Position numbers and translations under genes: made by a program
Shown: positions 1-64,000 of the stretch, one piece after another
Layout of the letters: the number at the start of each line of letters is the position of its first letter
Numbering within the stretch: position 1 is the first letter of the stretch
Notes under the pieces: generated by a model
What the model was told of the DNA's origin: nothing
Databases searched by the model: none
The model's input: only the letters and a program-made list of their open reading frames with translations
Assembly (NCBI GenBank): GCA_048013815.1
Contig: CM106585.1
Span: 23,560,001 to 23,624,000, forward strand
From: Setoptus koraiensis
Lineage: Eukaryota > Animalia > Arthropoda
Direction of reading: 5' to 3'
DNA: 64,000 nt

Positions 1-2507
1 TGTTGTTGTTGTTGTTGTTGTTGTTTTGGTAGCCCTTGGTGGAACCATAGGCACCATCGACACCTCCGTTCATTGCGCCATTCATAGGAACATTATCCAT
101 CATTCTGGAGGGCGCGTTTGCGCGATTCTGTGGCATCATCATCGAGTTGGCCGACATATCGTTCATTGGCTGTTGCATCATAACTGGTGCTTGCTGCGGT
201 GCCCCCATCATCATCTGACCTCTCATTGGCATATCCAAACCGGAAGCGGGGCCCTCGCTCTGTTGTTGTTGCTGTTGCTGATTACTCATTGCACCTGAGT
301 CGCCGCTGTCAGGTAGAGAGTAACCGGGCGTTGTGTTGGGCCCGGACATGTCTGCGCCTCGTGGCGATTGCATCTGTTGCTGTTGTTGGGCGTCATTGGG
401 GCCGCCCATCATCATTTCGTTGGGGCCCATCATTGCGTTTGCTTGAGGTCGCGTTGACGGCGACCCGTAATTGCCGGTGACGGCCATTCCGTTGCCCATC
501 ATTGCAGCACCATTTGAAGCTTGATTTTTATCAGTGAGAATGGCGTCCAATGCTGCCGACATGATTGCCTTCATCATCTTCTTATTAGTCTTGTCCATTG
601 TCATTCTAGCGCCGGCCGGTATATCGGCACCCTCATAGCTTGCAGTGGAACCGTAATTAGTTGGCATGGTCGTGGTCATCGGTTGCTGCTGCTGCTGCTG
701 TTGCTGTTGTTGTTGCTGTTGAGCATCTTCGTTTTGCGATTGTATGGCCGCACTCATCATTATTGGCATCATTCTGGCCATCATAGCCGCATCAATCATA
801 ACTCCACCTGGTGACGTAATCATATTGGTGTTACCACCCAATGATGTTGTTGGTGTCATCATCATCATTCCCCGTTGATAGGGCGTCATCTTTTGGTTGT
901 TGTTGTTGTTGTTGCTCTGTTGCAACATCATTTTCTTGTATTGCATGGCGGTATTTTTCATCATTGTGGCACCTCCATTGGCCTTCAATATGTTAGTTAG
1001 CATTGCGTTTACCATTGCCGGCGACATTTTCTGACCATTTTGGCCTCCGTTCGCGCCCATACCATATCTAGCATTGCCGTTGCGTTGATTGCCGTTGCCC
1101 ATCGGTTGTTGTTGTTGCTGCTGCTGTTGAATAGCGGCCATCATAGGCATACTTGGGCTTGTTGCATCATTTTGAGCTTGTCTACCATAATTCATGCCTC
1201 GCATATTCATGAGTGAATTTTGGGCACGCGACACCTTCTGTCCGAAGGCCATATTGTTTGTTCTACCCATAACAGGACTCATACCATTGAGGCCCCCATT
1301 ATTGGCAGCGTTCATCATCATGGTGGCGGCCATTGCTGTTGCTAACAATTTTTGCTGTTGTTGATATTTGGCCATTCTAGCCGGTGTCATTTGGCTCATT
1401 TGGTTGGGCAAATTATTATTATAATTATTGTTGCCCTGTCCATTATTACCGTTGTCTTCGCCGCCCATCGCCGGTGTGGTCAATTGGTCTTGCTGTTGTT
1501 GTTGTTGTTGCTGCTGACCATTGTTGCTGCCGTTGTTGTCCTCTTGGCCGTCATTGTTCTGCTGCCTGTTGCTTGGATAGTCCCCGTTGTTGGCTGGTCC
1601 CATTGTCGACGTCATACCGTTATCTTGCGGTGACTGGGCATAGTTTGCATTGTTGTTGTTGTTGTTGTTCATTCTCATTGCTTGCATCATGGCCATTGGC
1701 TTCATTAGGCCACTCGGTGAGTTTCCGTACGAGTTCATGCCTCTCATCATCGAAGCCATGGCCATTGATTTGCCAAGCGGATTCATTTGTTGACTAGTGT
1801 CCCTGTCGAGCTGATTGTTACCGTTGTTGGCCTCTTGCTGTTGGCCATTTGGCGTCTGTTGTTGTTCATTGATTGTCATACCGTTGCCCTTAGAAGATCG
1901 TTGCTGGTCTGGTTGTTGTTGTTGTGGCTGCTGCTGTTGTTGTTGCGCATTGCCGGCATAATTATCGCCAACACCGTTGAGACCACCACCATCTGTTAAT
2001 TGGGCGCCATTCATACGTTTGCGCGGCATCGATTGACCGCTCAAAATAGCGCTTGGACTGGCCAAGTTGCCGTTAGACGGAGTGGACATCATTGACATGG
2101 CCGACATTGTTCTGTCGCCATAAGAAGCTGTGTCCTTATCTACGGGCCCCACTAGAGCATCCTCCATTGATTTGCCATCGAGAGCGTCTCTAAACGCTCT
2201 GGTCTCACTGTAGGCCGACAGGGCTTTTGGCGATGCATTACACAATAGTGCTGCATACACAAATGACAATTAATTTGCATGATCAACAACAACGTGTCAA
2301 TTTGTGTTATTATGTGTGTTAATCGTGAGCAGCAGACGACGAATTGTGTTGTTAGTTACATTACATGAGATTGTATCATTTATCTTGGAATCATGTCAAG
2401 ATATATAACAGAGCAAGCTTTCTATCATGACATAGAGCAATGCATTAGTGAACGGACTTACCGGCAAAAAGGAGCCACACTGGCACAATGTAATAATGAC
2501 AAAGCAT
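1..2507 (-). CDS. Secreted low-complexity Met/Asn/Gln/Gly-rich protein, 3' partial (>760 aa). Exons 2507-2462 and 2250-<1.
   Basis: Exon 1 encodes MLCHYYIVPVWLLFA and ends at a G|GTAAGT donor (2461). A 211-nt intron ends at TGCAG (2251-2252). The phase-1 join gives ...WLLFAALLCNASPKALSAYSETRAFRD, a signal peptide. I translated most segments of the frame down to base 1 (...DGAYGSTKGYQNNNN) and found no stop. The ORF track omits it because no stop lies inside the window. Confidence 0.85.
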
Positions 2508-4722
2508 TGTTGTTGGTTGACTATATTGACAATTGTCCACTTGGACTCTTCGCAAAACTCTTCGCTAGTTCGAATGCTCGATTGCAACAATCACTTTTTT
2601 CAATATATCACTGTATGGCTCAAACACACTTTCAAGCTCAACGTGTGCGAGCGTGTGTCAGGGAGATTAAATGATGATTGGTTGTATTGTTGCTGCTGAC
2701 AGGCCAGATATCGGATGGGTCACGACCAAGCTTGTCTCTCAGGTCTGTCAGTAATTGTTACTGTCCTGTCTTTGTGTTATTGCTGCTGATGATGTATGAT
2801 GTAATATCAATTTGCAATAATGTAACGTACAGTAATAATTGTTATATAACAGTAATAATGAGTCATAAGCGAGAGAGAGAGAGATAGAAGAGGTTTTGTA
2901 TTGGGATTAATAATAAGCACTAATGCAAACGTTAACGATCACTGGGCCCAGACGGACAGATAATGCGCCAGTCAGACAATATTAGCTAATAATTGGATGT
3001 TATGTTGAACTTGGCACATTGGGCAATAGTTAGAATGGTACTGGATGGCCAATATTCTGAGCTGGCTACCGAGATGAAACCGGCGAGCGGGGAAGGGCAA
3101 ATCAAACTACAAAAGATGACTAATGACTACAGGCGGCCAGGTAAAAGTTTATAAGTGCAAGTGCAAGCAGTGAGCGAGTGAGCATCTCTTTGCATGTCAC
3201 GCCAAATCAATCGATTGCGAAGCTCGCTGTTGCTTTTCATAAAGTGGCCATTATGCGAGACATTGGCACACGGGGCCAGGAGGAAATGAACAAAAGCAGC
3301 GTGCAACAAATGCAACAATTTTTCGTGCTCATTACAGAGCGAGAGTGAGAGAAATTTACAATATCCCGTTAAAGAGTTGCATAAACTAACTACCTTGTTG
3401 TTGTTGTTGTTGTTGTTGCTGTTGCGACGAGTGTGGTGTGCGATACAATGCAGAGAACAAAGTGTTAGACTTGATTCAGTGTAACAATGCTGATGACCAT
3501 AACTATGAATATATCCTAAACGATCGATGGCCACACCGTGGCTATCACACACAAACAAAGTGTTGCTAGGTGTAAGTGAGTCTTGATATAGATTAGTTTC
3601 GGCTTGTCGTTTGCGATTAACTTTTGGACGAGCTTTTCCACAAACAGCTCAGCGCATATCTAATGAGGAGCGTCGAATTTTCTACACTTTGATATTAGTG
3701 CTGTGGTTGTTGTTGTTGTTGTTGTCGTTATGGTTGATGGTCAGCACTACTGTTGCCGCTGCCGATTATGAAGACGACGCCGGTGTTGTTGCTTGTGGCG
3801 ATCGGCGGTACAGTTGTAGTTGCTTGAATGAGTTGCGCTGCTTTCGATTTTATCTGCTCTATCAGGCGATGAGTTTCGTTTTAAACCATCACTTAACTAA
3901 CTCTAACTAAATCACTTTGCCTAACACACTAAACTAAATTAAATGAATGTTGCTCATGGTAAGATGGTGATGATATGTTGTTTGGTTGTTGATGGAAGGA
4001 AGCCGACATAAGCAATGATCTGATATTTTATTGGCGCGATCACTTTTATACTACAATCGCGGCGCGTACGCTAAAGCGCTAACCAACTGTTTTTGGTGGT
4101 CGCATAGTCGGCTATTCGTTGTGTGTAAGTAGGCAGCTGTATGTTGTTACATAAGTTTTAGGTGAACAGATATAGGAAGGCGAATAGGCGAAAGTGAGGA
4201 AAATAAATAAATTAAGAGAGCGAGCGCTAAAATAAAAAGCGACGCGACGCCAACATTGTGGGGCATTGTCGAGACACTTACAACTGGCTCAACTGGTTAA
4301 ACTACCTGTTGAGCTTGATATGTGTGCTGTTGACTAAGGTTGATCCGCTCATGCGCTACAACAGGTAGTGGTCGCAGTGCCGGCAACAACAGCGACAGCA
4401 TTATTCAAATTTCTTACACCATCTTGTAGGCTGCGGCTTGCCAGTTTGTTAGGATACAAACAGACAGATTGCAACAGATCACATCAAAGCAGATCAGACA
4501 GGCCATTGTGTGTTCGGTGCGGCTTGCGTTCGAAATTCGTAATTCAGTTTTATTTCTAAAACTTGACAGCTCGACTAATGAACTATGTCCAATGGCCATG
4601 CCCATCTTTTGCCGGCGCCACACACACACACTCGAGCGTGAGTTACGTGATATATGGCTGATATGTGGACAAAGTGAACGAATCCATCTAAATTGCTAAA
4701 CACACATAGTCGCCTCCCTCAC

Positions 4723-4820
4723 CTGGCTCGCTCGTTACATCGGCCCGCTCGTTACATCGGCCCGCTCGTTACATCGGCCCGCTCGTTACACCGGCTCGCT
4801 CGTTACATTGGCTCTCTCGT
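4723..4820. repeat. 17-bp minisatellite, about 5 copies (GCTCGTTACATCGGCCC)
   Basis: Three identical units at 4730, 4747 and 4764, then two degenerate units at 4781 and 4798. Confidence 0.95.
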
Positions 4821-5646
4821 TCTGGCTGGCGAGCCGAGTGGGCACGCAGAGGGCGGCAATCGATAGTTGGCGCGGACAGCGCCGGCTCGCTGCAACAGAG
4901 GGCAGATCGGCCATTCATCTAGTTATCATCCGTTATTGGTTGAGCTGTTGGTGCCACATTACTAGCTCTATCTGTACGCTCGGCTAATCTGATAAAGCAA
5001 ATTAACCCAGTGAAGGGGCAGGCGAGCAGCGCCGATATGGAAATGACCAAAATGAATGATTAATTGTCAAGTTAGTTCCTAAAACAGCTTGTTCACCTGT
5101 CACATTCGATCACTTCAAGTCGCTGTCCAATGCTGTGTTTCCCCCTTGTTGCAACATTGTTGTTGTCAATGACCAACACGCAATTGCTATCAGGGGCAAT
5201 TATTTTGTTTTCTTGTGCCCGCTCTGCTGCGTTTGTCGCCCCCTCGCCCTCACTCGCCACTCTTCTTCTGATCTTAATCAAATCGTAGATTCATAAAAGA
5301 AAGCAATAATTAGCTGACCTGTCTAATTCTGATTATATCGCCTGTTTGTGTGATATGCAAATCTATTGTGCATTATCACCATTTACACATAACATAGTTG
5401 AAACATAGCGAACATCCTCGCTGCGCGATATTGCCATTGCTGTATGCACATTGATAGTATTGATTGTATTGAATATCATCAAACTTTCACTGTCTAATTA
5501 TGATTTATTTACATACACGGTGTTGGGCCTGGTCAGTCACTCAATCAGCTGGTCGGTCAGTCAATCGGACAGTCAGTCAGTCAGTGTTGACTCGCAACTG
5601 TGACTCCGACAACTCACAATTGTCAGTTAGTCAGTGTGTGTGTGTC

Positions 5647-5683
5647 TAGACTGTATAATATAGAGTCTATAGTATACAGTCTA
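5647..5683. repeat. Near-perfect 37-nt palindrome
   Basis: TAGACTGTATA-A-TATAGA-G-TCTATA-G-TATACAGTCTA. Confidence 0.85.
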
Positions 5684-5916
5684 TATTGTAGACTCAAGTG
5701 AAAAGAAATAACAAAAAAGTTGTGCATAATGCTGTTACTGCTCATTAATAAGATTATTAGCATTCAATAAGCATATCGCATATGAAACTGTCTATAAAAC
5801 GACAGTGACAGTGGATGGATTTTTTAGTTTTAGAAGTTTAACCTTGAATGAGACTTGTGCCACTTTAGACAGCGCCATAACTCACTACTTCACTTTCACT
5901 TAACATTGCTGTTGTT

Positions 5917-5955
5917 CACTGCCAACAAATAACAAATAATAATTTGTTGGCAGTG
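5917..5955. repeat. Inverted repeat with a 14-bp perfect stem and 11-nt loop
   Basis: CACTGCCAACAAAT ... ATTTGTTGGCAGTG. Confidence 0.85.
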
Positions 5956-8601
5956 TCGATTTTGTGTTCTTATGTCTAAACAAATTAACTCATCAATGTT
6001 TATTGCGTCACAATTGCAATTAAACAACCACAATGGCCTGTCGAGCTAACAGAAGCACACTACACTAGCACTGCTAACAGTGTGCAAACCAGTAGGTGGT
6101 AGCTGAGTTTACAATGGGATAAAAAATAGATTTGTGTTCATTTGAATAATAACAAACAAGCTTAATAACTTGTTGCACCAGTATGCACAACAAGTGTGTG
6201 CGTGTTTGCATTGGTCATCGAGTTTACAATTATTAGCTTAAGCTGGTTATTAAATTAACAGCACTTGTTGACACATCTCAATCAACACACACACTAATTT
6301 AATGAATTGGCCTTACTTGTTCATCTAAATATACCAGCGGCAAGATTGTTTAAAAGTATGCAAAAGCTGCTTGAAATTTCTCCGAAATAAATAACAATTT
6401 TCCATGAGCGTCTGCAGTGTGTCTGTCATTAGTTGGTCAACGTAATTAAACATTGAACAAGCAGGCTCATTAGAAGTCATGGCGAGCTGGTCAAGAGCAA
6501 GCGGTCATAACTCAACCTCAGCTAGTGCCGAGATTGATCCGTCTTACTGTGTGCTCTATTTGATTTTTCTTGAGTCTTCATTCGTGATTCGTCTCCGTCT
6601 GTTGGCTCTAGCTAGGTCGGAGAGAAACACTTTGTTTGTCTCTGTGTCGCGCATTTTGAAACAAACTTCAATCAACTCTCGCTGGCGATCCAAAACTGGT
6701 GACCCTTTGGAATGTTTGAAAACTTCTTTCAATCTTCTTATTCACACTTGTGTGACATATTCATACCGCTATCCATCTGCTCATCGGCAGCAACTTTTTG
6801 TCCCATTGTTCTTCTCCAGCTGGTCACTATGGCAATCATAAAAAACAGTCGAATAACTGTCTTTCACAACTGGCCAACCAATGGTCATCTCATGCGGCCA
6901 TCGATGGGCACTCACAAACACACAAATGGAGGGCCAATGGACGGTAAAAAATTAAATCTGCATAAAATTAGTTCAGCCAACTTACATTTCATTTGATCAA
7001 TCTATCCGATGTCCATATGATCGGGCCTTGAATGATGATAGGCCTGGTGCGCTGGTCTACATAAATTAATGACATCAGTACATTGGCAACTGTGCACTCC
7101 GCTACAAATCACCTGCTGCTTTCCAATCAAATTTGCTGGCTTTCTTTTTTCCCCGTTCTCTTGTTCAGACAACACTTCCTAGACAACAATATTACCATCA
7201 TCTGGATATACCATTCATCGATACACTATTCGCAGGACTTATCGATATACAAGTATTTGCCCTCAAATATCGGCTAGTTGATACTAACTAACATGGAATA
7301 ACTGCAAACAATTGCAGTGTACGATTACATCACAAACAATTGCATAACAAAGACTCTGTTGTCTGCGCGAGCTAATCAAATCCGCTCTACTTTACCAATT
7401 ATTTGACTCTTGCTACTACCGCTGGTCAATATTTGACTTGTATTGGTCAAGCACAGTGTGTACGATATTGTCTAACTGACCATATGTAACAATACAATAA
7501 GTCAAACGACGAATATGACGACAAATAAGGATATTCGGCTCGTGTTTTGTAGTTATTGACCCTATTGATGGCCATTTGTTTAGCACTGGTCGTTTTGTTT
7601 GGGCGCAATCTCACTACGATCACTTTGATGCGTGCACCATCATTACCGGGCTACTACATTTGCATAACCTGGCATTAGGGCATCTCATTTCGGGTCAAGT
7701 TTGATCCAAGCGATTGTAGATTGGAGTTAGAGAAGTAGTCAAACATCGACGACATTATCTCACTGACTGTTAGTTAGTAAGTATATGGCGGTCGACCTTC
7801 GTTTGCATTTACGTACCAGTAGTGTTCGTACCCGGTTATGTACTTCTGTTTGAAATTGTTAGCGAAATCTGTGACACAATTCAGAGCTCTTTTTTGATCC
7901 GATAGTAAGTGCACCTTGGGTGGGGCACGCACCCTGAGATATCCGTTTGAGTTCATTCATCAATATGCCAATATCACTAATTGGATATAGACGAAAATTT
8001 TTCAACTATCAAGTCACGGCTAAAACGTCCAAAGTCTAGCTACCTCTACTATCGGCAGCAATCGGAAGCAAAGTCAGCCGGTCAGCTGGCCAACAAACTT
8101 AGGTGCGATGACCAGCTAGTCCAGTTATGGTATTTATAAAAAGCTAGATGCCAACAGCGCACAACCCGTCTTTTCAAGAGATGATGGCTTTCTCAACAAG
8201 CTTCGACTCTTTCAAGCCCCGATTGATGTTCTTATCGATCGTTTTTGGACATCCAAATGAACCAATACTCTCACGTTGTATGTGTTGCGTAAGCCATGGC
8301 CACAACAAAACAACAAGCATTCTTCGAATTTTGACTTTTTGTTCTTCTCACTTTTGTTATTGTTTCTATTATGGCATTTATGTTCGTCTAAGTTAGTGAG
8401 TGAGTGTATGTTTGTTATCTATTCTGCTATTGGATTCCTCACGTTAATGCAACTTTTAAAATCAACGCAACAACAAACTTATGAAACAACAACAACAAAA
8501 CTTTCATTACTTGATTAGTTACATCATATTTGATGATTAGTTCCGTCATTCTACCACTACTTCTCGTCATCACTTCATATCCATATCCACGTTCATATCT
8601 A

Positions 8602-8640
8602 CTTATTATTATTATAACTATTATTATTATTATTATTATA
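8602..8640. repeat. (ATT)n microsatellite, imperfect
   Basis: Direct reading of the sequence. Confidence 0.85.
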
Positions 8641-11600
8641 CTTTGCTTACACACATACATACCGAAAAATAATAATAATCATAACAGATCAAAACTTCAA
8701 CGTTCGCTCATACACCACAAAACAAGAGCGAATGATGATTAATAAGAGATTTCTTTAGTTTTGTTATCATCATCAAAATTGGCAATTATAATTTTCTCAG
8801 CTCTAGTTGTAAGTTTCGCTTACTCACAACAAATAAAATCATTCACGTAATACCAATTGCTATCACTACATATTCCTGTGCTATACTTGATATATTTGAT
8901 CTTGTCATTTTTGTCTTCGTGTTACCAGTTGTTGTCTTCTTGTTATCCAATGTGCAATCTGTTATGCCCTGTCTAGACTGACCATCAGTTCATGTTTATA
9001 TCTCGCCTACAACAAATGAGTGATGTTAGTTTAGTTGTTGTTATGAATGTATAACAACTAAATAACTGTATGTATACAAGACGCTAAAAGCGAGAGTTGT
9101 TCCTTATTTGAACGACGACTAACCCTAACTCTAGTGGTCATAGTAGTTATCATGATGATGAAGAAATGATTTGCATATGCTGTATAATATATCTCATAGC
9201 AGTAACGAGATCAACCACTGCTGATCGTGTCATGTTGGGCACAACATCATACATGAACATATACTTCGATTCATAAGTTACGTGATCCAGTTCAATTGAC
9301 GGGCAAACCATACAAATGAATATAAAAATATATTTCGCAGAGCTCCATCTCCTTAATTTTGTGTATTTAATTTGTTCCTTCTTCTTTCAATATGAACCAA
9401 TTCAATTGATAATGTCCGCTCGAATAAACTATAGCAAGAGATATAATCAACTAGCGAAAATGAGACAATTTGCTTTCAACAAACATGCTAAATGATAGAT
9501 TCGTTTGTTTCATGTTAGCCAAATAAAATCATTGTATTGATTGTTGAAATTCATATGTATCCTGATTTCTGAATGCCATCTGTTTTTGGATATGCTCGTC
9601 AGTTTGACCATTGTCTTGCACCGCTTGCATTGATGAGTATAATAATGAGCAATTCAATTATCTAACCCCCATAAACAACATATTGTGTTATTAAGCTGCG
9701 TATGAGTTAGCTTAAGCTCATCTGATGGATGATCAATCAGTTGATCACCTGGACTGATCAATGTAATTTAATTTGTTTCACCTGACAACAAACGTTGGTG
9801 TGTGTCTGATTGATCGAGCAAGTGTTCAAAGGCAAAAAAGTGATTGTTCTCACCCATAGTTACCCCTAAGTCACGATTGGGACACAATCGATATCAAATG
9901 AGCAATGATTAATTCAATGTCATCTTGATAACTGTGATTGAGGGCCAGGTACATTAGGAGGGAGAAACAGAGAGCAATTTGTAATCTGTTGTAATTTGAG
10001 AGGATTTGTTGATAGCATAAGCAAATATTATTCTAGATGGTGTGCACAACAATTTCGAACGAGCATAAATCATGAACACAATTGAACGCATTCGCGTTTC
10101 GAAACCTGCTCTCAGAGACCCATAATGATCTCTATTCAATTGCTAATTGTGATTCCAATGGCACAAATAAGAAAGGAAGATAAAATCATATGTGATCGTC
10201 AATCATGGGAGTGAGACCATTTATGCCATCAACAGCATAGTGAGAACACCTTTGCTGGTACGATTTATGTATAATATCTATTTCACAATATCACCTGTTT
10301 GAACTATTTCCTTCTGTGGTGTAATGATGTATGCTAATTGATTTGGAATAATAATTCATAATCAATTTGTCTTTAAGGTCTTGCAAAAATTTCTTAGTTC
10401 TGGGCACAAATCGCTGTGGCCAGTCTCGCTCGCCAGATCTCTGTTTGTGCACTATTGTTGCCACGTTCGAGTTTGGTTTTGTCTTGTTTTATCAGTGATA
10501 CAGTTTCCATTATGAACCAATCATCGAAGCCATTGTTCTCGGTAGCTAGCTTTGCCATAAGATTTGCAAACGAAATTCTCATGCACCGTAAGCATGTAAT
10601 GATCCAATAAGCTAAGACCATTGTTGATGTTTGAATTGTTCTTCTGCAAACACACTTGTCGAAACTTATTTTCTCCTTAATTTAACTCTTATTTGGGCAA
10701 TAGCGATGATTAATAATTTCTAATGAGATTTTTGGATAAGCAGTGCTTGGGTTTAATAAGTTATTTGAAGAAGAAAAAAGAAATAAATCTTTGTGCAAAC
10801 AACAATAGGTGTCATTTTTGGTGGTATCTATCATTTTTCTTGATCAGTCCTCGCAACTTGATGATCTCGGGTGGTGATGCTATATCCTGAAATAATAAAA
10901 CAAAAGTAATGGCAACCTCTAGTCAGATTGGATTGTTTTAACAACAATTAATTGAGAGCTGATGTTATCTTGCCTGGAAGTCCTTGGATAGGGTAATATA
11001 ATGATGATATTTGCATGAGTTACCAATGGTTCATTACTTAATAAATCAAAACTGTTTAATATTTATTAAACAGTTTACTATTATTAATATTTATGTTGCG
11101 AGCACTTAATTAAGTTTGACAAACTCACCAAACAATAATGCACAGATTTACTTTAGATGTTTGGTAAGGTCGCATATCTCTTGCAAGGTCAGGAGGCCAG
11201 TTCATCGATTTAACGACTGGTAAATTATTGAGAGCACTAACGAAGGTTACACACCTAAAAACGATCAGCAAATGAGGCCAGTTCGACGGCCACAGTTTCG
11301 AATTTATTGTGTTTCGCCCAACGTCTACAAAATGGCGTCGGAGTTATTGAGAGAATAGAATTGTTGCATGATTATATTAACATGAACCAACGAGCACCGA
11401 TTACATGAGAAATGCGCCCCCTCATAAATTCGGTCTTATATAGAAAATCGAACTTTTCATTTTGGGGGCTTCGTGGACAGGGGCTGGGGTGAAAGTATGG
11501 CAAATGATGGCAAGACATAAATTACATTTTGTGTCAGGATTGTATATTTTTTTGAAGAAACCTGTAATTATAAATAACTAGATATAAATATAAATTGTTA

Positions 11601-12087
11601 TCGAACTATTCTGGCCCACCGAACTTTTCATGATTTTTGTACAGCTAATGCTGTCGTAACTTTCGAACTTTTTAACCATACCAAAACACACGAAAGCTGC
11701 TCCGTGTGGCTGTGAGTGTGTTTTTGTATATGATTAGCACACATTTCTACACATGCACCGAGTTCATCGTGTGCTTTTGTGCGCTTCTCTAAAGGGACGT
11801 GCTTTTGTGAGTTCGGCCGTTAGTTCAGCGACCAGCATCCTGCGTCCCATTGTGGTGACCACAAGGTGCTTGTGTAGCAGGGCACAATAGACTTTCTGTT
11901 CTTTATTCCATTTGTTGCTACAACTGGGGCGACTCGGCGAACCCGCAAATATGTAGTATCACCATATGAGGATGAAATCAATTTGAAGGCCAGCCTATTT
12001 CCATTCCAGCTATGAGGCAATGTAACACAGTCAAATCCATCAGCATCTGATGTTTCTTTGGAATGAGGATTCTATTGTCTCGACGAT

Positions 12088-13287
12088 ATGACGACTGACG
12101 AACAGATGGAGCAGCCCACCACACAATCTCATTCTCTTGGGGATGTTTCCAAGATTAGAAGCAAGTTATTCAAATATCTCAAAGCTGTCACGAATCGAAG
12201 CTGGCTTCCCCTTCTATTCGGCTACATTATATTGTTTGTTACCTACCAATACGTGAAATATTCCAATAATTTGAAACGCCTCAGACCCTCTGGATTTTTG
12301 TCATTGAGAAAATTCCAGGGGCCGTCGAATGAGTTCATTCCAACATATGATCAAGTCTCGGATACAATACTACAATCCACAATATCAGACCGGTACAGCC
12401 TACTAAACATTTGTCTCTTGACACTAATCCAGAGTTATGCCTTATATCGTCTCCACCAACGGCTACAATTCTGGGACAAATTATACGCCAGAGAAAATGA
12501 GCTTGCACAAAAGCAATCACTTTGGTGGAAATATGTTCATGAAATAATGCGAAGAGAATGCCCGAAAACCGCCTCAGTCGCTGATCAAAATGCTATCGTA
12601 AGCCCAGAGAGATTCTTGTCAACCAAGATCTCGCTTAACAAAACGAAAGTGGGTACAATTTTAATCATGAGCCTGTATTGTTTAATTTCCAAAGTAATGG
12701 TTGATAATTTTAAGGAAATCGACGCCGAATCAGGAAAACATCATACTATAAACAAGACCATTAACCTTGGCTGTCTGCTCTGGATTTATCTATCTTTAAT
12801 CATACTATTTATGATAATCAGAGACTTAAATAAACATTTAACAAAATCGCGTGCAGAGGCGTCGAAATTATGGTCAGATTCCAACTTCAATCAACAAAAT
12901 TGTGAGCCTATTCAAAATTCAAGAAAGAACGAAGACTCTCATACTAAATACCGACGATGGCTCTCTAATTTGTCGAGAAGCGTACGCACTATCAAAAAGA
13001 TCAAGATGAAAGGTTTTTTTGCCTTCTGCGTACCGAGACAAGGTGATGGCGAAAACCAAAAAAGAACTAATAAGCACAATGCACCCTCTGCAAGAAACAC
13101 TAACCAGTTGAGTTCATCTTTGACGGAAACTATCAAACGCAAGTCACAAGAAACAATATTCAGAATAACGAGATTTATGGAAACTATGGAATATATAGTC
13201 TTGCTAACAGTAAACAATTTGATGACCCCCGAGGATCCATCTGATATCAGTAGCTCTGGACCAAGGCCCATTAAGATGAATAGCTGA
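12088..13287 (+). CDS. Uncharacterised intronless multi-pass membrane protein, 399 aa
   Basis: ATG-initiated 1200-nt ORF of complex sequence. It has about four hydrophobic helices (WLPLLFGYIILFVTYQYV; YSLLNICLLTLIQSYALY; VGTILIMSLYCLISKVMV; INLGCLLWIYLSLIILFMII) and a long basic C-terminal tail. No family recognised. Confidence 0.7.
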   Translation: MTTDEQMEQPTTQSHSLGDVSKIRSKLFKYLKAVTNRSWLPLLFGYIILFVTYQYVKYSNNLKRLRPSGFLSLRKFQGPSNEFIPTYDQVSDTILQSTISDRYSLLNICLLTLIQSYALYRLHQRLQFWDKLYARENELAQKQSLWWKYVHEIMRRECPKTASVADQNAIVSPERFLSTKISLNKTKVGTILIMSLYCLISKVMVDNFKEIDAESGKHHTINKTINLGCLLWIYLSLIILFMIIRDLNKHLTKSRAEASKLWSDSNFNQQNCEPIQNSRKNEDSHTKYRRWLSNLSRSVRTIKKIKMKGFFAFCVPRQGDGENQKRTNKHNAPSARNTNQLSSSLTETIKRKSQETIFRITRFMETMEYIVLLTVNNLMTPEDPSDISSSGPRPIKMNS

Positions 13288-13459
13288 TAAGATAACTGAT
13301 GGTGAACTTAAGCGGATTGTTTATTTATTTTGTTCGAGACATTTATCGCATCCTTTGAAAGGGAACAAACATTGTAGTATAGATCTCATATATCAAATTG
13401 ATTCATTATAAAACTTGTAATTTTACGGATTTGCTGTGTCAGTCAAAACAGATTGCCAA

Positions 13460-14080
13460 TCAACTGTCTAGAGCATTGATAATGCATAACTGAATTATAG
13501 AACGAGAAGTGTGTAAAGTTATTAGAAATCGTACAAATATATCTACCAGTTTGTTTATCACATAATAGCATACTTACTCCCATATCGACTAAGGCCTCGC
13601 TCAACTTGTCAATCTCTTCCTTGGACGTGTTTTTAGTGGTCTCTTCGTAGACACAAGCAGTCATCTGGTCAAAATAAAAGAACGTTTATTCCATTAGCAT
13701 TGATTCTAAAAATAGATACTAAGAATAGTCGTTAGTTAATGAATTCTTACCTGTTCAAATTTATCCTTATGTTGACAAATTTCTTCTTTGTGCTTTTGTA
13801 TCTCGTTCGGATTAAACTCTGCACCAAATGCATCCTTGTGACAAGATTGGGCTATTTCCGGTTTTAGGGCACCGCTCACTGCTTTGTTGCTCTTGAAGCA
13901 TCCAACTATCTCGTCGATGGTGTCTTTAGAAGCGGCACATGCTCTATCGAGAATTTTTCTTGACAGATGGTGGTGAATCATAGAATGATGTTCACCAGCT
14001 ACTACTTCGCTGAATTGTGTCACGAAACAAGCCACAATCACAATAGTGAGATACATGCAAGATAACGATGATTGGGACAT
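13460..14080 (-). CDS. Secreted 6-Cys His-rich helical protein (chelicerate OBP-like / microplusin-like), 148 aa. Exons 14080-13751, 13664-13578, 13489-13460.
   Basis: Signal peptide MSQSSLSCMYLTIVIVACFVTQFSEVVAG. Two short GT-AG introns, both phase 0: 86 nt (CAG|GTAAGA) and 88 nt (GGA|GTAAGT). The last exon LCIINALDS* supplies the sixth mature Cys. Spacing is C-x13-C-x18-C-x21-C-x11-C-x26-C. Confidence 0.85.
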
Positions 14081-14232
14081 CTTCAATTTCGGTGTTAAAT
14101 CGGTCGCTTAAATGTTGAACTCAAGATTAAATCGTTATTTTTGACAGATACTTTCTAGTATGTTGGCGCTTGTTGCTGTTGAAGTTTGAAGAATGAAAGT
14201 GAACTGTTGACTGCAAAGCCCCATGCCAACGC

Positions 14233-14240
14233 TTTATATA
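14233..14240 (-). promoter_or_regulatory. TATA box of the OBP-like gene
   Basis: TATATAAA on the minus strand, about 150 nt upstream of the ATG. Confidence 0.55.
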
Positions 14241-15953
14241 CCATTGGCAGATCTTAGAAAGTTACGCGATGATACAATAAATCATATGAATCAAGCTCGT
14301 TTTTGGTGGAGCTTTCCCCTTAAGCACATCCTACTCACTGAAGCATACAATTTTATCGCGAAACGATTAAGCCCAAAACGATTGCATCATGAAATAGCAC
14401 TTTCGCCTGGCCTGAGCGACCATTCACTTGAGTCTCCAGGGTTGATTGCTGCATGGAGATTTGAAAGACAATAATGAAAATGAAATCAAAGGGTTAGGAC
14501 CGCGACTGAGTTAGCGAAGCGTTCCAAACACAGACAATGTTGTTCTTCATTTGACCTTGCTTTCCTTGAACTAAAAATGATGATGATGATCATCATCGGC
14601 AGCAGCCAACTAGCTGAATTGCAAGCGGATTAATCAATTAGTTGCACACAAAAATTGCAAATATCCCCCTCTCAGGAAACTCATTAGTCGTCATTTATCG
14701 ATGTTTTTTCCTTATAAGAGTCGCTTGAATGAAAAACCCATGTGACAACCTAGCACCTTCAAAAGCAAAATGCAAAGCAATTGCTCAGTAGAGGACAGGA
14801 ATGGTTGTCATTTGCAACGAGACTCATTAAATTTGTCACGAAACATTGAGTTTTCTCGATGACCGCACATCAGAGTAGCAAACAACTTGTTTCATCGATT
14901 ATTGTACGTGACGACAAACCCTAAGCGTTCCAATTGTTACAATCGCCTCTTTGGTTTGTATAAAATTAACTCACTTTAGAGAAACTGATGAGTTTCCGCG
15001 ACAACAACAGACTGCATAAGATTAGATAGGGCACGCCACACATTCATTAATTGCCAGTTAACCGATGAAAAGTTTGAATGTGGAAATCTGATTTGTAGGG
15101 TCAACCATATCAGTCCTCGGCATAGGGAAAAATCAATTTTTATCGGTTATGCTTACGCCAATTTTCTGTATTAAACCCAATTTGCTTCAATTTGACATCC
15201 TGGAGCTACGTCACACAAGCCAAAAAAAATGTATTCAAGACAAAATTTCATCTGTCTTTCTGTTTTCATAACTAGGGGAAAGACTGTCGTCGATACCTGA
15301 CAAACCCATAACCAACTTTCCCCAACTTTCCGGAGTTCCCCCGAAGCTGAAGTTTCTCTGTCGATAATCGAGCTAATTAGCATTTATTGCAATAAATGTT
15401 GTCATCAGTAGATTGATAATTATGCTAACATGTACATGTAGTCACAGAACCATCAACCCATAAACAATCAGCCAATTCAAATCAACAAAATAACCTTAAA
15501 TTCAGCATTGTTCATCTTCCAGTGTGATGACTCACTTGATCAATAATCATAAAGTTGAATTTCATCCGTCAATAAAAGCTCAGGTGTCTGACCTGTGTTG
15601 AGAATATATGTTTTTAGAAGAAGCATTTTCCACACTTCACAACACCAAACAGTATGGAACCGCTCGAACTGAATTGGATCGGCTCTGTGTTTCATGTAAA
15701 GAGATGTGAATTGAATTGAAGTATATTTATTAATATTGTGTTCATAAAAACTTGGTCAATAAACAGTCGAAAACTTTCGGCATCCTCGAGTTGCAGGCCA
15801 GATCAGATAGATGGTTGCAGATGAGCACTATCGATCGCTGATGAGCCACATACAATCGAAGGTGTTGTTTTGTCTGTTACTTTCACTTTAAGAAATTTGT
15901 CTTTTTCCACATTATCAACATTACAAATAATGGACGAGTAATTAGTTGATGCT

Positions 15954-18900
15954 CTATAGTATCATCACTATCAATAATAACACAAACAATATTTTGTTGG
16001 GCAGCAAAGCATGAATTGAGTCACTAGATGATGTTGATTGTTGCGTTTTACCATCAATGTTTGTTTGCCTATGATGTTCGCCACTCTGATTTGATTGACC
16101 CATTCTGCTTGTGTCACTAAATCCAGCCTGATTGGTCTGGCCGATTTTGGGATTGTTATTTTGCTGAATGTTAGACGGTTTGATTGCGGGATTGTTGGGC
16201 ATGGGTGTATTTGTTATACTCAGTTGAGCAGTGTATTCCACTATAGGCTGTTCAACAATTAACAGACATTTTATATCTAGTTCCTTCAGTTGATACAAAG
16301 AATTGTCCAGTTCAATTTGCAACGGAATTGTTTGTCTGTGTCGATATTGTTGCATCTTTTGTTCTGTTTGTTGCCTAGTCGTTGCCATGGAAAGCTGTCT
16401 GTAGCTTGTGGCTGGCCTGCCCGAGACACTATGAGCCTGACGTCTTGTTCGCATTCCAACAATTTCCGATTGTTCGTTTACATGGTCAGAATTGCTCATT
16501 CCTGCATGAATTGAAACAGGTCGAGGCAGTCTAGTTGGCAAGTTGGCGTTCATTTGCTGTTGTTGTTGTTGCAATGTTGTTTGCTCATTAGAGTCTGTGC
16601 TGAAACTGTCTTGATGAATCACCTTGGCTCTCATGATTTTTGCTGTTTGTTGTTTGTCTCGCTGATTGGCCATCATAAATGTTTGCTGTCTGTTACGTAA
16701 CTGTTTGTCATTTTCTAAATAAGAAGAATCCCTTTGTTCTTGCTGATCGAAGGCAGGCCTAATAGTTACATGGTGATGGTCACCAATAGTTGTATCACCA
16801 TTGGATGGATCGCTGGCTGGTTTGCGCTCGTCCACACTGTTTGTTTCGTTTGTTGTAGATGGCTCGTAATAGAATCTACCATTTATATATCTGTTAACCT
16901 TATTCGTGTTAATCTAATTTAAGTTTCAGTGAAAATTAATCAACAATAATTGTTAGTTGTTAATAATCGCTATTGCCAATTTGTTTTAGATGACAGTAGT
17001 GCTCTAGACGTTAGTAGTCTGGAGATCAGTAATTGGCAACTTACCTCGAAATTGTTGATGAACCATTTTAGGCGCATTTGGGCCGGCGGTGCCATCGGCT
17101 GAACATGATGATTTGTTGCGATGCAATTGAATTGTATGATATCGTTCAACTCGTAATCCTCTTGGGAAATTTTGTGAGTGGCGGCCTCTATTTCTGGTTG
17201 GCTGGCCTCGTTGGGTGCGAAAGCGATTAATAGTTTCTGAATGTAATTTATATGCTCATTTAATTCAGCTAATTGCTGCTGATGAATAAAATCTCTGGCA
17301 TTGACGCCTTGCGACGACGACCATTGGCTATTAGATATAAAATCACGATTTCTCACATACTGATGATTGTGCTGCTGATCTGCTTGCTGGCTACTTGTGC
17401 TCGAAAATGGGCGCTGCTGTGACTGTGTGTCCAATTGTCGCCAATTGTTGTTTCCTGTTGCCGAATTCAATAACTGGCGACTAACACTGGTTGGCTTACT
17501 TTGGGGCCACATATAAATAGAGGATTGCCACGAGGAGGAGGATTGAGCCGGGTTGTAATCATGAGAAAATGTTTCAGGTGACGACATCATTACCAAAGGC
17601 AATGGAACTGAGGCCGATGCGCCCACTGGACTGCTGTTGAGAGGCGACATTGAACGATCTATGGCACCATTAATGACAGCTGGCATAGAATTGGATTGCT
17701 TCTTGATTGTCTTGCCACCGGCAACGACAATGTTTGATTCAAAGCTATAGTTTAGTGTTATTCGGGCAACACATTTAACTCGCAACGATTTAACAACAGA
17801 CAAATGTTGTTGTTTCAAATAATAAGGGTCCAATTGAAATATTAGATGTGATTCGCTAGGCAACCATTGGCCGATGTCACTCAATTGAGGCTGCATCGAC
17901 AATATCGGGGGCGGCGATTTGTTGTTGGGGCCGGGCGATAATGCATTTGAGGGCAGCGAATTGATTGCATTAGAAATGGTGGCCTGCCTGTTCACAAGCT
18001 GGCCCCCGTTTGAGATGTACACATACTCATCTGGGGCCTGCATAATATAGGCGAAATGGTCAGAGTGGGCAGCGATAACATAACACAACAGGGGAAAAAA
18101 TAGAGAGAGATAAAATATATGTCACGGTTATCAGTTTAGTAAGCGCAGCAGAATTTTCAATTTTGCGCTATGCTCTTTCTGTGGCTCGCCTGCCACAGAA
18201 AGAGCTATCTCTCTACTTACCTTTGAATCGTTTATGTACCATTCCAATTCAGCCCGAGGCCTGGCTGGTCCGATTGAGCACGTTAAATTAACTGTCTCAT
18301 TTAAATCATAAACTAATGCTTGCGACAAAACGCTTTGAGTGGTCAACTGATGCTGATGCTGCTGATTAATAAAGATTGATCGGCTGGCTAGCTGGCGATT
18401 ATTGTGTATGGTAAGCTTGGATTGTGGCAAAACTTTTGCGTTTGTATTATGGCGCGGTGATGCCAGTGTTTGTCCAATGTTGATGTGTTGGCAAATTTAT
18501 ATATGGATGATAATAATAAATTTTGATGAGATAAGAAAGTGAAAATGGGCGCTTTCACCGACAGGGGCCCCAGCAGGGCAAACACTATCAAGCTGGCATT
18601 ATGCGGTTGGCACCATGAAGCTGGCACTATGAAGCTGGCACTATGAAGCTGGCGTGGCCAGCCTAGGCTTTTGAGGCTATCGGCTGACTAGAGACAATTT
18701 GGCTCGGTGAGGCCAATTTGCCTAATCAGCAGCCAGCCATGTGAGCTTGAGCGAGCTTTTGTGGGCCGCTTGAACCAGTTTGAATGCTGGTGAACTTACC
18801 ATAAATTTTCATTTGGCGCTCGGCAGATACTGTAACAAATGAGGGCCCATCAACGGATACCTCGCACTTGTAGGTACCCTCGCTTTGAAAATTTGTAGTG

Positions 18901-21900
18901 CTCAGATGGGCATGTGTGGCGTTGGATAAGGCAAGCTGCAAAACAGATAGATGGAGAAGAATTGTTGTTAGTGTGCCGGTTATAATATCATAGTGTGGTT
19001 ATTATCATATTCATGGGGCCAATTGCAATCTTGTTTTGGCCATCTACGGCCAGCAGCGTATCGCAGACAAACTCGCATTGCAACGCGAGCAATGCGAGTT
19101 TGTTTGTTTAAACTAGATAATGATCCATGATTAATGATCGCACCGGCTGACTTTTGTTGTTTCCTGTCCGGCCAATCGTGCTAACTCAATATAATATACA
19201 CACTGCACTACATTTGTCCGTTGAGTTGGGCACCTCGAAATTGGCCCCCATGCAAATGATGCAACCGCAAACAGACGTAAATATATTCATACTACTACCA
19301 ATGGCAATACAATAGAGATACTATAGATTTGCTATAGATATGCTATGGATATAGCTGGCCAATGAGGCATTGTTTTTGTGTTTGTTTGATAAGTCAGTGT
19401 GTGATAAATAATGATTGACCATAAATTATCACTACTTTGCTACCCAATTGGCCCCTATGCAGCGCGATGTGGCAGCGCCACTCAAATCTAGTCGATACAC
19501 ACTATATCATATGGTGAAACACTCGCCAGCAGGGATAAAACATTCGAACGTACGAGCATTGGAACATACGAATATAAACGACACACACCAAGAAAATATT
19601 AGGTGAGTCACACAGAATAAATTATCATCAATGTATCGTTATCGAGCAGCGCCAACGCTGACACTTTCGCTGCCTCATTGTCTATTTTTGTTGTGCAACT
19701 CTATCTCTCTTATTATCTTATGTTACACAACAGCAATACCAACAACAGCAACAACAACAGCGACGACAACAGCAACAGCAACAACCACAACAACAACAAA
19801 CAACCGCCAGCTAGGTACCTCGGTGGGCCCAGCCAGCAGTCATCACACGGCGAGCTTATCTGTGTACGTTCAGTCGCTCCTCTACGTACGTTATTTTGTC
19901 GTGCGGTGCTGAAAAATCAACAGCCTACAGGCAATGTTGCTGATCCCCATCGATTATTATAATGACCGCCGCAATGGGCGTTGCTCAAAAATCATACAGC
20001 ACCAAATATAGAATGATCGACACACACAGTGTTGCTGTTGTTGCTGTCGCTGTTGTTGTTGTCGCTGTTGTTGCTGTCGCTGTTGCTGCTGCGGTTGCGG
20101 TGGTTGTGGCTGGTGTCGTCGGGCTTGCTTGTCGGTTGTGGCTGGTCAGTTGCGGCCAGCAATGGATCTATGCAACGAGCACACACTGTCGGAATACGAA
20201 CACACTAAGAGGTCGACTGACAGAAAACAAACAAACATCATTAGTGCACACCATTATGTAATGCTGCCCGTTATGAGGCCCGTTATGTCCGACAACAAAC
20301 ACACATAGTGCTTGACACACGCACACTTGACCGTTGGCACATTGTGGCCAAAGCAAAAAGCGAAAAGTGCCAATGGGTCCACTTTGGGCCCCGCCAACTG
20401 CAACAAACGTCAGTGGCCAGTTGACATGCACACACGCTGACTTGCACCTTGACAACAACTGACCACATGTGGAGTGAAATAAAATAAATAATCCACCTGA
20501 TGAAATGCCAGACAAGGGCCCATTTCAATGGCAGTTTAAATGTTGTGCCCGTCTCAATGTAGATATCGGGGCCTCACCAGAATTGAGCTCGCCCGCTTGC
20601 TTGCTTGTCGGTTGGCCCTGCGAATGATTGAATGGGCCCGCTGGAATGTTGCAAATGGGGAAAAAGCCACAAAAAGCCAACTACAGTTTTAAACAATATT
20701 GCCAGATATATTGACTTGTGTCGAGGTTGCCACTGCACGCTGACACGCTCAACTGGCAATCTTAAGCCCTCGGCTTTCTCGCCAACCTTGTTGTTGCCTT
20801 TATCCACCGCCCACTGTTTCTTTCATGACATTTGTAGACATACATCTCTAATCATTTAGTGCGCCTTAAAAGAATGCTGCTGGGGCCAAGAATTTGCCTC
20901 GCCGCAACGCAGCAGCGAGACACTGTTTCGCTCTCTAGTAGTTTCTTTCTATACATAGCAGCATATATATAGTTTTTATTGCCGCCAGTTTAGGTCGCGC
21001 ACAGGTTGCCTTCGCTGATAAACTGAGCCACTGATAAACTGAGCCACTGAGAAATTCCCAGATTTGACTCGCACAGATTTTTCCGCGTGCAATATGATTT
21101 AGTTTGGGTGCTTGCCTGAACTGGCTTGGCTGCGAGTCCGAAATTGGTTCAAGCCAAGTTCAAAGCAAGCTTACAATCTGGCAAAATGTCCGGGCCGAAT
21201 AATTGCCATTGAAGCTGCGCTATAATAGCATTGCTATTACTGACTTTAAGCTGCCCATTTAGAAGCTTGCAACCTTGTAACTGTATTCTCAGCCCGCTTC
21301 TGCATGCTGATTGCTGACATTCGGCTGGTCGAACCAAGCGGCTAGATACTAATGGATCGCAACTGGATCGTAACAAGTGCACACAAGGTCGCAGCCTCTT
21401 GCAAAAAAGTTTCTGGCAACATCATTCAGTGATTCGTAGAGATCGAATCAATCACGCCGTGAAAATTTGCACGGCTACACCAACCTGGCTATCCAAGACA
21501 ATTCTAAATGTGACACGACGCGGCACGGATTGATTTTGTGATGTATATATCGCCATCACTTGACGCGAGCGACTTATGCCTTTTTGGAGAATTCGCCAAA
21601 TGAGATGTGGCAAATGTAGCAGAATAAAATGATACAATGACACAATAGTTTGTGCGCTGCAATAGCACCAATCAGTCACTGATTATCAGTGCCAAACGAA
21701 TGTCATTACAATCAGTGCCAAATAAACGTCAATGTAATGGGTGCATGACTCACGTTCAGGTAGATTCCGTTGAGATCATAATCGTACTTTGAGGCAGATT
21801 GGGGTACAGTTGTGCTCCTGTGTCTATTGATATTATGTGCTGTTGTTGCAAATTGTTCACCGTTCATTTGATAATTGTTGTTATTGTGATTTGTGGTGCT

Positions 21901-22332
21901 TGTAGTATATTCGTTGTCATATTGTGAATTGTGATTATCGTTGCCATAGTCACCGGAATAAGTTGTGGCACTGGCAGTTGTTGCTGTTGTTGTTTGGCTA
22001 TAATCCGGCTGATATCTGTAAAATTCAACATAATCCTTGTACCATTTCACTGAATACAACTGTTGTGAGGTAAAGCCAAAATGTGGTTGTTGAAAAGAAG
22101 CAAAGAGAATTTAGTTTTCGTTGAAACTCTTTTTCCGATGTTGCATATTATGCACTTGATTGCCATTCAGTTCGTAGGCGGCATAAAGTAGTTAATCATA
22201 CATGACAATCTTTCGTTTTGTGACCATTATTCATCAAATAAACAAGCTCTCTGGGAATTGAATTAATTGGCATTCCTTTTGTCTCATTGAGATGGGCGCA
22301 CAATTTCAATCGTCGTTATCAAATCGATTGTC

Positions 22333-22419
<87 letters not shown>

Positions 22420-22564
22420 TATCGTGGCAACCATTTAATCAATTGCAACTTGTCATTGTGACTTACCTGGTCTCCTTGGAGATCGTAGTGGCAGGATAGA
22501 ACTACGCTGGATGAGTTGAAATTAGCCGACGGAACTCCGATTGAGATAATCTTCAATGCATCAG
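15954..22564 (-). CDS. beat: Beaten-path (beat) family Ig protein, exons 2-7: 22564-22467, 22059-21754, 18935-18800, 18432-18221, 18037-17045, 16913-15954. About 920 aa with exon 1; C-terminal GPI-type hydrophobic tail.
   Basis: The spliced product shows beat Ig1 motifs (ALKIISIGVP..VVLSCHYDLQGDQ|LYSVKWYKD..EFYRYQP and EGTYKCEVSVDGPSFVT) and Ig2 motifs (VLP..YDLNETVNLTC..RPRAELEWYIN and LRVKCVARI). Donors are GTAAGT/GTGAGT with consistent phases. The protein ends SSSSDSIHALLPNKILFVLLLIVMIL*. The acceptors of exons 5 and 7 are weak and may be slightly off. Confidence 0.88.
18583..18652. repeat. 14-bp minisatellite, 5 copies (CACTATGAAGCTGG), in a beat intron
   Basis: Units: CACTATCAAGCTGG, CATTATGCGGTTGG, CACCATGAAGCTGG, and CACTATGAAGCTGG twice. 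Confidence 0.9.
19064..19106. repeat. Hairpin with an 18-bp stem (one G-T pair) and 7-nt loop, in a beat intron
   Basis: CAGACAAACTCGCATTGC-AACGCGA-GCAATGCGAGTTTGTTTG. Confidence 0.9.
21015..21054. repeat. 16-bp tandem repeat, 2.5 copies (CTGATAAACTGAGCCA)
   Basis: Direct reading of the sequence. Confidence 0.85.
22337..22416. repeat. (TG)40 microsatellite in beat intron 2
   Basis: Uninterrupted TG run. Confidence 0.97.
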
Positions 22565-25500
22565 CTGCAAACGGGGATGGCACAGATTGCAAGTATTGAA
22601 TGAAGAGACAATGGTTAGGCCAGATGTATCATGGAAATTAATGGGCCAGCTCCGATAATGAGCTAGCAAAGGTTCATGCATGAAATGTGACCGCCATTCG
22701 AAAATAAAAAGCAATTGAAAAGAGAAGACGCAATCTCTAGTTATTCGCAATGGTGTGCCCCAGTCAGCCACACACAATCCACTATTCTATTCTTTTACGC
22801 GCCCCCTTTTTGGGCCCCAATTGGGGCCCCATTCATGCATATGTCTGGTGGGTTTGAATGCAGCCAGAATAAGGAATGGGCTAATGTGCGCACTGGAGGA
22901 ATAAATTATTCTGTTAATTGATTGCCCATTAAAATGGCTGCCGTTTAATTATAACAATTAACGCTATTGTTTGTATCACTTCGGTGCACTTGTTAGCTGT
23001 CACACTAAGCCGGCCAGCCAGATTGTTTCTTGTTGACTCTCCGGTTGCTCTACTGACTATTGCTCATTTGCAATCGCACCCAACGCACAAACAATCTAAA
23101 ATTGATTTTCATCTCTCATCACAGATTTTAGCTGCGAGCTCATCGAGCTATCGACCAAATATTGGCATCTTGGCAATCGGAAATATCGCCTCACAGATCG
23201 TTTGTGTTGGCGAGATTTGTATTAACACGAGCAGACGACTTGCTGCTTGGCAAGTCGAGCCGTTGTGTGCGTATGTTTGAACAGGTGAGGTTTTAGTGTC
23301 ATTACTATAATTATTTAGATTATGTGGCGCATTGGGGCGGTGCCACTTATTATCTTTGGCCGGTTGACATTATGTGTTTGCCGTGTTGTCGTGTAAGTGG
23401 GGCCCGTGATGAAGCCCTATTTTTGGGCCGGCAATAATGCCAGGGCACAATAACAAGCGACAGCCAGATTGCAGGCAACTCAATTGATATTTTATTACAA
23501 AATAAGGCGAAATTGCGCAACAACAAAATGACCGTTATCAACGTTTAGCTGTGATGTAAGTGTGTGCGGCTTTTTAACGGGTTCGGATTAGTGCTACACA
23601 CAGTGTAAGTGAAGCTGATATTCTATACTATGTGCAATATCACTCATGTGTTTGCATGTGTATCGCACACAAATATTATTACTGATACCGTTATGTGGAT
23701 ATACTAATAATAATTGCAATTTGCAAACAAACTCACTATCAGAACAACACTGCACTATTTCACTATTGCGCTATCAAACACAAGAGATTGCAAGGGCATA
23801 AACACACACACACACACACACACATACACACGCTACACGTACACACACGCCACACACCAAACAAACATTTAAGTGTTGTTACGTGATTTGCGTGTATAGA
23901 GTCTATCCACTTTTATTTACATCGCGACCAACTGTCGTGTGATGTGACCTGCCATTCACCATTCACTTGTTCTGTTGTTGCCCGTGTGTTGTTGCCCGTG
24001 TGTCGTGTGCTGGGCACTGCGAGCCGGCAACTTTCCAGGTAACTCACCTGAACAGGTAAGTTACCTGCAAAGTATGCACAGGCGAGTAATGATCAATTCG
24101 ATGATGTCGCCTCATTGTTTGTTGCCCATGTCGCTCATTGCCCATTGCCGCTATTGCCGCTGTTGCCGCTGTTGCCGCTATAAGACTTGACATCAATTTG
24201 CACAAACAGAGCCAATCTAGATTACATCACAACAGCTCAAGAGCAACGCCAATTTACATACATAAACAATATGCGATATTAACAGCATGCGCTGTTTGGG
24301 TCACTTTGCCCGCAACAAACCGCACTGGCCCCAAACAAGCGACTCACCGGCGTGATCAATAGAGAGGCACGTGATTTTTCACGTTCACTTTGAGCTCGTT
24401 GGGTGCAAGCGGCCTAGAGCTTTTGCTCGCTCAGTTTTGTTCATATGAAACAATAGCAAAGCACTTGAATCACGGACAAGAGAGGACAGCAGCAGCGGCG
24501 CCAGGACACAGCTATTTAGTCAAGTTCTTTCAAGCGTCCTCTTATTTCATATCCATATTTCGCGTGTTTGTCGCTGCAACTTGTTTAGCCGGCACAACCA
24601 CAATCACAACTGTGACTTAAACTTTAACCACAAGCTCGACATAAGCATAACTAATATTACAACCACTGCAAACATGATAACAACAACCATAACAACGATG
24701 ATGACATTACGACCGTTGCTCTCATTATCTCTTTCTATCTGGCCTGCTCGTGCCACCCAACCAACAACAGCCCGAATGGAAATAGCTTTGCTGTTAGCGA
24801 CACAAGACACAGCCAAACTGTGACCACAGACTGCGTATGAGACTCGACAAAGATTCTGCAAAGGTTCGTTTGTCGCAAACAATTGGCCATTTTGATGAAT
24901 TTTCGAGCTTTGGTCGCACTGATTGAGTGGACTGGCAACTGTGCAAACTTGCAACTTTGCAATCTTCAATGGCAAAATGGTAGTATGACAAACTGACAAA
25001 ATCAATTCAAAGGCTCCTCGTGAGCCTCCAATTCAAACAATGGACGTAATGCGTGCCTGCCGGAAGTTGCGCCATAACCTAACGACTTAACTAATGACCA
25101 ACGTATTATATGCTGCCGCTACTATGATTGTCGGCAAGGTTGCGGTTCTGCCAGCATTTTGCTGAGGTTTGCCACGAACGGCATTGACGGCGACCATTGG
25201 CGCGCTAATTAGACTTTGCTGGACTCGACTGACGGCGGCATGCTCACTGGAATGGAGATAGCTAACAATGAGGGCCAATTTAAAGTAGACCCAGCATAAT
25301 TATTATTTATGTGGGCCAGTCACAATGATTATAATTATGATCAATCTATCTTTGTTTTGTCTCTGTGCTTTTGCTTTTTTTCGGCGGCCAGTTGTCATTG
25401 CAGCCAATGGTCGTTGCAGCCAATTGTCGTTGCATTTAGTCGTCGGTGCAGCCAGTTGTTTTCTTCTAGTTAGTTCATTGAGACAGAAGCATAGCTAGAA

Positions 25501-26713
25501 GGAAGGGAGAGACACACGACGAAGCTGTCGGCTGTATCAAGATATCAATAATACCGAAATTATAATATCAATTTTGAGCGGCTGCCACGCAACATGCAGC
25601 GTGCAAAAAGCTTAATTGGCAGTTCATTTGTATGTTGCCACCAATACACAGCATTGTGTTTTTGGTGCGAGGCCCCAAAGTTTGGGGCCCAAACAAGTCG
25701 TTTGACATAACTTGAGCGAGCACTTGTCATGCGACAGTTGCGCCACTAACACACACACAGGAAGTGGCTGTTAGTGGTTGTGTTTGTGTTCAACTAGCGA
25801 CTCACTTGACACACAAGTAGCTAGTGCACACGAACACAGGTAAATTAGTTGTAGCATGTTTTGTGATACTGTGCTGGTTACTATTGGCAACCCAATTTAC
25901 TATTGGGCCACCATATAGTTACTAGCCCGTATCAGATATGCCATATAGCACGTGTAGTAGGGCACACGTTATATATTTGCCAACAACTGCAACGACTAAA
26001 CTGTGGCTAAAATGTGCGTTTTACTTGAATGACAGTTATATTAATCTGTAATATACTGTTACATATATACAGCAACTGGCTGGCAATTTGTCACTCCACT
26101 AATAACGATAATCGGCGTATATATATCAGTATACATCAGTGTATATCGGTATATATCAGCCAGTTAGTGGCTCGATTGGAATCGCTTCTCGCAGGACGAT
26201 TTGACTATGGGTCCGCCGTGTGTATATATCCGACTGTCTGTTAGTTTCTGTTAGGTGAAATTGCGATTTGCCAAAAAATTGGCTGTCGCTATTGGCCGCT
26301 GTTGGCCGCTGTAGGCTGCTGCTGGCGTTATGCGACATGACAGAGATGTCAAATGATTGATATGGCTAGCATATTGCTCACACTATTGCTCAACTCGGTC
26401 AGGTGAACAACCATTGGCTGACACGTCTGGCACGTGATAGCTCTATAGTTATAGATATACCATAAGGGTATAGGTATTATGGGTAATATTATGGTATGCT
26501 ATTACACAATAATATTACCCTCTAATTCTCAATGATTTCTCAACATCTACGATTGGCCCCTCGCAATATAGCGAAGCAGCGAAATAACGTTATAAAGTAG
26601 TAGTTTGCATATCAATGGGCCGTTCAACTGCAAGCGGGCTGACACGCTCATCAGTGCCCTCGCACGGGTACGCTCTCCTCGGGGTCTCTTCACCGCAAGG
26701 CACCCAACGGGGC

Positions 26714-26790
26714 CACATACAACCCGACGTACCCCACACAACCCGACGTACCCCACACAACCCGACGTACCCCACACAACCCGACGGGAC
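26714..26790. repeat. 19-bp minisatellite, 4 copies (ACAACCCGACGTACCCCAC), in a GC-rich patch
   Basis: AACCCGACG recurs at 26721, 26740, 26759 and 26778. Confidence 0.92.
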
Positions 26791-27998
26791 CCCATATAAT
26801 CGAACGGAACCCAGCGGAACCCAATGTGAGACGGGAGCAACGGATTCGTCAACCTATAGACCGGCATGAGGCGCTCGGGAGAGGGAGCGCTGACAGCCGA
26901 ACGGTTGGGGCAGCCTGTTTGGCACAACTCGTCTAAATCTTATTTTTATCAGTTTTTAAGATGCACGCCTTGAGGCGTCTTGAAAAATGTGTGCACTATG
27001 ACGGAATGCTAATTTGGCCGGGCCAATCACCAGTCAGCTAGGCAGTTTGTGTCAGTGCGTAGCGTCAATCTGTCCAATCAAAGATCGGCGGTGTCGATGA
27101 CAAAAGTAAACAAGGCGCCGTTATAATCATCGATGATGATATGCGCATCACTTTAAGCAAATAATTACGCAATATCAGGGCAACATATTCCGGTTATGGC
27201 TCTAACAGTTATGCAATAGAAGGCATAGTTATGCAATGGGGGGGGGGGGCATAGTTGTGCAATGTAAGGCTATGGAAAGAGGAGTCGTGTGATGAATTGG
27301 TGTGACACTTTAATAGTGGCGCTTGTCGTTTGCACACAAACACCCACGCCCGACAACGACAAAAACGCGACCATAATCAAACCGTTTGCTTGTGTGTCTA
27401 CGTTGCTGCTATCATGTCACATAGCGACGAGCAGCAGCCACGTTCAAATTGGCAAACTGCCTGCCAGCAATAATTTGATTAGCCTCACACATTACACACA
27501 CACAACAACTTGTCGGGCGCCCCATTTTAAGCTTGTCACAGCATTGTGTTGGTGGCGCGATTGGCCAATGCCCGAACATCTAGCGGCAAGCGATTAGTTA
27601 TTTGGCTGCTCGCTTGTTTGCTGCTGCAGTGGCTGGCGTGATTGCAAGAGGCGTTCGAGTTTTGGTTTGAGCGCTCGAGCTCGAGTTCGAGTTTGAGTTG
27701 TCGAAGCCACAAACAGCCAGATATTGCAGTGGGTCGCAATGGCGCATCGATCGCTTTTGTCGCAGTCGCCATAGGTCGCAATTGTTGGCTCCAATGAAGG
27801 GTGTTTATCATATTTAAAGTGCCCATCCAATGAGCTGTCATGCAAACAATCTGGCTGCTGTCATGCAGCAAACAGCGAATGGCAAATAAAAAGACGACAC
27901 ATACCAATAATTAGAATATTTGTCGCACAGATCGGCAGTATTGCGCTAATTATGCGACCAACCACAGATAACAATGGTGACGTCGTTTGATTGAATGC

Positions 27999-28039
27999 GA
28001 TAATATTGCTATCGCCGGACGAGCGATAGCAATATTATC
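27999..28039. repeat. Perfect hairpin with a 17-bp stem and 7-nt loop, in the putative beat intron 1
   Basis: GATAATATTGCTATCGC-CGGACGA-GCGATAGCAATATTATC. Confidence 0.92.
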
Positions 28040-30505
28040 TGTTCATTATTATTGGCAGCGTCACTGGCCAAGACACGGCCCCATTTGAGACTATTTGTTG
28101 GTGTCGCCTGGAATGGCCAACAAGCGCCGTGAGTCGCTCAAAAGGACATTAGAATTTGAATTGTTGGCCAAATGCAAAATGTTGTATAACAAGAATGAAT
28201 TTGATGTCAGTCGCTTTTCATTCGTATTTAATGGCCAGTATATTTGTGTCAATATTGTATATTTGTGCAACAACAATATCACGCCACAAACCAATGCCCA
28301 AATGTACTAACTACTATTGCGTCATAGTGCCAACTACATAGTCACAAGTGAGTTACTAATAGTTATCAAACTGATTGTAACTAACAAAGGGTAATGTTGC
28401 TCTCTCGCTATCTCTATGACGAGAGCAATCTCCTAATCTGAAATGAGCACTTGCAGCGGCGTTGCGACAGGCGCCCATAATGGCCTGGCCTCTAGCGCTT
28501 ATCATTGGCCCTAAGTGCTCGCCAACATCCCGCCTCATACAGCCTATAGACGCACTTTGTTTGGCCCCTTTTTTGGCTGACTCGACTGCTCTCTCACATT
28601 GTCAACATTTGGGCTGGCTCAGTCGGCTCCAGTCTGGCCCCAGTCGGGCCCCAGTAAGCACCCTAGATAAACCAGAGGCCCACGTTTATTTAGGGCAACT
28701 TTGGGTTTAATATTCACCGCTTGTGACCAGACAACAAGCTTGAGGGCCCAGAAGTATTTGAGTGGCGATATTGTGACAACTATTTGAGTAAAACAACTGC
28801 CTTCTCTACAATCCTAGACCATGTTTGTTGCTCACAACATACGCCAAGTTGCAATAGCTGCAAACACAAATTATAAATTTGTGTCGAAGCGAACAATTTA
28901 AAATAGCAAGGGTCAATGTGTCGCTTGACCATGCCCTGCCATCTATTTGTGTTACGTAACATGCAGGTACGTAATGTAACTGATATCACAATGGCCGAGC
29001 AACCATAATGGTGATGGCCATCCAAAGTAATGATCCACAAATAGCGGCGCCAAGTCTTCTCAAATAGCCTGGCATGGACGCGGCCTGTAACACATTATTG
29101 TTCATGATCATTATCATTATCACTGCTTGTCATTATTATCGGCACCATTATTATTCAACATTTTGCACTATAAGCGCAGTCTAATGTTTTTTGTTGTTTG
29201 TTTGTTAATGTCAAGTCGAGTTCAATGTTGCAAACGTCAAACGTATAACAGGTCTGACATTACACGTAACAGTTTACGCTTGCCTTGTTGTTATTTGCTG
29301 TTCGCTTGTTGGCTAAATTGTGTATACACTGTAAACTAGAGAACAGGGGCTCCAATTAACTGTTTGCCGATCGATGACTTTTTGTTGCTTATACATGCGC
29401 CGGCTTGTAGATACGGCCGCTTCTGTTCCATCGGGCCATACGTAACCATTACATAATGTTGTTGTTGTTATTATTACATCGCAAACATTACAGACGAACG
29501 GACATGAATGATCATGATTGATCATTGGCCCCATCCACAATATGTTAACTCTCAGCTAATGCAGCAACAACAACAACAACTCACATTTGCACACTTTAAA
29601 GTTTAACTTTTTGCCAACAAAAGATTCAAGATAATGATAGATATTGAGTGATTGACTCATCTAGTGACGTTAGGCGCCTCGTTTGCCTCTGAAGAGGCCA
29701 ACTCATATGAGCAGTTGTACATCGCAAAGCGTTGTTACACCTCCCGAGGTGTCCGTGGTGAACTCATATCAAATCAAATGCGTGAGATCAGTTGATATGA
29801 CCCAAAGAGAAGGAGGGGCGCCTCTTTTGCAACAAAACAAGGCGCCGTGGGTGACACACTGACATTGGCTTGGTCACATTTGTGATCATTGCTTGCTTGT
29901 AATGTCCAACGGTGCAGCCGACTCGCTCAATCGATCAAGGCCCCAATTGTGAGAAGATAGGTGCACACAACAAGATAGTGTTTTAAGCTGGCTCATTAAA
30001 CTTCTAGACACTGATTGGCGGCTACCAAGGAACCCAATTAGTTAATCGGTTGCGTCGTAGAGAGCGGTTAAGTTTGGTTAGTCGATTGGCAGTGACGAAC
30101 TCAATCAAGCCGTTCTATCCGATTCCATTCGATCCCATCAATCCGATTGATTCCATGGATGTGTCTAGAGAGTTTGCTCTCTAGTGATATCGCAAAGATA
30201 AGATAGCAAGTCAATCGATCCAACTTGGCAACTGTTGGGCGGTTCCACCAATTCGCATCGATTTGTTGGCTTTTCGAAGGCACATGACGCCATAGACATC
30301 ACGTTGAGCACAATTGGCTCGAACTCGAATTCGAGGCGCGTTAAACGCTACTCGAATTACTATGAGATACAGCTAGATACAAACTTTATCATTTTCGCCA
30401 ATAATTAAGCGGACGCCAGCACTGCCGGTTACATTGTGGTAATAGGCAATTAAGATGACCGTGGAAAATGTATTCGCAAAAGAAACACGAAGAGGCGATA
30501 CTCAC

Positions 30506-30563
30506 CTAGATGGCTTGATTTAACTAGAAATAAACATATTATAAGTGGTAGGCTAGCGAACAT
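30506..30563 (-). CDS. beat: Probable signal-peptide exon 1 of the beat gene
   Basis: MFASLPLIICLFLVKSSHL followed by a phase-1 G|GTGAGT donor. It joins the phase-1 exon at 22564 to give ...SSHLADALKIISIGVP. This implies a 7.9-kb first intron. An upstream in-frame ATG (MTSSKRY...) is also possible. Confidence 0.6.
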
Positions 30564-32655
30564 GTTTGCAAGACAGTTGGCACAGTTGTGATATCTTTTT
30601 GAAGATGTCATTGCATCAGGCCCCAATGGAGGCCCAAATAAATGTAGGCTATGTCTGAGTGTTCTAGACATGCTGACCAACTAACTAAACGGATAATTAA
30701 AGATTCACTGGTTTAGGATTCACTGTAACTGAACGATTTAATGGTTGAATTATTGGTCTTTTGCACAATGTTGCTAAGCATAATGATTGTAATCTACCGA
30801 TTGTGGCTTTACTTGGCTTGCATAGATAGATAGACAGACGAGATGACTGACTGAGTCAGTAACGACTCTCTGCGTTCATTTGATTAAGACTGTATTTATC
30901 GACAACACAACTACTATTAGTCGTCTATTATCGGACTTTTCATCTTATTTTGTATTTGTTCTTCTCGTTCGACACCTTGCATGTGCTTGTTCATCGTTAA
31001 TTGTTGTTATGTTTGTTCATTGATTGTTTGTTGTATGAATATAAGTTTGAATTGAGACATTCGCTCTCTAAAGCGCAGCGAAACAATAACTGACACTGAT
31101 AAATTCACGGACTAACACTCGCACTAGACCGATCTAACGTTACGTAATATAGTGTCCACTGGAACTAGTTTTAATAAGATACGCGCATGCGTTTTTGGGC
31201 AATTCGTGGACCCCTCAAGTGAGATACTATTGCTCACGCTGGGCTACTTATTCGAACTGGGGCGCTCTCTATGAGCCGTTGTAAATATTACCAAACACTG
31301 ACACAGCAAACAGCTATAGATTGTCTAGTCTAGTAATGAACGACACTCGGCCATATCATCATAAAGTTCGCTGCTTACGTCACTAACTAGTCAGCCGGAT
31401 AGCCGGATATCTGGATATATTTAGATATACGCAATAGAGAGATAAATATGTATAAATTTCATTCAACTGAGAGGAAGAGAGAGAGAGAGAGGGAGAGAGA
31501 GCAACGCAAGTGAAAGGTGAACAATCGATTAATCACACACGTCACAATGTGACTCACAAGTTAGCAAGTTGGCATCGGTGATATATGATAATGAACATTT
31601 TAAATGAGCGCCATCAGGTAAGCTTAACTTCTCGTTGTATCGCTATCGTATGTGCCAAAGCCAACGAAGCTTCATCTTTGTTCGTAATCATGGCCTGGTG
31701 ATGATCGCAATTTGAGCAAATAAATCTGCTAATGGCGGCTAATGCTACTGCTGCGAAGAAGAATCGTCTTCGAGCAAATATAATGGCAATAATCACTGGC
31801 AGTCGCGATATCATGTGAAACAAACATTTGCGCTCTCTATGTAAATAATGCCTTGATCATTTCATAAGTATATAACAATAAATCTCTATTTGTGCAGTCG
31901 TATATTTGAAGGCATCAGAGTATAGCATTTGTGCGATGGTCTACGTTCCAATTCGAATTGTGTTGAATCAGCATGAACAACACAACAGATAAGAATTGGC
32001 GCTTCCTAATTAAATCAAACAACATGAACAGAGCAACATCAATTAAATGGTGTCGTTGCACTATTTACATTCGAATAAGACGCGAGCATTACATAAGACA
32101 TTAGAATATTATGAGACGCGCTCCCTTGTGGGTCTCTCGGTGTGAAATTACATAAAATCAAATAAACTGTCAGAATAAATAAAAGATGTATAATATAATG
32201 AGAATATGCATGTGCATTTTTGAAAAAGTAAACAAACCACACGGACATATATCACTATCGTTTGCTGTTATGCGTTCTCTTTTGTTGGCTGGCTTTTGTG
32301 TTGTGTTGTTTTTACACGTTCAAACAATATTGCACTAATATGTTTGCATAATAGTAATATTAGTTGTAAAATGACCATTTGCAGTAGAATTGGCGAAATT
32401 CGGCCTGAAAAACGAGATCTGATGTGAGACTGGCCAAGGAAATGGCCAGCGACCATTATCGGTCGATTGCGGTTTTCAGTATTGATTGGCGATGGCTCGC
32501 TTTGGACATTTATTAACCAAACACATTATTATTACAACACAATTTAGTGCAACGACAGCATCATCGTGGTGCTGTGCTGAATTGTCACTGTCAATTATTA
32601 TTAATTATACCATCTTCGCCTATTTGTCCACCGAAGTAGTTAATTAATGAAGAAT

Positions 32656-33278
32656 TTACTTGCCAACAATGTAATGGTATGGCGAGTAGTAGGTGAGAGC
32701 AGGTGCCGCTGCATAATGAGTGGCTATGGGCACCGTAGCCACATGAGCTACTGGGGCCACATGAGCAACTGATGCAACGTGCGTTGCAATTGGGGCCGCT
32801 GCCACGGCATGATGGGTCACTGTTGATGTTGTGTGACTCACTGGATGTGCCACAACGTTGTTCTTGACCTCGCTCGAGTAGGAGTAGCTGCTGCGATCGA
32901 TGCCGCTTACTTGCTCGGTTTTAACCTAATAATTTTAGTGATTATTCGAAAGAGCGAAAGGATAGGATGAGTTAGATTATTTGTTATTGTTACATCATCA
33001 TACGATCAATCATTGTTCTATTTTGAGTTGTGATTTATGGGATGTAAACGGATCACTCGGTACAAATCGTTAATTGCTGATCGGGTGCTGACACTTACCA
33101 CTGTCGTGGGGCTGTTTTGCACAACCTGGGACACTGTTTCTGTTTGTTGCACCACTGGCACTGTTTGCACTATTGGAGAGGCAGCGTACAGAATGCTTCG
33201 CTTTGGTCGGGCCTCAGCTGGGGCACTGCAAACAACTAAAGCCACTAGGGCCATTGATAGGACTGCTGATTTGAACAT
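32656..33278 (-). CDS. Secreted Ala/Val/His/Pro-rich cuticular-protein-like polypeptide without an R&R consensus, 149 aa. Exons 33278-33099 and 32925-32656.
   Basis: Signal peptide MFKSAVLSMALVALVVCSAPAEA. GTG|GTAAGT donor and TTATTAG|GTT acceptor, phase 0. Exon 2 reads VKTEQVSGIDRSSYSYSSEVKNNVVAHP..VAAAP..VAHVAPVAHV..YAAAPALTYYSPYHYIVGK*. AAP/VAH repeats and Tyr clusters are typical of low-complexity cuticle proteins. Confidence 0.85.
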
Positions 33279-33361
33279 GTTGATTTTGATTTTTTTTGCT
33301 GTTTGGCCTCTTAGATTAGATGAGATTGAATCTAGATGTTAGTTGCGATACTACGACGAAA

Positions 33362-33397
33362 GAATGATTCTTTCATGCTAATGAGCGGCCTTTTATA
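33362..33397 (-). promoter_or_regulatory. TATA + Inr core promoter of the cuticle-like gene
   Basis: TATAAAA (33397-33391) lies 32 nt upstream of a TCATTC initiator (33367-33362) on the minus strand. Confidence 0.65.
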
Positions 33398-33855
33398 AAA
33401 AAAAAAAGATAAGTGTAGGCACCTCAAGAAATTGTATACTTACTTTATAATTTTTTCTCAATTATAGTCAATTAGCACTGACTCAATTATTACCTGTTAG
33501 CTTGGCTAGTGCAGTGTGTGTATGGCTTGCAGACAATGTTGCGCAATCGCTGAAGTAGACACCGCATCATAATACTTGGCACCATGAGTACCATGTATCA
33601 ATAGCAGTAGTTGCAGCCCAAAATTAAGAAACTTGCCAATTGCCAAACAAATCTTCTACGTGCAACGTACAAGATTTGGCGTGCACGAAGTAAACGATTC
33701 ATCTACCAGCCTCAGATAATCTGTTTGCTGGTGGCACGTCACAAGCTGAGCCTTACACGATACTAAGGCTCATTTTGTGTAAGATAGAGACCATCGCCGT
33801 CTTTTCATCGGGATTCTATCTATCGCTGTCGGGCCTCTGTAGCGAGTTCACTCGG

Positions 33856-33921
33856 TGTTGTTTGGCAATCAAGATTTAGTCAACCTGTTGTTGTTTGGCA
33901 ATCGAGATTTAGCCAACCTGT
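33856..33921. repeat. 33-bp tandem duplication (2 mismatches)
   Basis: TGTTGTTTGGCAATCAAGATTTAGTCAACCTGT followed by TGTTGTTTGGCAATCGAGATTTAGCCAACCTGT. Confidence 0.9.
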
Positions 33922-34339
33922 TGTTGTTGTTGCTGAATATGCGTATGAGATATTTTGCATATTGGAAAAAAAAACAAGTAACAATAGGTTTGTTGTTTAC
34001 TTGCACGTACGGAACGCTCACGTTGAACACAAAATCAACTTTTCTGAACAACTCTCTCCCGCTCTGGGAGAGATTCTTTGCAGGCGAGAACCATTCACAC
34101 TGACAAACTTACTACAAATAATCCATTACATTCATTCGCTCTCACAACTGCGTCTATTTTTGTAAATGTTTTTTGCCAGTTTGTAGTTTTAATTAAACGC
34201 TGTCGTTGGCATATTTGGTGATATCACAGTTTGATTGATTATTCAACTTTAATCCCTACAGTCACAAGATTTTTCTAGATCTTTAGATTTTTAGTGATCG
34301 GGAGGGTGGGGAGGCATGAAATGACCTGCCAGTGAAAAC

Positions 34340-34557
34340 CTCCCGCTTTTCGGGCGGGAGAATCTCGACCTCCCAGCTGAACTCGAAAGATGAAACCCAC
34401 CGCCACGTAGCTGCTAGAAACTAAAATATGCGATTGAAACAATAAATAGGTATACAAATCTATATATATTCTTTGGTTCTTGCGTCTAAATGACAATCAT
34501 TCTCAGTTGTTTGATCTAAAGTGGGAGGATGAGATTCTCCCGCTTGAAAAGCCGGAG
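34340..34557. repeat. GC-rich 35-bp inverted repeat pair (34340-34374 / 34523-34557, 30 of 35 identical). The left arm contains an internal 7-bp hairpin.
   Basis: The reverse complement of CTCCCGCTTTTCGGGCGGGAGAATCTCGACCTCCC aligns to GGGAGGATGAGATTCTCCCGCTTGAAAAGCCGGAG. Confidence 0.85.
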
Positions 34558-34910
34558 ATGGGATCAGGTAGACCGGGAAAATCTTGATGGAGGCGCGCGT
34601 AAATTACATCCGGTATACTGATGGAGTACTGACACCTGCGCCAGTTAGTACAATGATATTCTTTGATTTTTTTCAAAATATCAACAGCATCGGCCAATGT
34701 ATCACAATCAGGTAGTTTTTTTCTACAAGATGGTTCATTTGAAAGATTAAATATAATTTGCCACAAGAATACCTCGTCCAGATGTTCGGGTATAGGTGTA
34801 TTGGGGAGCATACATGTATGATTTAGAATTTCTCTCGGCGATGATCAGTCACACATTCTCCTCGGCACCCAATTGTTTAAATGGGTTGGGTTTCCAATTG
34901 GTTCCTCTGA
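34555..34910 (-). pseudogene. SIRT1: Truncated, disrupted SIRT1/Sir2 fragment
   Basis: Reads NWVPRRMCD*SSPREILNHTCMLP..IPEHLDEVFLWQIIFNLSNEPSCRKKLPDCDTLADAVDILKK / frameshift / SKNIIVLTGAGVST / frameshift / IPD-VIYARLHQDFPGLPDP. This matches the SIRT1 N-terminal helical module and GAGxS motif. It carries an in-frame TGA, an extra A in the A7 run (34666-34672), a second frameshift and loss of FRSxxG, and homology stops after PDP. Confidence 0.85.
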
Positions 34911-35273
34911 CAAGCAGTCAATGTCGAAGTTTGAGTGTTGTAGAAGAATAGCGAAAATAGAATGAACTGTTTATGCACTTGGTTAGTTAATTCTTGCGTG
35001 TCATCTGCGCGTGCCTCGATTCGCTGCAGCGCCAAATACAATTCACAAAAAACAATTGTATTTGGCGCCATGGAACTTTTGAGCATGCGCAGATTGTGCG
35101 CAGGGAAAAACTGGAACGTTCGGTACCACAGTGTACCAGTATCAATGCATATTGCATATTTGTTTTCTTTTTACTATTGGCAGCTCTATGACGAGACGTC
35201 TATCTCCTGTACATGACGCCATCTGAGCCCTTTTAAAAATATTTATACCCAGTATATACATAGTTATTACATA

Positions 35274-37070
35274 ATGCCGGAATCGGATACCTCCGGAGGC
35301 CACACTGAGGACGTTGCTATTGAATTTAGTCAATCTATCAGCAACAACGACAACAAACAGAATGACACAAAAGGAACCTATAGACAAAAGTACAAGAGAG
35401 CATGGGAACTGGATACAGAGTTGAGAGATTGGCTGTCACCATGTTTAGGCGACCAATTTGCAGCGTTCTGCAAATTTTGCAGATGTAAATTGCATGCTCA
35501 CAAAAAAGGACTATTGGCACATGCTAAATCGTGCAAACACAGAAAGCATTTACTCAATCCCAATGACAGCTCAGTTATTGTTGCCTCCAATGATAGCCAT
35601 ATTGTTGATCAATCGACCTCATCCAATGATGGTCTTGCTCTTAAGAAACAAAGAAAATCCAGCCCACACAATTTTAATGATAGCTGGCTAAACGACCCCC
35701 TATTTGCACCTTGGCTGCGCAAGGTTCAAACGAACCTCAGTAAAGCGTTATGTATTGCTTGTCGGTGCGTTATAACAGCCGGCAGGAGTGAGTTGTTAAA
35801 GCACAGCCAAGCTGCCAAGCATAAAAAGGCAGCTCTAGATGGACCATTTGAAGAAGTCGGTGAAATCGATCTAGATTGGTTAGATCCATCTTTCAATCCA
35901 CCTAGCAACATTTCAGCCAACACTACAGTATTGAATATTCCTTCTGTGTCTTATAATCAAATGCCAATGATTGCCAAGGGATCAGCGCAGATACAACTGC
36001 CCGGATTGCCTCTAAATGAAGTGCTACAAAACTTAAACGAGCATGTCCCATTAATGCTAGCAGAAAGTTGGGATAATGTGGGTGTAATAACTCAGCCGAC
36101 TCAACCTATTAAGGTATATAACATACTATTAACAATCGATCTCAATGAAAAGATCGTCGAAGAGGCCCTAAAGAAACAAGCTCAGTTTATAATCAGCTAT
36201 CATCCACCAATATTTAGGCCTGTTAAAAGTTTAAACCCCTCGAATTGGATGGACAAGGCCATACTGATGTGCATTGAGAATCGTATCGCAGTGTATTCAC
36301 CACATACCGCCTTGGATGCAGTCAAAGGAGGTATTAACGATTGGCTTATATCCGCTTTTCTAACTGGAGACACGAACAAAATTCGCCCTATTAAACATTC
36401 ACGCGATAACAGGTACACAGCCTATATCGAAGCACTGCTCCCGGAGAGCCAAAATGAAATTACGCAAGCCCTCCAAGGTGTCAAAGGAGTCGATAGAATG
36501 GTGCTTGCTGTCAATCCGAATGTGGAGTACGGAGGATCAGATGTGAGAGCCTCTTGCGACGATGACACGTTACCCGAGATATATGAGGTTTTGCTCAACA
36601 GTCCCACCGTTCAAAGTCCTGTAGCACAATTCTGCAATAGGGTCACCAAACTTGTTTCTCCTCCGATACCAGGTGTCGGTTTGGGTCGTCTACTAACTCT
36701 GGATTCTTCTTTGCCTCTGTACGAGGTTGTTCATCGAATGAAACAACACCTGGATCAAACTAATGTAAGACTTGCGCTCTCGCCTAGACACACTAGAGAT
36801 ACAAAAGTGACTACCATCGCAGTTTGTGCTGGATCTGGAGGAAGCATTCTGAAAGGTTGTTCTGCAGATGTATGGATAACTGGTGAGATGTCACACCACG
36901 AGGTTTTAGATGCTATCCATAGAGGATCGTCGGTGATACTATGCGAGCATAGCAACACCGAGCGTGGTTTTCTCAAACAATGGTCCAAGCAGTTGAAGTC
37001 AGAGGTTCTCAATGACGTAGTAAATGTTATTCTATCTGAGATTGACAAGGATCCTGTAAGGATCGTGTGA
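35274..37070 (+). CDS. NIF3L1: NIF3-like protein 1 (DUF34/YbgI family) with an N-terminal extension carrying two C2H2 zinc fingers, 598 aa, intronless
   Basis: Residues ~245-598 contain AESWDNVG, ISYHPPIFRP, YSPHTALDA, AVCAGSGGS, TGEMSHHEVLDA and CEHSNTERGFL, so the metal-ligand His/Asp/Glu residues are present. Residues 36-91 and 132-185 each contain W-x8-WL..C-x2-C-x13-H-x5-H. Confidence 0.93.
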   Translation: MPESDTSGGHTEDVAIEFSQSISNNDNKQNDTKGTYRQKYKRAWELDTELRDWLSPCLGDQFAAFCKFCRCKLHAHKKGLLAHAKSCKHRKHLLNPNDSSVIVASNDSHIVDQSTSSNDGLALKKQRKSSPHNFNDSWLNDPLFAPWLRKVQTNLSKALCIACRCVITAGRSELLKHSQAAKHKKAALDGPFEEVGEIDLDWLDPSFNPPSNISANTTVLNIPSVSYNQMPMIAKGSAQIQLPGLPLNEVLQNLNEHVPLMLAESWDNVGVITQPTQPIKVYNILLTIDLNEKIVEEALKKQAQFIISYHPPIFRPVKSLNPSNWMDKAILMCIENRIAVYSPHTALDAVKGGINDWLISAFLTGDTNKIRPIKHSRDNRYTAYIEALLPESQNEITQALQGVKGVDRMVLAVNPNVEYGGSDVRASCDDDTLPEIYEVLLNSPTVQSPVAQFCNRVTKLVSPPIPGVGLGRLLTLDSSLPLYEVVHRMKQHLDQTNVRLALSPRHTRDTKVTTIAVCAGSGGSILKGCSADVWITGEMSHHEVLDAIHRGSSVILCEHSNTERGFLKQWSKQLKSEVLNDVVNVILSEIDKDPVRIV

Positions 37071-37149
37071 ATAGAAAGTTCGAGTTGTAAATACATACTT
37101 TTATATATATAACGTAATATTCAATTAATAATATTTATTACTTTGATTA

Positions 37150-37629
37150 CTAATCCGCGGAGCCGCTTTCTTCGAAATTCAACCAACTCGCCTCTACAAT
37201 GGCAGAAACTCTTTTTTCATATTCTCGGCGATTCTCTTGATACAATTGTGCCGCCAGACTATTTGCAGGGCTATTAGGGTTAGGTTCATCTAATAGAGAT
37301 TGAATTGACGTCAATATAGCTGAAACGTCATAGGTAGGTGACCAACGATTTTGAAGTATGTCTAAACAGATGCTCCCATCAGCGTAGACATTGGGATGAA
37401 ACATTTTAGATACAAATCGTACTGTTGGTGGTTTGTTAGGATATTCTTCTGTGAACTCAAGCGTCAATTTAAATGTTCCATCCTCAAATGGTGTATCATG
37501 GGGTCCAAATATTACTGCGTTCCATATCATTATATTATTATCGGTGGGTGCGCCTGAAACTCCGGCTGGGGGATCCTCTTGAAGACGCTTGAAGTCTCTC
37601 ATCAAACGCCTCCTAGCTGGCGTAGACAT
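37150..37629 (-). CDS. UBE2A: Ubiquitin-conjugating enzyme E2 A/B (Rad6/Ubc6), 159 aa, intronless CDS
   Basis: [21 protein letters not shown]...[36 protein letters not shown]: the canonical Rad6 sequence with the catalytic Cys. Confidence 0.98.
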
Positions 37630-37837
37630 TTGTGTAAGAGAATTGTTGCCCTAATATTCGTCAAAATGTATTTGCAGTAAAATAGTAGATATTATGAATT
37701 ATTGGCTGTCTGATGTATTTAATGTGATTATGTAGTCGAATTAAACTGGCCTAATGAGAAGATGTATGCGTGTGCATATATGAGTGTGTGTATGAGTGTG
37801 TAATGGATATGAGACTAAGTGAACTTAGTGGATTGTG

Positions 37838-37920
37838 TAATAATAATGATGGGAATAATAATAATAATAATGATAATAATAATAATGATAGTAATAATAA
37901 TATTAACAATAATAACAATG
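37838..37920. repeat. Imperfect (AAT)n microsatellite
   Basis: Direct reading of the sequence. Confidence 0.9.
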
Positions 37921-37929
37921 ATTGAGGTA

Positions 37930-38220
37930 AAGGGTGTTTCAATCAGAACCTGGATTTGAACTGATTATGCTACGCTGCCTTCCACAGTGCTTTATTTTTC
38001 GATATTTGTCGATGCATTCTGGAAGTTACAGCGTGCAGAAAGAGACTATGTGCAGCGCGAAATAATTAGTTGTGCCAAGCGAATGGGACTTTTCTCGACC
38101 TCAACACAGTCTATCTGATTTGTTGTGCCGAATTTCATTTGATCACCACTTCGGAAAGAATATGTGCTAGCGAGCAGCACAGTGTGTTTTATTGATCCAG
38201 GTTCTGATTGAAACACCCTT
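37930..38220. mobile_element. 291-bp non-autonomous Tc1/mariner-type MITE
   Basis: Perfect 26-bp TIRs AAGGGTGTTTCAATCAGAACCTGGAT (37930-37955) and ATCCAGGTTCTGATTGAAACACCCTT (38195-38220), flanked on both sides by TA (37928-37929, 38221-38222). No internal ORF. Confidence 0.9.
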
Positions 38221-40961
38221 TACAATCTACCAAGACGATTTAGAGTAAAACAACAAAAAATTCTCTGTTTATCTGTATGTCTGTGTTTTTTCTCTCTTCT
38301 CTTCTATTTCTCTCAACAATGTTTTCGTGTACGTTCGTATATGCGATGATGCTGGTATTCTCACAACACAATTACTGTAACACATAATAAAAAGTTACTA
38401 TAGTGGAAAGAGTTGGCTTCGAGCAGTCATGTTCTTACATCAACTAGCAATCTAGTCATTCTAGAATAGAGGGCGCACATTACGAAATCATCACCTAGAG
38501 AAGCGCAGTCTCTCGGTGTCTTGGCAAACCATTTCTCGTCAGAACAAAATAAAACTCAGTTACAATGTTACTGCACTATAAAGCATAAGTAAAATTGATT
38601 TGCAAACAAAACAAGAAATTCATGAACTATCCATAAAAGTACATCCAGGCGTAAACTTGTAAATACTTCTCTAGCCCATTCTCTAAACTGTGAAAGTCTA
38701 CGCATAACAGACGCACAATCACACGGTATTGTAAACGTAAAAATGTACGTTTAGACCGATTCACGCCTGAATTTACCATTCGATCGAAATGTCTTTATTT
38801 ATGTTGTGGATACTTAAGCACACTCACACGCATATGAATCATGTACCTACCTATCACCATTATCCATGTATTGTAATTATTTCATTTAGCTACACCATCA
38901 ATTCACCTTGACTGACATGAAACTATCTACAACCCCAACAACTAAAACGGCAACTCTACCAACAACTAAAACAAACTGTTATACGACTACTATAGACGAC
39001 TTCTTGCAACATGTTTACGTACATGATGAGTATGTTCACTGCCTTGCCAAGTTATCCTACCTTATTGACTCATCAATTGGTCTAGTCGATTGACTGCCAA
39101 AGTATTAGAGGCATTGTATTCTATAACAAGAGATTGGTCAGATCAGCTTTAGAGTGTAAGGGTTTCATCTTCAAGTTAGGCTCAAATAATTGAATCTAAC
39201 TTTCAAATATCTGTCCATCTCTGGTGGTTGCATCATGTCTGACTCTTATTGTTGCTGCGATCATCTGAGAACAAAATATTCTCATCACATGCACTTCGAT
39301 GTCATCATTTCAGCCGATGTAACACAAATGTACCAAACCTATTAGCCCAAATAATTGTGGGTGAGCATTGGCCAACATACGACTAGATCAAAGATCATCA
39401 TCATCGTATTCGGTCAACAACACGACACAACAGGGAAAACAAATTTGATATATTGTTGTAACATCATCACTGATCAAATAAGATCAACAACAAGTATCTA
39501 ATTGTTAAGAACGCAGGTGAAAGGATAAGATCGTTAAGACGACCTGTTTGTGAGTAAAATAAAGGGCTTGTGTCGAATGCTGACTGACCCATTCTCCCCT
39601 GGTGGCAATATTTTTGAAACACATTTTTGTGTTTACTTGCTGTACAAAGGGGGGCAGAGGATGTTGCCGTCTCTCTTATTGGCCATGTTGTCTTTTCGTT
39701 TTTCGCCCAAAAGTTAGTCGCACAACCTATGTGCATACTTTTCTTCTTTTGGCTTTTCAAAATTGGCGCTTATATATCGGGTAGAACAAAACGTGAGCCT
39801 TGTAATATAGAATGAAGTTTGCGGAAACAGACGCTCTCTTTTTGTACAGGGTGTCAGCATTTGACGAATGAGCGAGCTTTGAGCTCCTCAGCGCCGCACA
39901 GTAGTAAGCTCTCTATCTAACGCTCAGCTATGTATGCGCGCAATGTATACAGTCGCCACGTTAGTATAGATGGACTCGAGTTTTGAGTGAATCTCACTCT
40001 GAACATTACCAACAGGGTGTTGCAAAGTACTATCAGATATACGGTGTTTAGTTGTGAGTGTTTACAATACACTGTTGGTGCTTTTTGATTGCGCACTTTC
40101 AATGCGCTGGCATCCGACTGACAATATAAAGTGCCACTAGCTAGCGAAAGGTGCTGAAATAGAATCGACGCCTAGCGGACACAATCGGCATGAGATTTGG
40201 TGAATACATGTAAGCGTCATCCACCGAAGAGTAGCACTAACTTTGTTGTGTGCCTGCGCGGGCAATAGTTGGGCGCGCTCATTGTGCGCTTGTACAGAAA
40301 ATATGTTCTATCCTTCTTTTCGTTCTATGCGCACAATTTCAGAAGTGCTCTCACACTGTACTCTACTGCACTAGTACAGCCAGATGCAATACATCTATCT
40401 CCATGCAGCCTTCTCGTTTGTTTGTGTGTGCGTCTATCTATTCTTGTGTGTGAGTGTCTGCTTCTGATTATGTTTAGTTCTGTGCAGGCGGTATAGCGAT
40501 ACCATTATTATTGTCTTGCGCTAGTGTGTGTGTGTGTGTGTGTGTGTGCCGCACGAGAATGCACAAAAATAAACTTTATAATGCACAGTTTTGGATTGCC
40601 ATTGTAAATTGCATAGAAGTTGTACTCACTGTAATATATTTGGCACAGGCATAATTTCAAATCTATAATATAGACGACACAATTTTGTGTGTCGCACATA
40701 TCCTACACATAGAGATTTAATATGTAATGATCCAGTTGAACAATACAACACATTTGCCTCTAATACCGACGATTATATTGATCGGCAGATCGCTAGCGAC
40801 CGACTTCGATATAATTTGATCTATTATTAATTTAATTACAATACACACAATTGATATTATTATTATCAATACAATATTATTATCACTATTATCACAGTCA
40901 TAAGGCCGCCTCTATTATTGAGAGATCAAAAAATCTAATTGAAACAAAAATTAGGACAAAA

Positions 40962-43166
40962 ATGGAGCCCAAAGGAGTTTGGTCCAATCCACGCTTCATG
41001 CATGCCACATCATCTATTGTGGGGTGTCTTGTTCATGTTCAAGACACTGGTGGCAAAGTATGGGAGGGCGTTCTCAGTACATTTAGTCCGGAATTTACTG
41101 TCTGTCTTGATATGGCTATTCACATCAATCCTCAAATGATTGGTAAACAATCGTTTGGGCAAAATATTGGCTGCTTATATGATTCTGTGTACAACAATAA
41201 GGGCCAAGTTAAACAGCAGCAATTATTTGAGCTGAAAAATATTGTCAGGATTAGTGTTCTTGATACAGATCTCAGCTATGCAACAAGAGACACAAGCCAG
41301 GTGGCAACGGATGCTGAAATTAGCGGCTATGACTCATCCAAGCTAGGACCAGAAGGGCGTAAGCTTGAGAGCTGGGCAGATGATGATGACAGCACTAACG
41401 AAAACTTACAACTTGGTTCATTGGAAGAAACAAGTAAATTGGGCAACCAAAATGGAGGATGGAGTGCTATGGAAATGTTTCGCTATAACGAAGAAAAGCA
41501 CAATGTCGCATCAACATATGATGTCAACATGACCGCTTATACAGTGCCTGTGCCTCAACACAATACTCCGGCTTGGCGCGAGAAACAGAAAGAGGCCTCT
41601 ATTATAGCTAAAGAAATTGAAAGCAATACTAAATCACAAGATCGATACGCAAAAGAGGACGGCGATGAAGAGGACAAATATAGTGCGGTTCAGAGGCCCG
41701 TCGCAGTCATCGCCCCACATCATCAGCAGTTGAAACATCAAAAACAACCGCAACAACAGCAACAACAACAACAACATCATCAACAGCCGCAGCACCAACA
41801 ACAGCATCATCAACAGCAGCACCAACAATCACCACAACAGCACCAACAATCGCCACAACAGCACCAACAATCGTCACACCAGCACCAACAATCACCGCAG
41901 CAGCAGAGCCAAGCACAACAACAGCAGAGCCAACAACAGCAAAACCAACACCAACACCCACCACAACATCCACAACAATCGCAGAACCAACATCAACAAC
42001 AGCAACAACAGAATCAGCATCAGCACCCGCATCCACAGCATTTTCAACGCCGACTCCCATTCAAATCACGACGCGAAGAAAGTCACCATCAACTAAACCA
42101 GAGGTTTGTTGATAGAAAGCCGCCCATTAAACGCCGAGAAGACAATTTTGAGTCGTTGAGGAACTTTAGTAGAGAATTAAATTTGGCAAAATCACCTGCA
42201 ATATCGACCCCGGTGTCAACAAGCGCAACTTCAGCAGTTACGACCACTAAAGTAACTACTTCAGTCGCTACCCAACTATCCTCATCCACAGTATCTACAG
42301 GATCTAGTTTAACTACGCAAGCCGCTGTACCAACTACTACAACCTCCTCAACCACTGCCGTTTCGACCACAACTATTACTCCCAAGGTTTCTACCACAAA
42401 TGTTGCATCTACAGTCACTTCAACAACTGTAACCGCTACAGCAACAGTGTCCACCTCTGACACATCTCCCTCAACAGTCAGTACTTCCACCCAGGCAACA
42501 CCTACTTCTTCATCGAGCGCGGCGGCGCCTGAACGTGAACAACCAAAAGATCCTCAGACAGAGCTCGCTAAGAAAGGGTTGAACCCCAATGCTAAGGAGT
42601 TTGTATACAAGCCTAGATCTCCAATGACGACGAACGTTGTTCATGTACCAATGACATCTCATGATCAATCGGTGCACAATCCTAATCACAGTCAAATAGT
42701 TCTTGGAAATGGGGCAATGGATCCGTCACAAGCTAGTCCTATGCAACAAGCTCACCACTCTTACCAAAGGATGAACATGGTGACTAGCCTCCCTCATCAA
42801 CAGCATCATCACACGCCATTTATGCCAAACCATATGCCTGCTCATTTCCCAGGTGGCATCTACGTGCCAGCGCCAATGCCAACGCCTATGCCAGCGCCCA
42901 TGCCTCACTTCGCACAACAAATACCTCAAGCGAGGTTCGTGCGAGGTAGTCCAGGTAGTTATCATCACCAAGATCATCAGAATCACGCCACTGTTAGGGG
43001 AGACTATTCACAGTCACAAGTTGCTGCTGCGACTGGGCAACCTTTTGTTGCTGGTCATCCACATCATATGGGACCATATGCGCCCTCACCTCAGTCGGCC
43101 CTGGTTTATAGTGGCCCGCAGTATATGTGGAGCTTTCTGGATCCACAAATTTCGAGTTTTGAATGA
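40962..43166 (+). CDS. ATXN2: Ataxin-2, ~734 aa, intronless from the first in-frame ATG
   Basis: LSm domain (NPRFMHATSSIVGCLVHVQ..GKVWEGVLSTFSP), LsmAD (GWSAMEMFRYNEEKHNVASTYD..AYT..EIE..EEDKYSAVQR), a Q/H/P tract, a T/S tract, PAM2 (KGLNPNAKEFV, ~42570-42606) and a His/Pro/Met-rich tail. A short upstream exon ending at 40209 and spliced to 40898 could extend the N-terminus. Confidence 0.93.
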   Translation: MEPKGVWSNPRFMHATSSIVGCLVHVQDTGGKVWEGVLSTFSPEFTVCLDMAIHINPQMIGKQSFGQNIGCLYDSVYNNKGQVKQQQLFELKNIVRISVLDTDLSYATRDTSQVATDAEISGYDSSKLGPEGRKLESWADDDDSTNENLQLGSLEETSKLGNQNGGWSAMEMFRYNEEKHNVASTYDVNMTAYTVPVPQHNTPAWREKQKEASIIAKEIESNTKSQDRYAKEDGDEEDKYSAVQRPVAVIAPHHQQLKHQKQPQQQQQQQQHHQQPQHQQQHHQQQHQQSPQQHQQSPQQHQQSSHQHQQSPQQQSQAQQQQSQQQQNQHQHPPQHPQQSQNQHQQQQQQNQHQHPHPQHFQRRLPFKSRREESHHQLNQRFVDRKPPIKRREDNFESLRNFSRELNLAKSPAISTPVSTSATSAVTTTKVTTSVATQLSSSTVSTGSSLTTQAAVPTTTTSSTTAVSTTTITPKVSTTNVASTVTSTTVTATATVSTSDTSPSTVSTSTQATPTSSSSAAAPEREQPKDPQTELAKKGLNPNAKEFVYKPRSPMTTNVVHVPMTSHDQSVHNPNHSQIVLGNGAMDPSQASPMQQAHHSYQRMNMVTSLPHQQHHHTPFMPNHMPAHFPGGIYVPAPMPTPMPAPMPHFAQQIPQARFVRGSPGSYHHQDHQNHATVRGDYSQSQVAAATGQPFVAGHPHHMGPYAPSPQSALVYSGPQYMWSFLDPQISSFE

Positions 43167-43438
43167 TAGAGTTGTCGATGGTTTCAATTTCAATAAAAGA
43201 ACTTCAAAACAACAATTATCCTAGCAATCAATTCAAATTCTAGTATCCAGCTAGATTGTACAATATTTAATGTATAGTATATACTTGACAACAGCACAAG
43301 TAAAGCTCGGTTTTCCTGTTGGCTGCGTCAAAGTATCTTAGGTTTTCTGACATTCTTTAGACTATCACTGCTCAACTTGTTCTTGATCTATCATGTAATC
43401 GATTATTGGTTAATGGTCGATATTACATAGCTTAGCAT

Positions 43439-43441
<3 letters not shown>

Positions 43442-43526
<85 letters not shown>
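43442..43526. repeat. (GA)~42 microsatellite
   Basis: Uninterrupted run. Confidence 0.97.
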
Positions 43527-43528
<2 letters not shown>

Positions 43529-46190
43529 TTATGTTTGTTTCTCATTAGATCACAAGTCACGATCAAATGATGAAAAAATAATTTAGAAGAAAAAAATCTA
43601 GGATATAGAAATTCAAGTACACTGGCATAATAATGAATTCATGGAAACAGAAAATGGTTAAACAAAAAGAACACTATTGCATCCGTCTAATTCTACATCC
43701 AGTTGTTCTAATGGACATAGATAATCTCAAAGGATATGGTTGTTATGAAAGATTTTTCAAGACGGAGTACTATCGGAATAACAACGAAATACTTCCATTA
43801 AAGTTGTTATCAGCGGTAGCTAATCCAAAATGAATGTATATAGTGAAGCTACAGGGGGGAAAGCAAGAGAGATAGAGAAAGAGAGACAGGCTTGTGTGAA
43901 CTAATAACAATAACTGTCTTCCACCTTGACTAATATAACAGCAGGTAAAGTTAACATTGAAACTAACATGGAATCAAGGGAACTCATGGGCTGTCTTTGG
44001 AAGTTAGATAAATGTACCTAACTATTTCTAAGCTAGTTTTTACTAGCTAGTATACCAGTTTATTTGTCAATGCAATGGCAAAGACCCGGAAGTTGCGTAT
44101 CTTACACAATTGAAGGCGCGCGCTTGTAATACTGTATGAGATGGCGAGAGAAAGAAGTGAAACTGAAAGCAAAAGAACAATCAAGTTTGAAGAGCAAACG
44201 ATCAATCGAGATTATATCATCTAGTTAGAGTAAGCTATTGTCAGTCGTAGTAGTAGTGATAGTGCTAGGACTAACTACGTGAGTATAGAGTAGAAGGCGA
44301 TCCGAGTTTAACAACGTGAGCGACTTGACGTTAGTTTATATGGTGCACTTGTTGTGCAGAAACTTGAACATGTGTAATTACTCGAGCGATATTGAAAAGT
44401 AGTGAAACTTTTAGTTTAGCTTGCTTGATCTATCGAATATAAGTGAATTAGAATGGCAAGTGAAAGGAGAGGAAGTAGTTAGCAATGGCTGTGGCTAACG
44501 TGAGATGTGGTAAAGAAGGAAGGACTGTTGCTGTTGTCGGTTATGGCTGTTGTAGGGTTAGCTACTCAATTCTTTATTCTTTAGCAATAATAGTTGTTGT
44601 TGTTGTTGCTGTTGTTGATGTTGAATGAACATCATCATAAAGAGCAAGATAGACGGCAGTAGCCTGTCTTCAGTAGTAAAGTAACACTATACGATATAAA
44701 GAATAAGGGGAAGTGGAAGTGAGCCAGCTTTGGTAGTAGTCACTATTATGATACTAACTGTTACTAGGACCAGATTGGATATACATTCGCACAATGCAAC
44801 AAGTGTTAGCCAATGCACTGGTTATTATACTGACCTATTTAAGTATAACTGTTGGTGCTGTCGTTGTAACTGATGGCGTCGATGTTGTTAGTAGTGGTGG
44901 TTGTTTTTGTTGACTGTCGCACACAGCAGAGCAAAGTGAGCTTAAATTGTGAATTAAGTTCGACTCAAAAGTGAAAGTAACAAAATCTCTCTCTAAGCAA
45001 AGTCTCACTTTGTAAGTCCACCTGAGCAAGTCTATGTGGATCCGCTCGTCATTGCCGATGATGAAATAATCAACGTTCAGCTGGTTGCATATCTAGTTTG
45101 TTGTTGTTGTTGTTTGATGATCTATTCAGCTTTCTATCTACCTGTTTGTTGTGTCTTGTCCGTTTTCAGCAAAAGTAACGGCAACTGCAACTGCAACGGC
45201 AACTGCAACGGCATTACTAACGTAACACAACGACTAGTATTGGTAACTGTATGCCAACAGCATGGCGAGAATGTCAGAAAGTTGAGGTTATAACAGGTTG
45301 CTCATTGTATAGTTGGTTGATTATACAACACACACACACACAAATTTTCAATCTTGGTTATCTCTTCTTCCTAACTACCAGCGAGCCAGATATCTGCACA
45401 GACCCAACAACAACTGTGTGTGTAGAAAGAAAAGAAAAACGAGTGAGCCACTTGTTCTCCCTTTCCTTTTCGAATTTCTCAGCTGTTTAGTGAAAGTAGG
45501 AGTAGCAGTAGTGTTACTTGTCGTTTTGTTGTACGCCCAACGGATCTAAGCAAGTGTGACTGTTAACAACTATCGCTCTCCCTTCTTGTAGTAGAGTTAA
45601 CAACAACAATGGCAAAAGGAACGGATGAAGCCATGAAAAATTTTGAAGACCAAAGCAAGAAAGATTAAACCCATTGATGATGGAGTTGATGTTGTTAGCC
45701 GGCCAAAAAACAGATAGACGGCACTAAGTTGTTGTGCAATAATGCTTTGGTTGCTGTCAGTTATGTTAGTTATCACCACTGTCACTACTACCACCACCAA
45801 GTTGACTCAGTCGTGGATAGAGAGTGAGTGTGGTGCTGTTGGCCAATCAATGTAGCCGGCCAATCATCATTCATTTTAATTGTAAACGAACAAGTATTGA
45901 AAGAGCGAGAGAGTAAGAGAGGAACAACAAGGCTCGCATAGTAGGAAACGCCAGTCAAAGTGAACGGAGAGAATTATCGGACAGCAACAACAACGTTTTA
46001 GTTGTTATACTAGTAGTAGTAGTAGTAGAGGCAGTTTCACCCCTTCTTGCCATTCTAAATTGTTGGACTTGAAGGTAGATCGAAAATGAAAATGTGTAGT
46101 AGCGCCAGTCTGTAATAGAAAGTAGCATCATGATCTTCATCACAGTTGTCGTAATGAATGGGACATCTATCGGTATTTGAGTGCGAATAT

Positions 46191-46226
<36 letters not shown>

Positions 46227-46817
46227 TTTGGTGTGTGTGTCCGTGTGTGTGTATGTGCGTGTGTGTATGTGTTAGTAGGAATCAGATAAATGATATAATC
46301 AATATGGTTTATGTATATGACGAATGTAATTGACTGTATTAATATTTGGTATCAGAGTTAGCGAGCTAGCAAAAGTGGAATATAGAGCAGTATTATTATT
46401 ATAATTTATAGTACAATATGTCACACAGAACTGACAAACACACACAAACTGACAAACACAAACACAAGGTATCAGCAATGACAAAAACAACAACAACAGC
46501 ACCAACAACCAGCGACCAACAATTTCGACAAGGATGCACCGTTGTTTCTAATCAGGCAGCACTTTCACCACTTGTTGCGTCGCCAGTTTCGACTTAGCTA
46601 GTCTGGATAGCTCTAGTTTTCCCCCTAGTTAATAATGACAAGTGAGAATAAAAAAACACTTTTGTTATATACATTGAGTAATGTGAAGTAACAAGCTCAA
46701 GAGCAACAACCAGCTATGCACATGCAACCTATAATACATTATTGTTGATGGTACATTATATTGATCAACAGCATTTAGGAGAAAGCAAATCAAACAAATT
46801 TATTTCAATATGATCAC

Positions 46818-46920
<103 letters not shown>

Positions 46921-47651
46921 ATACACACAGACATACATAATAATAATACATAACTTATCAACATCGTCATTAGTGGTGTATCTCCGACAGTTGAGCATAG
47001 ATGCGAAAGGCAGTATCAGTAGTATTGGTTTTCTATGAAACATGAATATTATGACGGCTTTTATTGATGACCGTGCCTCAATTGAAACTTTTGTATCTTT
47101 AGAGTTGGTCTGCAAACATGATAATCAAGGCAAAGAGCGGCGAAATGTTTGGCCCACAAAATGAATCAGCAACAGCTTTCAGTGGATATTGCAAGCGATC
47201 ATTAGACGACAAACAGAATCCAAATGAATTTGGTGATTATCAAAAGTATACATGTTTGTACACATAGACGCACACACAACAATCAATCAAATTGTCGCAT
47301 TAGAAGAGTCTTCATCACCAATAGCAACACATAAAATAATCAACAACATATTTAAAATCGATCGATCAGTGATGAATCGTTATGGTACAACCATTGAGAA
47401 GAAACTCAAGAGAATTGTATGTGACAGTCAAGACAATGTTGTCCAATTAATCTATTTAACAAAAGATTAATCAAACATTAATATTTAATATAGGCCTAAA
47501 TCACCAGAACATTCAAGAAGGGCAAACAAACAAGACAACTGGGCTACAATTAAGCGCCCAAAAGCAACAATAGTTTTAGCTAACTAAATCGAATGCCGAA
47601 ACAAATAACTTAAGATATGATACACAATACAAAAACATAAAGAACGACGAT

Positions 47652-50600
47652 ATGTCAAGCAGTAAATTTATCCAGCAGCTAGATAATAGCGCCAACAACA
47701 ACAACTGTCCAAGTGGTGACCATATACACCAGCAGCAAACTATGTCCAGTTTGGGAACAAGTCATAATTATGATCAATCATCAGCGAATTCAAACAACTT
47801 CTCATCTCATCAGTCTGCCCCAATTCAAGCCAATAGTTCAAGCCATCAGACGCAAAGCAAAGTATCAACTAGTAGTACAGCCTCTATATTATGCAAGGTC
47901 TGCGGTGACAAAGCCAGCGGCTATCATTATGGTGTCACATCGTGCGAAGGTTGCAAGGGTTTCTTCAGGCGCTCTATACAGAAACAGATTGAATACAGAT
48001 GCCTGCGAGAGGGTAAATGTCACGTTATACGCTTAAATCGCAACAGGTGTCAATTTTGTCGATTCATGAAATGTTTGGCTGTTGGAATGTCCAAAGATTG
48101 TAAGTACTATCACCGAAATAGGCGTAAGTGTTTCTAATATAAATTATATTTACAAAACCTCAATCTCAACAAAATCCTATGTTACTCAATGCATCTATGG
48201 CTATCCTCATGATTGATAATTGATTATGCTCCTAGTGATGGAACTATGGTGATACTGGTGTCTCGTGTAGTGTCCCCATAATACTTAATTTTTGTCCTAC
48301 TGTTTCTCACTCACATGCTTTCTACGAACTACCTCTACTACTATTGAATATTAATCCTTTTCCAATGAACTACTCAATTAATATACTATACTACATTCAT
48401 ATGTACACTCCTAAAATATATCATCATTCTTATATGTAAAAAACCTTTAAAATAATACACTTTTGATCGTGTGTTTCATTCACAAACCATCAAACACCAA
48501 CACTTTTCCTCAACTTGGAAATTTTCGAAACCCGCGCGCGCGCGAGCGCGCATTCGAACAATCAACTTTTTTATTTATTCGATAATATTATGGTCGACAA
48601 ACATTTGTTGCAACATTGTTACCATCATTCTTACATTATTGTTACTATTATTATTGCATGCATATATGGAACTATGGATTGGATTATTATGTGTACAATT
48701 AATATGCAATGATAACTCGGAATCATGAATATTTATGTCGCTGCTTATCTAACATGTCAACACAATGTGTCGGAAATTACGGAATAATTGATTGAATTGA
48801 AGCCGTGAGATATGGACGAGTTCCAAAGCGACAACAGCGAGACAAGTCGCTGTCTAATAGACCAACAGCAGGATCGAATTCGTCAGAGATGTCTTCTTCG
48901 GCGCTAGTTGTGCCACCAACAATTTTATCTCAAACAACTACCATCCTAAACAACTCAATCTCGAATGGGAACCCAGTGAAAACAACAGGAGCGCGCAGTA
49001 ACAACAACAATAATCATTTGTTGAATTTGCAGACTCATCATCAGCAGAATGGAGCCAATATTGATTCTAGAACTAATCCAGCGTCCATCGTTGGTAACAC
49101 CGGCACTGTTGCTTTTACTTCTTCAGTTGGAAATGTGCCCTTCAACAATACTAACCAAAGAAGACTTGGAGGTAGTGGCCATATCCAAGATTCAACAGTT
49201 GGCACCCAACATGAAACCGTGATTGATATTAGAGGTGATAGTTATCATAATTCTTCGACCCATCACAATAATAATAAAAGACTAATCACTAACGTTAACA
49301 ATGGTGTTCTTGATGTCAATGCACGCCAACAACAACAACCATCTAATAACAATAGTAATACTCATCAGCAGCATTTGATTAATACTCAACACCAAGGTTA
49401 CGTACCAACACAAACTAATCATGTTAGTATTGGTGATAGTCACATTATGAACAATACCAACAATAACAACAATCAAAGCAATCAACCGATTGTAGTGAAT
49501 CCTATGCCGTTATCTACGGTGTCAGTTTCTGGTATTAATACAATGAATTGTAACAGTCAAAATAATTTAGTCATGACGTCTAATTCATGGCAGCTTAATT
49601 CTAATACAACTAATGCAACTCATCAGCAAAGGATAATTAACTCGAATCAAATTAGTGGAGAGGATGATTGTCAATATCAATCTATGAGTAGAAAACATCA
49701 ACAACATTATGCTGGTACAGTAGCTGACAATCCAGCCAGTAGTGCAAGCTATCTTCAAGTGGGGAGAGCGCTACCAGCTGGATCCATAACCCAGAGAGTC
49801 TCGTCAAATCATATTCAGTCACACACCTATGGAGGCATGAGCCAGCAGCACATAGATAAAACTATCAATCAACAAGTGATGGACCATCAACACTACAACA
49901 CGGAACACATTGAAGGAAACATCGATCGGGTGCAAACTACTTTCAGTCATGAACGACAAGCACCTATGGACTACCCGAAACAAACCAACACTAGCACTAA
50001 ATATTTGAATAACAACGACAACATAACAGCGTCGAGATGCTTACCTATCAAGCAAGATTCTAGATTGATAAATCAAACTATTTACGAAAATGGCCAGATG
50101 CAACAATATTATAATCAAAATGTCAACAATCATAACATTGCTCCATCATTGGAACCGTCGTACCGTGGACCATACATTGATACTAATTTGGATAACGAGG
50201 ACAGAGATTATCACATGAATTACGAGCAAAATCGGGCTGCCTCAACAGACCCTTACCTAGTGAATCCAACTCATCCTAATTTATTAGTAAAAAACCATGA
50301 TGGTGGTAGTATGGCAACAAAAGTAACTCATAATCACAGCTATGAAGCATTCAAGAATAACCAAAACTTTTCAAGCATTTCGACATCTTTCGTTGATAGC
50401 AGCAGTAATGGGAGCCATCCCATCAACGGATCACCGATGTCCGCACAGCATTCTGTATATATTCAGACTGCAAATTCGTCAGTTGGTCCGTCGAGTCAAT
50501 ATGATCATTTTGGTAATGTTCTTCTAGCTCCCCAGCCAGCAAAATCAGTCGAAACATATCATGATCACCAAATAGTTTCACAGGGTAACCTAAATCCCAC

Positions 50601-63400: not shown

Positions 63401-64000
63401 TTAATGATTGAAATTATGGATGATGTGGGGGAGTTCTTCGAAATCTGGAACAACAACACCAGAATGTTTAATTATCTCTCGAGCTGCATAGCAACCGACT
63501 TCAATACATAGACTTAACGGAGCTAGTTGAGCGTACTGAGACAGAAATCCACCTACAAATGCATCGCCTGCCCCATTACTATCTACTATGTCTTCTTCTT
63601 TGACCGGTTGACAGATGAATTCTTCAACTACCATCGTACCATTGAGCCTGTAGGCCACTATGATTGGATCTTGACCCCGCGTTATGACTACAATTCTCTC
63701 TTTTGAAGCCTTCATTTTCGGTTCGCACGATATCATACTAGCGATCCCCTTGAGTCCAATACTAATAGGCCATTTTCTTAATTTAGCGTAAGCCTCCGCT
63801 TCGGAATCATTACCAAAAACAATATCCACATAGGGCATCACTTGCAAGAGTCGTTCACCATATATTTCGCTGATATATGGCGCACTCAAATTAAGACAAA
63901 ATGTTTTATCAGCTCTATTCACAACATGCCTACCTAGTAACATAAAAGTGTCTACTGAAGTTGTTAGTAAGAAACCTGAGATGTATATTATGTTGCAATC
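63401..64000 (-). CDS. ADK: Adenosine kinase (PfkB family), 5' partial
   Basis: The frame is open from the window end: DCNIIYISGFLLT..TFCLNLSAPYI..VMPYVDIVFGNDSEA..RIVVITRG..IVDSNGAGDAFVGGFL. The PfkB anion-hole motif and catalytic Asp are present. Confidence 0.95.
   Translation of the reverse strand, partial: DCNIIYISGFLLTTSVDTFMLLGRHVVNRADKTFCLNLSAPYISEIYGERLLQVMPYVDIVFGNDSEAEAYAKLRKWPISIGLKGIASMISCEPKMKASKERIVVITRGQDPIIVAYRLNGTMVVEEFICQPVKEEDIVDSNGAGDAFVGGFLSQYAQLAPLSLCIEVGCYAAREIIKHSGVVVPDFEELPHIIHNFNH

What the first reader, a model, noticed from the sequence alone, without database searches (positions are those of the whole stretch)
35274..37070. Two tandem C2H2 zinc fingers fused in frame to a complete NIF3L1
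Seen: one stop-free, intronless 598-aa ORF. Residues 36-91 and 132-185 are two homologous fingers with identical spacing (W-x8-WL...C-x2-C-x13-H-x5-H; C66/C69/H83/H89 and C160/C163/H177/H183). A ~60-aa linker leads to an intact NIF3 domain. Known: NIF3L1/DUF34 proteins are normally stand-alone dinuclear-metal proteins that form hexameric toroids and have been linked to transcriptional co-regulation. From memory, this finger type resembles the N-terminal fingers of hAT/ZBED/ZNF862-like transposase-derived proteins. Inference: a transposon-derived nucleic-acid-binding module was co-opted onto NIF3L1, which could give a multivalent ring with up to 12 fingers targeted to chromatin or RNA. The flanking SIRT1 fragment and inverted repeats point to a rearranged locus. 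M230/M232 just before the NIF3 domain could start a short isoform.
Basis: partly seen in the sequence, partly recalled or inferred. Interest (0 to 1): 0.78.

Follow-up and report, generated by a model that had tools for sequence, protein, structure and literature searches.

The report
Transposase-type zinc fingers fused to NIF3L1
This mite gene really does join two zinc fingers of a kind found on hAT transposases to a complete NIF3L1 enzyme, but the fusion is an old, strongly conserved feature of acariform mites, already sitting unrecognised in public protein sets, not a peculiarity of this locus.

Summary
Window 35274-37070(+) is one intronless 598-aa ORF. It has two homologous CCHH fingers (res 36-91 and 132-185), disordered linkers and a complete NIF3/DUF34 domain (res 247-594).

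The fusion is not specific to this locus. Thirty-nine other NIF3L1 proteins have the same two-finger layout. The named ones come from both acariform orders: Oribatida, Parasitengona, Eupodoidea and Eriophyoidea. Tetranychoidea, Astigmata and all non-mite hits lack the fingers.

The fingers are as constrained as the catalytic lobes. Mean identity is 69-74 %, all eight zinc ligands are invariant, and dN/dS is about 0.02-0.03.

The finger has no Pfam model. It belongs to a large family (534 cluster representatives) whose commonest partner is a DUF4371/hAT transposase body, named KIAA1586 or SCAND3-like by sources. The tandem pair is colinear with the first two fingers of such transposases. By sequence the family is closest to zf-BED. 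By predicted fold it is closest to U1/matrin-type fingers.

The likeliest reading is an ancient host-transposase-type fusion that tethers the NIF3L1 oligomer to nucleic acid.

The upstream "SIRT1 fragment" is real but unrelated to the fusion's origin. It is part of a 0.7-kb duplicate of the PAN3-SIRT1 intergenic region and ends at the NIF3L1 ATG.

The parts
35274..37070 (+). Whole intronless ORF, 598 aa plus stop: finger-finger-NIF3L1
   Evidence: It aligns full-length with 39 two-finger homologues.
35274..35378 (+). N-terminal tail, res 1-35: acidic (net -5), disordered, poorly conserved
   Evidence: Mean identity 16.5 %; pLDDT below 50; charge.
35379..35546 (+). Finger 1, res 36-91: W44, W53-L54, C66, C69, H83, H89; net charge +9
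   Evidence: Mean identity 74 % and invariant ligands. The single-finger AF2 model has pLDDT 91. Finger-HMM E 3e-26. dN/dS 0.008-0.02 in relatives.
35547..35666 (+). Linker 1, res 92-131: disordered, with a basic patch (KKQRK) just before finger 2
   Evidence: Mean identity 19 %; pLDDT below 50 for res 99-129; the basic patch recurs in homologues.
35667..35828 (+). Finger 2, res 132-185: W138, W147-L148, C160, C163, H177, H183; net charge +6
   Evidence: Mean identity 69 % and invariant ligands; pLDDT 90-96 in the full-length model; finger-HMM E 2e-24.
35829..35888 (+). Conserved acidic post-finger segment, res 186-205 (G.FEE..E.DL.WL), net charge -7, with a short predicted helix at 197-201
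   Evidence: Mean identity 53 %, against 17-26 % for the linkers; consensus; helix. Its role is unknown. The vestigial-third-finger idea was not significant.
35889..36011 (+). Linker 2, res 206-246: disordered; contains M230 and M232
   Evidence: Mean identity 26 %; pLDDT below 50 for res 207-239.
36012..37055 (+). NIF3/DUF34 domain, res 247-594, with the eukaryotic metal-site motifs YHP (309), HTALD (344), GEMSHH (537) and EHSNTE (558), and a central insert (about res 371-470, window 36384-36683)
   Evidence: Pfam PF01784 E 7e-62; TIGR00486; motifs; Foldseek to YqfO 2gx8 and SA1388 with E 1e-24 to 1e-26.
34560..35273 (.). Upstream region, which is a 0.7-kb duplicate of contig 2. Window 34560-34910(-) is a broken sirtuin 5' fragment. 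Window 34913-35274 is a copy of the PAN3-SIRT1 intergenic region and ends at the NIF3L1 ATG. It is the presumed present promoter and 5'UTR (inference).
   Evidence: blastn 87-88 % identity to G000:C2:18136746-18137689. The intact 590-aa sirtuin is on C2. The divergent gene is PAN3.

Best explanation
This is the orthologue, in an eriophyoid-like acariform mite, of an ancient and selectively maintained fusion gene. Two tandem BED/U1-like CCHH zinc fingers are fused in one exon to a complete NIF3L1 (DUF34) dinuclear-metal protein. The fingers belong to a family whose main home is the N-terminus of DUF4371/Buster-type hAT transposases. Shown here: the architecture; its presence in both acariform orders; purifying selection on the fingers equal to that on the NIF3 lobes; the homology and colinearity of the finger pair with transposase N-termini; and independently folded, strongly basic fingers on flexible linkers. 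Inferred: the fusion arose by capture of a transposase nucleic-acid-binding module in or before the acariform ancestor, and was later lost in Astigmata and Tetranychoidea. The fingers probably bind nucleic acid. DNA is the more likely target, because in transposases this position recognises transposon ends. Because NIF3 proteins assemble as hexamers (trimers of dimers in solved prokaryotic structures), the protein would present up to twelve fingers. That would tether the intact NIF3 metal centre, or NIF3L1's co-regulator function, to chromatin or another nucleic acid with high avidity.
For: The ORF and domains are established. Thirty-nine other NIF3L1 proteins have two fingers, and 79 of the best 120 have none. 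The named fused species fall in Sarcoptiformes/Oribatida and in Trombidiformes/Parasitengona, Eupodoidea and Eriophyoidea. The fingers show 74 % and 69 % mean identity, against 67-68 % for the NIF3 lobes and 17-26 % for the linkers, and all 8 ligands are invariant. Finger dN/dS is 0.017-0.033, NIF3 lobes 0.016-0.021, and linker dN is 6-10 times higher. The family has 534 representatives. The commonest partner is the hAT transposase body (19 of 48 tails), with the finger at the extreme N-terminus before DUF4371 and Dimer_Tnp_hAT. The pair is colinear with P0125 and P0130, and sources use the names KIAA1586 and SCAND3-like. zf-BED is the Pfam model that recognises most family members (9 of 75) and passes its gathering score on finger copies of P0134 and P0171. 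The fingers have net charges of +9 and +6. The fold is beads on a string. GC3 is equal in the finger and NIF3 parts. This genome has no transposon copy of the finger. Literature: the Nif3 proteins TTHA1606 and MJ0927 bind DNA in EMSA (PMC4163360); transposase DNA-binding domains are recurrently captured by host genes (bioRxiv 10.1101/2020.05.07.082677); and a THAP-finger::NIF3L1 fusion is listed for Trichoplusia ni (PMC8469502 supplement).
Against: No Pfam finger model hits the window's own fingers. By predicted structure the core is nearer to RNA-binding matrin/U1 fingers (Z 5.0-5.4) than to solved BED fingers (Z 2.2-2.6). Profile hits to solved structures are all U1/matrin-type and weak. The direction of transfer (transposon to host, or the reverse) is not resolved. 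No binding, oligomer or expression data exist for any fused protein. The short contigs I inspected are genomic, not transcripts. The absence of fingers in Tetranychoidea and Astigmata rests on gene models, not on their genomes.
Confidence: 0.6

Rival explanations
1. The fingers are functionally U1/matrin/JAZ-type RNA-binding fingers. They direct the NIF3L1 oligomer to structured or double-stranded RNA or to an RNP (for example a spliceosomal, tRNA or export complex), not to DNA.
For: The best structural matches are the matrin-type finger of SF3A2 (Z 5.4, 1.4 A over 43 residues), TUT4 and TUT1 (Z 5.3 and 5.0) and Prp11. The only profile hits among solved structures are ZFa, U1-C, WBP4, ZMAT2 and PRP9. 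The H-x5-H spacing fits, and zf-U1 hits 6 of 75 family members. The only other hit of the finger profile in this genome is the JAZ-type finger of a DNAJC21-like protein. From the literature, NIF3L1 binds THOC7/NIF3L1BP1 (table in PMC8469502).
Against: All these scores are modest for a 60-residue domain (E 0.008-0.5, Z below 6). The family's main context is the N-terminus of hAT transposases, which must recognise DNA ends. zf-BED recognises more members than zf-U1 does.
Confidence: 0.25
2. The fingers have lost, or never had, nucleic-acid binding. They act as protein-interaction or regulatory modules, for example recruiting partners or autoregulating the NIF3 ring together with the adjacent acidic segment.
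For: BED-type fingers can serve as protein-binding modules: ZBED3 in the oocyte SCMC/cytoplasmic lattice structures appears among the fold hits (rank 14). A conserved acidic segment (net -7) follows the basic fingers and could fold back on them. The atlas look-alikes include the SPIN-DOC-type finger, but as a lead only.
Against: The fingers carry high net positive charge and a conserved Lys/His-rich helix. The zf-C2H2_12 model hits only 1 of 75 members. The AF2 monomer model shows no docking of the fingers on the NIF3 domain, although a monomer model is a weak test.
Confidence: 0.1
3. The long ORF is a local accident of this rearranged locus (a recent chimera, read-through or assembly artefact), and the fingers are not part of the functional NIF3L1 protein.
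For: A 0.7-kb duplicated segment carrying a broken sirtuin fragment abuts the start codon. There is no transcript evidence for this species.
Against: The same uninterrupted architecture occurs in 39 other proteins from independent assemblies and in both acariform orders. The fingers are under strong purifying selection. Codon GC3 is identical across the ORF. The duplication ends upstream of the ORF and is much younger than the fusion.
Confidence: 0.02

Closest known systems
NIF3L1 / DUF34 (PF01784, TIGR00486 YbgI/SA1388 family)
   Same: The domain is complete, with the eukaryotic metal-site motifs and the central insert. The predicted fold matches YqfO and SA1388.
   Different: Ordinary metazoan NIF3L1 proteins in this search are about 340-450 aa with no fingers: 79 of the best 120 hits have none. 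This protein carries about 245 extra N-terminal residues with two fingers.
Host-transposase fusion genes (transposase capture; Cosby et al., bioRxiv 10.1101/2020.05.07.082677)
   Same: A transposase-type nucleic-acid-binding domain is joined to a host domain and kept under purifying selection. hAT is one of the main donor superfamilies in that survey.
   Different: The described cases are tetrapod and mostly pair the transposase domain with regulatory domains such as KRAB, encoded by separate exons. Here the partner is a metalloenzyme-like housekeeping protein, the clade is mites, and the fusion is far older and lies in one exon. The cognate transposon and the direction of transfer are not identified.
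BED zinc finger (PF02892), the N-terminal DNA-binding finger of hAT transposases and ZBED proteins
   Same: It has the CxxC...H-x5-H signature preceded by conserved aromatic residues and the same position in hAT transposases. The Pfam model recognises 9 of 75 family members and passes threshold on finger copies in P0134 and P0171.
   Different: The window's fingers do not hit the model. The Cys-to-His spacer is short (13 residues). Solved BED fingers are only weak structural matches (Z 2.2-2.6).
U1/matrin/JAZ-type C2H2 fingers (zf-U1, zf-met, zf-C2H2_jaz; SF3A2, U1-C, TUT1/4/7, ZFa)
   Same: They share the H-x5-H spacing, a long C-terminal helix ending in a K-H-K motif, and give the best structural superpositions.
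   Different: Those fingers lack the conserved W-x8-WL N-terminal extension. No Pfam model of this group hits the window's fingers, and the family context is transposases, not RNPs.
THAP-finger::NIF3L1 of Trichoplusia ni (XP_026742495.1, listed in Data Table S11 of PMC8469502)
   Same: It is another transposase-type (P-element-type) zinc finger fused N-terminally to NIF3L1 in an arthropod.
   Different: The finger fold and family are different, and it is a single species entry rated 'valid, conditional'. I did not examine it here.

Membership tests
NIF3L1 / DUF34 | Full-length match to PF01784 and to the TIGR00486 equivalog above the curated cut-offs | tested here: met
   PF01784 scores 209.8 bits (cut-off 23.4) over profile positions 3-256 of 256. 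TIGR00486 scores 174.4 bits (cut-off 130.55).
NIF3L1 / DUF34 | Conserved metal-site motifs in their eukaryotic form (Tyr replaces the first His of the N-terminal His pair; D-x3-T-G-E followed by M-x-H-H) | tested here: met
   YHP at 309, HTALD at 344, GEMSHH at 537 and EHSNTE at 558. These columns are invariant in 40 homologues. The motif description comes from PMC8469502.
NIF3L1 / DUF34 | NIF3 fold | tested here: met
   Foldseek to 2gx8, 3lnl, 2nyd, 2fyw, 4iwg, 1nmo and 2yyb, E 1e-12 to 2e-26, probability 1.00.
NIF3L1 / DUF34 | Hexameric (trimer-of-dimers) assembly and bound dinuclear metal | not testable with these tools
   Only monomer predictions were possible. The assembly is inferred from solved prokaryotic homologues (PMC4163360, PMC1779786).
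BED zinc finger (PF02892) | Match of the Pfam model to the fingers themselves | tested here: not met
   There is no hit at E <= 1 on residues 1-230, and none on either finger alone.
BED zinc finger (PF02892) | Family-level link: homologous fingers recognised by the model | tested here: inconclusive
   Nine of 75 members hit zf-BED (best E 1e-5), and it passes its gathering score on finger copies in P0134 and P0171. However, 6 of 75 hit zf-U1 instead.
BED zinc finger (PF02892) | Cx2C...Hx3-5H signature preceded by conserved aromatic residues; N-terminal position in hAT transposases | tested here: met
   The signature is read directly from the sequence. The position before DUF4371 and Dimer_Tnp_hAT is seen in P0125, P0130, P0152, P0179, P0207 and P0226.
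BED zinc finger (PF02892) | Structural similarity to solved BED fingers | tested here: inconclusive
   ZBED2 Z 2.6, Hermes BED 2.5 and 2.2, ZBED1 2.2, and ZBED3 TM 0.49. All rank below the matrin-type fingers.
U1/matrin-type zinc finger | Match to zf-U1, zf-met or zf-C2H2_jaz models | tested here: not met
   There is no hit on the window's fingers. Six of 75 relatives hit zf-U1 weakly (best E 8e-4).
U1/matrin-type zinc finger | Fold of the CCHH core with H-x5-H and an extended helix | tested here: met
   SF3A2 Z 5.4 with rmsd 1.4 A over 43 residues; TUT1 Z 5.0 with 1.3 A over 41; Foldseek probability 0.96-1.00. The Z-scores are modest in absolute terms.
Host-transposase fusion gene | The fused domain is homologous to the corresponding domain of bona fide transposases | tested here: met
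   The pair is colinear with P0125 (DUF4371, FAM200-ZBED5 RNase-like; 15 near-identical full-length cluster members seen on 34 contigs in all) at E 1e-15, and with P0130 (Dimer_Tnp_hAT) at E 5e-17.
Host-transposase fusion gene | Purifying selection on the transposase-derived part | tested here: met
   dN/dS is 0.017-0.033 on the fingers in three Aceria-like orthologues (dS is high, 0.6-2.7, so values are approximate). The ligands are invariant.
Host-transposase fusion gene | Direction of transfer from transposon to host, with an identifiable cognate element | not tested
   No transposon with this finger exists in this genome. I did not attempt a rooted finger phylogeny, because 60 residues resolve poorly.
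Host-transposase fusion gene | A transcript spanning both parts | not testable with these tools
   A single uninterrupted ORF makes this likely, but no RNA data were available. The inspected contigs are genomic.

The most novel reading that the evidence does not exclude
The W-x8-WL CCHH finger is a portable nucleic-acid-targeting module that homo-oligomeric housekeeping enzymes have captured repeatedly and independently. Examples found here are NIF3L1 in acariform mites, PYCR3 in barnacles, HIUase in several insect orders, peroxiredoxin in psyllids, QPRTase in an ascidian and threonine aldolase in an isopod. In each case the enzyme's oligomeric scaffold would multimerise weak single fingers into a high-avidity chromatin- or RNA-binding particle. 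If so, these enzymes double as architectural or regulatory nucleic-acid-binding proteins, and mite NIF3L1 offers a natural handle on the unknown function of the NIF3 family.
Probability: 0.2. Interest if true: 0.8.

Novelty: new variant of a known kind. Interest (0 to 1): 0.55.

Why it matters
NIF3/DUF34 is one of the most widely conserved protein families that still has no agreed function. Scattered evidence links it to transcriptional co-regulation and to DNA binding. A lineage in which NIF3L1 has carried two strongly constrained nucleic-acid-type fingers since before the two acariform orders diverged suggests that at least one conserved role of the protein is exercised on nucleic acid. It also provides a construct in which the target can be found directly. 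It extends the host-transposase-fusion idea beyond vertebrate transcription factors to an enzyme-like partner in arthropods. It also exposes an unmodelled finger family that domain-based surveys cannot see: the DUF34 fusion census missed it.

Tried and rejected
1. A vestigial third finger. The conserved post-finger segment (DLDWLDPSF) aligned to the start of the next finger in both transposase comparisons. However, the finger HMM scores it no better than shuffled controls: real scores are at most 0.1 bits, shuffled scores reach 2.4 bits. This is not supported.

2. dN/dS with the window gene itself. Synonymous sites are saturated against every available relative (pS 0.81-0.88), so I used three closer Aceria-like orthologues instead.

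3. Transcript support from short contigs. L005 is a metagenome scaffold and L006 carries another called gene fragment, so both look genomic, not transcript-derived.

4. The index-based homologue search with the finger region alone returned only NIF3L1 orthologues and gave no names for other carriers. Names came from cluster look-ups instead.

5. The atlas lead to zf-C2H2_12 (the SPIN-DOC finger) was barely confirmed: 1 of 75 members.

6. Pfam SIR2 does not detect the sirtuin fragment. Direct tblastn and blastn against the intact paralogue were needed.

7. A transposon origin visible at this locus: no terminal inverted repeats bracket the ORF and the genome has no other copy of the finger.

8. 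Literature searches for the mite fusion or for the other enzyme fusions found nothing. The held library is incomplete, so this is weak evidence of novelty.

The contig is a mite's, not human. No spliced model or read-through was needed.
Full report
**Observation**

The ORF at 35274..37070 (+) exists and encodes 598 residues. Met1 is the first ATG of a frame that is open for only 19 more codons upstream.

The two fingers align without gaps at 30 % identity, E 3e-9.

Pfam DUF34_NIF3 covers residues 247-594 over the whole profile (E 7e-62). TIGR00486 scores 174 bits against a cut-off of 131. The N-terminal 230 residues hit no Pfam model.

**What the protein looks like**

A single-finger AlphaFold model built on 27 family sequences is confident (pLDDT 91). 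It shows a short N-terminal helix carrying the first Trp, a three-stranded sheet bearing the CxxC, and a kinked C-terminal helix bearing the two His.

The full-length model, built on 40 orthologues, is beads on a string:
- Both fingers fold independently: finger 1 at about 80 pLDDT, finger 2 at about 90-96.
- The NIF3 domain is above 90.
- Residues 1-40, 99-129 and 207-239 are disordered.

The fingers are strongly basic (+9 and +6). The 20 residues after finger 2 are acidic (-7) and conserved. The NIF3 part keeps the eukaryotic metal-site motifs (YHP, HTALD, D-x3-TGE-MSHH, EHSNTE, compared with PMC8469502). It matches the insert-bearing NIF3 structures YqfO and SA1388 at E 1e-24 to 1e-26. GC3 is the same (0.405 and 0.406) in the finger and NIF3 parts.

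**Distribution**

A search with the whole protein found about 40 proteins of 526-707 aa covering 92-100 % of the query at 48-62 % identity. A finger HMM finds two fingers in 39 of them, one finger in two partial models, and none in the other 79 of the best 120 NIF3L1 hits.

Named fused species:
- Oppiella nova and Oppia nitens (Sarcoptiformes, Oribatida)
- Dinothrombium tinctorium and Leptotrombidium deliense (Trombidiformes, Parasitengona; lineage looked up only for Dinothrombium)
- Halotydeus destructor (Eupodoidea)
- Aceria tosichella and Fragariocoptes setiger (Eriophyoidea; lineage looked up only for Fragariocoptes)

Finger-less mites are Tetranychus, Panonychus and Brevipalpus (Tetranychoidea) and Blomia (Astigmata). 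All non-mite hits also lack fingers.

In a maximum-likelihood tree of the NIF3 part, the window protein groups with Fragariocoptes and the Aceria cluster, the non-mite rows form a separate group (93/97), and the finger-less mite proteins sit on very long branches of 0.65-1.23. Given the accepted taxonomy, the simplest history is one gain at or before the acariform ancestor and two losses. This is an inference. The losses rest on gene models, and I could not search those genomes.

The genome is 48.8 Mb in two contigs. Together with the intronless genes and the tree position, that fits an eriophyoid-type mite. It is not human.

**Selection**

Across 17 long homologues, mean identity to the window protein by region is:

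| Region | Mean identity |
|---|---|
| Finger 1 | 74 % |
| Finger 2 | 69 % |
| NIF3 lobes | 67-68 % |
| Post-finger segment | 53 % |
| NIF3 insert | 42 % |
| Tail and linkers | 17-26 % |

All eight zinc ligands and the Trp residues are invariant wherever the region is present.

Synonymous sites are saturated against the window gene. Among three Aceria-like orthologues with DNA in hand, Nei-Gojobori dN/dS is 0.017-0.033 for the two fingers and 0.016-0.021 for the NIF3 lobes. The tail and linkers have 6-10 times higher dN. dS is large, so these ratios are approximate. The fingers are therefore as constrained as the catalytic core.

**What kind of finger**

An exhaustive HMMER search with residues 1-230 found 534 cluster representatives at E <= 1e-3. 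Many have two to five copies. After removing the fingers, the commonest partner (19 of 48 tails of at least 150 aa) is a single homologous group with DUF4371, Dimer_Tnp_hAT and FAM200-ZBED5 RNase-like signatures, that is, Buster-type hAT transposases. The finger always sits at the N-terminus. Sources name some of these proteins 'E3 SUMO-protein ligase KIAA1586' and 'SCAN domain-containing protein 3-like', and others come from lampreys and lizards.

The window's finger 1-linker-finger 2 aligns colinearly with the first two fingers of P0125 (E 1e-15) and of P0130 (E 5e-17). P0125's cluster holds 15 near-identical full-length members, seen on 34 contigs in all.

Classification within the zinc fingers is less clean:
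- **By sequence:** zf-BED recognises the most family members (9 of 75) and passes its gathering score on finger copies of P0134 and P0171. But zf-U1 recognises 6 of 75, and no model hits the window's own fingers.
- **By profile against solved structures:** only U1/matrin-type fingers appear, weakly (ZFa E 0.008, then U1-C, WBP4, ZMAT2 and PRP9).
- **By predicted fold:** SF3A2 (Z 5.4, 1.4 A over 43 residues), TUT4 (5.3), TUT1 (5.0) and Prp11 (4.8) lead. BED fingers score Z 2.2-2.6.
- **In this genome:** the finger profile finds only the two NIF3L1 fingers and, weakly, the JAZ-type finger of a DNAJC21-like gene.

I therefore call it an unmodelled BED/U1-like subfamily with a characteristic W-x8-WL N-terminal extension.

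**Mechanism**

*Shown:* an ancient, constrained, single-exon fusion of two independently folded, basic, transposase-type fingers to an intact NIF3L1.

*Inferred:* the fingers bind nucleic acid. I favour DNA (about 0.6), because in hAT transposases this position recognises transposon ends and because zf-BED is the best sequence affiliation. RNA (about 0.25) is a serious rival because of the fold matches.

NIF3 proteins crystallise as hexamers, and two prokaryotic members bind DNA in EMSA (PMC4163360). Mammalian NIF3L1 is reported as a co-repressor partner of Trip15/CSN2 and binds THOC7 (table in PMC8469502). This is untested.

**Context and side claims**

The 'SIRT1 fragment' is real. Window 34560-34910 (-) is 72 % identical in protein and 88 % in DNA to residues about 27-153 of an intact 590-aa sirtuin on contig 2. 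It has an in-frame stop, frameshifts in the GAGVS...IPDFRS motif, and a roughly 194-bp deletion that removes the start.

The homology continues over window 34913-35274 to the contig-2 intergenic region between that sirtuin and a divergently transcribed PAN3 gene, and it stops at the NIF3L1 ATG. So the whole region directly upstream of NIF3L1 is a copy of a bidirectional promoter region, with NIF3L1 in PAN3's place. This is a local, comparatively recent event (87-88 % identity). It has nothing to do with the origin of the fusion.

Inverted repeats exist, but none flanks the ORF. M230 and M232 lie in a disordered, poorly conserved linker, and nothing supports a short isoform.

**Known or new**

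The architecture is present in public protein sets under the plain name 'NIF3-like protein 1', so the gene is not a discovery of this window. I found no description of it. The DUF34 fusion census worked from InterPro signatures. It lists WD40, BolA, FAD, RING/THAP, EF-hand and HAT fusions, including a THAP::NIF3L1 in Trichoplusia ni, but no mite entry. Full-text searches returned nothing. The nearest concept is host-transposase fusion by transposase capture, described for tetrapod transcription factors.

**A wider pattern, noticed in passing**

The same finger family, in one or two copies, precedes unrelated enzymes in other lineages:
- PYCR3 in barnacles
- HIUase/transthyretin in a mealybug, a wasp and a beetle
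- peroxiredoxin in psyllids
- QPRTase in an ascidian
- threonine aldolase in an isopod

From general knowledge, all of these enzymes are homo-oligomers. Some of the entries are automatic gene models and may be chimeric. Others sit on contigs barely longer than the ORF.

**Verdict**

This is an ancient acariform fusion, not a locus-specific novelty. It is a new variant of a known kind, of moderate interest.

Noticed in passing
window 34560-35274; G000:C2:18136746-18137689 (L002, L003): A 0.7-kb segmental duplicate of the PAN3-SIRT1 divergent intergenic region plus the first ~150 codons of the sirtuin (now broken by a stop, frameshifts and a ~194-bp deletion) lies immediately upstream of NIF3L1. 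Its homology ends at the NIF3L1 ATG, so NIF3L1 may now be driven by a copied PAN3-side promoter.
   Followed up: yes
P0142, P0169, P0178, P0219, P0227, P0245 (PYCR3); P0190, P0242, P0254 (HIUase); P0133, P0171 (peroxiredoxin); P0159 (QPRTase); P0137 (threonine aldolase): The same finger family, in one or two N-terminal copies, is fused to unrelated homo-oligomeric enzymes in barnacles, several insect orders, psyllids, an ascidian and an isopod. It is also fused to BTB (P0158) and Myb/MADF (P0157) domains. Some of these are automatic gene models that need checking.
   Followed up: partly
window 37150-37629 (-): An intronless 159-aa ubiquitin-conjugating enzyme (UQ_con, E 5e-54; it resembles RAD6/UBE2A-B, which was not tested) lies tail-to-tail with NIF3L1. 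Only 79 bp separate the two stop codons, showing how compact this genome is.
   Followed up: partly
window 37927-37955 and 38195-38223: A perfect 29-nt inverted repeat with arms 239 nt apart lies upstream of the UBC gene, next to an AAT/GAT-rich tandem stretch (37838-37924). It could be a small hairpin element or a MITE.
   Followed up: no
window 56001-64000: Extreme composition: GC is 8-21 %, GC skew reaches +0.97 and AT skew reaches -0.93. This looks like a long T-rich simple or satellite-like tract at the end of the window.
   Followed up: no
P0042, P0046, P0111, P0050, P0053 in the tree: The finger-less mite NIF3L1 proteins (Tetranychoidea, Blomia) sit on very long branches (0.65-1.23 against a median of 0.26). 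Loss of the fingers appears to coincide with accelerated evolution of the NIF3 domain.
   Followed up: partly
window 35829-35888 (res 186-205): A conserved acidic segment (G.FEE..E.DL.WL, net charge -7) directly follows the basic fingers in all fused orthologues, with a short predicted helix. Its function is unknown. It could be an autoinhibitory or partner-binding motif.
   Followed up: partly
G000:C2:10725599-10725769 (L013 1498-2655, -): A DNAJC21-like gene (DnaJ + zuotin homology domain + JAZ-type finger) is the only other hit of the finger profile in this genome.
   Followed up: yes
window 34340-34375 and 34522-34557: An imperfect 36-nt inverted repeat (86 % complementary, arms 146 nt apart) lies just beyond the distal end of the duplicated sirtuin fragment (which ends at 34560).
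   Followed up: no
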